In this document: positions 1 to 64,000 of the stretch, piece after piece
How the letters are laid out: every line of letters begins with the position of its first letter
How positions within the stretch are numbered: position 1 is the first letter of the stretch
NCBI GenBank assembly: GCA_963706595.1
Contig: OY970166.1
Span: forward strand, 640,001-704,000
DNA: 64,000 nucleotides
Origin: an uncultured cyanobacterium
Lineage (GTDB): Bacteria; Cyanobacteriota; Cyanobacteriia; Cyanobacteriales; Nostocaceae
Direction of reading: 5' to 3'
The notes under the pieces: model-generated
The model's database searches: none
Seen by the model: the letters and a program-made list of their open reading frames with translations, nothing else
What the model was told of the DNA's origin: nothing
Position numbers and translations under genes: made by a program

Positions 1-650
1 TCAACATCCTGGAAAAATAGCAGGGAAACTATTGTTACTAATACTAATGCTACTAATTGTGGTGGGACAAGACGCTTGATTTTAGATGGCATTAAGAAAA
101 TAATTGCCAAGGTCATCACTCCCAAAGCTGTTTCCACAGGATTAATATTGGCGAACAGCTGGGGTAAATTTTGCACCGTTCCTAATACGCCACCTTTAGG
201 ACTGGATTGACCCAGAAAAGGAGCAATTTGCAACAAGACCAGGATGACTCCAATCCCAGACATGAAACCGGAAATTACGCTGTAGGGCATGAGGGTAATA
301 TATTTACCCAGCTTGAATACTCCCAATAAGATTTGGAACACCCCGGCCAGCATCACTACTGTAAATGCCATTGCCAAGCCGTTTTCTGGGTTATTGGCGA
401 TCATGGAACTGACAATAGCAGTCATGACTACGGTCATCGGCCCGGTAGGTTCAGAAATCAGGGTTGGTGTCCCACCAAATAAGGCAGCGAAAAAGCCAAC
501 GCAAACTGCACCATAAAGACCAGCCGCAGGCCCAGCACCAGAGGCTGCTCCGAACGCTAACGCTAGGGGTAAGGAAACGATCGCGGCAGTTAAACCACCG
601 AATAAATCGCCTCGTAAGTTTCTAAAATGGATTGTATTAATTAATGTCAT
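1..650 (-). CDS. bicA: SulP/SLC26-family bicarbonate transporter BicA (5' part, runs off the window)
   Basis: Manual translation from ATG at 650: MTLINTIHFRNLRGDLFGGLTAAIVSLPLALAFGAASGAGPAAGLYGAVCVGFFAALFGGTPTLISEPTGPMTVVM, the SulP N-terminal signature as in cyanobacterial BicA. Confidence 0.8.
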   Translation of the reverse strand, partial: MTLINTIHFRNLRGDLFGGLTAAIVSLPLALAFGAASGAGPAAGLYGAVCVGFFAALFGGTPTLISEPTGPMTVVMTAIVSSMIANNPENGLAMAFTVVMLAGVFQILLGVFKLGKYITLMPYSVISGFMSGIGVILVLLQIAPFLGQSSPKGGVLGTVQNLPQLFANINPVETALGVMTLAIIFLMPSKIKRLVPPQLVALVLVTIVSLLFFQDV

Positions 651-1092
651 CCTTGGGTTGTGCTTAGGAAAATAGTAAAATTCGGATTGATGAAAATTGC
701 CAACTACTTTAAAGAAGTTTCATGTTTTATGGGCATAATAAATTCAGCAAAAAAAGTTTAGTTCTTTGCAAAGTAGCAGAATACAGTGGATTTATAGATG
801 GAGATTCGCTGAATACGAATTAAAGAGCTACGCGGAATCATTAGTCCTTAGCTAACCACACCCACGGGGGATATAGTTGGAAGAACAGTTTTTCGTCCTC
901 AGTTTTTCCGCCCACTAGGGCCGGGGTATGCAGCCTCGACAAATGACTAGTGACTACTGAATCACTAATATACAAGGCTTAGGTGAAGACAAAAATGTTG
1001 ACTAACAAAATTTACATAAACTGCCAGTTTTATTGATCGCCAATTTTCGTGACGTTAAAAATAGTTTACAGCCTAGTGGGTCAATATAATTC

Positions 1093-1149
1093 ATAGACTA
1101 ATTTAAATATAAAAGAAATATTAAATTGCTTTCATAGACAAAAGCTTAT
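1093..1149. promoter_or_regulatory. Candidate LysR (CcmR/NdhR-type) binding sites upstream of bicA
   Basis: ATAG-acaaaagc-TTAT (1134-1149, one mismatch to ATAG-N8-CTAT) and a weaker ATAG-actaattt-AAAT (1093-1108) in the AT-rich upstream region. Confidence 0.35.
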
Positions 1150-1414
1150 GGATGTTAAATAAATTTAATGTAAATAATACATTATATAAATAAAAATTAT
1201 ATGAAATTTGAAATGAAGGTTTTTTGCCCAAAATATAGTGGTTGTTTCTTAAGTGCGAAACAATCAAATGTACTACACGGGGATCGAGGGATTACTCACT
1301 GTAATCCATGAAATCTTAAGGTTCACATGAACTGGACAAGCTATAAAAACAATAAATTAGACCAGAATAAATATCAATGGTAAAATGCACCCAAATAACT
1401 AATACTGTGGATAA

Positions 1415-2905
1415 TTACCCAGATTGTCGCCAATTGACTGGAGCTTCCAAATAATCAGGTAGACGAGTTGTGCGATCGCCTAGTGCCATTCTAATCTGTT
1501 GTAACTGGACATTTTTTGCTCCTGTCAAAATAGCCCCTTCCAGTTTGACCTCACAGAGGTTAGCATCCGAAAGGTTAGCGCCCATGAGGTTAGTCCCCGA
1601 AAGGTTAGCTTGAAAAAGACTAGCCCTATTCAAGTCTGAACCCATCAAATTGGCTCTATCTAAGTCAGCTTCAGCAAAACTGGCTTCGCTGAGGTCAGCA
1701 AAAAAGATTTCTGTTTGTTGCAATTTAGCCGCATTCAGGTTGGCCCCATTCAGGTTAGCCCCATTCAGGTTAGCTCCATTCAGGTTAGCTCCAATTAGAC
1801 CAGCAAATTGCAGATTGGCTTTACCCAGCTTCGCCCATTGCAAGTTAGCTAGAAACAACTTTGCGCCAGAGAGGTTAGCAACTTTCAATGTCGCTTGTTG
1901 CAAATTGGCTTTATAAAGGTTAGCCCCAGAGAGATTAGCCGCACGCAGACTTGCTCCCAAAAGGTTTGCACCTCGTAAATTCGTCCCACAAAGGTTAGCG
2001 TTGTTCAGGTTAGCCCAACAGAGGTTGGCTCGATTCAGGTTCGCTTTCAGCAGGTTGGCTGCATAAAGAATAGCGCCAGTCAGTAAAGCACCATCAAGAT
2101 TGGCCTCACACAGGTAAGAACCTCGCAAGTTGGCTCCACAAAGATTAGCACCGCGCAAATCGGCTCTTTCTAGGTTCGCTTCAAGCAAATCGGCTCGCCG
2201 GATATCAGTATTACGTAAATCCAGTTTTTGATCTTCCTCTTCTAGCAGAGAATTACGCCGTCCAATTACAGTCAAGGCTGCTTGAATATCCCGACGCATT
2301 TTTGGTATTACTTCGCCAGTATTCTGTTCTTCCTTTTGTGTCCGATGCGCCCCGCTTTTGTATCTACCCAAGTAGATGGGTTTTAAGTTTTCTAACCTTT
2401 GTTGTTCTTCCTCTGTTTGAATGGGAGCATTTTCCCGCACAAAAGCTGTGAGGATTTCCATGATTGTCCAGTGTTCTTTGGGAAAATCTTGTGCAACTCT
2501 TTCTAAAACATAAATTGCACCTGTCCGGGTTTCAATTTTTTCATGCCCAAGCTGGGTAATTGCCCCCATAAAGCGTTCTACAATCAGCTTGTCTTGACTG
2601 CATTGGGAATTTTGAATGCTAATTTCGTTGCTTTTTTCAGCCGCCAAAGCATTTTTGTGCATAGCTTCTGCACGCTTTGCCGCATAGTAAGCATTAATCA
2701 AAACTGCCAATCCGAGAAAAACTATGGATGTGGTTGTTAATACCTGATTTCGAGATTGTATTCTTTGGTCAACTGTCAATTCCTCAAGGTAGGACGATGC
2801 AAAAACAATCAGAGTTAGTGAAAGCACAAATATAACTGTTATGGCTATCAACCAACGCCAGAATTTGTCTGTTTTATAAGCAGACATAGCAGTAATATTC
2901 CTCAC
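1415..2905 (-). CDS. Membrane-anchored pentapeptide repeat protein
   Basis: Two N-terminal hydrophobic segments and a long A(N/D)LxX repeat tract at the C-terminus. Confidence 0.9.
   Translation of the reverse strand: MRNITAMSAYKTDKFWRWLIAITVIFVLSLTLIVFASSYLEELTVDQRIQSRNQVLTTTSIVFLGLAVLINAYYAAKRAEAMHKNALAAEKSNEISIQNSQCSQDKLIVERFMGAITQLGHEKIETRTGAIYVLERVAQDFPKEHWTIMEILTAFVRENAPIQTEEEQQRLENLKPIYLGRYKSGAHRTQKEEQNTGEVIPKMRRDIQAALTVIGRRNSLLEEEDQKLDLRNTDIRRADLLEANLERADLRGANLCGANLRGSYLCEANLDGALLTGAILYAANLLKANLNRANLCWANLNNANLCGTNLRGANLLGASLRAANLSGANLYKANLQQATLKVANLSGAKLFLANLQWAKLGKANLQFAGLIGANLNGANLNGANLNGANLNAAKLQQTEIFFADLSEASFAEADLDRANLMGSDLNRASLFQANLSGTNLMGANLSDANLCEVKLEGAILTGAKNVQLQQIRMALGDRTTRLPDYLEAPVNWRQSG
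1472..1479. repeat. HIP1 octamer GCGATCGC (one example; dozens across the window)
   Basis: GCGATCGC at 1472, 3085 and many other positions; a cyanobacterial hallmark. Confidence 0.95.
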
Positions 2906-3197
2906 AATACAGAATTATTACTTAGAGTTTAGGAAAAATTAGTATATCATTTAGCTGAAAATTTGAATATGCCCCACAACTAAGAATTTTTGAACATATA
3001 CCATAAGAATGAAGTCAGACTATTTTTTTGGATTCAATGGCATTAAATATAACAGTAATTTAATTTATTAGGTAGATTAATCACGCGATCGCCTCTGGTG
3101 GGGCTTTGCCCATGGCCTGTATAAGGGTAAAGTGATGATCCCACACCCTTGAAGTGTGGACGGTGATCCGAATTTAACAGTCTAGAGATGATTTTTC

Positions 3198-3947
3198 TCA
3201 TCCCAATTTGGCTTCTCGGAGATTTGCTCCTTTGAGTATGGCATCACCGAGAGTAGCTCCCTGTAGATTTGCTAGATATAAGTTAGCCTGTTCCAAATTA
3301 GCGCCCGCCAGATTAGCCCCAGAGAGGTTAGCAGCACTGAGAATTGCTCCAGAGAGGTTAGCGCCCGTCAGGTTAGCCCCAGAGAGGTTAGCAGCACTAA
3401 GAATTGCTCCAGAGAGGTTAGCCCCACAAAGGTTAGCTTGAGAAAGATTAACTTGATAGAGATTTGTCAGTTCTAGGTTGGCTTGATCAAGATTAGCCCC
3501 TCTCATATCCGTGTGGCTCAAATCCAGTAGTCCGTCTGACTCGTCTTGATCAGTATTTCTTCTCCCAATTACCGTCAGGGCTAATTGAATATCTCTAGGA
3601 ATTGTTGGTGATGGATAACTGTGAAACTGATTTCGATTCAGATCAGCAGCATAATTTTGCACAAAATTCGAGAGAATACCCATTATTTCCTGATGATATT
3701 GCGGATAATTTTGAGAAAATTCCTCTAAATCATAAATTACTGCTAGTCTGTTATCCAGATTTTCATGATTTAAATTTTTTGCAACTAGAAATAAAGGTGT
3801 TTGTCGCGTAGGAAATGTAATATCTACTACATTATTTTCGTTAACAACTATCCCCAGAATGATTTTTTGTAATGGTATCTGATTATTTATAAAATGCCGT
3901 TTTAATTGCTCTAATGCCTTGTAAGTATTAATAATTGCCATCAACAT
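3198..3947 (-). CDS. Pentapeptide repeat protein, paralog of the adjacent gene
   Basis: ANLSG/AILSA repeats; shares the DIQxALTVIGRR...LDL segment with 1415..2905. Confidence 0.85.
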   Translation of the reverse strand: MLMAIINTYKALEQLKRHFINNQIPLQKIILGIVVNENNVVDITFPTRQTPLFLVAKNLNHENLDNRLAVIYDLEEFSQNYPQYHQEIMGILSNFVQNYAADLNRNQFHSYPSPTIPRDIQLALTVIGRRNTDQDESDGLLDLSHTDMRGANLDQANLELTNLYQVNLSQANLCGANLSGAILSAANLSGANLTGANLSGAILSAANLSGANLAGANLEQANLYLANLQGATLGDAILKGANLREAKLG

Positions 3948-4160
3948 ACAGATACTTCTGGAACTTTTAGTAATGTACCTATTGTGGTTGGTGAGAAAAA
4001 TTTAAACATTAGTAAAATTAAGGATTTTTGCTGTTAAAAAACACAGAAAATATCACAGACTTCTTTGGCAATATAACTAAAATGAAGTTACTCATATATC
4101 TTAATTAGTATAAATTCATTCGATAAAGTATTGTCTTCTTAAGACTAAGCTGATTTTGTC

Positions 4161-4333
4161 TAACCCTCTTTTATGACTCTGATGAAGGAAAAAAGAGTAG
4201 GTTGGGTTGAAGCCTTGTGAAACCCAACGAAACCAAGGATTATGGGTGTTGGTTTACGCCTTCGGCAAACTACGTTAACGTTCCTCTACCCAACCTACGT
4301 CTAAATTGATCAAAGTCATAAAAAATAAGGGTT
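4161..4333. mobile_element. MITE-like element containing a GTAG..CTAC REP-like palindrome and an SDR-like insert
   Basis: Imperfect terminal inverted repeats AACCCTCTTTTATGACTCTGAT / ATCAAAGTCATAAAAAATAAGGGTT around gtaggttgggtt...cccaacctac. Confidence 0.6.
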
Positions 4334-4532
4334 CATGATTTTTATATGACGAGAATAATAAAACAGCGCTAATGATTTTGTAACAATAGAAATTTCACTA
4401 AATAGACAATTTTTTATTTTAAAAAATACATAATAAAATTAGCCCTAATCAGGACATAGTAATATAAAAATGAAAGAGTTACTGAATGAGCAAAATTCTT
4501 ATTAGTGTACCAATTCAAAAAGTATATGGCTT

Positions 4533-5723
4533 ATGAACAAAGATTTGGTGTTAATTGGTGGCGGGCATAGCCATGCGATTGTCTTGGAAATGTTTGGCAG
4601 GAACCCTTTACCAGGAGTACGTTTGACTTTGATTAGCCCAGCCTCAGATACACCCTACTCTGGGATGCTACCAGGACACATTGCGGGATTTTATGGATAC
4701 GATGAATGCCACATTAATTTAGGAAAATTGGCTAATTTTGCTCAAGCACAGTTCTATCTTGATAAAGCAGTGGGACTGGATTTGAAGAACCACAAAGTGA
4801 TTTGTGCTAACCGTGCAGCCGTAAACTTTGATGTCTTGTCTGTTGATATTGGCAGTACTCCAGCCACGATATCTGTATCGGGAGCCACAGAATATGCAAT
4901 TGCGGCTAAACCAGTGCCAAGATTATTGAAATATTGGTATCAGCTAGTAGAAAGTGTAGCCAAAAATCCCCAACAGCTTATTAGCATAGCGATTGTGGGT
5001 GGTGGCGCTGGTGGTGTGGAGTTAGCGCTATCGATGCAAACTCATTTACATGGGATTTTGCAACAAAATCAGCAACCAATTCAAAATCTGGAAGTTCATT
5101 TATTCCAGCGTCAAGAAACACTGTTGCCTAATTACCATCATTCAGTGCAACGTCAATTTCAGCAGATTTTAATTAAGCGCGGTATCAATTTGCATTTAGG
5201 GGAAACTGTATGCCAAATTGCACCACTGTCTAGCACATTAGCTAATAGAGAAACTAAAGAAATCTTTGAGATTAAATGTGAATCTGGGTTATTGGTAGAA
5301 TGTCATAAAATTTTTTGGGTAACGCAAGCATCAGCACCCCAATGGTTAAAAACCACAGGACTTGGTACTGATGACCAAGGATTTATTTTGGTAGAAGATA
5401 CATTACAATCTCAAACTCACCCAGAAGTATTTGCGGCGGGTGATATTGCGACAATGGTCAATCATCCTCGTCCTAAAGCTGGGGTGTTTGCTGTGCGCCA
5501 AGGTAAACCATTGTTTGAGAATTTACAAAGGACTTTATTAGGTAAGCCACTCAAACCTTATAAACCACAGCAACAATATCTCAGTTTAATTGGTACTGGT
5601 GACAAACGCGCGATCGCTTCCAAAGGAGCTTTAACTTCACCACCGCATAAACTCTTGTGGTGCTGGAAAGATTGGATTGACCGCCGCTTTATGGCGCGTT
5701 TTGGGGAGAAAATAGGGGAGTAG
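4533..5723 (+). CDS. FAD-dependent pyridine nucleotide-disulfide oxidoreductase (similar to the SelD-associated N-terminal domain)
   Basis: LVLIGGGHSH, YSGMLPG, IVGGGAGGVE, FAAGD and PKAGVFAVRQG motifs. Confidence 0.85.
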   Translation: MNKDLVLIGGGHSHAIVLEMFGRNPLPGVRLTLISPASDTPYSGMLPGHIAGFYGYDECHINLGKLANFAQAQFYLDKAVGLDLKNHKVICANRAAVNFDVLSVDIGSTPATISVSGATEYAIAAKPVPRLLKYWYQLVESVAKNPQQLISIAIVGGGAGGVELALSMQTHLHGILQQNQQPIQNLEVHLFQRQETLLPNYHHSVQRQFQQILIKRGINLHLGETVCQIAPLSSTLANRETKEIFEIKCESGLLVECHKIFWVTQASAPQWLKTTGLGTDDQGFILVEDTLQSQTHPEVFAAGDIATMVNHPRPKAGVFAVRQGKPLFENLQRTLLGKPLKPYKPQQQYLSLIGTGDKRAIASKGALTSPPHKLLWCWKDWIDRRFMARFGEKIGE

Positions 5724-5825
5724 AAAACTACTTTTTTGAGTTAAAAAATTCGAGTCGCCTTCAGGTAACAAAAGGAGAGAAAAAAAGAACAAGTGCAAAG
5801 TGCAAAAGAGGAAAAGTATAAAGGG

Positions 5826-8800
5826 CTACTGAAGAATCCTCCCAACAGCGCAAACAACACGAAAACCAATATAGTTGTGGTGGTTGTCGCGAGTATTGGG
5901 GCTGCGAAACGCGGAACGGCAGTAGTTAGGATAGTTGAACCAGGACCCGCCCCGCAGTATGGCTCTTACTTTTTTTTGGGAAAGATTATCATTATCATCA
6001 AACCAAGGACTGCCATCTATTGGCGCTCTCTTATAGTTATAGTGCCAGTCATCAAGACACCATTCCCATACATTTCCGTGCATATCGTATAACCCAAAAG
6101 CATTTGCTACCCCAAAACTGTTCACTTCTGTTGTTTCGCCTCGATATTCTCCTTCTATACCTGCGCCATAAGTGAGTTGAGCTAAATAGTTTGCAAGTTC
6201 TGATGTGATTGTTTCACCAAAGTGAAATGGGGTTGTAGTTCCGGCTCTACAGGCATACTCCCATTCCGCTTCACTGGGTAAACGATAGGTTTTGCCAGTA
6301 TGCTGGGATAGGCGATCGCAAAACTCCAGCGCATCGTACCAAGAGACTTTCTCTACAGGTCGATTCCCATCCTTAAACTTAGATGGGTCAGGTTCAAGTC
6401 TTCGGTTAACTTGCGGCAAAGATGCTACTGCTTGCCATTGCGCCTGTGTTATGGGGTATTTGCCCATGAAAAACGCTGGGACAGTTACTTGGTGTTGTGG
6501 ACTTTCATTACTTGAACGCTCCGGTTCCTCTTTTGGCGACCCCATGATAAAACTACCTTCAGGAATAGCAACCATTTCTAAGGTGACGTTGTTACCAAGA
6601 TTTTCTGTGTCGTATTCGGCGAATTTGGTGTCTCGCTTGATAATTTTGCCTTGACGGTTAACAGTGACAGTTTCAAACTCAAAGGACTTTAGCTCATCAC
6701 TTTCTTTTGCCAAAGATTGAACATCTTTAAATTCTTCTTTAGAATCAAAAGCAGCGATGGTATTTCTCACTAAATTTTCGCCCTCTCCATCCTGATTTCT
6801 TTGGGCTGCTTTTAAAGCTAAATCCAATCTCACCAAAGGATCTTGATTCGCTTCAATCCAACGCCAATACTGAATTAATGTAACTGTGATTCTAGCACTG
6901 CGACAGATTTGATCTGAACTCAATTCGTTGTCATAACCCCATTCAAGAAACAAAATTAAATTTGAGTTTTCTTGCAGAAGTAACTGCCGTCCCTTATTAT
7001 TATCTCCATTGCCAAAAAGCTTGAGAATTGTGTCACAGAAATTATCCTGATAAAAATCCAACACTTTAGGAGCTAGATAATCTATCCCTCTTGCTTTCTG
7101 TAATTTACTTTCTGCATAAGTACGGGCAGGTTCGGGCAAAGTTACTCTCCAATCAGATGCAGTAGAAGATTTTTCTGCCATAGAAAACTTGAGCAATTCC
7201 ATTAAAGCTTTCTGACCACTCCTACCTTCAATAGCCCTAGCCAAATCCCGACTTAAGCCACTAGGAAAGAAAGCCAACAAAGGAAATATATCTTGCCCTT
7301 CTACCGATAACATTTCAAAAGAACGCTCTAAAGTTATCTGCAAACTTCTTTCTCTTCTTTGTTCAGGAGAATAAGAACCCAGAACTTCCAGTGGTTCAAT
7401 TTCCAAGTCTTCACACAGCATCTTCAGAGTACTTTGAGTTTCTGCCATATAAGATGCTGCTAGTTTAATGGGTAAGGGATAGCCATCAAGAAACTTGACT
7501 AAAAGATTAAAATCTTCCTCCAAATCATCACTATCTCCCCATTGTGCTTGTGATGGAGCATACTTTCTAAATATTTCTCTGGTTTCTAACACTCCCATGC
7601 TGCAAACTTCTTCTTGATGACAATAAAGAATATCCCTTACTAAAGAATTACGAGAAGTTAGCAACAGTCTTAAATTAGGACACTGTTCTAAAAGCGAGTT
7701 TAAAAATTCAATTAGTTCATTATATTCTTTCTCAATCAATCTATCTAAATCATCGAAAATTAGAAATACTCGACTATTCCTTAACTCTTTCTCTAAAGCG
7801 AAACTCTTTAATTCCAGATTCTGTTGAACTTTGGTAATCAAGGTTCCTACAGAATCAGTATCACGCAAACTAATAAACCAAACTCCATCCTGATAGCGAT
7901 TGCGCTCATGTAACCACTGACCAATGGCATAAGCTAATGCAGTTTTACCTATTCCTCCCATACCATGTAGAGCAATACAACGTTTATCTGACTCTACCAG
8001 GACTTTAATTACCTGATGTATTTCTTGTCTGCGCCCGACAAAGTTAGGATTGTCACGGGTAATATTAGTATTTGACCACTGGGGATAGATAACCTGGTGA
8101 GAATTAGCTGGTTCTATAATCAGCGATTCATTATGGGAAACTTGGGGGAGTAATCGAAATTTAAAGGCTTCATCAAAATTAACCCCTGCCTCAAAAGTCT
8201 GAGAGTTAAACTGCTTTTTTAAGTTATCATCAAGTTTAACAGCTTTACGACTCGATAAAAATCCATCACCAACTGAATCTTCATTGAATAATGCTTGATA
8301 AAGTCTTCGAGAAAAACATCGGGCTGCAATATCTAAGATTGTATCTTCAGCGTTAACAGCAATTACATGAGACACTCCTACTTTGACAAAAGCTTGAGCT
8401 AATTTCTCTGAATGACAGGCATTCAATAATGCTAATTGACAAGGTGGTTGCTTCAGATTTGATAAAGCGATGGCAAGTTCTTCTTCACTAAAAGCACGAG
8501 TCATTCCTACTGAATCTTCTAGCACCAAAGCTGTGCTATCCTCATCTTTCATTCCATGACCAATAAAATGAATAATCAATGGTTTGGAACGATTGGAAAA
8601 CACATCTTGTAGCGTCTGAGAGGTGGCGACTTTCACCACTATTTCCACTGATATAGGATGAGATATATCTTCTAAAACTGAAGCGACCGCATCAATTTCT
8701 TTCTGGATTGATAAATTCTCGACTGGTAATGATTTTTCATCGAGTAGAGGTGCTGAAAATAATATCAGAATTTGATTATTGAAGGCATGATCTTTTTTAA

Positions 8801-8858
8801 TATCTTCTTCTACCCCTGGATTCAGGGGAACCCGTTGACCCACTTTTGAGACAACCAT
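5826..8858 (-). CDS. CHAT (caspase-like) protease + NB-ARC/STAND NTPase + FGE-sulfatase (CLec-fold) multidomain protein
   Basis: CHAT dyad IIHFIGHG / LLNACHS; FVGR, Walker A GMGGIGKT, Walker B FLIFDDLD; C-terminal RLPSEAEWEYACRAG, NAFGLYDMHGNVWEWC, RGGSW...GFRVV. Confidence 0.92.
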   Translation of the reverse strand: MVVSKVGQRVPLNPGVEEDIKKDHAFNNQILILFSAPLLDEKSLPVENLSIQKEIDAVASVLEDISHPISVEIVVKVATSQTLQDVFSNRSKPLIIHFIGHGMKDEDSTALVLEDSVGMTRAFSEEELAIALSNLKQPPCQLALLNACHSEKLAQAFVKVGVSHVIAVNAEDTILDIAARCFSRRLYQALFNEDSVGDGFLSSRKAVKLDDNLKKQFNSQTFEAGVNFDEAFKFRLLPQVSHNESLIIEPANSHQVIYPQWSNTNITRDNPNFVGRRQEIHQVIKVLVESDKRCIALHGMGGIGKTALAYAIGQWLHERNRYQDGVWFISLRDTDSVGTLITKVQQNLELKSFALEKELRNSRVFLIFDDLDRLIEKEYNELIEFLNSLLEQCPNLRLLLTSRNSLVRDILYCHQEEVCSMGVLETREIFRKYAPSQAQWGDSDDLEEDFNLLVKFLDGYPLPIKLAASYMAETQSTLKMLCEDLEIEPLEVLGSYSPEQRRERSLQITLERSFEMLSVEGQDIFPLLAFFPSGLSRDLARAIEGRSGQKALMELLKFSMAEKSSTASDWRVTLPEPARTYAESKLQKARGIDYLAPKVLDFYQDNFCDTILKLFGNGDNNKGRQLLLQENSNLILFLEWGYDNELSSDQICRSARITVTLIQYWRWIEANQDPLVRLDLALKAAQRNQDGEGENLVRNTIAAFDSKEEFKDVQSLAKESDELKSFEFETVTVNRQGKIIKRDTKFAEYDTENLGNNVTLEMVAIPEGSFIMGSPKEEPERSSNESPQHQVTVPAFFMGKYPITQAQWQAVASLPQVNRRLEPDPSKFKDGNRPVEKVSWYDALEFCDRLSQHTGKTYRLPSEAEWEYACRAGTTTPFHFGETITSELANYLAQLTYGAGIEGEYRGETTEVNSFGVANAFGLYDMHGNVWEWCLDDWHYNYKRAPIDGSPWFDDNDNLSQKKVRAILRGGSWFNYPNYCRSAFRSPNTRDNHHNYIGFRVVCAVGRILQ

Positions 8859-8862
8859 TCCT

Positions 8863-9237
8863 CTATTTCCTCTTCAGTAGCTCTATTATTGAGTTCAACC
8901 ATTCCTCTAACTCCTCATCACTAGCATTATCGAGGTCTAGGGGAGGAAGTTTTGGGTGTGTTAACTTACCTTCTGGTTTTATTCCTTTTTCTCGAAGTTT
9001 TCGCCGCCAATTATTAATCGCTTTAGCGACTTTTATAGAGTACTCTATCAAATTGGCTGCTGCGGCTGCCCCTCCAATTACTGTAGCCACAAAAACTATG
9101 TCATCTGCACCAAAGACACGATTTAATGACTTCTGCACATTTATTGAACTCATCGTTAGTGATGTTTCCAATGAGTCGATTTCATCTGGTGGCAGTTGGG
9201 ATGAAATAATTATGCTACAGATAGGAATTTCGCTCAT
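8863..9237 (-). CDS. Small protein with a central hydrophobic helix, EACC1-like; probable partner of the CHAT protein
   Basis: 124 aa; FGADDIVFVATVIGGAAAAANLIEYSIKVAKAINNWRRK. Its stop lies 4 nt before the start of the CHAT gene. Confidence 0.7.
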   Translation of the reverse strand: MSEIPICSIIISSQLPPDEIDSLETSLTMSSINVQKSLNRVFGADDIVFVATVIGGAAAAANLIEYSIKVAKAINNWRRKLREKGIKPEGKLTHPKLPPLDLDNASDEELEEWLNSIIELLKRK

Positions 9238-9338
9238 TTGACTACACCCCTAATTTTGGTATAATTTGAAGCTACCGTAAAATAATATCATTTTTTCCTA
9301 GCTTTTAGGCAATTTTCAGTTAATTATAGGTCAAATAA

Positions 9339-10043
9339 ATGGGTTTTCAACTCGAAAGCATCATTCCTTGGGGACGTTCAATGCTGGAATATACCCAGAT
9401 GTTTGATTTAACTCCTGAAGAATTCAATTTAAATATACTCGATTGTGCTGGTGGTCCTGCTAGTTTCAATGCAGAAATGACACTTCAAGGCTACAAAGTT
9501 ATTTCTTGTGACCCAGTTTATCAATTTACAGCCGATGAAATTGCTCAACGCATTCAAGACACTTATGAAATAGTTATTCAAGGTGTGAAAGCCAATCGAG
9601 AATGCTATGTTTGGCGGAATGTTCAGTCACCAGAAATGATGGGTGAAATTAGGATGTCAGCAATGCGTCAATTTTTGGTAGATTTCCCTAACGGAATCAA
9701 TCAAGGGCGTTATCTAAAAGATGAATTACCTGTTTTACCTTTTGCAGCGAATCAATTTGATTTGGCTTTGTGTTCCCACCTATTATTTACCTATTCTGAG
9801 CAACTTTCAGCAGAGTTTCATTTAGCATCGATTATGGAAATGTGCCGAGTTGCCAAGGAAGTACGCATTTTTCCATTGTTACAATTATCTGGGGAATTAT
9901 CTCCCTGGCTGCAACCAGTGATAAATGAATTACAACAACGGGGATATGCGGTAAAAATCAAACAAGTTGCTTATGAGTTTCAGAAGAATGGGAACCAAAT
10001 GCTGTGTGTCAACTCAGATATAGGAATCCGGTTTGATTTATGA
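9339..10043 (+). CDS. SAM-dependent methyltransferase family protein
   Basis: ILDCAGGPASF motif I, LPFAANQFDLALCSHLLF, EMCRVAKEVRIFP. Confidence 0.85.
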   Translation: MGFQLESIIPWGRSMLEYTQMFDLTPEEFNLNILDCAGGPASFNAEMTLQGYKVISCDPVYQFTADEIAQRIQDTYEIVIQGVKANRECYVWRNVQSPEMMGEIRMSAMRQFLVDFPNGINQGRYLKDELPVLPFAANQFDLALCSHLLFTYSEQLSAEFHLASIMEMCRVAKEVRIFPLLQLSGELSPWLQPVINELQQRGYAVKIKQVAYEFQKNGNQMLCVNSDIGIRFDL

Positions 10044-10495
10044 AAAAAATTAAGTATTGTAGTAGCGTGGCAAGCTTAAAGTAGTGCATTAGGAAAAAGC
10101 AGAAAACATTGATTTATCTCAATTTTCCCAAAAATCTATTGCAACATTTTAGCGTTGTCAGTCCAGTAGTGGCGTGGCAAGCTTAAAGTAGTGCATTAGG
10201 CAAAAGCAGAAAACATTGATTTATCTCAATTTTCTCAAAAATCTATTGCAACATTTTAGCCTTGCCACGCCAGTAGGGTGCGTTAGGATGAAATCCGTAA
10301 CGCACCATTCATTATTAAGGCTTTGGTGCGTTACGCTACCGCTAACACACCCTACTGGACTGACAAGCTTAAAATAGTGCATTAGGTAAAAGCAGAAAAC
10401 ATTGATTTATCTCAATTTTCTCAAAAATCTATTGCAACATTTTAGCCTTGTCCCGCCACTACTTGTTTGTTCAATAATCAAATAGTATTCCTATA
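10019..10495. mobile_element. Composite MITE: outer TIR element holding a REP-like palindrome and three 107-bp inner elements
   Basis: Outer TIRs TATAGGAATCCGGTTTGATT / AATCAAATAGTATTCCTATA. Inner near-identical units start at 10059, 10166 and 10352. REP-like gtagggtgcgtt...acaccctac at 10273-10355. Confidence 0.8.
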
Positions 10496-10603
10496 TTTGA
10501 AGCCCAGGATTTTCTACAGGCGATAATTGGGGCGTTGCTGATGTCAAAACCACTGTATTACTAGAGACGTTCAATCGAACGTCTCTACACCTAAATTTAT
10601 ACT

Positions 10604-10743
10604 TATACCAATTCTGTATGATAGCTTGCGTGGCGTAGCCATAGATGCGCTGAATGTAAGAGAAACGCACCGCAGAGACACAGAGGACACAGAGAGAAAA
10701 AAGGTTAAAAAATTCGGCGCAACCTCACAAAGAGATGGTATTA
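10604..10743. repeat. MITE-like repeat with SDR-like insert and a cacagag repeat
   Basis: Ends TATACCAATTCT / AGAGATGGTATTA; internal tagcttgcgtggcgtagcca hairpin and cgcagagacacagaggacacagag. Confidence 0.45.
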
Positions 10744-10885
10744 GTTTCAGCAACGCCGATAATTGGCTTGGCGCTAGACAAAGTTACTCAACATCAGAGT
10801 ATATTAAATTGGAAGCCCGCTCAGGCGTGGTTCGATTTCGTGTAGCCCCAGGCTTTAGCCTGCGGGAAATATATCAAATTTTCTC

Positions 10886-11533
10886 ATGAATCAAATAGTT
10901 TGGATCGCAAGACACGCTAACCGCCTAGATTTCGTCAACCCTGATTGGTTTCTCACCGCCCAAAGACGTTATGATCCACCCTTGTCTGATGATGGTATGG
11001 TGCAAACACAGCAGTTAGCGAAACGCTTGCAAGCAGAAAATATTGCTCATATTTTCGCCTCCCCATTTCTGCGAACTGTACAAACAGCCAACGCCGTTGC
11101 AGAAGTTTTAGATTTACCTATTAAACTAGAAACAGGTTTGAGTGAGTGGCTAAATCCAGACTGGATGACGGAAGAACCAGAAAGATTGTCAATTCCCGCC
11201 TTAGCAGAATTATTCCCCAGAATTGATACTACCTACACACCGCGTATCACCGCGCAATATCCGGAAACTCACGAACAAGTGCGGGAACGTTCTGGACAAA
11301 CTGCTAGATGCTTGGCGACTGAATGCTATCCCCAGGATATTTTGCTGGTAGGACATGGTGCATCTGTTCTGGGGGCAGCAATGGGGCTAGTAGGGGAGAT
11401 TGCGAAAACAGAAGTCAAGGCTTCTTTATGTTCCTTAGTCAAAGTCCTGCGCCAAGGCCCGGAATGGTTGCTAGAACTAAAGGGAGATACTTCCCATTTG
11501 ACAGAGATAGAGTCAGTGATTCGATTTGTTTAA
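10886..11533 (+). CDS. Histidine phosphatase (phosphoglycerate mutase) family protein
   Basis: WIARHANR, DPPLS, FASPFLRTVQTA, LLVGHG. Confidence 0.9.
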   Translation: MNQIVWIARHANRLDFVNPDWFLTAQRRYDPPLSDDGMVQTQQLAKRLQAENIAHIFASPFLRTVQTANAVAEVLDLPIKLETGLSEWLNPDWMTEEPERLSIPALAELFPRIDTTYTPRITAQYPETHEQVRERSGQTARCLATECYPQDILLVGHGASVLGAAMGLVGEIAKTEVKASLCSLVKVLRQGPEWLLELKGDTSHLTEIESVIRFV

Positions 11534-11701
11534 GTCCTTGATATGGATTTTAAATAATAACTCGCTCCATTATGGGTTTACGCTACAGAAAATAGGCTTT
11601 TGATTGATTTTGAATGGTCTGTTTATTTATGACGACTTGTACTAAATTTATCTGTGAGTCTAACCAAAATCCAAAATCCAAAATCTAAAATCTAAAATTG
11701 T

Positions 11702-12727
11702 ATGACTTTGTTACTAGCGGGAGACATCGGCGGCACGAAAACTATTTTGCGGTTAGTGGAAGCATCAGATTCACTAGAGTTACAGACTATTTATGAGGAA
11801 ACTTACCGCAGTGGGGATTTTGCGGATTTAGTCCCGTTGGTGCAGCAGTTTCTCACCAAGGCTAATACGCCCCCACCACAAAAGGCTTGTTTTGCGATCG
11901 CAGGGCCAGTTGTAGATAATACAGCCAAGCTGACCAATTTAACTTGGTTTCTCGATACTGACCGTTTAAAACAAGAATTAGGCATTGATTCTATGTGCCT
12001 AATTAATGACTTTGCGGCTGTGGGTTACGGCATTTTCGGGTTAAGTAAAAAAGATTTGCTGACTTTGCAAGTTGGTAAACACAAATTAGAAGCACCCATT
12101 GCCATTATTGGGGCGGGGACTGGCTTAGGACAAGGATTTTTGATTAAACAGGGCAATTACTATCAAGTCTTTCCCTCAGAGGGCGGACACGCTGATTTTG
12201 CTCCCCGCAGCGAGTTGGAATTTCAGCTATTGAAATATTTACTGGATAAACATGATATCCAGCGTGTTTCTGTAGAAAGGGTAGTCTCTGGACAGGGAGT
12301 TGTGGCAATTTACCAATTTTTGCGCGATCGCAAAATATCGGCCGAATCACCAGAAATCGCCCAAATTGTCAGAACCTGGGAACAAGAAGCCGGACAGCAG
12401 GAAAAAAGCGTTGATCCAGGTGCGGTAATTGGTATAGCTGCACTCCAAGGAAGCGATCGCCTGTCAGTACAAACCTTACAATTATTTGTAGACATTTACG
12501 GTGCAGAAGCCGGCAATCTTGCCCTAAAATTCTTACCTTACGGCGGCTTATATATTGCTGGTGGGATTGCGCCCAAAATCCAAACCCTGATGCAAAAAGG
12601 CAATTTTCTCTTAAACTTTAGCCAAAAAGGCAGGATGCGTTCCCTCCTTGAAGATATACCCGTGTATATTATTCTCAATCAACAAGTGGGGCTAATTGGT
12701 GCGGCTTTACGTGCAGCTAGGTTATAA
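11702..12727 (+). CDS. glk: Glucokinase
   Basis: LAGDIGGTKT, INDFAAVGYG, GAGTGLG, PSEGGH, VSVERVVSGQG, GGLYIAGGIAPK. Confidence 0.95.
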   Translation: MTLLLAGDIGGTKTILRLVEASDSLELQTIYEETYRSGDFADLVPLVQQFLTKANTPPPQKACFAIAGPVVDNTAKLTNLTWFLDTDRLKQELGIDSMCLINDFAAVGYGIFGLSKKDLLTLQVGKHKLEAPIAIIGAGTGLGQGFLIKQGNYYQVFPSEGGHADFAPRSELEFQLLKYLLDKHDIQRVSVERVVSGQGVVAIYQFLRDRKISAESPEIAQIVRTWEQEAGQQEKSVDPGAVIGIAALQGSDRLSVQTLQLFVDIYGAEAGNLALKFLPYGGLYIAGGIAPKIQTLMQKGNFLLNFSQKGRMRSLLEDIPVYIILNQQVGLIGAALRAARL

Positions 12728-12754
12728 CAACTAGCATCGGTAATATCTGCATAC

Positions 12755-13345
12755 GTGATGGCTAGAATTATGACTTTTAGAGTTTTGTTACCACTCATCA
12801 CCGCCACTGTTATCTGTGGTGGATCTGCCTTAGTAGAAGCAAATCAACCCCAACAACCTCCAGTTGTACAGCCACAATGGAGGGTATTTACTGCCCCAGA
12901 CAGGGGCTTTACTGTTTTGATGCCGGGAAAACCAGAGAGGGATACCCAAATCCAAAAAACCTACATGGGGGAAATTAACTTAGAAATGTTTGTTGCCGAA
13001 CCTCCCAAGCAGGAAGTGGCATACTTGGTTGTTTATAATGATTTTCCTTACAGTTATGCTCAAATGACTAGTCCCCAAACAATACTGAATAATGCCAGGG
13101 ATGTGGCTTTAAAAACTACACAAAGTAGTTTAGTTAGTCAGCGTAACATTCGTAGTTCTAATGGTCATCCTGGCAAGGAAATTGAGTATGTTAACGTTGG
13201 CGGCAAAATCACCAGAAGCAGAATGTATGTTGCTGAGGGTCGTTTGTATCAAGTTATAGCCATTACCAGTAAAAAACAGCAGCCAACTTTAGCTAGAACC
13301 ATTACGGGGTATTTAAATTCCTTCCATCTGGTTTTGCAAAAGTGA
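12755..13345 (+). CDS. Exported hypothetical protein
   Basis: Signal-peptide-like N-terminus; FTVLMPGKP and GRLYQV segments; 196-aa ORF in the same direction as glk. Confidence 0.75.
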   Translation: MMARIMTFRVLLPLITATVICGGSALVEANQPQQPPVVQPQWRVFTAPDRGFTVLMPGKPERDTQIQKTYMGEINLEMFVAEPPKQEVAYLVVYNDFPYSYAQMTSPQTILNNARDVALKTTQSSLVSQRNIRSSNGHPGKEIEYVNVGGKITRSRMYVAEGRLYQVIAITSKKQQPTLARTITGYLNSFHLVLQK

Positions 13346-13574
13346 GATTAATTGCTGGCAGAGGCGGTGCTTGCTGTCTGTAAGCACTTTCTCTGATGTT
13401 TATGCCAGACAATCTGCGATCGCATTGGATAAGATGATCTAACCGCCAAGCCGCCAAGAACGCCAAGAGGAGAAAGACGTTCATAGGGGCGGTGTTTTTT
13501 TGATTATCAGTATCAACAAATTGCAAAAAACTGGTAAATTACCGTATGACTCACAAAAATTAGTGCCAAGCATT

Positions 13575-14675
13575 ATGAAACGTCGAAAAATTCTGAACAC
13601 AGGTGCGATCGCCACTGCAACTGCTGTAACATTAGGCTCTTGTGCGCGGACCCAAACCGCCGCTAACGTGCAAACTGGACAGCCCAATGTCCGGTGGCGA
13701 ATGGCAACCAGCTGGCCGAAATCTCTAGGAATTTTTAGCGGTGCAGATATACTTGCCAAACGAGTCAAAGAAATGACCAACGGACGTTTCACCATTACAC
13801 CCTTTGCGGCGGGGGAGTTAGTTCCGGGGTTGCAAGTCATGGACGCTGTGCAAGCGGGAACAGTGGAATGCGGACACACAGCCGGTTATTATTACATCGG
13901 TAAAAACTTAGCCTTAGCCTTCGCCACCTCCGTACCCTTTGGCTTCAATGCCCAACAGCAAAACTCTTGGCTATATCATGGTGGCGGATTAGAAGCCATG
14001 CAAAAAATCTATAGTGACTTCAATATCATTAACTTTCCGGCTGGTAACACCGGGGCGCAGATGGGAGGATGGTTTAAAAAAGAAATTAACACTGTTGCTG
14101 ACCTCCAAGGTTTAAAAATGCGTATCCCCGGCATAGGGGGACAAGTCATATCTCGTATGGGTGTGCAAGTGCAAGTGATTCCTGGAGGCGAAATTTTCTT
14201 AGCACTAGATCGGGGCGCAATTGATGCGGCTGAGTGGGTCGGTCCTTACGATGATGAGAAACTGGGTTTAAACAAAGCCGCCCAATTTTATTATTACCCA
14301 GGCTGGTGGGAACCAGGACCCACATTAGAAGTGCTGGTTAACCGTAGTGCTTGGGACAAATTACCCCCAGAATACCAAGCCATATTCAAGGCAGCGACTC
14401 ATGAAGCCAATATGAATATGCTCACTGAATACGATGCCTTAAATGGTCAAGCACTGGCGAGATTGACCGCCGGTGGGACTAAATTAGTTGCCTTCAGCCC
14501 AGAAATTATGCAAGCATCTCAAAAAGCCTCCTTTGAATTTTTAGAGGAAAATGCTAGTAAAGACGCAACTTTCAAAGAAGTTTATGAACAGTGGAAAGGC
14601 TTCCGTAAACAAGTTTTCGACTGGAATCGTGTCAATGAATTGAGTTATGCAAATTTCGCCCTCTCTAATAGTTAG
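13575..14675 (+). CDS. dctP: TRAP transporter substrate-binding protein (DctP/TakP-like, 2-oxoacid type)
   Basis: Probable start MKRRKIL (Tat-like lipoprotein signal); [47 protein letters not shown]. Confidence 0.9.
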
Positions 14676-14680
14676 GAAAT

Positions 14681-14767
14681 GGGGAGTGGGGAGAAGTAAG
14701 AGGCAGGGGAGCAGGGAGCAGGGAGCAGGGGGGAAGACGGTAACTTCCCAATGACTAATGACTAATC
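14681..14767. repeat. STRR-type heptamer repeats
   Basis: gggagca tandem copies and atgacta tandem copies; related tracts at 11666-11700, 17117-17147, 48961-48990 and 54140-54198. Confidence 0.8.
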
Positions 14768-14768
14768 C

Positions 14769-16106
14769 TCATTTTCCTAAATTAGGTAAAAAGCTCACTA
14801 TACCTGGGAAAGCAATGATTAAGACCAAAACTAATAATTGCAGCAAAATAAACGGGATTACACCGCGATATATGTCAGATGTAGTGACTTCTGGCGGTGC
14901 GACACCACGTAGGTAAAACAACGCAAAACCAAAGGGAGGTGTGAGGAAGGAAGTTTGCAAATTTGCTCCCAAAATCACACCATACCAAACCAAGTCAATG
15001 CCTAATTCTTGGGCTACTGGCACAAACAAGGGTATGACAATAAAGGCAATCTCGAAAAAGTCGATAAAAAAGCCGAGAAAAAATACCGTTGCCATGCTGA
15101 CAGTCAAAAAGCCGATAGTGCCGCCGGGAAGATTGGCGAGGACATCGAACATAAATTGATCGCCATTCACTCCCCGGAATACTAAACTAAAGGCTGTGGA
15201 ACCCAACAGAATAAACAGCACCATGCTGGTGATTTTTAAAGTGGTATCACAAACCCGACGCAGAGATTCTAAGGTAAGTTGACCGTTTGCCGCAGCCAAG
15301 GCGATCGCACCCGCACAACCCACAGCCCCCGCTTCTGTCGGTGTAGCAAAGCCAAAAAAGATACTTCCCAAAACCAATAAAATCAGAATCAACGGCGGTA
15401 GCATCACCTGAACTATCCGTTTTCCCAAAGCTTTACCACCAATTTCTCGTACCTCAGCAGGTAAAGCCGGCGCTAAATCTGGCTTTAAAAATGCCACAAT
15501 CAACACATGAAGGGCAAACGCACCCGACATCATCAAACCAGGAATCAGGGAACCAATAAATAAATCACCAACCGAAATCCCCAACTGATCACCCAATACC
15601 ACTAACACAACACTCGGCGGGATAATTTGCCCCAGAGTCCCCGAAGCAGCAATGACACCAGTAGCTAATTGTTTGTTATATCCATAGCGCAGCATAATTG
15701 GCAGAGAAATTAAACCCATCGCCACTACTGTTGCCGCTACCACCCCAGTAGTTGCTGCCAACAGCGCCCCCACTAACACCACAGCTAAAGCTAGGCCGCC
15801 ACGTAAGCGTCCCAACACAATCCCCATTGTTTCTAGCAAATTCTCAGCTATGCCGGATTTCTCCAGCATAGACCCCATAAAGATAAAATAAGGGATAGCT
15901 AACAGCGTATAATTAGCCATAATGCCAAAAATGCGCTGTGGCATAGCAGTGAGAAATATTGGGTCAAATACACCCAGAGAAATTCCCACAATGCCAAATA
16001 AAATTGCCACCCCACCCAAAGAAAAAGCTACAGGATATCCCAGGGATAGCAGCACTAACGCCCCAGCAAACATCACTGGCCCCAACCATTCATAATCCAG
16101 CGTCAT
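14769..16106 (-). CDS. dctM: TRAP transporter large permease
   Basis: GYPVAFSL, LLAIPYFIFMG, GTLGQIIPPS, ATPTEAGAVG, LTPPFGFALF. Confidence 0.93.
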   Translation of the reverse strand: MTLDYEWLGPVMFAGALVLLSLGYPVAFSLGGVAILFGIVGISLGVFDPIFLTAMPQRIFGIMANYTLLAIPYFIFMGSMLEKSGIAENLLETMGIVLGRLRGGLALAVVLVGALLAATTGVVAATVVAMGLISLPIMLRYGYNKQLATGVIAASGTLGQIIPPSVVLVVLGDQLGISVGDLFIGSLIPGLMMSGAFALHVLIVAFLKPDLAPALPAEVREIGGKALGKRIVQVMLPPLILILLVLGSIFFGFATPTEAGAVGCAGAIALAAANGQLTLESLRRVCDTTLKITSMVLFILLGSTAFSLVFRGVNGDQFMFDVLANLPGGTIGFLTVSMATVFFLGFFIDFFEIAFIVIPLFVPVAQELGIDLVWYGVILGANLQTSFLTPPFGFALFYLRGVAPPEVTTSDIYRGVIPFILLQLLVLVLIIAFPGIVSFLPNLGK

Positions 16107-16644
16107 GATTTTCCTCCTGGGGTTCGAGTCTGCCTAGAAGAATAGCCAAATTTTTGATTAACTGAGAAATTCCCTGGAAAATCAACAACACAAAGGAGAC
16201 AATAATCATAGTTTTGATGGGGTAGCGCGGTAAACCATCAGGATCTGGTGATGTTTCCAGAATTTGCCACGAAGCCAAGATTGTATCCCAAGAAAAAAAT
16301 ATGACCATCATACAAAATGGAATCAGAAATAACACTGTCCCCAGTAAATCTGCCAGTGCTTTTCGCCGAGGCGGCCAATTGCTGTAAAACACATCAACGC
16401 GGACGTGTTCATTGTGCTTTAAGGTGTAGCCAGCACCCAACAAAAAAACTAAATCAAAAACATACCATTGCGCTTCTATGTAAGCGTTAGAAGTTAAATT
16501 AATGCCAATAAACCGCCCCAGGTATCGTCCTGAAACATTCCATACACCAATGATGACCATGACTAGCACCAGCCAACCGGTCAATTTGCCAATACGTTCA
16601 GTACAGAAATCAATTATTTTGGCTATCTTTAATAGTCTTTCCAA
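16090..16644 (-). CDS. dctQ: TRAP transporter small permease
   Basis: Four TM segments and HVRVD motif; overlaps the dctM start. Confidence 0.9.
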   Translation of the reverse strand: MERLLKIAKIIDFCTERIGKLTGWLVLVMVIIGVWNVSGRYLGRFIGINLTSNAYIEAQWYVFDLVFLLGAGYTLKHNEHVRVDVFYSNWPPRRKALADLLGTVLFLIPFCMMVIFFSWDTILASWQILETSPDPDGLPRYPIKTMIIVSFVLLIFQGISQLIKNLAILLGRLEPQEENHDAGL

Positions 16645-16782
16645 AGATTATCTCACCCTTTTCAATTGCTGTAAGTGTAGTTTACAACTGAAGATTGCCA
16701 AAAAATCGTCTTTGTTGATTCAAACTTGGTGTCTTAGAAGTCCCGATTTCATTAATCCAACCCCTCCCTTTTGGAAAGGAAG

Positions 16783-16976
16783 CACGGTGTACCCACAAAT
16801 CTTCGTGGCTTTCACATCCGGGTTTTACCCCCCTTAATCCCCCCTTGGAAAGGGGGGAGATTGGAAAATTTAGTTTCCTCCCCTTGGAAAGGCGGAAAAC
16901 CGGAAAATCTAGTTCCCTCCCCTTTCCAAGGGGAGGGTTAGGGTGGGGTAATTCGATAACTTGTGTGTACACCGTG
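16783..16976. mobile_element. 194-bp MITE with 16-bp TIRs
   Basis: CACGGTGTACCCACAA (16783-16798) and TTGTGTGTACACCGTG (16961-16976), one mismatch; internal ccccttggaaagggg hairpins. Solo ends of the same family at ~49009-49026 and ~54968-54985. Confidence 0.75.
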
Positions 16977-17148
16977 TTTACTTAGTAAGGAGAGGGGAGA
17001 CTTGAAAAACCAGATTTGCAACTGAAGCGTAGGATGAGAAAATCAAGATATACCAATTTAATATTTAATTAATCAATGATCAATACTTCCCTATTGCTAC
17101 AAGCCCGCAAATTCAATCTAAAATCCAAAATCTAAAATCCAAAATTGT

Positions 17149-17748
17149 ATGACTTCAAACGTTCCCACTCCCAAAGGAAAATTACATAATCAAGCCATAG
17201 GGGCGAAGATATTCCACTCTGTTAATATTATCAGCCTGTTTCTCATGCTTACTAGTGGGCTACAAATTTACAATGCCAACCCTGTCTTTGGTGGACGTGC
17301 TGGTTTACACATTCCCCCCATATTTACATTAGGAGGTTGGTTAGCGGGAGGTAGACACTGGCACTTTGCCGCTATGTGGTTATTCTCATTAAATCTCTTG
17401 TGGTATGGAATTTATGTTTTAATTACCCGACGCTGGCGACGTAGATTTGTTGGTGTTAATGACCTGAAAGCATTACAAAAAACTCAAAATTCTCGGCGTT
17501 TAGCTTATGCGTGGCATCGCATCATCTATACAGCAATTATTCCTATTTTACTGTTAGCATTACTTACAGGGATAGGTATGTATAAACCCGCCCAATTTCC
17601 TTGGATTGTCGATATGTTTGGCGATTGGCAAGCATTACGTATCGTACATTTTTCATCAGTGCCAATGGTAGTTATATTTACAGTCATTCACTCATTACTA
17701 GGAAGAAAAGCCGGAGGATCTCAACTTACCGAATCCATGTTTTGGTAA
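17149..17748 (+). CDS. Cytochrome b/b6-domain membrane protein
   Basis: Four TM helices with His ligands (IFHSV, HWHF, IVHF, VIHS); MLTSGLQIYNANP. Confidence 0.85.
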   Translation: MTSNVPTPKGKLHNQAIGAKIFHSVNIISLFLMLTSGLQIYNANPVFGGRAGLHIPPIFTLGGWLAGGRHWHFAAMWLFSLNLLWYGIYVLITRRWRRRFVGVNDLKALQKTQNSRRLAYAWHRIIYTAIIPILLLALLTGIGMYKPAQFPWIVDMFGDWQALRIVHFSSVPMVVIFTVIHSLLGRKAGGSQLTESMFW

Positions 17749-17861
17749 ATTACGTTCATGAATATTCTCTCACGTTTTTATAAACCATAAGAACCTCACC
17801 CCAGCCCTCTCCTTACTAAGGAGAGGGGGCATGATTTTTTTACTAAATTAGCAAAAAATAT

Positions 17862-18569
17862 ATGAATTTACATTACATACAGCGTCGTCAATTTCTCAAA
17901 ATTTCGGGATTATCTAGCATCAGTTTACTTCTTGGTGGCTGTGGTACACAAGCATTTGAAGATATAGTCGGACCACTATCTGAACCACTAAATCGGAAAG
18001 TGGGAGAATTAATATTTCAACCCCAAAAGCCTGTCCCAGAGTTTGCACTGAGTCAAGTTAAACCAGAAGAATTGATAGTTAATACTTTTAGAAGTACGCC
18101 AATTATTGATCCAAATAAATATCGTTTAGTTATTGATGGCGAAGTTAACAACCCTCTTAGCCTCACCTTGGCTGAAATACAGGCTTTACCCCTAAGTTCT
18201 ATGATTATTCGCCATGTTTGTGTAGAAGGTTGGGCGGCTATAGTGCAGTGGGGTGGTGTCTGTCTCCGAGAAATTATCGCTCTTGCTGAACCTCAAGCTA
18301 ATGTCCGGTTTGCTTATTTTAAATCGGCTGATGGTTATTATGAAAGTTGGGATATAGCTTCAGCTTTACATCCTCAGACTTTGTTAGCTTATGAAAAAAA
18401 CGGTGCGGCTTTACCTGTTGAGAATGGTGCGCCTTTACGTTTAGCTTCGCCGGTTAAACTTGGTTATAAGCAGAGTAAATGGGTGACTAAAATCTCGCTT
18501 TTAAGTAGTTTATCACCGTTTAAGGGTTACTGGGAAGATCAGGGTTATGATTGGTTTGCTGGACTTTAG
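17862..18569 (+). CDS. Molybdopterin-dependent oxidoreductase (sulfite oxidase/MsrP-like)
   Basis: Tat motif RRQFLK; HVCVEGW, WGGV, NGAPLRL, LGYKQSKW, GYWEDQGY. Confidence 0.9.
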   Translation: MNLHYIQRRQFLKISGLSSISLLLGGCGTQAFEDIVGPLSEPLNRKVGELIFQPQKPVPEFALSQVKPEELIVNTFRSTPIIDPNKYRLVIDGEVNNPLSLTLAEIQALPLSSMIIRHVCVEGWAAIVQWGGVCLREIIALAEPQANVRFAYFKSADGYYESWDIASALHPQTLLAYEKNGAALPVENGAPLRLASPVKLGYKQSKWVTKISLLSSLSPFKGYWEDQGYDWFAGL

Positions 18570-18680
18570 GGAGTTTCAAAGCATCGCAGGGGGATAAGGT
18601 GCAAATAGAGATGGAAAGGACTAAAGTCCTGACTCCGAACCTTTAATTATTTACTTTGTCTTAATTAGGTAATAAGAAAA

Positions 18681-20120
18681 ATGAACTTCTTTGATAAGTT
18701 ACAGGGTAGTATATTACGAAATCAAAGCTTACTTTTTGTAGGACTTGACCCAAATCCCGAAATGATGCCAGCGCATTATAAATCTCAGGATGTCATCTCT
18801 GATTTGCATAATTGGTTACAATTCATTATTACCGAAACGGCTGATTTTGTCTGTGCCTATAAGCCAACATTAGGATTTTATGAAGCTTTGGGATCTCCGG
18901 GTTTAGAACTACTACAAAAAACTTTAGCGGCTATTCCCAGTCATATCCCAATTATTTTAGATGCTAAACATAGTGACTTAAATACTAGTACAGTTTTTGC
19001 TCGCGCGGTATTTACAGAATGGAATATAGATGCCATTACTCTTAGTCCTTATACAGGGCAAGACCATGTAGCACCGTTTTTATTTTACCCTGAGAAAGCA
19101 GTATTTATTTTATGTTGTACTTCCAATCCAGGAGCAGAAGCTTTACAACAATATCCCACAAATGAATCGCCTCTTTATTTACAGGTAGTCAAGGAGTCAA
19201 AAAATTGGGGAACTCCTGAACAATTGGGTTTGGAAGTCGGTACGATAAATCCGGAAGTTTTGGCGCTAATTCGGGCAATTGCACCTGAGAGGATGATTAT
19301 GGCGCGGAGTATTTGGGCGGAGGGAAGTAATCTCAAAGAAATTTTAGCAGCTGGCTTAAGTGCTAATGGTGATGGGTTATTGATTCCTGTTCCTCAAGAT
19401 ATGTTGAGTCAACCAAATTTAGCTGAAAATATTCAGGCTTTACGTGCAGAAATTCATCAAGCGAAAACTGAAATTGTTCTAGATGGTTCTACTTGTGCTG
19501 TGTGGCTACCTGATGTTGCTGTTTCGAGTCAACATCCCCAACAAGATTTGATTTTACAACTTTATGATATTGGTTGTATTATGTTTGGCAGCTTTGTGCA
19601 AGCATCGGGGGCGACTTTTCCTTATTACATTGATTTACGAAAAATCATTTCTAATCCCCAAGTTTTTAATCAGGTTCTCAGTGCTTATGAGGAGATTTTG
19701 AACTCTCTCAATTTTGATAGGTTAGCGGGTATTCCCTACGGTTCTTTACCTACTGCTACTGGTTTATCTTTGCGTCTCCATTGTCCGATGATTTATCCCC
19801 GCAAGGAGGTAAAGGCACACGGAAGTCGGAGGTTAATTGAGGGTAATTTTTATCCTGGTGAAACTGTGGTGGTGGTTGATGATATTTTAATCACTGGCAA
19901 AAGTGTGATGGAAGGTGCTGAAAAGTTAAAATCGGCTGGTTTGAAGATTCAGGATATTGTAGTTTTGATTGACCATGAAAATGGTGTGCAATCTAGATTA
20001 CTAGATAATGGTTATCGAGGTCATGCTGTTTTCACTCTTTCGGAAATTACAGAAACCCTTTATCAGGTAGGTAGAATTAGTCAGGAGCAGTTTTTAGCTT
20101 TTCAGGAAAGTGAAGGTTAG
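18681..20120 (+). CDS. pyrFE: Bifunctional OMP decarboxylase / orotate phosphoribosyltransferase
   Basis: VGLDP, YKPTLGFYE, ILDAKHSD at the N-terminus; YIDLR, RKEVKAHG, VVVVDDILITG at the C-terminus. Confidence 0.9.
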   Translation: MNFFDKLQGSILRNQSLLFVGLDPNPEMMPAHYKSQDVISDLHNWLQFIITETADFVCAYKPTLGFYEALGSPGLELLQKTLAAIPSHIPIILDAKHSDLNTSTVFARAVFTEWNIDAITLSPYTGQDHVAPFLFYPEKAVFILCCTSNPGAEALQQYPTNESPLYLQVVKESKNWGTPEQLGLEVGTINPEVLALIRAIAPERMIMARSIWAEGSNLKEILAAGLSANGDGLLIPVPQDMLSQPNLAENIQALRAEIHQAKTEIVLDGSTCAVWLPDVAVSSQHPQQDLILQLYDIGCIMFGSFVQASGATFPYYIDLRKIISNPQVFNQVLSAYEEILNSLNFDRLAGIPYGSLPTATGLSLRLHCPMIYPRKEVKAHGSRRLIEGNFYPGETVVVVDDILITGKSVMEGAEKLKSAGLKIQDIVVLIDHENGVQSRLLDNGYRGHAVFTLSEITETLYQVGRISQEQFLAFQESEG

Positions 20121-20150
20121 CTGGAATCATGATATTCATAAAGTGTCTAA

Positions 20151-20183
20151 AGATCCCCGACTTCTTCAAGAAGTCGGGGATCT
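20151..20183. repeat. Dispersed perfect palindrome (REP-like, possibly a terminator)
   Basis: AGATCCCCGACTTCTT-C-AAGAAGTCGGGGATCT; near-identical copy at ~51549-51578. Confidence 0.7.
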
Positions 20184-20241
20184 GAACCTCTCGGTGGAGA
20201 GCAAATCAGATAGGATTACTATATTAAGTTGATTTATCATA

Positions 20242-21339
20242 TTGGTTATGTCTATTTCACTGAAAGAATTACTTAAATGGTTAATATTAACGTTGCTATT
20301 TCCGTTAGTATTTCTGAATTTTTGGCTAATATTTCTATTTTTAAAGTCATTTCAAGAACTGGTAACAATTTTTATATTGGCTATGCTGCTGGCTTTTATT
20401 TTGAATTATCCTGTGAAGTTTTTTGAAAAAGCTGGTGTTAACCGGAACTATGCAGTTGCCTTAGTATTGATATCTGCCTTGGTAATTTTCGCGGTTTTTG
20501 GTATAGTGTTATTACCTATCATTTTGCCGCAATTCAATGAAATGGTTAAATTACTGCCTCAATGGATTGATGCAAGTGGTGAAAAATTTCAACTTCTGAA
20601 TAACTGGGCTATTAGCCACGGTTTAAATATTAATTTTAGTGAGATTATCAGTGATTTAACAGAGCGTTTACCAAATGAATTGGAGAATATCACAGATAAC
20701 CTTTTCAGTATTTTTATAGAAGCTGTTGATAGTGTTTCTGATATTTTAATTACAGTAGTATTGACTTTTTATATTTTATTAGATGGGCGAAGGATTTGGT
20801 CAGGGATATTTAAAAAATTGCCTTGGAGTTTCACTGAGAAAGTACAACAATCGCTTCAGCAAAATTTTCAAAATTATTTGATTGGTCAGGTAACTTTGGC
20901 CACGCTGATGGGATGTTTATTAACAGTTATATTTTTAGTTTTCCAAGTTAAGTTCGGTTTAATATTCGGTTTGGGTGTGGGAATATTCAGCTTAATTCCC
21001 TTTGGTGATGTTGCTAGTATTAGTTTAATTGCTTTAATTATAGCGACACAGAATTTTTGGTTGGCGGTGAAAATTTTAGCTGTGGCTGTGGTGACTGACC
21101 AATTTATTGACCAGGCGATCGCACCTCGGCTTTTAGGTAGATTTACAGGACTGAGGCCAATATGGGTGTTGGTTGCTTTGTTGCTAGGAACCTATATTGG
21201 CGGGTTGTTGGGATTGTTAATTGCTGTACCCATTGCTGGGTTTATCAAAGATGCCTTAGATGGCTTTTCTCAGTCTGATGATAACGATTTAAAGGCAGAA
21301 ATACCAGAAGTGCTAAATCAGGAAGCAACGTCTTCATAG
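20242..21339 (+). CDS. AI-2E family transporter
   Basis: LAFILNYPV, LTFYILLDG, SLIPFG, IAPRLLG, GGLLGLLIAVP. Confidence 0.9.
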   Translation: MVMSISLKELLKWLILTLLFPLVFLNFWLIFLFLKSFQELVTIFILAMLLAFILNYPVKFFEKAGVNRNYAVALVLISALVIFAVFGIVLLPIILPQFNEMVKLLPQWIDASGEKFQLLNNWAISHGLNINFSEIISDLTERLPNELENITDNLFSIFIEAVDSVSDILITVVLTFYILLDGRRIWSGIFKKLPWSFTEKVQQSLQQNFQNYLIGQVTLATLMGCLLTVIFLVFQVKFGLIFGLGVGIFSLIPFGDVASISLIALIIATQNFWLAVKILAVAVVTDQFIDQAIAPRLLGRFTGLRPIWVLVALLLGTYIGGLLGLLIAVPIAGFIKDALDGFSQSDDNDLKAEIPEVLNQEATSS

Positions 21340-21548
21340 AAAATAACTAAATTATTGGTGGGTGAGGTTTCTAGTCTGCCTGATCCTCGGTCTGAGCAGT
21401 CAGTAGCAGAAATCAGCAGCGACAGAATTGAATAATCACTCAGCATAATGGATACAAGTTATGAAAAGATAGTCAGCCGAAAATTCCAGCCTACATTACT
21501 TCTCAAAAACTCGATTCAGTCTTAGGTCTGAATCTGTCTGCCAAAATG

Positions 21549-22613
21549 TTAAATTCCTTTAAATCCAATTTCTGCTTCTATTTCTTGTTGTGCTGGGGCA
21601 GATTTTATGCTGTCGGGTGTAGGTCTGCGATTATGTTTTTGCCGAATACCAAATTGGCTGATAAATATACCAATTAAAATGACGCTACCGCCTATGTATT
21701 GGGCTAGAGTAGGGGTTTCGCCGAGGACTAAATAAGCTGCTAAAATTCCGGCAATGGGGGTAAATGAGGCGACTAAGGAGGCTACAGAGACAGAGGACTT
21801 TCGCAAACCCTGCACCCAACAGGACTGACCTAAAACTATAATGACTATGCCATATAACAACATCCACTGCCATAGAAAAGGTGAGAATATATCCATAAAA
21901 TGATCGCTACCATAAAGCACTATGGCACTTAAGAAAAAGATCGCCGTTCCCAAGGCAGTGCGAAAGATGCTATAGATTCCTATGGGAATCTGAGAGAGAT
22001 AGTTTTTACTAATGATGGTAGATATGGCTAGGGCTACTGATGCGATCGCCGTTAAAATTTCCCCTAATCCTAAATTAAAACCACCAATGTTCATCATGTC
22101 CTGTGCTGGTGGCTGAAGAAAGATAGCCAGGATTACACCCATAAAGGCGGCGATCGCACCCACAACTTCCCAAATATTTACCCGTTCCCGCAACAACCAA
22201 AAGGATAAAGCTAAAATCAATGGGGGTTCCAATCTCCCCACCAAAATAATATTATTCACCTCAGTTAACTCCAAGGCTTGGAAAATTAAACTGGGAGCAA
22301 TAGCACCCGCAAGAATGGCTACCACAATCAAAATTAACCAATTCTTCCGGGATATTTGCCTCAAAATTGCTTTGTTCCACTGTCGCCCATAGATCAACAT
22401 CAGAACCATTAAACCGCAGAAGTTCCCCACAAATAAAACGTTACACAATGAAATCGGATTGCGACCATCTATTAAGTTTTGAGAACCAATTTCTGTCAGC
22501 TTGCGAGTAACTGTACCAGATCCGCCAAAAATCAAGATTGCTAGCCAGAGATAGGCTGCTCCGGGAATATTGGAGATGGAACCGTACCACTTTTTTTGAT
22601 TAGCCACAATCAC
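21549..22613 (-). CDS. DMT/EamA family transporter
   Basis: About 10 TM helices in two EamA-like halves; LLRER, LVLGE. Confidence 0.88.
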   Translation of the reverse strand: MIVANQKKWYGSISNIPGAAYLWLAILIFGGSGTVTRKLTEIGSQNLIDGRNPISLCNVLFVGNFCGLMVLMLIYGRQWNKAILRQISRKNWLILIVVAILAGAIAPSLIFQALELTEVNNIILVGRLEPPLILALSFWLLRERVNIWEVVGAIAAFMGVILAIFLQPPAQDMMNIGGFNLGLGEILTAIASVALAISTIISKNYLSQIPIGIYSIFRTALGTAIFFLSAIVLYGSDHFMDIFSPFLWQWMLLYGIVIIVLGQSCWVQGLRKSSVSVASLVASFTPIAGILAAYLVLGETPTLAQYIGGSVILIGIFISQFGIRQKHNRRPTPDSIKSAPAQQEIEAEIGFKGI

Positions 22614-22796
22614 ACCACGGTAATGAAAACGCTGCTAATCATACTAGAGTTTGCAAATTACGTCTAGGTGAGTACGGATAAAGGTTAGCATTAACTAGAG
22701 GAGTCCAGATGCCCAGCCCAAAAAAGCTATTTATTCTGAATTAAGCTGCTGTAATCGTTGTAGAATTAGTCCTTTAGATATAGGAGGGCAAAACAG

Positions 22797-24149
22797 ATGA
22801 CTCGTGTCATCATCGTGCGCCACGGACAAAGCAGCTATAATACCGAGCGGCGAATCCAAGGACGCACCGACGTGTCAAGATTAACAGAGAAAGGTTGTGC
22901 TGATGCTAGTAAAGTAGGAAAAGTTCTCAGCAATATTTCATTTAATGCTATTTATAGCAGTCCTCTCCAGCGAGCCAAAAAAACCGCCGAGATTATCTAT
23001 AGTGAGTTAGCACCTGATTCTAAACAGTCTGTTGCGCCGCAAATTTCCGAGCAGTTGATGGAAATTGATTTGCCTTTGTGGGCAGAAATGCTCAGTGCTG
23101 ATGTCAAGGAAAAGTTTACCGAAGACTACCGCACCTGGAAAGAACGTCCCCATGAACTGCAAATGTTGGTGAAGGATGGAGAAGGGACAAAAGAACATTT
23201 TCCTGTGCTGGCTATCTATCAACAGGCTCGGTCATTTTGGCAAGAAATTTTGTCACGTCATCAAGGAGAAACTATCCTGATTGTGGGGCATAACGGCATT
23301 AATCGCGCCCTAATCAGTACAGCCTTGGGCATTCCCCCTAGTCGCTACCATTGCATACAGCAATCTAACTGTTGCATTAGTGTATTGAATTTTGCTGGTG
23401 GTTTGGGGGAACCAGTGCAACTAGAATCAATGAATCAGACGCAACATCTGGGAGAGACTTTTCCTTCCTTGCGACCGAATCATCAAGGAGTAAGATTGTT
23501 GTTGGTACGTCATGGTGAAACTGAATGGAATCGCCAAACCAGATTTCAAGGACAAATTGATATCCCCTTGAATGATAATGGTAGAAAACAGGCGCAAACT
23601 GCCGGCGAATTTCTGCAAGATGTGGAAATTGACTTTGCTGTTAGTAGTTCTATGTTGCGCCCAAAAGAAACAGCAGAACTGATATTAAGTCACCATCCTA
23701 GTGTAAATTTAGAATTACAAGATGGTTTAAGAGAAATCAGTCACGGACTTTGGGAAGGAAAATTAGAAAAAGAGATAGAGCAAGAATATCCCGGAGATTT
23801 GCAGCGCTGGCGAGTTGTACCAGCAGAAGTACAAATGCCGGAAGGGGAAAATTTGCAGCAGGTTTGGGAGCGTAGTGTAGCAGCTTGGCAATCAATTGTA
23901 CAAGCGGCGTTAACAAGTCAACTCAAAATTGGATTAATCGTGGCTCACGATGCGACTAACAAAACTTTGTTGTGTCACGTTCTGGGTTTATCAACAGAAA
24001 ACTTCTGGAATTTCCGCCAAGGTAATGGTGCAGTTAGCGTTATCGATTACCCCTCTGGACTAAATGGTTTACCAGTGCTACAAGCAATGAACATTACCAG
24101 TCATTTGAGTGGAGGCGTACTAGATAAAACTGCTGCTGGAGCTTTGTAA
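22797..24149 (+). CDS. Tandem histidine phosphatase (phosphoserine phosphatase-like)
   Basis: Two RHG domains (IVRHGQSSYN...RIQG; LVRHGETEWN...RFQG). Confidence 0.9.
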   Translation: MTRVIIVRHGQSSYNTERRIQGRTDVSRLTEKGCADASKVGKVLSNISFNAIYSSPLQRAKKTAEIIYSELAPDSKQSVAPQISEQLMEIDLPLWAEMLSADVKEKFTEDYRTWKERPHELQMLVKDGEGTKEHFPVLAIYQQARSFWQEILSRHQGETILIVGHNGINRALISTALGIPPSRYHCIQQSNCCISVLNFAGGLGEPVQLESMNQTQHLGETFPSLRPNHQGVRLLLVRHGETEWNRQTRFQGQIDIPLNDNGRKQAQTAGEFLQDVEIDFAVSSSMLRPKETAELILSHHPSVNLELQDGLREISHGLWEGKLEKEIEQEYPGDLQRWRVVPAEVQMPEGENLQQVWERSVAAWQSIVQAALTSQLKIGLIVAHDATNKTLLCHVLGLSTENFWNFRQGNGAVSVIDYPSGLNGLPVLQAMNITSHLSGGVLDKTAAGAL

Positions 24150-24230
24150 AAAAGCAAAAATGAAAATCAAACCACAGATACACATAAATAAATATTGATA
24201 ATTTATCTGTGTCCATCTGTGGTCATAAAT

Positions 24231-24331
24231 CAATCCGGTTCAGTTAAGGGTAGATGAGGTAAAAAACCCAAATCAAAGAATTAAACATCTGGATTTATCG
24301 GCGGTTAATTATTCTGATCTGAACCATATTG
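24231..24331. mobile_element. MITE remnant with a degenerate 10-bp target duplication
   Basis: TIRs CAATCCGGTTCAG / CTGAACCATATTG; flanks ggtcataaat and ggttacaaat (8/10). Confidence 0.6.
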
Positions 24332-24357
24332 GGTTACAAATAATAAGTTCAAATTTT

Positions 24358-25614
24358 ATGGCGGAACTGCTACAACAAGTAAGGGTAATTAATCCAGGTT
24401 TAGAAACTGACCAAATAGCTGATGTCCTCATAGCTGATGGTAAAATACAAGCTGTTGCCACACAGATTTCTGATATTAGTGCTGATACTCAAATTAAAGA
24501 TTGTCGGGGATTAATTCTCGGTACTGGGTTAGTAGATTTGTATAGTCATTCCAGCGAACCAGGATTTGAAGAACGAGAAACTTTATCATCTCTATTAGAA
24601 GGTGCTGCTGCTGGCGGTTTTACGAGGGTGAATATTTTACCTGATACGTCTCCAGTTATTGATCATCCGGCGATTGTGGCACAGTTGCAGCAGAAGGCTG
24701 GGACAATGGGGAATATACCCCATGTTCATGTTTGGGGTGCGATGACTCTGGATTTGGCTGGAAAGCAATTGACGGAATTAGCAGATTTAGCGACTGCTGG
24801 TGTGGTGGGTTTTACAGATGGTAAGCCTTGGGAAAATTTAGGGTTTGTGCGGCGGGTTCTGGAGTATCTGCAACCTTTTGGGAAACCTGTAGCATTTTGG
24901 CCATGCGATCGCCTATTATCAGCCAATGGAGTCATGCGTGAAGGTACAGAAGCCCTGCGTTTGGGTTTACCACCAATTCCAGCCAGTGCCGAAACCAGTG
25001 CGATCGCTTCTTTGCTAGAATTAGTCGCAGCCACGGGTACGCCAGTCCATATCATGCGTGTCTCTACAGCTCGCAGTGTGGAACTCATCGCCTCAGCTAA
25101 GGCTGCGGGTTTACCCATCACCGCCAGCACGACTTGGATGCATTTGTTGCTTGACACTACAGCAATTAAGAGTTATAATACCAGCCTGCATTTAGATCCA
25201 CCTTTAGGTAATGCCAGTGATGTTGAGGCTTTGCGTGCAGGAGTAAAAGCAGGTGTGATCGATGCGATCGCCATAGATCATGCAGCTTATAGCTATGAGG
25301 AGAAAGTGCAAGCTTTTGCGGAATCGCCTCCTGGAGCAATTGGTTTTGAGTTAGCATTGCCCTTGTTATGGCAGAATTTAGTAGAAACTGGGAAATTTAC
25401 AGCTTTGGAATTATGGCAAGCTTTAAGCACTGAACCAGCAAGATGTTTGCAACAGCAACCGAGTACAATTACTCCTGAGCAAAAAGCCGAACTTACTTTA
25501 TTTAACCCCCAGGAAATATGGAAGGTGGAAAAGAAAAATCTTTGTACACTTTCTCATAATACCCCTTGGCTAGGACAAGAAATCAAAGGTCGGGTTATGC
25601 AAATTTGGAATTAA
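24358..25614 (+). CDS. pyrC: Dihydroorotase-like protein (probably the non-catalytic type)
   Basis: Amidohydrolase fold: EPGFEERETL, AAAGGFT, LDPPL, IAIDHA, GRV. The metal-binding DxHxH is replaced by DLYSH. Confidence 0.8.
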   Translation: MAELLQQVRVINPGLETDQIADVLIADGKIQAVATQISDISADTQIKDCRGLILGTGLVDLYSHSSEPGFEERETLSSLLEGAAAGGFTRVNILPDTSPVIDHPAIVAQLQQKAGTMGNIPHVHVWGAMTLDLAGKQLTELADLATAGVVGFTDGKPWENLGFVRRVLEYLQPFGKPVAFWPCDRLLSANGVMREGTEALRLGLPPIPASAETSAIASLLELVAATGTPVHIMRVSTARSVELIASAKAAGLPITASTTWMHLLLDTTAIKSYNTSLHLDPPLGNASDVEALRAGVKAGVIDAIAIDHAAYSYEEKVQAFAESPPGAIGFELALPLLWQNLVETGKFTALELWQALSTEPARCLQQQPSTITPEQKAELTLFNPQEIWKVEKKNLCTLSHNTPWLGQEIKGRVMQIWN

Positions 25615-25637
25615 TCAGAAATTTTGTAGAGACGTTT

Positions 25638-25743
25638 TATAGTGGTTATTTGTTAAATGAGAGACAAGAACCCCACCCCCAACCCCCTCCCCGCAAGCGA
25701 GGAGGGGGATATGATGCAATTCATTGAAGTGCATACCGCTATA
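25638..25743 (-). mobile_element. 106-bp MITE (TATAGCGGT family)
   Basis: TATAGTGGT...ACCGCTATA ends; inverted copy of 47249..47354. Confidence 0.75.
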
Positions 25744-25801
25744 TTGAAGAACCCTTGTAGAGACGTTCCATGGAACGTCTCTACATTCTACTAATAACTA
25801 T

Positions 25802-26776
25802 TTACTCTTCTACTCGATAGCCTAACTCAGCTAAAGTCAGGCGCGATTGTCGCCATTTGGGTTGGACTTTTACGAACAATTCTAGGTAAACTTTACCAGC
25901 AATCAGCTTTTGAATTTGTTCGCGGGCTTCGCTACCGATGGCTTTAAGCATTGAACCACCTTTACCAATGAGAATACCTTTTTGGGAATCTCTTTCTACG
26001 TGGATGGTTGCAAGTATACGGGTAATGGTGGGTGCTTCATCGACTCTATCAATCGCGATCGCCACTGAATGCGGAACTTCTTCGCGTGTCAAGAATAAAA
26101 TCTGTTCGCGAATCAATTCACCCATGATAAAACGTTCCGGTTGGTCAGTTACCAAGTCGGGGGGATAGTAAAACGGCCCGGTTTCTAAATCTTCAATTAA
26201 TAACTCTTGCAGTTCTGGTAATCCTGCACTCGTCTGGGCGGAAAATTTGACTATCGGCCATTTATGAGCTTCAGCTACAGTTCGGTAACTATAATCAATT
26301 ACCTCAAAATTTGGGGGTTGTTGGTCAATTTTATTCAAACCCAAAATTACTGGAGTTTTAGTCCGAGTCAGCAAATCGACAATAAAGCGATCGCCTGCAC
26401 CACAAGCTACTGACCCATCTACCACAAACAGGATCACATCTACTGCATCAATGGCATTTTTAGCATTTCTTACCAGTACTTCTCCCAATTGATGATGGGG
26501 TTTGTGAATTCCTGGTGTATCTACAAAAATTAACTGCGCCTCTGGCGTAGTTAAAATCCCTCGCAAACGATTGCGTGTAGTTTGTGCTACGGAAGATGTG
26601 ATCGCAATTTTTTGCCCTACTAATTGATTCATCAAAGTAGATTTACCGACATTTGGGCGACCAATAATGCCGACAAAACCTGATTTAAATTCAGGAGGAG
26701 CCTGGGGGATAGATGCTTCTCCTGAAAAAGAGAAGATGTTATGATCAATACTAGTCACCTTTAGCTCCACCGTCAT
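25802..26776 (-). CDS. era: GTPase Era
   Basis: GRPNVGKSTL, QTTR, DTPG, NKID, EEVPH, KH-domain ILIGKGG. Confidence 0.97.
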   Translation of the reverse strand: MTVELKVTSIDHNIFSFSGEASIPQAPPEFKSGFVGIIGRPNVGKSTLMNQLVGQKIAITSSVAQTTRNRLRGILTTPEAQLIFVDTPGIHKPHHQLGEVLVRNAKNAIDAVDVILFVVDGSVACGAGDRFIVDLLTRTKTPVILGLNKIDQQPPNFEVIDYSYRTVAEAHKWPIVKFSAQTSAGLPELQELLIEDLETGPFYYPPDLVTDQPERFIMGELIREQILFLTREEVPHSVAIAIDRVDEAPTITRILATIHVERDSQKGILIGKGGSMLKAIGSEAREQIQKLIAGKVYLELFVKVQPKWRQSRLTLAELGYRVEE

Positions 26777-26986
26777 ATATTACAGATCAGATCAGTTGAT
26801 TCTTGTCTCAGATACGCAACAAACATAATTTAACCCTGGCACTTTGAGGGACTGCCCTTATTTAAGTTTAATCTACTAGTGACGTACTTAGAAATATCCT
26901 CTAGTATAAGATGTAGATTGCGGCGCTGCCATGATCATTTATTATTTAAAATTTTTGGGCATTTTTTTCTAAGTATAAAAAACAAT

Positions 26987-28114
26987 TTACTGAATAATTG
27001 CCAAGACAAACTCACCTTGATTTACAGCTTCATTGGTGGAAACATTGTACACAAATCCATTTTCTTCCGCACAGATATCAATTACAGTTGGTAATTTTGT
27101 CTCTTTATTAAAGCTGATAATTTGATATAATATATCTCCAGTCTGGATATTACTACCTAATTCAACTCTAGATTGAATCATCCCACCTGCGATCGCATAA
27201 TATTTTTTTCTTTTGCTACTAGCTGCAAACTTCATTTTCTGGGATTTTGCAACTAAAGACAAATCTGAAATTTGCAACACATTTTTTTGAATTAAATAGT
27301 TTTTCACACCCTGAACACCTTTGGCGACTGAATCCGGCTTCATCTGCATTCCTGCGCCTAATTCCAATGTCCAAGCTTCTAGATCAAATTGGATGTTTCT
27401 TCCAAGTTGTTGAAAACAAGCTGATAAAGCTAACCAAGGTTTGATAAAAGCTTCATCAAAAGCATCACCATCATATTTGTCGAGTAAAATCCCGAAGTCG
27501 AAGAGAAAGTATTTAGCACTTTCTGACTGATTAAGAAAGTAATAAAGGTAGTTTAAGCCTTGATCTGTCGAACTGTGTAAATCAATTAAGTAGTCTGCAT
27601 CTAAACTCAGAGATTGTAGTTGATAGCGAAACCGTTCTGTGTAAGGTACACTACTAGAAGAATTAATCTTTGTGGAAATTGCCGTAAATTTTTGCTGGAT
27701 TTTCGTCAGATAATTTTGGCGCACGTTTTCTTGATTAACATAAAGTTGCGATTTCGCAAAAGCCAGTAAATCATCAGCCTCTTTCTCATAGTCCCAAAAA
27801 ATCCGGTTCCAGTCTTTAGCTTCATAAACACAAAATCGCCCAGGGGAAAAAGTATGAGAACGTTCATTAGTTCCCATCGGATTACAAACAGGAACCAGCC
27901 AGATTTCCCCCTTTAAATCAGTATCATTGATGGTGAGCAAAAATTCTATGAGTTGATGAATAACTGCATTACCAGCAATTTCTGCGCCATGTAAGTTAGA
28001 TTGAATGTAAACCTTTTTACCGGAATTAGCGCCAATGAATTTGTAAACTTGCAGAAACAGGCGATCGCCTGAAGCCATTTGACGCAGAAAAATTGTTTCA
28101 ATCACAGGAAGCAT
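26987..28114 (-). CDS. Succinylglutamate desuccinylase/aspartoacylase (M14) family protein
   Basis: LHGAEIAG, VPVCNP, DWNR, IDLHS, TLELG. Confidence 0.88.
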   Translation of the reverse strand: MLPVIETIFLRQMASGDRLFLQVYKFIGANSGKKVYIQSNLHGAEIAGNAVIHQLIEFLLTINDTDLKGEIWLVPVCNPMGTNERSHTFSPGRFCVYEAKDWNRIFWDYEKEADDLLAFAKSQLYVNQENVRQNYLTKIQQKFTAISTKINSSSSVPYTERFRYQLQSLSLDADYLIDLHSSTDQGLNYLYYFLNQSESAKYFLFDFGILLDKYDGDAFDEAFIKPWLALSACFQQLGRNIQFDLEAWTLELGAGMQMKPDSVAKGVQGVKNYLIQKNVLQISDLSLVAKSQKMKFAASSKRKKYYAIAGGMIQSRVELGSNIQTGDILYQIISFNKETKLPTVIDICAEENGFVYNVSTNEAVNQGEFVLAIIQ

Positions 28115-28226
28115 AAAAAAATGGCTGATGATTTAATTAGATATTATACAAATCTCAATCATCCCCAGCAAAACCAGATCGTGTTAAATTAAACTCCAAA
28201 AGTTAACCTGTATTAGGAAGCATAAT

Positions 28227-28332
28227 TAAGGCGATATCCACTTCAATGAAGTACATCATAGCCCCCTCCTCGCTTGCGGGGAGGGGGTTGGGGGTGGGGT
28301 TCTTGTATCTCACTTAACTGATAACCGCTATA
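28227..28332 (+). mobile_element. MITE copy (TATAGCGGT family) with an altered left end
   Basis: Nearly identical to 47249..47354 over ~93 bp; ends ACCGCTATA. Confidence 0.75.
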
Positions 28333-28379
28333 AGGCGATCGCTCATATTATTGAATCACTTACTCACACACTCAAAACA

Positions 28380-29777
28380 ATGACAATCACAGCCATCAAT
28401 CCCTATCTCAATCACAACTTTGCGCCCATCCGGGAAGAAATCACCACCGATCCCCTCAAAGTCATAGGTGAATTACCCGCCAACCTATCGGGGATGTTTG
28501 TCCGCAATGGTCCCAATCCCCAATGGTCGCCGATTGGACAGTATCACTGGTTTGACGGCGATGGGATGTTACACGGTGTGAGGATTAGCAACGGCCAAGC
28601 CACTTACAGCAATCGCTATGTGCAAACCAGAGGATGGAAAATCGAACAAGCCGCAGGTAAAGCCCTCTGGTCTGGGATATTTGAACCACCGCAGATAGAT
28701 AATCCTCATGGTGGATCTAAAAACACTGCTAATACAGCCCTAATTTGGCACGCTGGTCAGATGTTAGCACTCAATGAAGGCGGTGCGCCTCACGCGATCA
28801 AACTTCCTGATTTACAGACTATTGGTGAATATACTTATAATAATCAGCTAGCTTCTGCCTTTACCGCCCATCCCAAGGTAGACCCCAAGACTGGTGAAAT
28901 GAGATTCTTTGGTTACTCATTTACCCCACCATACCTGCAATACAGCATAGTTTCAGCCACAGGTGAAATAGTGCAGACAGTGCCAATTGACCTGCCAATG
29001 GGAGTGATGATGCATGATTTTGCCATCACGGAAAATTTTACAATCTTTATGGATTTACCCCTGACATTCAGTCCAGAAAGACTACAACGGGGAGAACCGC
29101 CGATGATGTTTGAGTGCGATCGCCCCAGTAGATTTGGGATTATCCCCCGTCATGGCGACAACAGTAATATCCGATGGTTTGAAAGTCCTCCTTGCTACGT
29201 CTTCCATACCCTCAACGCCTACGAAGAGCAAGATGAAATAGTCCTCATCGCCTGTCGCATGAGTTCCACCACAGTCTTGAAAGCTGATGATTCCCAAATC
29301 GACCCAGACGCAGATATTCCCCGTTTACATCGCTGGCGATTTAACCTCAGCACGGGGAACGTGCGCGAAGAAATGTTAGACGATGTACCGGCGGAATTTC
29401 CCCGGATTAACGAAAACCTCTTGGGGCAACGAACACAATACGGTTATGCTGGGAGAATGAGCAAAGGTTCCTTACCTCTATTCGACGGTTTAATTAAATA
29501 CGACCTGAATAATCACAAATCCCAAACCCATGAGTTTGGACAGGGACGTTATGGCGGCGAAGCTGTATTTGCCCCCAGTCTTGGTGGTACAACTGAAGAT
29601 GATGGTTGGTTAGTGACTTTTGTCTACGATGAGAATACAGAAACTTCCGAACTGGTAGTGGTAAATGCCCAAGATGTCAGCGCCGAACCTGTAGCGCGGG
29701 TACTAATTCCGCAAAGAGTACCCTATGGCTTCCACGGGAGTTGGGTTTCTGAACAACAGTTGAATAGTTGTATATAA
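28380..29777 (+). CDS. Carotenoid cleavage oxygenase family protein
   Basis: RNGPNP, HWFDGDG, FTAHPK, MMHDF, VFH, EFPRIN, PYGFHG (four Fe-binding His). Confidence 0.93.
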   Translation: MTITAINPYLNHNFAPIREEITTDPLKVIGELPANLSGMFVRNGPNPQWSPIGQYHWFDGDGMLHGVRISNGQATYSNRYVQTRGWKIEQAAGKALWSGIFEPPQIDNPHGGSKNTANTALIWHAGQMLALNEGGAPHAIKLPDLQTIGEYTYNNQLASAFTAHPKVDPKTGEMRFFGYSFTPPYLQYSIVSATGEIVQTVPIDLPMGVMMHDFAITENFTIFMDLPLTFSPERLQRGEPPMMFECDRPSRFGIIPRHGDNSNIRWFESPPCYVFHTLNAYEEQDEIVLIACRMSSTTVLKADDSQIDPDADIPRLHRWRFNLSTGNVREEMLDDVPAEFPRINENLLGQRTQYGYAGRMSKGSLPLFDGLIKYDLNNHKSQTHEFGQGRYGGEAVFAPSLGGTTEDDGWLVTFVYDENTETSELVVVNAQDVSAEPVARVLIPQRVPYGFHGSWVSEQQLNSCI

Positions 29778-29898
29778 TATTGCTAACCTTGCTGTAAATA
29801 TTCAGTAGATTCACTCCTACTGCATGGGGATAAGTAGCTTGATAATTGCTGCTTACTTATCTCCCATATCTGTTCCTATCATCGGCGGTTACATACCT

Positions 29899-30999
29899 CT
29901 AAAATCCCAAGTTTCTCAAATTATTATTATTTTGAAATCTACCTCTATTCTGTGCTGGTGTTTGAGGAGAATTTGGGGAATTAGGCTGCATCTGTTCAGT
30001 AGGCGATCGCCAGATTAAATTACCATTCTGATCAGCGACAACTGGGGAGATTGGTCTAGCATTATTTGGACTTGGAGGCTCCAGAGAATAGGGCGCAGCA
30101 TTAGTTTCGATACCAGTTTGTATCCCAGAGGTAACAGGTGAGATCACGGGTGTGGGCTGTACAGGGCTAGGTAATGACTGGATGCTATTGACATTATTAA
30201 AAGAGTTTAGCGGTTGGCTATTTGGTATAGCTACAGTTGGTGGAATACCAGTCGCAGCATTGAACCCAGTTTTAGGAGGAGTCTGCATTATTCCACCAGC
30301 AGAAGTTTGACCTAAAGAATTGATTTGATTTGCAGTCTCACCATTTAAAACAGACAAATTTTGCTGACTTGATGGGTTAAGTGGTGATTGAGAAAAACCC
30401 ATTGAGTCAGTATTTTGACTATTGTCGGTTTGATTAACGCCAATACCCGATATTCCTGTTGCTGTTGGTTGAGAAGAAGCTGTCAAAGAGCTGATACCTA
30501 ACGACTGATTACCAATATTAAACGTCCCCGACTGCAATAAATTTTCAGCTTCGGAAACAAAAGGATTCTTCACCGGATTTGGGGAAGTAATATTCAATGT
30601 GCTGAGTTCGGAACTGGATGCTGCACTGTTAGCAGACTGTTGTTTGTTAACTTCCTTGGGTGAATTGTCTTGATTATTAGCCTGAAAAGTTACAGGCGGA
30701 ATAGTCGCGGTGATCGGCAAATTTCCCTGTTCCAAATCCTCAAACAAAGCTGGTAAATTGTCAATATCTGCAACAATAGCTCTATCTTCTGCCGAAAGAT
30801 CAGAATTATCAGACTGGACAGCAGTAACTTCTTCGTTTTGGTTGTAAGTCAAAATATTTGGGTTAAACCAGTATTCCCGAATTACCAGCCCAATCACAGA
30901 TAAAAAAATTGCTGTCACCCAAAAACTAGGTTTGGCTAAATTCAGCAATCTGGCTTTGAAATAACGTAAATAGGCGGGGGGGTAATGACGATTTGGCAT
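29899..30999 (-). CDS. Hypothetical protein (N-terminal TM, low-complexity S/N/P/Q-rich body)
   Basis: 366-aa ORF with one TM segment followed by AIVADIDNL. Confidence 0.75.
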   Translation of the reverse strand: MPNRHYPPAYLRYFKARLLNLAKPSFWVTAIFLSVIGLVIREYWFNPNILTYNQNEEVTAVQSDNSDLSAEDRAIVADIDNLPALFEDLEQGNLPITATIPPVTFQANNQDNSPKEVNKQQSANSAASSSELSTLNITSPNPVKNPFVSEAENLLQSGTFNIGNQSLGISSLTASSQPTATGISGIGVNQTDNSQNTDSMGFSQSPLNPSSQQNLSVLNGETANQINSLGQTSAGGIMQTPPKTGFNAATGIPPTVAIPNSQPLNSFNNVNSIQSLPSPVQPTPVISPVTSGIQTGIETNAAPYSLEPPSPNNARPISPVVADQNGNLIWRSPTEQMQPNSPNSPQTPAQNRGRFQNNNNLRNLGF

Positions 31000-31101
31000 A
31001 AATAAATATCTATGATCAAGGACTACAATTTACAAGACCTTAGAGCATTTTACCCTGACGGGAGATTTCAATCCTGATCTTGATCAATTCCCCCAACTTA
31101 C

Positions 31102-32277
31102 TCAACGTTCAGCTACGCGCATTAATAAGAATAAGCCAATTCCTAAAAACAGGAAATTGGGTAGCCAAGCGCCCAAGAAGGGAGAGACAACACCAGCTTG
31201 TCCCATTGCGCCACTAATAAAGAAAATTAAATAATAAGTAAAAATTACTATGACACTTATCCCAAAACTTGTGCCTCTGCCGCTACGCTGAGGTCTGCTA
31301 CCCATAGCTGCACCTACCAAGCCAAAGACTACACAAACAAATGGCAAAGAAAATTTTTGTTGGATACGTACTTGCAGTTTCCGAATTTTTTGCCTATCGC
31401 CACCGATACGTTCTATTTCTAATTGTTCTAAAGATTCGCTAATATTCATTTCGCCGTAATCTCGGCTTCTTTCTACCAAATTTAATGGTGTGCGAGGCAG
31501 TTGCAGTTGTTGGTGTTCAAACCGTAAAATGTTGCGATATGAACGGTCAGGAGCTACTAAATAAACTGTCCCGTTGTAAAAATCCCAAACGTTGTCAGAA
31601 GCATTCCACTCAGCAGATTCTGATACCACAATTTGATTTAAACCTTCCGTGGTGCGGTCTATGATTGTTAAACCATTCATTTGTTTACCATCAAACTTGT
31701 CAGCATAAAATAAGCGTGACAATATCCTGTCTTTGCTACCATCTGGCTGTTCAATATCTCGGTATTCGGGATAAAAGATATTTGACTGTTGAAAAGTGGG
31801 TTTATTTGACTTGAGGGCTTTATCCAGGGTCATTGTTGCTTGGTAATTTGCGGCTGGTGCTATTTGTTCATTAAAGACAAATGTCATCGTTGTCACCACC
31901 AAACTCAACATCACAGCCGTTAGCACCATGCGATAGACACTTACCCCACAGCCACGCATCGCAATTAGTTCGCTCTCGCCCGAAAGACGACTATAAGTCA
32001 TCAAAGTAGCCAACAGCGTAGACATGGGAAAGGCTAAGACAATAAAATTAGGAAACTTTAATAAAAAAACCTGAATGGCAATGCTGATTGGCAATCCAGA
32101 CTCGACAATTCGCCTCACTAGCTCAAACACAGCATCAATAGTGACACCCAGTGATGAAAATGCTCCCACACCAAATAAAAATGGTGCTACCAATTCTTTA
32201 GTCAGGTAGCGGTCCATGAGGGTAAAAGGCAACAGCCCATTGAGGCTGTATAAAGAATTGAGCTTCTTTGAGATCAT
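31102..32277 (-). CDS. LptF/LptG family LPS export permease
   Basis: MDRYL, LSGESELIAMRGCGVS, AWLPN; downstream of lptB. Confidence 0.92.
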   Translation of the reverse strand: MISKKLNSLYSLNGLLPFTLMDRYLTKELVAPFLFGVGAFSSLGVTIDAVFELVRRIVESGLPISIAIQVFLLKFPNFIVLAFPMSTLLATLMTYSRLSGESELIAMRGCGVSVYRMVLTAVMLSLVVTTMTFVFNEQIAPAANYQATMTLDKALKSNKPTFQQSNIFYPEYRDIEQPDGSKDRILSRLFYADKFDGKQMNGLTIIDRTTEGLNQIVVSESAEWNASDNVWDFYNGTVYLVAPDRSYRNILRFEHQQLQLPRTPLNLVERSRDYGEMNISESLEQLEIERIGGDRQKIRKLQVRIQQKFSLPFVCVVFGLVGAAMGSRPQRSGRGTSFGISVIVIFTYYLIFFISGAMGQAGVVSPFLGAWLPNFLFLGIGLFLLMRVAER

Positions 32278-32294
32278 AAGTAGTAAAAAATCAA

Positions 32295-33023
32295 TTACGC
32301 CTGAAAATTATCCCCTAAATAGTATTGCCGTACCAGGGGATTATTATAAAGTTCTTCAGGATTACCAAAAGCGAGAATTTGTCCCTCACGCATAATATAG
32401 GCGCGGTCTGTAATGGCTAAGGTTTCGCGGACATTGTGATCTGTAATTAAGATTCCCATGCCGCGATCGCTTAACTGTGCGACAATTTGCTGAATCTCGG
32501 AAACTGCAATGGGGTCAACTCCCGCAAATGGTTCATCCAAAAACAAAAACTTCGGACCATCTCTACCCGCAGCTAAAGCCCTAGCTAATTCTGTCCGTCG
32601 TCGTTCCCCACCTGAAAGTTGAATTCCTTTGCTTTTCGCTACTTTTTCCAACCGAAACTCGTGCAGTAAATCTTGCGTTCGTCTTGACCACTCCCGGCGC
32701 GGTACATGAGTTTGCTCTAGCACCAAGAGAATATTCTCCTGTACTGACAGTTGGCGAAAAATGCTTGCTTCCTGAGCTAAATAACCAATGCCTAATTGCG
32801 CTCTTTTGTGCATAGGCATTCCAGTTATTTCCATACTATCAAGCCAGACTTTTCCTTGATTGGGTTTTTCTAAGCCTGTCGCAATGTAAAAAGTCGTCGT
32901 TTTACCTGCACCATTGGGGCCAAGTAACCCGACGACTTCACCTTGAGAAATGGAAAGGTTGACGCGATTGACGATATTTCGCTTACCGTAAGATTTGTGA
33001 ATGTTCTCTAAAACAATTTTCAC
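32295..33023 (-). CDS. lptB: LPS export ABC ATPase
   Basis: GPNGAGKTT, YLAQEASIFR, LSGGERRR, DEPFAGVDP, ITDHNVRETL, YYLG. Confidence 0.95.
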   Translation of the reverse strand: MKIVLENIHKSYGKRNIVNRVNLSISQGEVVGLLGPNGAGKTTTFYIATGLEKPNQGKVWLDSMEITGMPMHKRAQLGIGYLAQEASIFRQLSVQENILLVLEQTHVPRREWSRRTQDLLHEFRLEKVAKSKGIQLSGGERRRTELARALAAGRDGPKFLFLDEPFAGVDPIAVSEIQQIVAQLSDRGMGILITDHNVRETLAITDRAYIMREGQILAFGNPEELYNNPLVRQYYLGDNFQA

Positions 33024-33338
33024 GATTCGCGCCTGTTCTGGTAATTAATTAAATAGTCATTAGTCATTTTTAATGAGGTTTAGGTTGGGTAGAGGACCGT
33101 TAACGTAGTTTGCCGAAGGCATAAGGGACTTCCCAGAAATAAATTATCCAAATAAACGTATCGCTAAAGCTCCACTTTAAGCGTAGCTTGCCGAAGGCTA
33201 ACACTCCAGACACAGGGGACACAGGCGCAGCTATGCCGTAGGCTTTACGACTGCGCTCAGGGCAAGCCTGCTCCCCTGCTTCTTTTGACCCAACCTAAGT
33301 ATATTTTATTTTTCAGGAGACCGTGTAGCGAATTGATC

Positions 33339-33794
33339 CTAATTAGATTGTCCGCGAACTTCAGTATCATTTATCATGTAGGTAGACTCTACTTGACGGT
33401 TGGATTGTGGTAAAGCGACAAAACGTCCTTCGTCAATCAGATAACTCACTTTTTCCGCACGGATACTATTGATTCCCTGTTGCAAAATATAGACATTACC
33501 ACTCAAATCAATCCGGCGTTCCTTGCTAAAAAATTGTGCTTGAGCAGCTGTAGCCTTAATTTGACGAGCCGGATACAACATCTGCACGTTACCGCGAGCC
33601 GTTGCTACTTGAGTGTTGGCGTTATATTCTTGCACATCAGCGCTAATTGTCAGGGGAGTATTTTCCCCAGATGCTTGTGCAGTGGCAGTTTGCATCCGAG
33701 TCGGAAATGTGAATGTACCCAAGATTGCAGCTGGTAGCATCAAGGCTAATCCAATCCGACGCATTTGTGATACTGGTAATTGATAGCAGGACAT
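33339..33794 (-). CDS. lptA: LptA/OstA family protein
   Basis: Signal peptide and beta-jellyroll-like ARGNV/LSGNV repeats; upstream of lptB. Confidence 0.8.
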   Translation of the reverse strand: MSCYQLPVSQMRRIGLALMLPAAILGTFTFPTRMQTATAQASGENTPLTISADVQEYNANTQVATARGNVQMLYPARQIKATAAQAQFFSKERRIDLSGNVYILQQGINSIRAEKVSYLIDEGRFVALPQSNRQVESTYMINDTEVRGQSN

Positions 33795-34089
33795 GATATT
33801 TTAATTACGAATTTAGGATATCAGCTTGTATACTAATTATCTCAATTTTTTTATCCAGATATAAAATCTACATTCTGGAGTAACTTGGGATAATCGCTGG
33901 GAATATTGACGCTTTGTCCAGCCTCAAGGTTTCGCCAAGAGCCAGATTAATCTGTCCCAGGGGAATACCAAAAAATAGTGTACATCTTCTGTCACCGAAG
34001 TAGAGACGTTGTATCCAACGTCTCTAAAATTTTTGAGACATCAGATTTGCAACCTGCATTCTCAGCTTGATGGAAACAAGTCTATGAGG

Positions 34090-34270
34090 GAATACAGTTC
34101 AGTTAAGCCTAAAAGTCAACGTCTACGTAGGTTGGGTTGTTCGCGTCAGCGTTGCGGAGCAATGGAACGTTAACGTAGTTTGCCGTAGGCGTAACCCAAC
34201 ATTTGCATGACTTTGTTGGGTTTCACTTCGTTCTACCCAACCTACAATTTTCTGAACACCAAGCGTATTG
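34090..34270. mobile_element. 181-bp MITE with a perfect 10-bp target-site duplication
   Basis: GTCTATGAGG at 34080-34089 and 34271-34280; ends GAATACAGTTCAGTTAAG / AAGCGTATTG; holds a REP-like palindrome and two SDR-like inserts. Confidence 0.85.
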
Positions 34271-34299
34271 GTCTATGAGGAGGTGTTCTCCGGTAAACT

Positions 34300-34692
34300 T
34301 TACGCGTTTATTAACACAATTTTAGGCGCAGGCAAAGCCTGACTATCACCCCAGTCCCCAACACTAAACTTTTCTGCTCCCATTTGTTGTAATGCTGACA
34401 ACAATGCTGCACTCTGACTCAATAACTCGTCTACATCAATCCTGCTATAAACAGATGGGTAACGTCGCAGGCGATTGCTGCCTTCTCCCAGTAAAATTAC
34501 TGCACCTCGCCAGTTACTATTACCCAAATGATACAGTGCAACAGCAATTTGGAGAACGCCTTGATAAAAGGTTTTTTCTGGTTCGCTGGCTTCTATCCAC
34601 AAAGCTTCTAAAGTGTCATGACAGGCGTAGAACTGTCCAGAGTTAAACTGTTCTACTCCTTGCCAAAACTCTGGGGGGATAATCTCACTCAT
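34300..34692 (-). CDS. DUF309 domain protein
   Basis: GVEQFNSGQFYACHDTLEALW, QGVLQIAVALYH. Confidence 0.9.
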   Translation of the reverse strand: MSEIIPPEFWQGVEQFNSGQFYACHDTLEALWIEASEPEKTFYQGVLQIAVALYHLGNSNWRGAVILLGEGSNRLRRYPSVYSRIDVDELLSQSAALLSALQQMGAEKFSVGDWGDSQALPAPKIVLINA

Positions 34693-35054
34693 GCCATACT
34701 TTCTCGGACTTCTTTGATGGCTTCTAGACTAATCTCTTGTTTGTCTCCCGCAAACTCGTTATCTGGGGTGAGAAACAGCATACAGTGGCATTCTTTGCGT
34801 TCTCTCATGGGTACGCAGGGACAATTCCAATAGGTGGCATGAACTTCCGCTTCTTTGTCTTCGTAGTGGCGACAGGGACACAATGGCGCACCTAAATCGT
34901 CTTTATGTTTTGCGAGTCCTTCAATCACGACTGCGGTTACAGAAGGTTCAGAACAAAAGTATGTCCCAGTCCTTTTAGCGTACTGTTCGGAAAAATGCCG
35001 CATTGCCTCTAGGCTTTTATCGGTGGATGTTGTGTTATTTTCTGATGAGATCAT
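34689..35054 (-). CDS. ftrC: Ferredoxin-thioredoxin reductase catalytic subunit
   Basis: LCPCRHY, WNCPCVPMRERKECHCMLF; start reassigned to MISSENN at 35054. Confidence 0.95.
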   Translation of the reverse strand: MISSENNTTSTDKSLEAMRHFSEQYAKRTGTYFCSEPSVTAVVIEGLAKHKDDLGAPLCPCRHYEDKEAEVHATYWNCPCVPMRERKECHCMLFLTPDNEFAGDKQEISLEAIKEVRESMA

Positions 35055-35214
35055 ATTGGATCGGCGCTCGTAATTAAAATATTTCTTTGCATTATTGTAC
35101 CTCAGCCTCACGGGGCTATTACTGGGGAGATTTCCCCAATCTGAGCAATTTGTCTGATGAGGACGGGCAAGATGCCCATCCCACAAGAGATTTATGGAAA
35201 TTTGGAATATGTCG

Positions 35215-35401
35215 GACTTACGCAGGGTACAAATTAATCATGGTATAATATTGCCAAAAATAGCCAATTTCCGGCTTTGAACAATGATTATGTTGATAGT
35301 AAATATACCCGTGTGGTAGGGGTTTAGCATTGCTAAACCCCTACGAAATATGTGCTTTTTAGTCTAATACATATTGGGGATTTATTGTCAATGCCTAAGT
35401 C
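35215..35401. mobile_element. MITE-like element holding a REP-like palindrome
   Basis: Ends GACTTACGCA / TGCCTAAGTC; internal gtaggggtttagcattgctaaacccctac. Confidence 0.55.
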
Positions 35402-35407
35402 ATAATA

Positions 35408-35513
35408 TACAGCACTTCCCGGTGTTATGAGGTACAAAAACCCCACCCCCAACCCCCTCCCCGCAAGCGATGAGGGGGCTAAGATGTACCTTATATAATT
35501 GGAAATCGCTGTA
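35408..35513 (-). mobile_element. Diverged MITE (TATAGCGGT-related family)
   Basis: Same core ccccacccccaaccccctccccgcaagcga..gagggg; ends TACAGC / GCTGTA. Further diverged copies at ~46350-46452 and ~55040-55080. Confidence 0.6.
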
Positions 35514-35560
35514 ATATGTTTGAAGTTGACCGGGAATAATGGGATACAAGCCCCGTCCTT

Positions 35561-35959
35561 CTAGGACGGCTTTTCTTGATTTCTGATATATTCTTTCAAA
35601 ACATCTAATGGCGCACCTCCAACAGATACAGCGAAATAACTGGGACTCCACAAAGATTCCTTATGGGGCTTTTTGTATCCAGCTTGCCCATATCGACGAC
35701 TAGAAACACCTTTCAAGATATTAACAATTTGAGAGATAGATAACTTAGGAGGATATTCAATAAGTGCGTGAACATGATTATTCTCGCCATTGAATTCAAT
35801 TATTTCAAAATCCATTTTTCTGGCTACTTCTCTAAAGGTTTTATCAACCAGTTCAAGGCTCTCCTTTGTGAATACAGACCTGCGGTATTTGGTAACGCAG
35901 ACCAAATGAATCTTTAAGTCTGTAACACTATGTCTCTGTTTGCGAAACTGGCTTGTCAT
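35561..35959 (-). CDS. tnpA: IS200/IS605 Y1 (HUH) transposase
   Basis: HLVCVTKYRR, HUH motif NHVHAL, LKGVSSR, LWSPSYF, catalytic YIRNQ. Confidence 0.95.
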   Translation of the reverse strand: MTSQFRKQRHSVTDLKIHLVCVTKYRRSVFTKESLELVDKTFREVARKMDFEIIEFNGENNHVHALIEYPPKLSISQIVNILKGVSSRRYGQAGYKKPHKESLWSPSYFAVSVGGAPLDVLKEYIRNQEKPS

Positions 35960-36010
35960 TTTCTGTAGACCAATGTATAGTTTTAATTACAGACCAATTA
36001 TACATTGTCG

Positions 36011-37228
36011 ATGAAAGCTAGGTATCAATTTCGTTTCTACCCAACAGACCAGCAGCAACAGCTTTTAGCTCAATTGTTTGGCTGTGTGCGAGTAGTTTGG
36101 AATGATGCACTCGCTATTTGCAAGCAATCTGTTAGCGTAGCGGGCGAGGGTACCCGCTCGACGAAACTGCCAAGTAATAATGACTTGCAAAAGTTAGTGA
36201 TTACACAAGCTAAAAAAACTGATGAGCGTTCATGGTTGTCTGATGTTTCCAATATTCCATTGCAACAATCTGTTGCTGATTTAGGAGTTGCCTATAAAAA
36301 CTTTTTTGATTCTCTCAATGGTAAGCGAAAAGGTAAGAAGGTAAATAGTCCTAAGTTTAAGAGAAAGACTTCTCGACAATCAGCACGGTTTAGAATCGGC
36401 GGATTTTCAATCAAAGGAGATGAGGTATATCTAGCTAAAATAGGCAATGTTAAGCCCATTTGGTCTAGAGGTTTACCGTCATCTCCGTCAAGTGTAACGG
36501 TCATCAAAGACTGTGCTAATCGTTATTCCCTCAGCTTTGTTGTGGAAATTGAACCTATCCAAATTGATGCGAAAAACCAAAGCATCGGTATTGATATGGG
36601 GTTAAAAACTTTTGCTGTAATGAGTAATGGTGATCAAGCTATTAGTCCTAATTACTCAATATTAGCTCAACGAATTCGGCGAACACAGCGCCAACTGGCT
36701 CGACAGCAGAAGGAATCAAAGCGTAGAGATAAAACACGTCTTCAAATTGCTAAACTGCATAACCAAATCGCAGATACTCGGAAAGACTTTCTACACAAAC
36801 TATCAACTAAAGTAGTTAGCGAAAACCAAGTAATTGTTTTAGAAGATTTGAATGTCTCCGGCATGGTCAAAAATCGTAAACTAGCAAGAGCAATTAGTTT
36901 GCAGGGATGGCGAGAATTCCGGGTATTTTGCGAGGCTAAATCTGAAAAACTTCATCGTGATTTCAGAGTCATTAGCCGATGGGAACCCACAAGCCAAGTT
37001 TGTTCCTGTTGTGGGTATAGGTGGGGCAAGGTGGATCTTTCTATTCGTTCAGTGCTGTGTCTAAATTGCAATACTGAACACGACAGAGATCAAAATGCTT
37101 CTAAGAATATAGAAATGGTCGGCATGGGGCATCGGCACGACCTTAAACGGACGAGGAGCGACTGTCAGACTACCCCGGTAGCTAGTTGCAGTGAGTCGTC
37201 AAGAATCACCGACGTAGAACGTCGGTGA
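36011..37228 (+). CDS. tnpB: RNA-guided endonuclease TnpB
   Basis: YQFRFYPT/FGCVRVVWN; RuvC-I GIDMG, RuvC-II LEDL, Zn finger CSCC..CLNC, RuvC-III DRDQNAS; start taken at ATG 36011. Confidence 0.95.
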   Translation: MKARYQFRFYPTDQQQQLLAQLFGCVRVVWNDALAICKQSVSVAGEGTRSTKLPSNNDLQKLVITQAKKTDERSWLSDVSNIPLQQSVADLGVAYKNFFDSLNGKRKGKKVNSPKFKRKTSRQSARFRIGGFSIKGDEVYLAKIGNVKPIWSRGLPSSPSSVTVIKDCANRYSLSFVVEIEPIQIDAKNQSIGIDMGLKTFAVMSNGDQAISPNYSILAQRIRRTQRQLARQQKESKRRDKTRLQIAKLHNQIADTRKDFLHKLSTKVVSENQVIVLEDLNVSGMVKNRKLARAISLQGWREFRVFCEAKSEKLHRDFRVISRWEPTSQVCSCCGYRWGKVDLSIRSVLCLNCNTEHDRDQNASKNIEMVGMGHRHDLKRTRSDCQTTPVASCSESSRITDVERR

Positions 37229-37239
37229 GTATGTCAATA

Positions 37240-38397
37240 TTAACGCATTGATTTTTGCAGTTGCGGTTGTAAGTCTTGTTCGTTCTGCACCAGAATACCA
37301 GGATAATCCCCATTAATTATGGTGTCTTCGGCTGGTGAAGTGAGATTTGGCCACAATACCCAACGACTGCCTTTTGGTAGGGAAGTTAGGCTTGAGGGGT
37401 TTTGAGTCAGCCAAATTAAGGCGTTGCTGTGGTCATTCCTGGTACTAATGTCTTCTTGATATCTGGTTGCGGCTAAGGCTTCCAAAACTACACGTTCACC
37501 TTTAACTAAACCTGTGGATGCTGTCCATAATTGCACTTGCATTTGCTGGCGTTGTGCATAAAAGTACAATGATGCTGCGGCAATTACTGCTTGCTCAAAG
37601 TGATCTGCTTCCCAATTCCCGGCACTGTCTAGGGCAATAATGATCTCTTGTCCACCTGTAACTATTTCTAATTCTCTCACCCGTAATTCCCCGTAGCGGG
37701 CGCTGGTCCGCCAATGAATCAGACGAGTGGGATCACCGACGCGATATGGACGCAGCGATCGCACTAACCCGGAAGTGGCTGTCTGCAAAGGTCTACCACG
37801 GGGATCGCCTCTTTTGCTCTCTTCTTGCCCCATTTCATCCACTAGGGGGCAGGTAGCTAAAGGTAACACGGTGGGATAGACAATGGCGGTGGCTGCACTC
37901 TGACGTTGACGACGACACCAAAACAATCCTAAAGGCGCACCAGTACCCAATTCTACTGTCTGCCAGCGATAAATTCCCCGTTGCGGCGTTGGTTGATCAT
38001 ATACCCAACGGTAACTGCTTTGGCTGTTAATTGTCTCAATTGCGGTTTTTACTGGTTTCCCTAAGACATAAGGTAATATATCTTCCACTTGCAACAAGCT
38101 GACAGGGTGCTGTGTTTGATTGCAGATTTCTAATTCTATGGTCAATTCATCGCCTGCTGATACGGGTTGGATGGGGCGACGTTTGACTACTAAACCGACA
38201 AGCGATCGCGGTGGTAAAAAAGCTGCTATACCTAAAAGGGCAAAACTAACGCCGCTAATAGCATACAGCCAGCCAGCCATGGTATTAACTGCGGCTCCAA
38301 AAAAACAAATCGCAATTCCTGCTAATACCCAGCCAGCATAAGCAGGGGCAATAAAACGGGTTTCTAACCAGTTGGTGATCGGTTTGATTATCTTCAT
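37240..38397 (-). CDS. DUF58 domain protein
   Basis: Two TMs, RGIY, PLGLF, VYP, LRPYRVGD..RLIHWRTSAR..ELRVRE. Confidence 0.92.
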   Translation of the reverse strand: MKIIKPITNWLETRFIAPAYAGWVLAGIAICFFGAAVNTMAGWLYAISGVSFALLGIAAFLPPRSLVGLVVKRRPIQPVSAGDELTIELEICNQTQHPVSLLQVEDILPYVLGKPVKTAIETINSQSSYRWVYDQPTPQRGIYRWQTVELGTGAPLGLFWCRRQRQSAATAIVYPTVLPLATCPLVDEMGQEESKRGDPRGRPLQTATSGLVRSLRPYRVGDPTRLIHWRTSARYGELRVRELEIVTGGQEIIIALDSAGNWEADHFEQAVIAAASLYFYAQRQQMQVQLWTASTGLVKGERVVLEALAATRYQEDISTRNDHSNALIWLTQNPSSLTSLPKGSRWVLWPNLTSPAEDTIINGDYPGILVQNEQDLQPQLQKSMR

Positions 38398-38406
38398 TTT
38401 TCTTAA

Positions 38407-40515
38407 TTAATTCAATCCAGTCCCCGCCACCAGGACATCATGTATGGAGTTTAATAATTGATCGGCGGTAAAAGGTTTTGCTAAAAATCCTTGAATCCCG
38501 GTGACAGTGGCTTGTGCTAAGGCTTCAGCCGCCGCTAGTCCACTCATAGCTATAATTTTTACCTGGGGGTTCATAATTTGCAAGGTGCGAATCGTAGTTC
38601 CCCCAGCCCTTGACGACATCATCATATCGATCAACACCAGTTTAATATCCTGCTGATGTTGGGTATAAAGTGTGAGGGCTTCAATTGCATTGTCAGCAAT
38701 TAATACTTTGTAGTTGTAAATCTCTAATGTGGTTTTAGTTATTTGCGTAATTGCCGCTTCTTCGTCTACAACTAAGATTAATTCTCCTTTGCCTGTGGGC
38801 AGTTTGGTCTGCTCTACTATGGAAGGAGTGCTGCTTTTGCTAGTGGGCAGGTAAACTTGGAATTGGCTACCAATTCCTACTTGACTGGATACTTCCACAA
38901 AACCGCCGTAGCTGTTGATGATCCCCAGCACTGTGGATAAACCTAAACCAGTAAATTTACCATTTTCTTTGGTAGTAAAAAATGGTTCAAAAATCTGCTC
39001 AATGACTTCTGGAGTCATGCCAATTCCGGTATCACTAACTGTAATCACTACGTAGTTACCAACTTTGGCGCTGAGACGCGTTTTTGTAAAGCTTTCATCA
39101 ATGAAGGCGTTATTCCCAGAGATTCGCAGTTTACCACCTTGGGGCATGGCATCACGAGCATTCATTAATATGTTGATCAATACTTGATGCAGTTGGGTTT
39201 GATTTCCCAAAACCATTTCTATATCTGAAGGTATATCTGTATCAATTTCGATAGATTGCGGAAATATGCCTTTGATTGTCTGCTCAACATCTTTGAGGAG
39301 ATGTGAAACTGAAACAGTTGCGCCTTTTTCGGGAAATTTGTTGGTGAATGACTGAATTTGTTGGACTAAATCAGTTCCCTTTTTAGTATTAGTTTCCAAT
39401 AACTTGAGCATTTCTAAGGAACTTTCACTCAACTGGGGATGTTTGAGTGGCAAAAGTTGCGCCACGATCATCATCGGCGAAAAGATATTGTTCAGGTCAT
39501 GAGCGATCGCATTCGTCAGAGTACCGAGGCTTTCCCATTGTTGGGCGCGCTGAAGCTGGGTTTCTAGTTGTTTTTTCTCCGTGATATCAGTATCAACACT
39601 CATGATAGATTTGGGTAAACCTGCGGCATCATACATAATTGTCCAACGGCTATGAATGATGATCGGCTTACCATTCCTAGTGATTTTTTGTAACTCTCCC
39701 AACCATGAACCATGCTCTAAAACAGTTTTTAATGCTACTGTCAGTTGAGGTGAATTTTCTGGATACAAAATTTCCCAAACATTCCTTCCTAGAACTTCCC
39801 CAGCGCGCCAGCCATAAATCTTTTCCGCGCCTTTATTCCAATATAAAATTTGATTGTGTAAATCTCTCACCAGAATGGCATCTGTAGTAATATCTAAGAG
39901 TGCCGCTTGTTCAGAGATTTTTCGCTGTGCTTCGAGGCGATCGCTAATATCCCGAAATAGCCATCGCAAGCTCTCTTTTTTGCCCTCAGAATTACCTTCA
40001 GTCAGAGCAACCGTCACTTCAGATGGAAAGTCTGTGTCACCTTCATTGTGAGATATACGTAACTCTTTTGTCAGTTTCTGTTTTTGCAGCCGCAATTCCA
40101 AGATCAAGGCGCGAAATTTTGGCAATTCTGTCTGCTCGATAAACACAGCTAAGGGTTTACCGATTAAGTAAGACTGGCGGACATTCAGTAACTTGGCCGC
40201 AGCAAAATTAGCTTCTTGAATTACCCCAGTCACATCAGTAACTAAATATCCATCGGGGGCAAAATTGAATAAATTTTGGTAAGACTGGCGTTCTGCTTCT
40301 ACAAGATGGCGGGTATTGACTAATTCCCGGTTTTGTTGTGTTAGCTCTTCAGCCAAGACGTGGAGTTCTTCTAAAGAAATTGCAGTTTCAGTAATCGCTT
40401 CTTGTACTAGTTCCATAGAAGCATCCGGCTCTCCTATTTGACTAGCACGCCCAGATAAATTTTCTAGTCGCTGATGCGCCCCGGCGATCGCCTTTTCTAA
40501 ATTATCCCTAAGCAT
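38407..40515 (-). CDS. PAS-PAS hybrid sensor histidine kinase with receiver domain
   Basis: N-terminal coiled coil, two PAS domains, AHDLNN H-box, NARDAM, DTGIG, FEPFFTTK, GLGL; C-terminal receiver. Confidence 0.93.
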   Translation of the reverse strand: MLRDNLEKAIAGAHQRLENLSGRASQIGEPDASMELVQEAITETAISLEELHVLAEELTQQNRELVNTRHLVEAERQSYQNLFNFAPDGYLVTDVTGVIQEANFAAAKLLNVRQSYLIGKPLAVFIEQTELPKFRALILELRLQKQKLTKELRISHNEGDTDFPSEVTVALTEGNSEGKKESLRWLFRDISDRLEAQRKISEQAALLDITTDAILVRDLHNQILYWNKGAEKIYGWRAGEVLGRNVWEILYPENSPQLTVALKTVLEHGSWLGELQKITRNGKPIIIHSRWTIMYDAAGLPKSIMSVDTDITEKKQLETQLQRAQQWESLGTLTNAIAHDLNNIFSPMMIVAQLLPLKHPQLSESSLEMLKLLETNTKKGTDLVQQIQSFTNKFPEKGATVSVSHLLKDVEQTIKGIFPQSIEIDTDIPSDIEMVLGNQTQLHQVLINILMNARDAMPQGGKLRISGNNAFIDESFTKTRLSAKVGNYVVITVSDTGIGMTPEVIEQIFEPFFTTKENGKFTGLGLSTVLGIINSYGGFVEVSSQVGIGSQFQVYLPTSKSSTPSIVEQTKLPTGKGELILVVDEEAAITQITKTTLEIYNYKVLIADNAIEALTLYTQHQQDIKLVLIDMMMSSRAGGTTIRTLQIMNPQVKIIAMSGLAAAEALAQATVTGIQGFLAKPFTADQLLNSIHDVLVAGTGLN

Positions 40516-40524
40516 TGTTTTCTC

Positions 40525-42423
40525 CTATTCCTGTTGTTGTCGCCTTTGGGCTATTTCCTTACTGGAGATCATACTTTTGACTCGCTCTACATCCGTCATC
40601 ATCAACACTGCGCCTTCCATTTCTGTACCAAACAACGGAGTAATAGCGACATAACATTTTATTTGTCTCCCCCGGCGATTAGTAGCATCTAAAATCATTT
40701 CTTGGAACTTTTCTTTCCCAGAGAGAGAATCGCGGATAGGCGCTCGCAGTTGCTCCAGGGGTAGACCCACATCTAGACTAAATAAGGGTTTTCCTAATAC
40801 TTCTTCTGTTCTTAACCCCCATAAATCCTCCACCATGTAATTCCAAACTAAGATATTAAAGCTTTTATCAATCACGATGATTCCCGTTTGGAGACTTTTG
40901 AGAATGCTCACTAAAAAAAGATTAGTGCGGTTGAGTTCTGTGGTGCGTTCGCTGAGTTCGTGATTAATTGTTTGCAATTCTTCATTGGTAGATTGCAGTT
41001 CTTCGTTCATTGTCTCCAATTCTTCATTGGTAGACTGAAGTTCTTCGTTAGTAGTCTCCAATTCTTCATTAGTAGATTGCAGTTCTTCGTTGGTAGTCTC
41101 TAATTCCTCATTAGTAGATTGCAGTTCCTCGTTAGTCGTTTCTAAATCTTGTCGAGAGCGTTGTAACGCTTCTTGGAGTTGAATAAACCGGGTGACATCA
41201 TGAAAAGCAATACTTACACCTAGAAGAGAATTGTCAACATCTATCAAAGGTATAATTCGCACATCCAAATATTGCATTTCTGCATTGGATAAATAGCGCT
41301 CAACATTTGTCAAGGTGATAGTACGGCGTTCTGCATAAGCTCGTTCGATGAGCGATCGCAGTTCTAATGGTCGATAAGAAAGTTCTAAATCCTGAAAAGG
41401 ACGAGCTAAATCTTTGGGTGAAAGCGCAAACACAGTCCGAGCTTGTCCATTCATTAGTACCAGTGTACCATTGATATCCACTACTACTTGGGCGATGGAT
41501 GCCGAATCAAAAGCCATCTCTCGCAGCCGGGTATGCCGAGATAATCGATGGTTAGATTCTTCCTCGACTGTATTTGCCATAATTAGCAGGCGATCGCGTA
41601 AATTCGCTACTGATACTTTGCTAAATATGCGATTTTTTAAATCTACGGGAGTGAATAAATTAGAATGTATTAATAGCATCTCTGCTTTCCCTAAGAAAAG
41701 ATACCCGGTATCATTGAGCGCAAAATGAAACCGCGCCATAATTCGCCCCTGAGTCTCAGAGTTAAAATACATCAGTGTATTGCGACATACTAGCAAGTCT
41801 AAACGAGAAATTGGCGCATCTTGCAGCAAATCATGACGACCAAAAATCACTGAACGGCGCAAATCTTGGCGAAAAACATAGTTATTTCCTATAGGCTCAA
41901 AATATTTCTCTCTCAGTTCCTGTGGTACTAGGTGGACATCCTTGGCTGAATACACAGCTTGACGGGCTTGATTCAGAGCTTCTTCATCTACATCTGTGGC
42001 ATAAATTTTTACCCGTTGGCGAAATTCTTCGGCTCCCAAAATTTCCGCCATCAGCATGGCTAAAGTGTAAGCTTCCTCTCCAGAGGCACAACCAGCACTC
42101 CAAATCCGAATTTGGTCAGAGTGATTTTTTCGCGACACAATATTGGGTAACACTTGCTCTGCTAAGTATTCCCAGGCTGAAGTATCTCGAAAAAAGGCAG
42201 TAACATTGATCAGAATCGTGTTAAACAGTTGATTAAATTCGTCTTGATAAACTTCTAAGTAGTCTAAGTAATCCTCAAAATTTTCAATACTCAAAGATTG
42301 CATTCGCTTGCGTACCCGACGCATCAACGTTGAACGCTTATATCCTGTAAAATCAAAGCCCCGGCTTTGTCTGAGATAAGTAAGTAAATTTTCAAACTCA
42401 GGATTGTTTTCTGCGGAAGTCAT
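40525..42423 (-). CDS. cheR: CheR-type methyltransferase fused to PAS, coiled coil and PAS
   Basis: DFTGYKRSTLMRR, INVTAFFRD, WSAGCASGEEAYT, IYATD, CRNTLMYF; (EELQSTN/EELETTN)n repeats. Confidence 0.92.
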   Translation of the reverse strand: MTSAENNPEFENLLTYLRQSRGFDFTGYKRSTLMRRVRKRMQSLSIENFEDYLDYLEVYQDEFNQLFNTILINVTAFFRDTSAWEYLAEQVLPNIVSRKNHSDQIRIWSAGCASGEEAYTLAMLMAEILGAEEFRQRVKIYATDVDEEALNQARQAVYSAKDVHLVPQELREKYFEPIGNNYVFRQDLRRSVIFGRHDLLQDAPISRLDLLVCRNTLMYFNSETQGRIMARFHFALNDTGYLFLGKAEMLLIHSNLFTPVDLKNRIFSKVSVANLRDRLLIMANTVEEESNHRLSRHTRLREMAFDSASIAQVVVDINGTLVLMNGQARTVFALSPKDLARPFQDLELSYRPLELRSLIERAYAERRTITLTNVERYLSNAEMQYLDVRIIPLIDVDNSLLGVSIAFHDVTRFIQLQEALQRSRQDLETTNEELQSTNEELETTNEELQSTNEELETTNEELQSTNEELETMNEELQSTNEELQTINHELSERTTELNRTNLFLVSILKSLQTGIIVIDKSFNILVWNYMVEDLWGLRTEEVLGKPLFSLDVGLPLEQLRAPIRDSLSGKEKFQEMILDATNRRGRQIKCYVAITPLFGTEMEGAVLMMTDVERVKSMISSKEIAQRRQQQE

Positions 42424-42508
42424 AGATAGGAGTGGGAGTGGGGGACACAGGAATAAGGGGAAAGCTTTTTGCCCCCCATGCTCCTGATTTTTTTCTGCCT
42501 AATGTGCG

Positions 42509-43153
42509 TTAATTCATCACTAAAGATACCAAAGTGGCTGATATCTCATCCAAAGGTAAAATAAAATCTACATTACCAGTATTAATGGTCGCATTTGGCA
42601 TCCCAGAAAATTCGCTGCTTTTTTTGTCTTGAGCAATGACAGTACCGCCCATTTTATGGATAGCCTCTACTCCCCTGGCTCCGTCTTTACCTGTTCCCGT
42701 CAAGACAATAGCGATCGCGCGGTTTTTGTAACTAGCTGCCACTGATTCAAATAACACATCAGCCGAGGGGCGGAGATAATGTATTGGTTTTGACTGGGAT
42801 AAAGACAGTGTGCCATCGCTGTTGACCAATAAATGATAATCAGGTGGCGCAATGTAAACTGTTCCGGGGGTCAGACAGTCTCCTTCTTGTGCCTGCTTGA
42901 CTTTAAGGGCAGTGTGTCGAGTTAAAATCTCTGACATTAGTGAACGATGCTGGGGAGCCAGATGTTGCACCAGTGCGATCGCGGCAGTAAAATTTTTTGG
43001 TAATGTTGATAGTAATGTCGTCAAGGCAGTCAACCCACCAGCCGAAGATGCTATGGCCACAATATCGAAGCTAGCATTAGCAAAGCGAGGTGGATAATTT
43101 TGGGCATTCTCTAGCCTCTGTGTCATAGTTTCTTTGCCGATAGCGATCGCCAA
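42509..43153 (-). CDS. cheB: Stand-alone CheB methylesterase catalytic domain
   Basis: IASSAGG, VQHL, RPSADVLF, LTGTGKDG, GMP; no receiver domain; exact start uncertain. Confidence 0.9.
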   Translation of the reverse strand: MAIAIGKETMTQRLENAQNYPPRFANASFDIVAIASSAGGLTALTTLLSTLPKNFTAAIALVQHLAPQHRSLMSEILTRHTALKVKQAQEGDCLTPGTVYIAPPDYHLLVNSDGTLSLSQSKPIHYLRPSADVLFESVAASYKNRAIAIVLTGTGKDGARGVEAIHKMGGTVIAQDKKSSEFSGMPNATINTGNVDFILPLDEISATLVSLVMN

Positions 43154-43423
43154 ATTTTCTCAAATGAATTTAATATATTTATTGATGATATAAATATATT
43201 CTATATAATTTTATCACTCCCTGTCTTTTTCCATTGAGATATTCAAATAAATAGTTCATTTTTCCGATTTAGCAAATATTTGAATTCACCGCTTAGTGCG
43301 ATATTTCCCTTGAAATCCCAGGATTTTAAATATTCTCTTTTTTTTCTTTTTCAACAACAGATTTTTGCTGCTTTTATCCTATTAGCAGAAACATTTACAA
43401 ATGGGAACAATAGAAAATAAATT

Positions 43424-43912
43424 TTAATGTTTTTTAACTTTATGGGTTTTGGCAATGGGACGCATCGCTTCTCTACCCAGAATAAACATTCCTGTTACAC
43501 CCAAGCTGACAAACCAAACGTAGGCATACCAATATTGGCGCATTTGCTCAATAGTATTGAGTGGTGGATGCAAAGTGTTCAAATAAAGCAGCAGCACAAG
43601 TATCATCAACGCCCCAAAACCCACAAAGCTTAAACCAATATAAATCCGGGCTGGACGCAGTTCAAAGTCGCTAATTTCCTCTAGATTAATTTCTGCCAGT
43701 TCCTGCAAAGATTCATCAGCTACAGTGGAAGCTACTTGCAATTTCTGACTGAGTTTTGGCGGTAATATAGGTGTCAATGCCGCTACAGTAGGGCGACGTA
43801 ACACAGCCTCAGTAAATCGCAGCCATTCCAGTGGCTGACGAGTCGGACTCGGTTGAGCAAATTCCAGATTTTCCGTAGGAATTGGGGCGGTGGCTTTGCC
43901 TTCAAAATCCAT
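43424..43912 (-). CDS. Hypothetical membrane protein
   Basis: 162 aa with two C-terminal TM segments. Confidence 0.7.
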   Translation of the reverse strand: MDFEGKATAPIPTENLEFAQPSPTRQPLEWLRFTEAVLRRPTVAALTPILPPKLSQKLQVASTVADESLQELAEINLEEISDFELRPARIYIGLSFVGFGALMILVLLLYLNTLHPPLNTIEQMRQYWYAYVWFVSLGVTGMFILGREAMRPIAKTHKVKKH

Positions 43913-43983
43913 AGCACAGCTAAGAATAAATAGGATAGTTATAGCCTAGCGAATCAGTTAGCACTCCGGCAAATACCAAAACT

Positions 43984-44178
43984 CACATCTTGCACCTAGC
44001 CCTGGCGATTAGAATATTGCTAACGCAACGCCAAGGGCGAACGCGGCTATACAAACATGACGCGGAGCGTCTTCCCAGAGGGAAGTCCGCCTACGCGGAC
44101 TAACAGCAAGGTTTTCAACCCACGTAGGTGGGTTTTGCCTGTGTAGCCGCGACTTCTAGTCGCCTGGTGCAAGATATG
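43984..44178. mobile_element. 195-bp MITE with 13-bp TIRs and ~8-bp target duplication
   Basis: CACATCTTGCACC / GGTGCAAGATATG; flanks CCAAAACT (43976-43983) and CCAAAAGT (44179-44186). Confidence 0.75.
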
Positions 44179-44185
44179 CCAAAAG

Positions 44186-45421
44186 TTAAATTAAAACTCG
44201 TTCAAAAGCTTCAATTAAGTGGTCAACTTCCTCAAGGGTGTTGTAATGTACCATACTGACACGGATGATTCCACCTTGAGAGGCTAAACCCAAATATTCA
44301 ATCAGGCGTTTAGCATAAAAATCGCCGTAGCGAATGCCAATATAAGCAGAATCAACTTTGGGGGGAATAGTTGAACTATGAATGCCGTCAACGGCAAAAG
44401 ATATCGTCGGCACACGCGATTGACGATGCGCTGTTGATTTACCAATGATGCGAATTTTAGGCTGACTGTTCAGGTATTGTAGCAGGCGATCGCTCAAATT
44501 CTCCTCATGTACACTCATCAAATCAAATACCTGCGCCATTTGACTTCTAAGTGCAGGTGCAGTTTCATCACCATAATGTAATTGTGCTAATTCACTCAGA
44601 TAATCACATAAACCCAACATTCCATAAGTTAATTCAAAATTCAGATTTCCTAACTGAAATTTATAAGGAATATCAGACTGCTCAATAAAATAATGGTTCA
44701 GTCCCGGCATTCTCAATAAATGTGCTTCTTTTCCATAAAGCAAAGCACAGTGAGAACCATAGACTTTATAACAACTCAGAACATAAAAATCTACATCTAA
44801 ATCTTGAACATCAATTAATCTATGTGGTGCATAAGCCACACCATCCACACAAACCATCGCCCCCCGTTCATGGACAAAGGCAGTAATTTCCTTAATCGGG
44901 TTGATAGTTCCCAAAACATTAGAAGCATGAGTCAAAGCCACTAATTTTGTGCGCTGATTCATTAATACTTCTAAGTCCTCTAAATGCAATTCTAAAGTAT
45001 CCGGGCGAATTAACCAAACCTTAACTTTAATTCCTTGCTTTTCCAGCGCCACCCAAGCCCCAATATTAGCTTCATGGTCACAATTAGTCACAATAACCTC
45101 ATCCCCAGGTGTAAAAGTTTGGCTCAAACACAGTGACAGTATTTTTAACATCATGGTAGTGGATGAACCCATCACCACTTCATTTGCTGATTTGGCGTTA
45201 ATTAACGTCGCCATTCCCTGATTAGCCAAAGCCACCCTTGCGCCAGCTAGTTGAGAAACTTCATAAGAAGCCCCTAATTGGACATTAGTATTCAAGAGAA
45301 ATTCACTAATTCTATCTACTACTTTTTTCAGAGTTTGTGACCCCCCAGCATTATCAAAAAAAGTCCAATTTCCAGCCAGGGCAGGAAAATATGAGCGAAC
45401 CTTGTCAATATCCAGAAACAT
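44186..45421 (-). CDS. Cysteine desulfurase-like PLP enzyme (class V aminotransferase)
   Basis: FFDNAGGSQ, DHEANI, ASNVLG, VDGVAYAPH, SCYK, RVSMVHYN. Confidence 0.9.
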   Translation of the reverse strand: MFLDIDKVRSYFPALAGNWTFFDNAGGSQTLKKVVDRISEFLLNTNVQLGASYEVSQLAGARVALANQGMATLINAKSANEVVMGSSTTMMLKILSLCLSQTFTPGDEVIVTNCDHEANIGAWVALEKQGIKVKVWLIRPDTLELHLEDLEVLMNQRTKLVALTHASNVLGTINPIKEITAFVHERGAMVCVDGVAYAPHRLIDVQDLDVDFYVLSCYKVYGSHCALLYGKEAHLLRMPGLNHYFIEQSDIPYKFQLGNLNFELTYGMLGLCDYLSELAQLHYGDETAPALRSQMAQVFDLMSVHEENLSDRLLQYLNSQPKIRIIGKSTAHRQSRVPTISFAVDGIHSSTIPPKVDSAYIGIRYGDFYAKRLIEYLGLASQGGIIRVSMVHYNTLEEVDHLIEAFERVLI

Positions 45422-45551
45422 ATAGGACTCCTATCTAATTTTTGTTGGTGTAGCCTGCGCTATGCGCTGACAATCTCGACATAACACAAAAAGGTTATTC
45501 CCCACTCCCCACCTACGCAAATAAATGCAGAAATCAAACCGGATTAGTATA
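45421..45551. mobile_element. MITE (TATAGGA family) abutting a start codon
   Basis: Ends TATAGGACTCCTATCTAATT / AATCAAACCGGATTAGTATA, similar to the ends at 10019/10495 and 46451/46638. Confidence 0.6.
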
Positions 45552-46005
45552 GTCTAATTTTTTTCTAATTGGCTTTCTAAATCGAAGATACACCACAAAC
45601 TCAGCATGACGACTCAAATGTGTCCTTTATTCTTGACTTAGCCAAGAGGTACATCACCCAGTAGGCAATATACATCCTCTTGTGGTAATAATATTTTTCG
45701 GGAAAAAACCGCGTCGATTTTTTTCTTTATTCTTTTCGAGGGGTCTACCTAAAGACTGATACCAATTCGTGTTTAAATATGCGATTCTGAGCAAAGTGTA
45801 TAAACATAGAGTTTATCTCAGCTAGACTCATCAAGGCATGGCCTTTGCAACTGCAACTTAGTATTAGAGAAGAACATGGCTCTCAGAAGTTGAAATGTTT
45901 TGATTCTTCACAATTTCCCCGATTTTTTTTGATAAGTTAAAGACAGAGCCAAAAAAAATATTGTGTTACATATCAATTCCTTGAGCAAAAGCAAAATAAT
46001 GAGCT

Positions 46006-46227
46006 ATGGATACTGCTGTTAGATATGATATTGGGGTGATTAGGGAAGAAGCTCGTGAACTGGTCAAAAAGGGACTTCTTGACCGTCAACAGCCAATTTA
46101 CTCCCTATGTAGATACGTTCCCAATCGTGACTGGATATTGTTTGAGACAGAGCTAGAAAAGCATGAATTCTTGCTCAGAGATAGGATTATTGACCTATTG
46201 AGTAGTGAAACATGGGAAGAAGATTGA
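46006..46227 (+). CDS. DUF4327 family small protein
   Basis: IREEARELVKKGLLDRQQPIYSLC...ELEKHEFLLRDRIIDL..ETWEED. Confidence 0.85.
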   Translation: MDTAVRYDIGVIREEARELVKKGLLDRQQPIYSLCRYVPNRDWILFETELEKHEFLLRDRIIDLLSSETWEED

Positions 46228-46450
46228 TCATGTAATTATTAATTTGGTTGAAGCCAGTTACACAAACAATTCCGAGAAAAAACCCACGAATTAATTCGGG
46301 GGTTTTAAATATGAGTCGCTTTTTTTATTAATTTGGTAAATCCAAGATTCTATATATCAATTCCTAATCATATCAGCTATATCATAGCCCCCTCCTCGCT
46401 TGCACCGGAGGGGCTTGGGGTTCAAGTACCTACTAAAGTAGAAAACGCTA

Positions 46451-46638
46451 TATAGGACTCATCTTTGATTTATGAAACACACGTAGGGTGTGTTATCACG
46501 AAGTGTAACGCACCGTCTTCCAGGTCTTGGTGCGTTAGGCTAAAGCCATAACACACCCTACTGGCGTGGCAACATTTTAGCCTTGCCACGCCACTACACA
46601 TACTTAGATTTTTTCACTAATCAAATCGGATGACTATA
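46451..46638. mobile_element. Inverted relative of the 10019..10495 composite MITE
   Basis: Same outer TIRs, same REP-like core, and an internally deleted 36-bp inner element at 46558-46597. Confidence 0.75.
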
Positions 46639-46771
46639 ATAGTCTACCTAACTTGAGATAATTGCAAGTTTTCAGAGCCTGGTATCCTCCAAATATTGGG
46701 ATGTTGGCTAATAGGGATAATTTATGAATTGTCCCTACAAGCGTTCACCGCAGACGCATAGTCAATGTCTA

Positions 46772-47020
46772 TTAAACTGGCACATCTTTTACTCCAATCC
46801 AGCCAGTAATAGTTTTACCTTTACTGGCATAAATGATCTGATTATTTTCTCTATGCTGAATTTTTTCAGCTAACTGTTCAGCAAAAGCCTTTTCCAGAGA
46901 ACTAGGATTTTCCAGATAAAATACGGGCATATCTTGCCAACAATGACGGCAAAACCAAGCAAATCCCGAAACACGTATATGCGGCAAAAGTAATCCTGAA
47001 CAACAAGGACAGTAATTCAT
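46772..47020 (-). CDS. Small Zn-ribbon-like hypothetical protein
   Basis: CPCC and CRHC pairs (MNYCPCCS...WFCRHCWQDMP). Confidence 0.75.
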   Translation of the reverse strand: MNYCPCCSGLLLPHIRVSGFAWFCRHCWQDMPVFYLENPSSLEKAFAEQLAEKIQHRENNQIIYASKGKTITGWIGVKDVPV

Positions 47021-47248
47021 AATATTCTACAATCCTCATAACCAAAAGCTGTGGGTTGAAAATCAGGGCTATGAATTAATCAGCCCATCGGCATTAAAAA
47101 AACTATTTATATCTCAAGTGTAATGAAGAATTATGAGGAGCTTGCAAAAAACGTGACATTACGCAATTTATATTAATATATAAACATAAAGTATTGTATA
47201 TTAAACTCAATTTTGCTTACTAATACTTGACATTCATTTAATTGGCGA

Positions 47249-47354
47249 TATAGCGGTATTCACTTCAATGAAGTACATCATAGCCCCCTCCTCGCTTGCG
47301 GGGAGGGGGTTGGGGGTGGGGTTCTTGTATCTCACTTAACTGATAACCGCTATA
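47249..47354 (+). mobile_element. 106-bp MITE with perfect TATAGCGGT TIRs
   Basis: TATAGCGGT (47249-47257) and ACCGCTATA (47346-47354); GC-rich internal hairpin. Confidence 0.8.
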
Positions 47355-47652
47355 TCATTCTCAACTAGCTTGCTACCTGCTTTGTACACCTGCCAATTTT
47401 TATAAATAAAAAAAATATGCCAAAACTTCTTGTGAAGCGGGCATCTTTGCCCGCTCATCATCGATGACTGGAAATCACAAAATTGTAGTGACATGACACA
47501 TCTAAAACAGTGCTTTCATCAAAAACATTGATTGTCCTTAATGGCGCGTTTATCGGCAGTTTATTACTTTTAAACTCAAGTACTATTTTCAGATGGTCAC
47601 GCCACTAAATCTGACCTTTAATGAGGTTGAGCTACTGAACAGCAGCCAATAC

Positions 47653-48003
<351 letters not shown>

Positions 48004-48086
48004 TTAACTTCTCATAGCTTCGTTTATCAATTTAAGCAGATATAATGTCAGACACCTTCACCATTAACGCTATTTTCAAAAAATAT

Positions 48087-48100
48087 GTAAAAATTGTCAC
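48087..48100 (-). promoter_or_regulatory. Candidate NtcA site upstream of glnB
   Basis: GTA-aaaattgt-CAC, one mismatch to GTA-N8-TAC, ~95 nt upstream of glnB; spacing to a -10 box is not canonical. Confidence 0.35.
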
Positions 48101-48245
48101 TTTTTTTAAACTGTATGCGCCCTACCGAAATATATCTGATTCGGCGCAGAGATTTTGGTGAAGTTTTTGGATGTAATTTTTGTAACTCAAAAATAAATGA
48201 TTAGAAAAAGCTAAGTTATGGCCGCAGTCAGATATGTGAGGTCAA

Positions 48246-48830
48246 CTAACGATTTTGATCTGCCAACAAGGGACGCACAATCAAATACCCAGCCCCAAAA
48301 GCAGTTAGCATGATTAACAAGATAGTGATAGCTAACCACCAGCCACTAAATTCTTTGACTTCTTTTTTCGTCTGGGGATAATAATTGACCTCTTGCTCTT
48401 CTATAAAAAATGTTTCTGGCATCGGGGGACTCATTTCCACAGGTGCAGAGAACTCAGAATAATGGCTTGTTTCCTGAACGACGGGCGGACGCTGATGAAA
48501 AACCTGCTGACGTGGACGGGCTGCTGTGGCTGGACTTTTCACTTCACCAGCAGCATGGGTGGCTTGGGGATGACGCGGTTGAGGACTAGAATCTACAAAT
48601 TTTTGCAAGTGTGAAAAAGACTGAACAACTTTGGTAATTTCTTGGCGGAGTAATTGATTTTCTTGCTCTAGTTGGTGATTTTGGCTAGTAACTGTATCTA
48701 ATTTTGCTTGTGTTGACTGTAATTCTGTTGCTAATTCCCGGTATACATACAGTGGTACGGACGTTGGGTAGGGTTGAGAATTTGGTAATTTGGCTGAATT
48801 GTGGTGAACAGAATTTGGGGTTGTTTGCAT
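48246..48830 (-). CDS. Hypothetical coiled-coil protein with a C-terminal TM anchor
   Basis: SVPLYVYRELATEL, coiled coil, C-terminal TM AFGAGYLIVRP. Confidence 0.8.
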   Translation of the reverse strand: MQTTPNSVHHNSAKLPNSQPYPTSVPLYVYRELATELQSTQAKLDTVTSQNHQLEQENQLLRQEITKVVQSFSHLQKFVDSSPQPRHPQATHAAGEVKSPATAARPRQQVFHQRPPVVQETSHYSEFSAPVEMSPPMPETFFIEEQEVNYYPQTKKEVKEFSGWWLAITILLIMLTAFGAGYLIVRPLLADQNR

Positions 48831-49066
48831 AGATAAGTTGGTATCAAAAATTTAATTTATGAGTTCGTACAGAGATATTATCAAAGTATAGTCCCCCCTG
48901 AAACTAGCCCAAGAATAATAGAAAAATGCCCAGAGAGCAAAGATTTTTGATTTATAGCTGGGGAGTGGGGAGTAGGGAGTAGGGAGTGGGTTAAAACCCT
49001 TGGATAAGGATGTGTGTACACCGTAGGGTGAGGTTTTATATCTGATTAAATCTGCATTTCTCAGAG

Positions 49067-49888
49067 TTAATTTTGTAACAGTGGAAAAAAGTGTCCCACA
49101 GGCCCTTGTCCTTTGCCAATATTGAGGGCGTAACTGAGTGCAGTCGTAACATACTCCTTTGCCTGTTGTACGGCTGGCCACAAGTCCATATCCATCGCCA
49201 AATTTGCCGCGATCGCGACTGATAGTGTACAACCAGTACCGTGGGTATTTTTCGTCTCCACTTGCTTCGTAATCAAAGTTTCCAGTTTTTCCCCATCAAA
49301 CCAGATATCAATCCCACGCAAACTACCCTGCATCCCGCCACCCTTGACTAAGACGGCTTTTACCTTGAGATTTCGGTGTATGACTTGAGCCGCCGCCCGC
49401 ATCTCATCTAAACTATTAATCGGTAAACCGCTTAAAATCTGCGCCTCGTAACGATTTGGTGTAACAATAACCGCTTTAGGTAAAAGGGCATAACGCAGAG
49501 TTTTCACCGCATCATCATCAATGAGTTGCGCCCCTGTGCGTGATACCATCACCGGGTCAACAACTAAGTTATTAATTTGCAATGCTTCCACTTGCTGGGC
49601 GACAGCAGAGATAATTTCCTGGTTCAGCAACATTCCAGTTTTCGCAGCTTGCACACCAATATCTTCCACCACAGCTTGAATTTGGGCTATCACCGCCTCT
49701 GTGGACATAGCATCAACCCGCGCCACCCCTAAAGTATTTTGTGCCGTCACACAGGTAATAGCGCTCGTACCGTGGACACAGTGAAAAGCAAAGGTACGTA
49801 AATCTGCTTGAATACCCGCACCGCCACCGCTATCTGAACCAGCAATGGTTAAAGCCACAGGTACTTTAGAGGTGATGTCAGCGTTCAT
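49067..49888 (-). CDS. thiD: Hydroxymethylpyrimidine/phosphomethylpyrimidine kinase
   Basis: LTIAGSDSGGGAGIQADL, TAQNT, KTGML, VDPVM, TPN, THGTGCTLS. Confidence 0.96.
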   Translation of the reverse strand: MNADITSKVPVALTIAGSDSGGGAGIQADLRTFAFHCVHGTSAITCVTAQNTLGVARVDAMSTEAVIAQIQAVVEDIGVQAAKTGMLLNQEIISAVAQQVEALQINNLVVDPVMVSRTGAQLIDDDAVKTLRYALLPKAVIVTPNRYEAQILSGLPINSLDEMRAAAQVIHRNLKVKAVLVKGGGMQGSLRGIDIWFDGEKLETLITKQVETKNTHGTGCTLSVAIAANLAMDMDLWPAVQQAKEYVTTALSYALNIGKGQGPVGHFFPLLQN

Positions 49889-49893
49889 AGAAA

Positions 49894-51519
49894 TTATGGT
49901 TGAGGTGATATTTGCTTGACTTTTGCTGCCAAAGGATTGGGTTTGGGATTTGGCGGTAGTTCTTGGGGGACTACTGTTAAGTAAGGTTGAAGCTTGGTTT
50001 CATCAACCCAACCAGAGTAATATTTTAACCTAGTAGATTCGCTAGAAAGCTCAAGTAACTCTAAATCGCCACGCATGGCATTCCAATTCATGGGAGCATC
50101 GGGTGAAAATTCTCCAGAACCAACGCCTTGGGGACCACCACCGACGAAATTCCCAGATACTTCATCCCATCCTCGCACAAAGTCTTCTCCATTCCAATGC
50201 CAAAGAAAACCAGGCCAACTAACGGGGGGTTTTCCTGGTGGCAAAGAGATGGGAAACTCATAAAGACTTGCACCCTCATTCAGATTTGCTGTAAAACCTT
50301 GAGGATATCTCACCTCATAACGTCCTTTACGAGTCTGAAAATCAACCAGACTCCACCACAAAACTTCTAAAGTTTCTTCCCCATTTTTTGCAGATAAAGA
50401 AACAGCCGGAGTTTTATTAATCGATGTACTGTAAAGCGGTAATTCCTCGGTGGGTAGTTTAGCCATTGCTGCAAATCGCCAACAATTCCAACTATCAGAA
50501 TTATCAGCAGTTTGCCATTTTACTTGACAAATACCGTTAGCTGTACTCACCCAAAGTAGCTCATTTTCTAACCGCAGTTTGTCAGGAATTGCCCCCACTA
50601 AAGGGCTATTATGAACAGTATATGCAGTCAAAGAACCAGAATTAGGGTTTTGCAAATCAGGACGATAAGCAACTAGTCCTTTTGCAGGAAGGTAGGGATT
50701 TCCTTCGCCACTAAGTTGAGTCCCCATCCACAAAGTCGGACTCTTGACATCTCCTGTAATAGACAAATCAGTAATTTGTGTAAACTCCAATTCTTTTGGT
50801 TGAATTAAAGTAAACTTATTCGTCTGCGGATCATAATTAAGAATAGTAGGAAGGCCATTATTACCTTCACCTTGCTCGAAAGAAATTGTCCACCAAATTC
50901 TTTCTCCATAAGTTATAGAACTGGTAATGCGAGGGAAACCTAATTGACTTCCCGATGCTGCTGCTTGTAAATCCTCAAGAGTATATAGTGTTTGTTTTTG
51001 AGAGCTTTGATTATCTGGAGTAATTAACTCAAATACCACTTTATCCTCTGCTGGTTTTGGTTCCTTCTCTCTGGTAATCAGATTATTTTCATCCAAGGAA
51101 AATGGCGGCTCTCTCAAAACTCGATATTGATAAGTTTTACCCTGAAAATCAATATTTTTTAATCTGGGATTTACTAACTCTGCGGCTAATTTTACATAGT
51201 CACTTGGTGGCAGCAAATTCTTGGCTAAAGTTCCAGGTTGTACCGTCAAGGTATTATTACCCCGACAAAAAACAAAATCCTGTTTTAAAGATTGAAACTT
51301 GAGAGTATCAGCATCTGCTAAAATATTGTAAATATGGAAATCAAACCTATCAGAGAAATTTTCATCCGGCTGGGTAACAGGTAAAGCCACAACTGTTTCC
51401 TGGGGACAACTTTGGACTTGCGGTTTAACAACATTATTTGTCTGAGCAGAATTATTAGATACGGAAGCGCAGGAATTGAGTAATAAAAAAGTACCGAAAA
51501 ATGGGATGAAAAGTTTCAT
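49894..51519 (-). CDS. Hypothetical lipoprotein
   Basis: Lipobox-like LLNSC; 541-aa beta-rich ORF directly upstream of thiD. Confidence 0.8.
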   Translation of the reverse strand: MKLFIPFFGTFLLLNSCASVSNNSAQTNNVVKPQVQSCPQETVVALPVTQPDENFSDRFDFHIYNILADADTLKFQSLKQDFVFCRGNNTLTVQPGTLAKNLLPPSDYVKLAAELVNPRLKNIDFQGKTYQYRVLREPPFSLDENNLITREKEPKPAEDKVVFELITPDNQSSQKQTLYTLEDLQAAASGSQLGFPRITSSITYGERIWWTISFEQGEGNNGLPTILNYDPQTNKFTLIQPKELEFTQITDLSITGDVKSPTLWMGTQLSGEGNPYLPAKGLVAYRPDLQNPNSGSLTAYTVHNSPLVGAIPDKLRLENELLWVSTANGICQVKWQTADNSDSWNCWRFAAMAKLPTEELPLYSTSINKTPAVSLSAKNGEETLEVLWWSLVDFQTRKGRYEVRYPQGFTANLNEGASLYEFPISLPPGKPPVSWPGFLWHWNGEDFVRGWDEVSGNFVGGGPQGVGSGEFSPDAPMNWNAMRGDLELLELSSESTRLKYYSGWVDETKLQPYLTVVPQELPPNPKPNPLAAKVKQISPQP

Positions 51520-51648
51520 GATTAAAATTACTGATTGGAGAGATTCAAATCCCCGACTTCTTCAAGAAGTCGGGAATCTTTCTAGATTTCTAGCGTACTT
51601 GGTGGTATGCGCTATGCAAACGTTAAAAAATCTAAATTTCCCTAAAGA

Positions 51649-52080
51649 CTACTGATTTTGTTCCGTATTTAAACCTTGCCATACGCCCTGCAAATACTTA
51701 CCCCATTTTGCAGCTAGAGGAACTTCTGTAAATGGAATGCGTACAAACTGGGATTCAGACAAGAGAAATTCCAACTCAATGACGCGACCTTTTTGGGGAT
51801 AATTTTCTACTTCTACTACTTTTTCATCTACCAAAAGACGTATATCTTTAACATCTAGCAAAGAAAAAGTTTCTAATTTAATCGGACCTTTAGTTGTGGG
51901 TTTTCCCCAACTTATATTGTAATCTTTTAGACCCAATACAGCATAAATATCATATTTGGATTTATCAAATTGCTCCGCCCAAACACGATATGCTTCCAGC
52001 TTCTGGTACTCCCTTGAGCCTTGCCAAGCCAACCAGAAAAACGCAAATAGCAAAGGCAACCATAATAGACCACGTTCCAT
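51649..52080 (-). CDS. Conserved hypothetical protein
   Basis: N-terminal TM, AKYDIYAVLG-like motif (SKYDIYAVLG), WGKPT, IPFT. Confidence 0.75.
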   Translation of the reverse strand: MERGLLWLPLLFAFFWLAWQGSREYQKLEAYRVWAEQFDKSKYDIYAVLGLKDYNISWGKPTTKGPIKLETFSLLDVKDIRLLVDEKVVEVENYPQKGRVIELEFLLSESQFVRIPFTEVPLAAKWGKYLQGVWQGLNTEQNQ

Positions 52081-52188
52081 TGTTTAAACAGTCCTCAATC
52101 TTGAGTAAAAATTGTCCAAAGTCACCAATCAGGCATGAAGATAAGTTATGGTAGTGGGAAAACTGGCAAAAAGCGGTGATCAGTTAAT

Positions 52189-54042
52189 ATGAAAAGACTT
52201 ATATTATTGTGCTTGTTTGTCATCGGGCTGGGGGCTGCTGTATTTGGATTCCTGAATTTTCAGGGTTTAGCAGCTAAAGGCGAGTTTGAGACGATTGTGC
52301 TAGATTTTCGCCAAGATATTCCCGCAGAGGTAATACAGCAGAATTTACAAGCGATCGCTCAAGAATACAACGTTACACCCCGATTAGACAATCAATTTTC
52401 AGCGTCAGATAATGTGTATATTATTGAAGGCGATCGCCAGCGACTGAAAAAACTGAAAAAATCTCCATTCGCCGAATTTATCCAATTAATCGAGCCAAAT
52501 TACATCTATAGAAAGATTCCTCTACCAGCTGAAGCAATTTGGTTTGAAGAGATTTTGCAATCTCCAGATAATCAAGCAAATCCGGCATTAATTGGCCCCA
52601 ACGACCAATATTACAGCAAACAGTGGAACCTACACAACATCGGCATAGAAGGCGCATGGACTCAAACCAAAGGTAGCGGCGTAACAGTAGCTGTCATTGA
52701 CACCGGGATAACACGCGTCCGTGACTTGGTAGACACGAAATTTGTGAAAGGGTATGATTTTGTGAGCGATCGCGAAGAAGCCACAGACGATAACGGACAC
52801 GGTACTCACGTCGCCGGCACCATAGCCCAAGCCACCAATAATACCTACGGCGTAGCCGGCATTGCCTACGAAGCCAGTCTTATGCCCTTAAAAGTCCTCA
52901 GCGCCTACGGTGGCGGAACCGTCGCCGACATAGCCGAAGCAATTAAATTCGCTGCCGACAACGGTGCAGACGTAATTAATATGAGCTTAGGCGGCGGTGG
53001 TGAAAGCCAATTAATGAAGCAAGCCATCGACTACGCCCATAACAAAGGCGTAACAATTGTAGCAGCAGCCGGCAACGAAAATGCCAATGGCGCAAGTTAT
53101 CCCGCACGTTACCCCCACGTCATTGGCGTTTCTGCATTTGGTCCAGACGGAGAAAAAGCCGCCTATTCCAACTTTGGCGCAGGCGTAGATATTTCAGCCC
53201 CTGGTGGTAGTGAAGCCGGGACAATTCTCCAAGAAACCATCGACCCCGACAACAACAACGAAGGAGTATTTCTGGGACTCCAGGGAACCAGCATGGCTTC
53301 CCCCCACGTTGCAGGTGTAGCAGCATTAATTAAAGCATCTGGAGTCACAGAACCAGACGAAATATTAAAAGTCCTCAAGCAGTCAGCACGAGTTATCCAA
53401 GAAGATAGCTTCAACTATTATGGTGCGGGACAACTTAACGCCGAAGCAGCAGTAAAACTCGCCACACAAGGACAAATCAGTTTCCAAGACTTCTTCCGGT
53501 GGTTAAGAGATAACGGCTATCTCAACCCCCGCTTTTGGATTGATGGCGGTGCAGTAGCACTCATACCGAAGCTAATGATGGTATTCGGTTCCTATCTCCT
53601 GGCTTGGTTTTTGCGAGTTTACTTCCCCTTCGCCTGGAGTTGGTCTTTATCCAGTGGCTTAATAGCCGGTAGTTCTGGTTTATTCTTCCTGCGCGGATTA
53701 TATATCTTTGACCTACCCCAATGGCCATTCCGAATTTTAGGCAGTTCCATTCCCGAACTAGGAAACACCCTCCAAGGAACGAACGCCTTAAATCCCATAT
53801 TTGCCAGCGTCTTAATTCCCGTAGTCTTAATAGCATTATTCTTAGGACATCCTAGCTGGAAATGGTTTGCCATTGGTTCGAGCTTAGGCTTTGCCGCATT
53901 TTTAACAGTTAGTGCCATTTACGACCCAACAGTTTGGGGCTTAGGAAGTAGCTACCTAGCGCGGAGTTTCCTCATCACCAACGCCGTACTCTGTTATGGA
54001 CTAGCGCGTTTAGCATTAAAAACCGAAACTCAAACAACATAA
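52189..54042 (+). CDS. S8 subtilisin-like serine protease with a C-terminal membrane domain
   Basis: Catalytic triad VAVIDTG, HGTHVAG, GTSMASPHVAG; several C-terminal TMs. Confidence 0.95.
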   Translation: MKRLILLCLFVIGLGAAVFGFLNFQGLAAKGEFETIVLDFRQDIPAEVIQQNLQAIAQEYNVTPRLDNQFSASDNVYIIEGDRQRLKKLKKSPFAEFIQLIEPNYIYRKIPLPAEAIWFEEILQSPDNQANPALIGPNDQYYSKQWNLHNIGIEGAWTQTKGSGVTVAVIDTGITRVRDLVDTKFVKGYDFVSDREEATDDNGHGTHVAGTIAQATNNTYGVAGIAYEASLMPLKVLSAYGGGTVADIAEAIKFAADNGADVINMSLGGGGESQLMKQAIDYAHNKGVTIVAAAGNENANGASYPARYPHVIGVSAFGPDGEKAAYSNFGAGVDISAPGGSEAGTILQETIDPDNNNEGVFLGLQGTSMASPHVAGVAALIKASGVTEPDEILKVLKQSARVIQEDSFNYYGAGQLNAEAAVKLATQGQISFQDFFRWLRDNGYLNPRFWIDGGAVALIPKLMMVFGSYLLAWFLRVYFPFAWSWSLSSGLIAGSSGLFFLRGLYIFDLPQWPFRILGSSIPELGNTLQGTNALNPIFASVLIPVVLIALFLGHPSWKWFAIGSSLGFAAFLTVSAIYDPTVWGLGSSYLARSFLITNAVLCYGLARLALKTETQTT

Positions 54043-54204
54043 GAAGGAATGAAAATAGGAAAGGGGGCAGGGTACAGGGTGCAGAGGAGAAGAAGAGCGG
54101 TTGTTAAGTAACCGGAAGTTTAAAGTAACTTCTAACTCCCCCCTGCTCCCTGCTCCCTGCTCCCCTGCCTCTTCCCCCACTCCCTACTCCCCACTCCCTA
54201 AAAT

Positions 54205-54430
54205 ATGAGCATTACAGTTACAGGTAAAATCGAACGCCGAGATATTGGTACTGGCGCTTGGGCGTTAGTCACAGACGAGGGTAATACTTACGAAATCCTC
54301 AGAGGTGCTGACAAAAACTTGCTCAAAGCCGGACAAACGGCAAAAATTACCGGACAGGTACGTGAAGATGTCATGACCATGGCCATGATAGGCACCTGTC
54401 CTGGAAGTCAAATCATTTGAGTTAGTGTAG
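54205..54430 (+). CDS. Small OB-fold-like hypothetical protein with an apparent 1-nt frameshift near the 3' end
   Basis: MSITVTGKIER..GTGAWAL..G+VREDVMTMAMIG. Removing one base at 54393/54394 gives PVLEVKSFELV* ending at 54430. Confidence 0.7.
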
Positions 54431-54435
54431 GACTT

Positions 54436-54753
54436 TTAACTATCCGCCGAATTGAGAACGTCTTGTAGACGAGTTCTAAACTCACCTTTAGGATGACCGC
54501 CTTTGACTTCACCTTTAATCTGAAATTCTCCTTCTGGAGATTCACAGATAATGTAAGTCGGCCATCCCATTTCTGATTTATCTGGATACTGAGACAACAA
54601 AACTTTTCGATACTTACGGTAACTAGCCGTATCTTGCATTTTTACATCGATAAATTGCAAACCCAGTTCTTCAGCCACCTTTTGGTCATAAAAAGACATT
54701 TTGTGGCAGATACCGCACTCTTCGGAAGAAAATTTAATAACAGCTAAACTCAT
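54436..54753 (-). CDS. Thioredoxin-fold protein
   Basis: KFSSEECGICHKM (CxxC) and GWPTY cis-Pro motif. Confidence 0.85.
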   Translation of the reverse strand: MSLAVIKFSSEECGICHKMSFYDQKVAEELGLQFIDVKMQDTASYRKYRKVLLSQYPDKSEMGWPTYIICESPEGEFQIKGEVKGGHPKGEFRTRLQDVLNSADS

Positions 54754-55483
54754 GAGGCTATGTGCATATAAGCTTTAGGGAGGCTACCATATTTTCAATA
54801 ACCCACAATCAAATTCTAGAAAAAATTAATGCTTTGAGCAAACATCGGCGGAAATATTTCTGTAGTTAAGCGATCGCAATTATTTGTAGGATAGTTATAC
54901 CCATTTAATATGAAGCTGCATAGAAATAACCTCACCGCCTGCAACTCCTCCCCTTCTCCCAAAGGGCTACGGTGTACACACATCCTGAACCAAAGAGAGT
55001 TTCCAGCCCTAAAAATCAGATTTAAGCGAAAATCTTGTTCCCCTCCTCGCTTGCGGGGAGGGGCTAGGGGTGGGGTTTCATGTGATCCCCCAGCTTGTGA
55101 AAGGGTCAAAGCTAGCCAAAAAAAATCTGGATATTTACTTGAAAATTATGATATTATTTATAAAACTACAATTAATACATCTACAAAATGTAGTTTTGCA
55201 TAATAGCTAGGCGATAACTAAGGCAACTCCAAAAAGTAATGCAAAAATGCAGTACTGGTAAGCTTTAAGGCTAAAGGTATCAGGGTAAAGTAACCTAGAA
55301 AGTGTGATAGACACTCAGAGTATTTTGACAACCTTATCAGTGCGGAGGTTGCTAACGAAGTAGGGAATTAGCACAATTTGTAAACATATCTAGACAGTCA
55401 TTTCTGTTTAGGCATATTATAGAAACAGCTAATCGTGCTACTATCAGCCGAAGTCTGAGACAGGATGCAAAAGCTAAATTAGT

Positions 55484-55640
55484 GTCAGCAACCCCACGCA
55501 TAAATGCGGCGGCTTGAAAAAGCCCTAATCTGATCACCTCAAGTCTTAACTGATTACATTTAAGGCAAGAGTGAGACATACCAGGGTATACGAAGCTCGT
55601 TTCCGGCTCTAAAACTCAACTATTAAACATCGGTTAGGTA
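55484..55640 (+). ncRNA. Orphan, probably truncated HEARO / IscB omegaRNA-like sequence (IS200/IS605 end)
   Basis: GTCAGCAACCCCACGCATAAATGCGGCGGCTTGAAAAAGCCCTAATCTGATCACCTCAAGTCTTAACTGATTACATT...CGAAGCTCGTTTCCGGCTCT...ATTAAACA follows the motif order I recall for HEARO 5' halves; no IscB ORF follows. Confidence 0.65.
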
Positions 55641-56312
55641 GTTTTGTCCAGATTTTTAGAAATTGCTTAAACTAAGGTTTTGTCAACAAACTATGATAAT
55701 TATAGAAATAAAAAACTATTTACAGTAGAATGTTTTTATAAAATTGCGTTATAATATTTACCTAAGCATCTACAAATGAGATAAGGCTGTCGGCAGAAGA
55801 CTTTAAAAAAAACTCCATCAAATCTTTGCCCGTTATGGGAGTTAGTTATCAGGGTGCATCTACTAATTAAATGTTCTAAGGTTAAGCCCATCTCTCCGGA
55901 TAAATCTTTCCCAAGATTTGTTATTATTCTACTTGAATAAAAAAATCCCCTAGTGGTGGCAGCCAGCCAGGGGAGTTAGTTATCAGGGTGTATCTACCAA
56001 TCAACTTTTCTAGGACAAAATAGTATGTTCCGGATAGAATTGTCACAATTGGGAATGTTGGTTATACCCAACATAAAAAAATCCCTCAGTGGTGGCGGTC
56101 TAGGGGAGTTAAGTATCAGGACGCATTTATCAAGAACCCGTTTTTAGCTTAAAGAGTAGAGTTTATTCTGAACACTGGACAAAATTATCATTAATGATAT
56201 GATAGTTGCTATTCGCAGAATAAAAAAATCCCCCAGTGAGTGTTAGTCAGGCAGGGGAATTAATTATCAGGGTGCATCTACCAATTTAATCTTCGCGCTG
56301 CAACTACCATTT

Positions 56313-56318
56313 TCCGGA
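56313..56318 (-). promoter_or_regulatory. DIF1 motif (heterocyst-specific -35 element), one per NsiR1 unit
   Basis: TCCGGA 31-36 nt upstream of the inferred start at 56282; also at 55895 and 56029. The core units carry TCCGGT or TCCGGG. Confidence 0.8.
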
Positions 56319-56356
56319 AAAGACATCTGAATGATCATGGTTACTGTTAACTGAAC

Positions 56357-57996
56357 AAAAAAATCCCCCAACAGGTGTTAGACAGTCAGGGGAGTTAGTT
56401 ATCAGGGTGCATCTACTAATTTAATCTTCGTAGCATCTCTACCATTCACCGGAAATTTATCAAAAACTGTGAATTGCATAAAAAAATCCCCCAACGGGTG
56501 TTAGACAGTCAGGGGAGTTAGTTATCAGGGTGCATCTACTAATTTAATCTTCGTAGCATCTCTACCATTGACCGGAAATTTATCAGAATTGCATAAAAAA
56601 ATCCCCCAACGGGTGTTAGCCAGTCAGGGGAGTTAGTTATCAGGGTGCATCTACTAATTTAATCTTCGTGCTATATCTACCATTGACCGGAAATTTATCA
56701 GAATTGCATAAAAAAATCCCCCAACGGGTGTTAGCCAGTCAGGGGAGTTAGTTATCAGGGTGCATCTACTAATTTAATCTTCGTAGCATCTCTACCATTG
56801 ACCGGAAATTTATCAGAATTGCATAAAAAAATCCCCCAACGGGTGTTAGCCAGTCAGGGGAGTTAGTTATCAGGGTGCATCTACTAATTTAATCTTCGTA
56901 GCATCTCTACCATTGACCGGAAATTTATCAAAAACTGTCAATTGCATAAAAAAATCCCCCAACGGGTGTTAGCCAGTCAGGGGAGTTAGTTATCAGGGTG
57001 CATCTACCAATTTAATCTTCGTGCTTCATCTACCATTGACCGGAAATTTATCAAAAACTGTCAATTGCATAAAAAAATCCCCCAACGGGTGTTAGCCAGT
57101 CAGGGGAGTTAGTTATCAGGGTGCATCTACTAATTTAATCTTCGTAGCATCTCTACCATTGACCGGAAATTTATCAAAAACTGTCAATTGCATAAAAAAA
57201 TCCCCCAACGGGTGTTAGCCAGTCAGGGGAGTTAGTTATCAGGGTGCATCTACTAATTTAATCTTCGTGCTATATCTACCATTGACCGGAAATTTATCAG
57301 AATTGCATAAAAAAATCCCCCAACGGGTGTTAGCCAGTCAGGGGAGTTAGTTATCAGGGTGCATCTACCAATTTAATCTTCGTGCTTCATCTACCATTGA
57401 CCGGAAATTTATCAGAATTGCATAAAAAAATCCCCCAACGGGTGTTAGCCAGTCAGGGGAGTTAGTTATCAGGGTGCATCTACCAATTTAATCTTCGTGC
57501 TATATCTACCATTGACCGGAAATTTATCAGAATTGCATAAAAAAATCCCCCAACGGGTGTTAGCCAGTCAGGGGAGTTAGTTATCAGGGTGCATCTACTA
57601 ATTTAATCTTCGTGCTATATCTACTATTTCCCGGAAATTTATCAAAAACTGTGAATTGCATAAAAAAATCCCCCAACGGGTGTTAGACAGTCAGGGGAGT
57701 TAGTTATCAGGGTGCATCTACCAATTTAATCTTCGTGCTTCATCTACCATTGACCGGAAATTTAGCAAAAACTGTGAATTGCATAAAAAAATCCCCCAAC
57801 GGGTGTTAGACAGTCAGGGGAGTTAGTTATCAGGGTGCATCTACCAATTTAATCTTCGTGCTTCATCTACCATTGACCGGAAATTTATCAGAATTGCATA
57901 AAAAAATCCCCCAACGGGTGTTAGCCAGTCAGGGGAGTTAGTTATCAGGGTGCATCTACCAATTTAATCTTCGCGCTTCATCTACCATTTCCCGGA
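56357..57996. repeat. Homogenised core: 14 near-identical direct repeats of 115 or 123 bp
   Basis: TCCCCCAAC anchors at 56364, 56487, 56602, 56717, 56832, 56955, 57078, 57201, 57316, 57431, 57546, 57669, 57792 and 57907. Confidence 0.97.
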
Positions 57997-58270
57997 AAAA
58001 TTTATCACAATTATGGTTGTTGTTTACCAAAGATGCAAAAACCTGAATAGGCATTAGCCGACTAAAGGAGTGGAAGAATAAGGTGCATTTACCAATAAAT
58101 TTTTCTAGGCCAGTGCGAGCTAATGCAGATAAAATTAGAGCCGAGGCAACAAAATAACTTGGTTTGGAAACATTCAGCAACAGGATGCATCTAAAGTATC
58201 AGAAGGAGCGAAAAATCGAATTGAAACTTTCGCGTTTCAAACTAGATTTAGGAGGCGAACAGGAAAAGTT

Positions 58271-60826
58271 GTGACCCAGGAATTTCACATTTCCGTAACC
58301 CCAGTAGGGCAGAATGACTACTTGGTGCGGACGGAACAAGTCGCGCCTGGGGTGCCATTGGCAGAAGAACTGGTAACTTGGCCTGTAGCTGAGTGGTTGG
58401 CATCTGCTGGAAATCTCATGAATGACCCACTAAAATCAGTGTTGCAGGGAGAAGCTGTTGCGAGAAACTCTGTTAATCTGGTGGCGTTGGGACAGCAATT
58501 TTACAATGCACTTTTTCAAGGCACTCTCAGAGACAGTTGGATCACTGCCCAAGGTATTGCCCAGAACCACCAACAATTACTGCGCCTACGTTTAGGGCTA
58601 AAAGATATCAGGTTAGCACGTCTGCCGTGGGAAGTGATGCACGCAGGCGATCGCCCTCTGGCTACTGGCCCTTATATTGCTTTTTCTCGCTACCAAAGCG
58701 GAATCATGCCAACATCTCGTTTACCATCGAGAAACAGACCAACACTACCAGACACTGGTGGAGTGAAAGTCTTGATGGTGTTGGCTTCCCCTCCTGACCA
58801 AGTTCGCCTCGATTTGCTCAAACAAGAAGCTATTAACCTCCAAGCTGAACTTCAGCGTCAAACCTCACAAACTGACGAAAGTGGCAATCATTCTCCAGAT
58901 ATTGAACTCACCCTGCTAGATCAACCAGGGCGCGAAGAATTAACGCAAGCTTTAGAACAAGGAAGATACCAAGTTCTACACTACTCCGGTCATAGTAACT
59001 TAGGTCCAAATGGCGGACAGATTTATCTTGTCAGTAGAAGAACTGGCTTGACGGAAACTCTGAGTGGTGATGATTTAGCCGGCTTGCTGGTTAATAATAA
59101 TATTCAAATGGCTGTGTTTAATTCTTGTTGGGGAGCATACACGGCTACATCTGACCCCGTGGGAGATATGACGGGTGAACGTAACTTAACAGAAAGCCTA
59201 GTCAGACGCGGCATTAGGGGCGTTTTGGCTATGTCAGAACGAATTCCCGATGAAGTAGCGCTCACATTGACACAATTGTTTTACCGCAACCTCAGCCAGG
59301 GATATCCGGTGGATTTGTGTGTCAGTCGGGTACGTCAGGGACTAATTTCTGCTTATGGTTCTCACCAGAGTTACTGGGCGTTACCGATTCTATATCTCCA
59401 ACAAGATTTTGACGGTCTGTTATTTCCAGAAATATCTTTAAGTGCAGACTCACTCAATGGGTATAGTCATCATCGCCCTTTGAGGGCAAATCCTACTGCG
59501 ATGTATTTTGCCATGGCAGATGATACCGATACATCTTTACCCATTGATGACATGATTCCTTCTGGCTTCGGTCATGATTCTTCAGGGCTAGACTGGTTAG
59601 GTGAAGAAACCTGGGGCGATTTAGTTGATGAAATTGAGTCTGATGATGACCCTCACTATGCAGAAGATTCGGCTTTAGTTTCGGATCTGTTTCGTCAGCT
59701 AGATAGCCAAAAAGCAGCAAATGAGCAACTAGCGCTGCATCGGGGAGTTGTGCAACCGATTAGAGATAACCAACTTCTTGAAGATCCGGTTGCGGAAGAT
59801 ATTGCTGCCTTGGATCAACAAGTAGAATTATGGGGAGAAATACCAGAAATCTTAACTGAAGCTACTCGAAGTTTTACCGAGAATAGAAGTAATTACCCTT
59901 TAGGCAAATCATCGCCACCAGCCCCATCAAGTCCTCGGCCTCGTACCCGTGAACAACTGCGACCCCTTGTCGGTCTGATCTCCAGTGCGTTAACGTTCGC
60001 GCAGCGTTCCGCCGGAAAGCTTACCGTAGGTTTCGCGATTATTTTTGGCTTGGCTTGGTGGTGGCAAAATCGACAAGGATTATCTTTACCTGACATACCG
60101 CCAATTCCTACCCAGTCTCGAATCCAGAAAAGTCAACCAGAAACGGATATTACACAGGCTGCTACTGGAATTGTGGCCGCTAAGGCTACAGAAAAAATCA
60201 GCCAGGGCGACTTACAAGCAGGTCTGGTAGCGGTAGAAGAACTGCTCAATCGTGGTGCGCTATCGGCTGCTGAAGCTTCACTGAATTTAGTTCCGCAAAA
60301 CCAACTCAATGATCCATCTGTTAACTTTTTTAAAGGGCGATTAGCGTGGCAGTTCGTCTCAACTGAAGATAAAAAATACAGCATTGATGATGCTCGCCGT
60401 TATTGGGAAAGTGCTGTGAAATCTCAGCCGGATTCGCTGTTATATAATAATGCGTTGGGATTTGCCTACTATGCAGAAAATAATTTAAATCGAGCTAATA
60501 ACTCTTGGTTTAAGGCTTTGGATTTAGCTCTCAAACAGCAAAATACAGCTTCTACTGAAGTAGTAGCGATCAATTCGCAACTGTCTCAGGAAGCTTTAAT
60601 TTCTTATGCTGGTTTAGCTTTAGGGCTGTATACATCTGCATCTAGTCAACCTGCTAGTGATAAACAAAGGCAATATCTGAATGAAGCTATCAAGTTGAGA
60701 CAAACGGTAATCACTAATGAGCCGGTAAATTTCCAGGTCAATCAATTGAGTAAGAATTGGTTGTGGTCAGAAAAGGCAATTGAAAACTGGCGATCGCTGC
60801 TTCAGGAAAAAGTTGAGAAAAAATGA
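58271..60826 (+). CDS. hetF: Heterocyst differentiation / cell division protease HetF (CHAT domain)
   Basis: MTQEFHISVTPVGQNDYLVRTEQVAPGVPLAEE N-terminus; CHAT dyad LHYSGHS / VFNSC; TM and C-terminal TPR-like region; NsiR1 array upstream. Confidence 0.95.
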   Translation: MTQEFHISVTPVGQNDYLVRTEQVAPGVPLAEELVTWPVAEWLASAGNLMNDPLKSVLQGEAVARNSVNLVALGQQFYNALFQGTLRDSWITAQGIAQNHQQLLRLRLGLKDIRLARLPWEVMHAGDRPLATGPYIAFSRYQSGIMPTSRLPSRNRPTLPDTGGVKVLMVLASPPDQVRLDLLKQEAINLQAELQRQTSQTDESGNHSPDIELTLLDQPGREELTQALEQGRYQVLHYSGHSNLGPNGGQIYLVSRRTGLTETLSGDDLAGLLVNNNIQMAVFNSCWGAYTATSDPVGDMTGERNLTESLVRRGIRGVLAMSERIPDEVALTLTQLFYRNLSQGYPVDLCVSRVRQGLISAYGSHQSYWALPILYLQQDFDGLLFPEISLSADSLNGYSHHRPLRANPTAMYFAMADDTDTSLPIDDMIPSGFGHDSSGLDWLGEETWGDLVDEIESDDDPHYAEDSALVSDLFRQLDSQKAANEQLALHRGVVQPIRDNQLLEDPVAEDIAALDQQVELWGEIPEILTEATRSFTENRSNYPLGKSSPPAPSSPRPRTREQLRPLVGLISSALTFAQRSAGKLTVGFAIIFGLAWWWQNRQGLSLPDIPPIPTQSRIQKSQPETDITQAATGIVAAKATEKISQGDLQAGLVAVEELLNRGALSAAEASLNLVPQNQLNDPSVNFFKGRLAWQFVSTEDKKYSIDDARRYWESAVKSQPDSLLYNNALGFAYYAENNLNRANNSWFKALDLALKQQNTASTEVVAINSQLSQEALISYAGLALGLYTSASSQPASDKQRQYLNEAIKLRQTVITNEPVNFQVNQLSKNWLWSEKAIENWRSLLQEKVEKK

Positions 60827-60871
60827 GGGAGAACTATGATATAATCTCCCTCATCCTTAAGTGACTGAAGT

Positions 60872-61432
60872 TTAAGAGGCTGAGGACGACTGCAATTTTT
60901 CAAGTTGCGCCAGCACTTCTGCACTGTGGACTGATGGGTTAACTTTCACAAAAGTTTCACGCAAAATTCCTTCGGGATCGATGATAAAACTATGGCGCAT
61001 CGAGACCACACCGATCCAAGAACCATAAGCTTTACTCACCGCGCCAGTGGTATCAGCTAATAGGGGAAATTTTAGCCCCTCTGAATCACAAAATTCGGCG
61101 TGGGAATCAATATCATCAGCACTCACACCAATAATCTGCACGTTTTTGTCGATGTATTTGGGTAAGTCTTGCTGAAAACGACGAGCTTCAATTGTACAGC
61201 CAGAGGTAAAGTCTTTGGGATAAAAGTAGAGAACTACCCACTTACCGCGCCAGTCAGAGAGAGAACTCTGTCCATCACCTGTGTTGGTGGGTAATGTAAA
61301 CTCTGGTGCAGGCTGATTGATTGCCGGCAGTTTACCACCCATAGCATGAGCAGCAGGGGTGAGATGCAACCAACTGATGACAGCAAAACAGCTGACAAGT
61401 AATATATTTAAAAAATTGCGCCGAGAAATCAT
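60872..61432 (-). CDS. prxQ: Peroxiredoxin Q/BCP with a Tat signal
   Basis: MISRRNFL signal; VLYFYPKDFTSGCTIEA, IIGVSAD, FPLLAD. Confidence 0.9.
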   Translation of the reverse strand: MISRRNFLNILLVSCFAVISWLHLTPAAHAMGGKLPAINQPAPEFTLPTNTGDGQSSLSDWRGKWVVLYFYPKDFTSGCTIEARRFQQDLPKYIDKNVQIIGVSADDIDSHAEFCDSEGLKFPLLADTTGAVSKAYGSWIGVVSMRHSFIIDPEGILRETFVKVNPSVHSAEVLAQLEKLQSSSAS

Positions 61433-61464
61433 GGTGAAAACCAAAATTATAACTTTACACAAGT

Positions 61465-61731
61465 TTACAATTTTTGGTCGCCCTCTTGTCCTTCCAAATC
61501 AGATTCGGGGGGTGTATCTGTGCTTTCAATATATTGACTATCCAAAAGAAATTTGCCTTTCGCAAAGTGTATACCCCAATATCCTCCAGGGCGGCGATCA
61601 AGGACTGTTCCTTCTTCCCCTAAGCAAATCACATCTGGGGGGCGGAGCATGGGCATAGGATCTGCGGTTTTGACGTAGGGTGGTAGTGCTACAAGTTTGA
61701 CTTTACTACCAATGGTGAATTCTTGAGACAT
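61465..61731 (-). CDS. sipA: NblS-interacting regulatory protein SipA
   Basis: PPYVKTADPMPMLRPPD...EEGTVLDRRPGGYWGIHF..GKFLLD; start at ATG 61731. Confidence 0.88.
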   Translation of the reverse strand: MSQEFTIGSKVKLVALPPYVKTADPMPMLRPPDVICLGEEGTVLDRRPGGYWGIHFAKGKFLLDSQYIESTDTPPESDLEGQEGDQKL

Positions 61732-61934
61732 CTTAATTAAGCTAGGAGTTTTAATTAACTCATAACTCATAATTCCTCATTTTTACTAGCTATTGATCTA
61801 ATTTTTGATTCGATGTGCTGGAAATATTAAAGGGAAAAGGGTTGGTATAATTCCCCCTAATCCCTGATTCTGCAAGCAGTCTGATCAAAATTATTGCGGA
61901 TGAACAGTGAAATTTGGGATTATTGGGAATTGCG

Positions 61935-62417
61935 TTACTGACGGCGCGATTTCATATTTTCCTGCATTTCCTCTACTTGTTGACGTTGAGCAGGGGTAAG
62001 AATTGCCAGCATCTGTTGTTTAGATGATTCCCGGATTTGGCGCATTTGAGTTTTTTGTTGTTCAGTCAAATTTAAGTTAGCCCAACCCTTTGGTCCTCGT
62101 TGCCCTTGTCCTGGTTGTCCTGCTTGTCTTTGTGCTTGACGTGCTTCCTTTGCAGCTGCCAATGTTGCTTTTTGTTCTGGGGTAAGAATTGCCTCGATTT
62201 GGGCGCGGGTATTACTTTTAATGGTCTGCATTTGAGCTTTTTGGGCTTCTGTTAAATTCAAGCGTTGCCAAGGACCCCTTTCACCTTTTCCTCTTCCGGG
62301 CATTTGTGCCACTTGTAGCGGTGAAGAGGATCTCATTTGTGCTTGAACAGCAAAAGGTATGGCAGTTACAGTTAAGGCGATCGCTCCAGCTAACAATGAT
62401 AATGGTTTGAGTTTCAT
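61935..62417 (-). CDS. Spy/CpxP family periplasmic chaperone
   Basis: Signal peptide and four LTxxQ motifs. Confidence 0.9.
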   Translation of the reverse strand: MKLKPLSLLAGAIALTVTAIPFAVQAQMRSSSPLQVAQMPGRGKGERGPWQRLNLTEAQKAQMQTIKSNTRAQIEAILTPEQKATLAAAKEARQAQRQAGQPGQGQRGPKGWANLNLTEQQKTQMRQIRESSKQQMLAILTPAQRQQVEEMQENMKSRRQ

Positions 62418-62480
62418 AGCGGCGCTCGTGTAGTTTCTTGGTTAGATGTCACTATCATAGGAAATCTCCAATTACAGTGA

Positions 62481-62522
62481 CATGAGGATAAAGTCACGAT
62501 TACACCCGTGACTAAAGTCATG
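62481..62522. promoter_or_regulatory. Candidate NarL/LuxR-type operator between spy and the kinase gene
   Basis: Palindrome CGTGAC-TAAA-GTCATG (62507-62522) and a related CATGAGGATAAAGTCACG (62481-62498). Confidence 0.55.
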
Positions 62523-62612
62523 AACAATGATGCCAAATGTGACTGGTAATTGCCTATAAACTACAGTAAACATATAAATTATTTGCACCCTAATAATATA
62601 ATTATAAATCCT

Positions 62613-63827
62613 ATGAGTCGTCCTATTCAAATTAACAATCATCCTTTTCGGTTTTTGCTGTATTTGGAATGGGTATTACTAGCGATCGCGGTTTTGACGG
62701 CTGCACTACCATCTCCTTCTCCACGGTTTAATGCTAGGTTCCCTGAACTGACTATTTGTAGTCTGATTATCTTTGGGTTAATGGGTTTACGATTACCTAC
62801 CAATAACTACTTTAATAAATTATTTTATACAGCTTGCCAAATTTTATTGATTGTCACCACTGGATTTTTTGGGGGGAGAATTGCCAGACTTTTCCCGTTT
62901 CTCTACATAATTTTAGTAACTCGTAGTTGCCTAATTTTTCAATTGCCTGGGCGGTTGTTAGTAACAATGATATCTTTTAGTTTATTTTTGCTCACACTCA
63001 GATATCGCCTATTTAAATCGCCTCTCTCGTTATCGTCTCACGCACAAGAACGCTTTCGGTTTTTTCCCCTCAGCTTGGCGTTGATATTCGGCTTAAGTTT
63101 AATTTTCATCTTACTATTAATGAATGCCGTGATATCTGAACGTCAAAGTCGAGAAAAATTAGCTGTTGCTAATGAAAAACTGCGCCAATATACTTTGAGG
63201 ATTGAAAATCAGGCTACTTTAGAAGAACGCAACCGGATTGCTAGAGAAATACATGATTCATTAGGACACTCTTTAACAGCTTTAAATTTGCAATTGGAAA
63301 CTGCTTTAAAGTTATGGCAATCTAACCCAGCTAAAGCCCAAGTATTTTTAGCCAGAGCGAAAGAACTTGGTTCAAAATCGCTGAATGATGTTCGCCATTC
63401 TGTTTCTACTATGCGTTATAATCCTTTGCAAGGACAGACTTTAGAACAAGCGATCGCTATTCTTTTAAAAGATTTTCAACGCTCAAATAGCATTTCAGCA
63501 ATTTGCCGCATTAATCTAGAATATTCTCTAGCATCTGACGTGATTATATCTATTTACAGAATTGTCCAAGAATCATTGACAAATATTTCTAAATATGCTG
63601 AAGCGTCAGAAGTAAAAATAGAAATCACGACAACTAAAGGAAGTTTCTGCTTAACAATTCAAGACAATGGCAAGGGTTTTGATATCATGCAAAACACCAC
63701 TGGTTTTGGACTTCAAAGTATGCGCGATCGCACCTTAGCATTGGGAGGCGAATTTAAGATTAATAGTCATCCCGGTTCTGGTTGCCAAATTATAGTTGAT
63801 ATTCCCTTATTGAGCTTGAGTAGATGA
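62613..63827 (+). CDS. Membrane sensor histidine kinase (HisKA_3, NarX/DesK-like)
   Basis: [45 protein letters not shown]; start taken at ATG 62613. Confidence 0.93.
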
Positions 63828-64000
63828 TTAAAGTTTTATTAGTAGATGACCAAAACTTAATTCGTCAAGGATTAAAAGCATTATTAGAACTAGAAGCAGA
63901 TTTAGAAATCATAGGTGAAGCAGAAAATGGCGAACAAGCAATTAAGTTGAGTGAACAACTACAACCTGATGTCATTCTCATGGATATCAGGATGCCGATC
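63824..64000 (+). CDS. NarL-family response regulator (5' part, runs off the window)
   Basis: ATGA overlap with the kinase stop; [36 protein letters not shown]...[11 protein letters not shown]. Confidence 0.92.

Follow-up and report, generated by a model that had tools for sequence, protein, structure and literature searches.

Among the systems that most resemble the locus described here are those in which a small EACC1 protein is encoded beside a caspase-superfamily protease. EACC1 is cut by a caspase-STAND protein, which yields a toxic C-terminal fragment and liposome leakage, and its N-terminal fragment pairs with two C-terminal strands (Evans 2025, bioRxiv 10.1101/2025.11.14.688446). According to the same study, fusion to DGR-linked domains occurs in some of the EACC1 proteases. 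A separate group of systems involves STAND proteins carrying C-type-lectin-fold (CLec) domains, which Dore 2024 (PMC10907252) presents as lacking experimental characterisation. STAND-FGE sensors are described in the accessible part of PMC13581612, and in the available portion of a 2026 STAND survey CLec domains appear solely as a sensor type. The architecture class considered below is already published; its EACC1-like branch had escaped the family models.

Results

Within the window, the whole 64-kb stretch of DNA that was analysed, the cassette stands isolated amid housekeeping genes (Table 1). As the preliminary description had it, the small gene ends 4 nt ahead of the large one; such a gap is particular to this locus, for in most orthologous pairs the genes overlap by 19 nt, and the small protein usually has 117 aa. 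The pair does lie between unrelated genes, as was also claimed, one flank being a FAD oxidoreductase gene and the other a weakly methyltransferase-like gene whose Pfam matches are all below cut-off. The site is empty in both same-genus genomes (2/2), where 114 and 113 bp separate the flanks (3612 bp in the window), and insertion of the cassette is patchy. A promoter scan gave 15 sites, against 8.9 ± 3.0 expected, with a single one upstream on the cassette strand (9350-9323), and is given no weight here. The locus is no defence island, and no defence-system model matched the cassette convincingly (the best in PADLOC being TRIP13, 20.5 bits, and Avs4, 15.3 bits), two points against the explanation that we favour below. 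Nor did any model of the named Avs families match, Avs4 reaching only 15-16 bits, in libraries that may lack newer Avs families.

Table 1. Features of the cassette, in window coordinates
Feature	Position	Strand	Basis
EACC1-like small-protein gene (P0002), 124 aa	8863..9237	(-)	ORF call
Arg40 codon, predicted P1 of activating cut, low-confidence loop residues 40-44	9118..9120	(-)	conservation, pLDDT
Hydrophobic, small-residue-rich stretch, residues 41-64, then basic amphipathic helix to residue 83	9046..9117	(-)	Kyte-Doolittle, hydrophobic moment
CHAT-STAND-helical-CLec protein gene (P0001), 1010 aa	5826..8858	(-)	ORF, Pfam, motifs
CHAT caspase-like protease domain, about residues 28-250	8109..8777	(-)	Pfam CHAT, dyad, 8tl0 match
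CHAT dyad His, H101	8556-8558	(-)	motif HFIGHG
CHAT dyad Cys, C148	8415-8417	(-)	motif LNACHS
NB-ARC-type STAND NTPase	7104..8027	(-)	Pfam, motifs
Helical region, likely TPR-array remnant	6714..7091	(-)	TPR_12 / SNAP matches in orthologs L035, L009
FGE-sulfatase / C-type-lectin-fold domain, predicted sensor	5853..6578	(-)	Pfam, TvpA match
DGR-type variable region (LRGGSW...GFRVV), NNY-codon-rich	5853..5957	(-)	identity drop, template comparison
3′ pyrimidine tract and damaged hairpin (hairpin 5754-5769)	5754..5825	(-)	ortholog comparison

Gene neighbourhoods tie homologs of the small gene to CHAT protease genes. A gene of the CHAT clade lies directly downstream in 44 of the 46 genome loci, and the two are linked in 16/17 metagenome loci, the seventeenth being an inverted partial copy at a contig end; in EACC1 systems, too, the small gene stands immediately 5′ of the gene for a caspase-superfamily protease. 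Of 401 cyanobacterial genomes, the three with the small gene are also the three with this CHAT clade. Among the 46 loci, five large genes and one small gene are broken and two small genes are orphans, and ParA/ParB genes adjoin the cassette in two copies (L173 and L174). Relatives were found neither in the viral contigs searched nor in plasmids searched with one distant relative. Longer fused forms were absent from a word-indexed search, but a later search recovered two long proteins (P0157 and P0203) with the domain at their C-terminus, and the idea that the small domain is never fused was therefore rejected. Two observations count as contrary evidence: the divergence of the small protein follows that of CHAT only moderately (Spearman 0.45-0.50) and no better than that of CLec, and the small protein and CHAT have been shuffled between clades in L009 and L175.

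The large protein has the effector-NTPase-sensor order of NLR-like/STAND proteins that had been proposed for it, with CHAT, NB-ARC-type STAND and FGE/CLec domains all above the Pfam cut-offs. The CHAT match (residues 43-192, E 3.6e-10) contains the intact His/Cys dyad reported earlier, H101 and C148 being invariant in 43/43 aligned CHAT domains. By sequence this region matches a single PDB entry, the CHAT domain-containing protein 8tl0 (E 8.7e-8), which we take to be SAVED-CHAT. With the NCBIfam model of the EACC1-associated caspase (NF047832, cut-off 140) the protease scored 19.7 bits, whereas the control, the caspase of L055, scored 167.8 bits. The NB-ARC match (residues 278-491, E 1.9e-15) includes the P-loop noted before, and the module displays Walker A (GMGGIGKT), Walker B (hhhDD), sensor-1 (TSR) and GxP motifs, the GKT and DD being invariant in 36/36 full-length proteins. 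An invariant LPEP stands at what is presumably the usual MHD site of NB-ARC proteins.

The C-terminal domain, correctly assigned from the outset, matches Pfam FGE-sulfatase at residues 761-1002 (E 1.2e-56, above cut-off) and the DGR target TvpA (2y3c, E 1.9e-20). For a catalytic FGE identity there are fold-level matches only, far below the equivalog cut-offs; the FGE active-site segment presumably corresponds to the hypervariable region of the cassette CLec. In two longer orthologs (L035 and L009) TPR_12 and SNAP matches precede CLec, and this comparison suggests that the helical region is likely a leftover of the TPR array kept by such orthologs. The preliminary description had the lectin-fold sensor replacing the TPR array; addition of CLec behind an array that then shrank would be the better account.

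That description missed the DGR targeting of the CLec tip, which is new in the present analysis. Mean pairwise identity falls to 0.52 in the variable region, against 0.78 in CHAT and 0.76 in STAND. When variable regions of orthologs were aligned with templates (13 pairs, 5 of them cognate), 22/23, 19/20, 14/15, 17/20 and 15/21 mismatches with the same-genome template were at template adenines, and such nearly adenine-only differences, together with an RT beside the template, were found in L026, L036, L021, L015 and L024. The CLec tip of these orthologous sensors is a DGR target; the 8/13 pairs with no cognate relation count against. Avd, RT and template lie directly behind the cassette, in cis, in L026 and L165, and Avd remnants lie behind many cassette copies. 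In the window strain, a cognate template with an intact RT was not found in the same genome (94% complete): the best own-genome template match leaves 19 non-adenine mismatches in 105 nt, and a DGR RT of 304 aa has no template behind it. Diversification of its variable region looks frozen. One arm of the window hairpin differs at two points from that of close orthologs, whose hairpin is perfect; a perfect hairpin of at least 6 bp occurs in 12/35 orthologs and is absent from the window. Judging from the known anatomy of DGRs, the pyrimidine tract and hairpin are likely a DGR cis element. The locus was covered piecemeal by contigs from three DNA runs, which did not separate variants of the variable region. 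A look for RNA data sets containing the locus listed none, which bears neither way on its expression.

The small protein is modelled as beta-alpha-beta-loop-beta-alpha-beta-beta-alpha, the element order of a cyanobacterial EACC1 model. Like the small proteins of EACC1 systems, it has a single conserved hydrophobic stretch, with small residues at the centre and alpha+beta elements on either side. The best 19-residue Kyte-Doolittle mean is 1.84, and is at least 1.6 in 46/48 relatives; the helix has a hydrophobic moment of 0.44-0.51 and a net charge of +1 to +6. Pfam EACC1 (PF19953, curated cut-off 23.6 bits) matched 0/48 of the set formed by P0002 and 47 aligned close relatives. Among 87 distant relatives, most of them single metagenome proteins, no other Pfam family recurs; 14 of these relatives match EACC1 at E<0.01, with 16.5-21.6 bits and thus below cut-off. 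The model had no over-cut-off match in 301 cyanobacterial genomes and is therefore insensitive in this phylum. Phage_portal and HTH_32, also weak Pfam matches below cut-off, were rejected as identities for the small family.

Comparisons of another kind also bear on the EACC1 link. The top three named clusters among the Atlas look-alikes carry it (0.88, 0.87 and 0.86), and the small-protein and cyanobacterial EACC1 models have 8 of their top 50 VIA matches in common, several over near-identical chain ranges, the matches of the small protein being generic ones, at Z about 7-8, to a widespread ferredoxin-like arrangement. Foldseek against the PDB returned nothing at E<=0.001. With a diverse profile, hhalign to the cyanobacterial EACC1 family gave an in-register P of 0.006, the reversed control giving 0.15; its probability of just 6%, even with that profile, counts against the relationship, and the close-family profile had no significant match to this family by hhalign or HMM. 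Complex prediction for two CHAT domains and the small protein gave 0.30 and 0.00, for a mark of 0.32, and weighs on neither side. Since the small protein is below the PF19953 cut-off, we file it as EACC1-like, with no membership of PF19953. The EACC1-like call of the preliminary description fails at the Pfam model, but the transitive profile search, the Atlas look-alikes, the element order and the linkage support a divergent EACC1-like protein whose homology is sub-threshold but recurrent.

The cut had been placed near RVFG-ADD. The DD pair (D45 and D46) is invariant in close relatives, which agrees with that position, but distant relatives (D45 in 35/85, D46 in 13/85) keep Arg40 instead. This residue is R in 48/48 and 124/127 close relatives in two alignments, 76/85 diverse relatives have a basic residue (R or K) at position 40, and pLDDT falls below 50 at residues 40-44 of the model. 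From conservation we would, very tentatively, name Arg40 rather than the Asp pair as the conserved cut candidate; against this, the cut predicted for the characterised EACC1 falls at Asp, not Arg (Evans 2025, bioRxiv 10.1101/2025.11.14.688446). A cut after R40 would yield pieces of 4.4 and 9.3 kDa, one after D45 pieces of 4.9 and 8.8 kDa.

Discussion

We consider it probable that the two genes form a self-killing immune cassette, in which sensing by CLec is relayed through STAND to CHAT, which cuts an EACC1-like pore protein. The lectin-fold tip, a part that DGRs rewrite in several relatives, would recognise a molecule of the invader; STAND would then oligomerise and turn on the CHAT protease, which would cut the small protein after Arg40. 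This would free a 9-kDa C-terminal fragment, able to form a membrane pore and so kill the cell. Activation by oligomerisation, cleavage and pore formation would all proceed as in published relatives, and the ligand might, as a most tentative suggestion, be a phage protein. Because EACC1 is a published protease-activated pore toxin, the cleavage mechanism of the preliminary description is likely right.

It is unlikely, in our estimate, that the same machinery answers to another trigger, with the diversified CLec reading self/non-self or host-stress ligands rather than phage, as in kin recognition of the kind seen in fungal heterokaryon incompatibility. Kin recognition has been raised as an alternative for DGR-diversified STAND-CLec proteins (Dore 2024, PMC10907252), non-defence sensors have been noted on EACC1 modules (Evans 2025, bioRxiv 10.1101/2025.11.14.688446), and the isolated position amid housekeeping genes would fit, as would the lack of a known phage ligand. 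However, patchy gain, frequent breakage among the 46 loci and the copies adjoining ParA/ParB suit an arms-race defence gene, and characterised STAND sensors have phage proteins as ligands.

The small protein could also remain uncleaved, as a membrane-associated adaptor, sensor or CHAT inhibitor, while CHAT kills via other host proteins. We rate this slightly lower still, although a membrane-sensor role was the first proposal made for EACC1 (Kaur 2020, PMC7159879), stand-alone caspase-like defence proteases exist and co-divergence with CHAT is weak. An exposed loop whose basic residue precedes the hydrophobic stretch in 76/85 diverse relatives argues for cleavage, and the one EACC1 tested is a cleaved effector (Evans 2025, bioRxiv 10.1101/2025.11.14.688446). 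Least probable of all is a small protein unrelated to EACC1, a separate ferredoxin-like protease substrate that, in the manner of Csx30 or an anti-sigma factor, would free a fragment for signalling and form no pore. The missing direct Pfam match and VIA matches confined to a common arrangement are compatible with it; EACC1 as the sole recurrent Pfam family among the distant relatives is not what it predicts, and it also has against it that no sigma factor or regulator was noted in the genes nearest on the upstream side at the 46 loci.

There is a bolder reading, which we hold with somewhat less than even confidence. The cassette would be a complete adaptive immune circuit of cyanobacteria in two genes, in which an antibody-like CLec, hypermutated by a retroelement and mounted on an NLR-type switch, directly licenses an arginine-specific CHAT protease to free a pore toxin. 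The cassette would once have had its own DGR, the TPR-plus-CLec orthologs would record a fixed pattern receptor made evolvable, and the effector would mark out a widespread branch of EACC1, so far unrecognised, with about 100 clusters at 50% identity. The cassette ties a DGR-diversified sensor to a likely lethal output in just two genes; phage-gene screens or variable-region libraries with a death read-out could therefore identify ligands. It offers a minimal test system for the ligands of DGR-diversified sensors, and for adaptive-like immunity, in multicellular bacteria, and extends EACC1-type effectors to a branch missed by Pfam and to CHAT-type proteases.

Four known systems bear comparison. 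SAVED-CHAT (8tl0; bioRxiv 10.1101/2023.06.23.546230) has the closest solved CHAT by sequence, is activated by ligand-driven oligomerisation and cuts the product of a neighbouring gene; it responds, however, to cyclic oligoadenylate from type III CRISPR, acts on a second protease as substrate, and is without STAND or CLec domains. The cyanobacterial variable proteins of remote DGRs (Vallota-Eastman 2020, PMC7517822, in the accessible part) share a C-terminal CLec with variable region and remote targeting, and caspase-like and CHAT-like N-termini are on record there; the same part reads them as regulatory tuning and describes no linked pore-type effector. The STAND NTPase-FGS(CLec) conflict systems with DGRs, as the available portions of Kaur 2021 (PMC8195603) and Dore 2024 (PMC10907252) present them, have the same effector-STAND-CLec order, caspases among the N-terminal effectors, a DGR in cis or elsewhere, enrichment in cyanobacteria and a predicted adaptive-like sensing. 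Those portions list NACHT, MNS, nSTAND1, KAP and AP-GTPase cores and EAD adaptors, whereas the cassette has a core that scores best as NB-ARC and an EACC1-like death effector as partner, and in some of its orthologs TPRs lie between STAND and CLec. In the EACC1-caspase pairs (Kaur 2020, PMC7159879; Evans 2025, KrAvs12-EACC1), as here, a small gene lies 5′ of a caspase-superfamily protease-STAND fusion, the small protein is of similar size with one glycine/alanine-rich hydrophobic stretch, and two C-terminal strands are the predicted partners of the N-terminal ones. The cassette differs from them in a small protein below Pfam EACC1 with motifs of its own (W77, R78, LDL-A-D-E-W), in a protease of CHAT type instead of NF047832 type, in a CLec sensor in place of that of Avs12, and in a predicted P1 Arg where Asp49 is modelled in KrEACC1.

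Architecture of the cassette

The small gene and the large gene, separated by 4 nt, form a protease-effector cassette whose reality is well supported. The ORFs bear out the two-gene layout of the preliminary description, and the domains that it had read in the large protein, namely a CHAT protease with an intact dyad, an NB-ARC (STAND) region and a C-terminal FGE-sulfatase domain of C-type-lectin fold (CLec), are all recovered by Pfam. The dyad (H101 and C148) is invariant in the 43 aligned CHAT domains, and all 36 full-length large proteins keep the GKT of Walker A and the DD of Walker B unchanged. A PEP motif (LPEP) is likewise invariant in their STAND region, at the usual MHD position of NB-ARC proteins. 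Among solved structures, the CHAT profile matches 8tl0 alone (E 8.7e-8).

Features of the window and domains of the large protein
Feature	Position	Strand	Basis
Small gene, 124 aa	8863-9237	-	ORF
Large gene, 1010 aa	5826-8858	-	ORF
CHAT	large-protein residues 43-192		Pfam, above cut-off
NB-ARC	large-protein residues 278-491		Pfam, above cut-off
FGE-sulfatase	large-protein residues 761-1002		Pfam, above cut-off
Two pentapeptide-repeat genes in tandem	1415-3947	-	
Multi-copy intergenic repeat(s), dozens of matches in same-genus genomes	10010-10500		

The lectin-fold sensor had been thought to replace the usual TPR/WD40 array. CLec does form the C-terminal end of all 35 intact large ORFs, but in two longer, more divergent orthologs (L009 and L035) the segment linking STAND to CLec holds TPR or SNAP-like repeats. 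L046, the third such ortholog, shows no match of this kind. From this comparison, which is unrooted, we infer that the TPR array shrank over time.

Linkage and distribution

A profile search with the small protein gave 46 loci in GTDB genomes, cyanobacterial wherever the record title names a taxon. The neighbourhood survey proposed in the preliminary description upheld the pairing: a CHAT gene of the cassette clade lies directly 3′ of the small gene in 44 of the 46 loci, usually overlapping it by 19 nt, and 16 of 17 further metagenomic loci keep the cassette order, the last being an inverted partial copy at a contig end. The two loci without a following CHAT are L043, where transposases come next, and L048, a fragment. 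The 44 large genes comprise 35 intact ORFs of at least 900 aa, 4 truncated by the contig end and 5 broken. Among the small genes, that of L014 is interrupted by an internal stop. At L004 (6336-7869), there is a stop in CHAT and the entire STAND region is deleted, joining the CHAT end to CLec.

In an even sample of the phylum (401 cyanobacterial genomes), the small gene occurs in three, a fourth, weak match in a 457-aa frame having been set aside, and the cassette CHAT clade (E<1e-140) occurs in the identical three; the next-best CHATs score no better than 1e-18 and are preceded by other genes. This is not a separate sample, because two of the three positive genomes appear to be among those of the 46 loci. 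Both same-genus genomes tested have an empty site, with the flanking genes 113-114 bp apart versus 3612 bp in the window. The nearest upstream genes vary widely between loci, and ParA/ParB genes adjoin some copies. Such a distribution is typical of a mobile accessory cassette.

The CLec sensor and its diversification

In several cassette orthologs the sensor CLec is a target of diversity-generating retroelements (DGRs). Residues 968-1002 are the most variable of the parts measured in 35 proteins, with a mean pairwise identity of 0.52 (CHAT, 0.78; STAND, 0.76; remaining CLec, 0.69). In the Microcystis locus L026, Avd, the reverse transcriptase (RT) and the template lie directly behind the cassette, and 22 of the 23 differences between template and variable region fall at template adenines. 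L165 is organised in this way too, its variable region being shortened, and 8 of the 46 loci have Avd-like sequence 3′ of the cassette. The L026 template was searched in 37 genomes, and in 30 of them the single best match was examined. Many of these best matches fell on the large gene itself or on one of its paralogs; 13 variable-region/template pairs were aligned with gaps. Five look cognate, with mismatches at adenines in 22/23, 19/20 (over 84 nt), 14/15, 17/20 and 15/21 cases; four of these templates lie in trans, with an RT beside the template, and one target gene (L015) is itself interrupted. The other eight do not look cognate, about half of their mismatches lying outside adenines.

Diversification in the window's strain looks frozen, since its genome (94% complete) yielded no cognate template (best match, 19 non-adenine mismatches in 105 nt), its DGR RT of 304 aa has no template behind it, and one arm of the 3′ hairpin of the cassette has two changes. 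A Westiellopsis template is still a fit to the variable region (10/16 mismatches at adenines).

Other CLec genes occur in this genome (G000). At G000:C1:4623926-4626962, a TIR-CLec gene precedes Avd and the 304-aa RT, which apparently lacks its C-terminus. Two CLec genes (G000:C1:3651703-3654449 and 4450866-4454235) have template-like repeats behind them and no RT nearby; the former has a caspase-like N-terminus and a variable region that differs from its repeat at 18 positions, 14 of them adenines, and follows a small gene that is presumably Pepco-like. At G000:C1:4505294-4510563, a MoxR-like ATPase is encoded together with a CLec protein of 1081 aa and a short gene for CLec alone, with the variable regions closest to the window's in the genome (78-80% over 260 nt). 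At G000:C1:1870953-1873323, a second, conventional EACC1-like gene precedes a caspase-CLec gene; the genome therefore holds two EACC1-type modules with CLec sensors.

Relation of the small protein to EACC1

The EACC1-like identity first assigned to the small protein holds in the sense of a divergent branch and not of formal PF19953 membership, the Pfam EACC1 model matching none of 48 close-family members. That model has no over-cut-off match in 301 cyanobacterial genomes either. A control family built from its best sub-threshold match (L062-L091) is common in cyanobacteria (40/301 genomes) and sits just below the cut-off, with weak PF19953 matches in 11 of 24 members; the caspase encoded after its seed passes NF047832, the EACC1-associated caspase model. 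Comparisons between the close family and this control family gave no significance.

The branch assignment is supported by several lines of evidence taken together. An unindexed HMMER search found 105 relatives at E≤0.001, of which 87 were scanned against Pfam (those left out were mostly short fragments, plus two already in the set); 14 of the 87 matched EACC1 at E<0.01 (16.5-21.6 bits, all under the 23.6 cut-off), and no other Pfam family recurred among them. With a diverse 85-sequence profile, hhalign brought the strands and helix of the C-terminal part into register with the control family (P 0.006, versus 0.15 with the reversed control, at a probability of only 6%). The three nearest named Atlas clusters (0.86-0.88, lead level) hold EACC1 in 10-35% of members. 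The AlphaFold2 model of the small protein (E3-12, H17-29, E33-41, E44-54, H59-83, E90-94, E97-101, H107-123; pLDDT 76.5) and that of the control (E6-13, H20-40, a two-residue strand, a disordered loop, E65-71, H72-86, E91-96, E102-107, H110-125; pLDDT 69.6) share eight entries in their VIA top-50 lists, generic ferredoxin-like matches.

Two distant relatives, P0203 and P0157, are long proteins with a C-terminal EACC1-like domain; in one it follows an M48 peptidase domain, in the other a membrane domain weakly similar to YLATT.

Proposed mechanism and predicted cleavage site

By analogy, the cassette probably works as a cell-death switch: a ligand bound by the CLec tip would cause STAND oligomerisation, the oligomers would switch on the CHAT protease, and this would cut the small protein, whose C-terminal fragment would form a pore and kill the cell. 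While anatomy, linkage and DGR targeting are direct observations on the cassette, activation, cleavage and pore formation are carried over from KrAvs12-EACC1 (Evans 2025, bioRxiv 10.1101/2025.11.14.688446) and SAVED-CHAT (bioRxiv 2023.06.23.546230). A trigger other than phage is unlikely.

Residues 41-64 of the small protein are hydrophobic, and an amphipathic helix of basic character comes after them. In 127 close relatives R40, D45 and D46 are near-invariant (124, 126 and 125), and in 85 diverse relatives position 40 is basic (R 65, K 11), D45 being kept in 35 and D46 in 13. We predict cleavage after Arg40, because this basic position is kept in diverse relatives and a low-confidence loop of the model (residues 40-44) lies immediately before the hydrophobic stretch. 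Arg-Gly sites are reported for another bacterial caspase-like protease (Evans 2025). A cut at an Asp instead is conceivable, since the KrEACC1 site was modelled at Asp49 (Evans 2025). Control-family proteins, too, frequently show a basic residue (PxGxK) ahead of their hydrophobic stretch, which echoes Arg40.

A small protein acting uncleaved, as adaptor or inhibitor, seems quite improbable, and one serving as a signalling substrate very much so. The divergence of the small protein tracks that of CHAT only moderately (Spearman 0.45-0.50), and L009 and L175 combine small and large genes from different clades, which disfavours a tightly co-evolved pair.

Comparison with known systems

Full-text searches did not bring up the cassette's particular family, although Kaur 2020 and Evans 2025 may list it in their figures or source data; the spreadsheet and zip supplements of Evans 2025 contain no EACC1 rows. 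The class is already known. EACC1-caspase systems with STAND fusions were defined by Kaur 2020 (PMC7159879), and Kaur 2021 (PMC8195603) described STAND-FGS proteins that have caspase effectors and are linked to DGRs; DGR-diversified antigen sensors were proposed by Dore 2024 (PMC10907252), with the remark that none had been tested; and Evans 2025 showed the EACC1 pore mechanism and mentioned EACC1 proteases fused to DGR-linked domains. Related systems are treated in Vallota-Eastman 2020 (PMC7517822), bioRxiv 2023.06.23.546230 and PMC13581612. To this class our analysis adds a divergent effector branch, its pairing with CHAT, direct template evidence and TPR-bearing forms.
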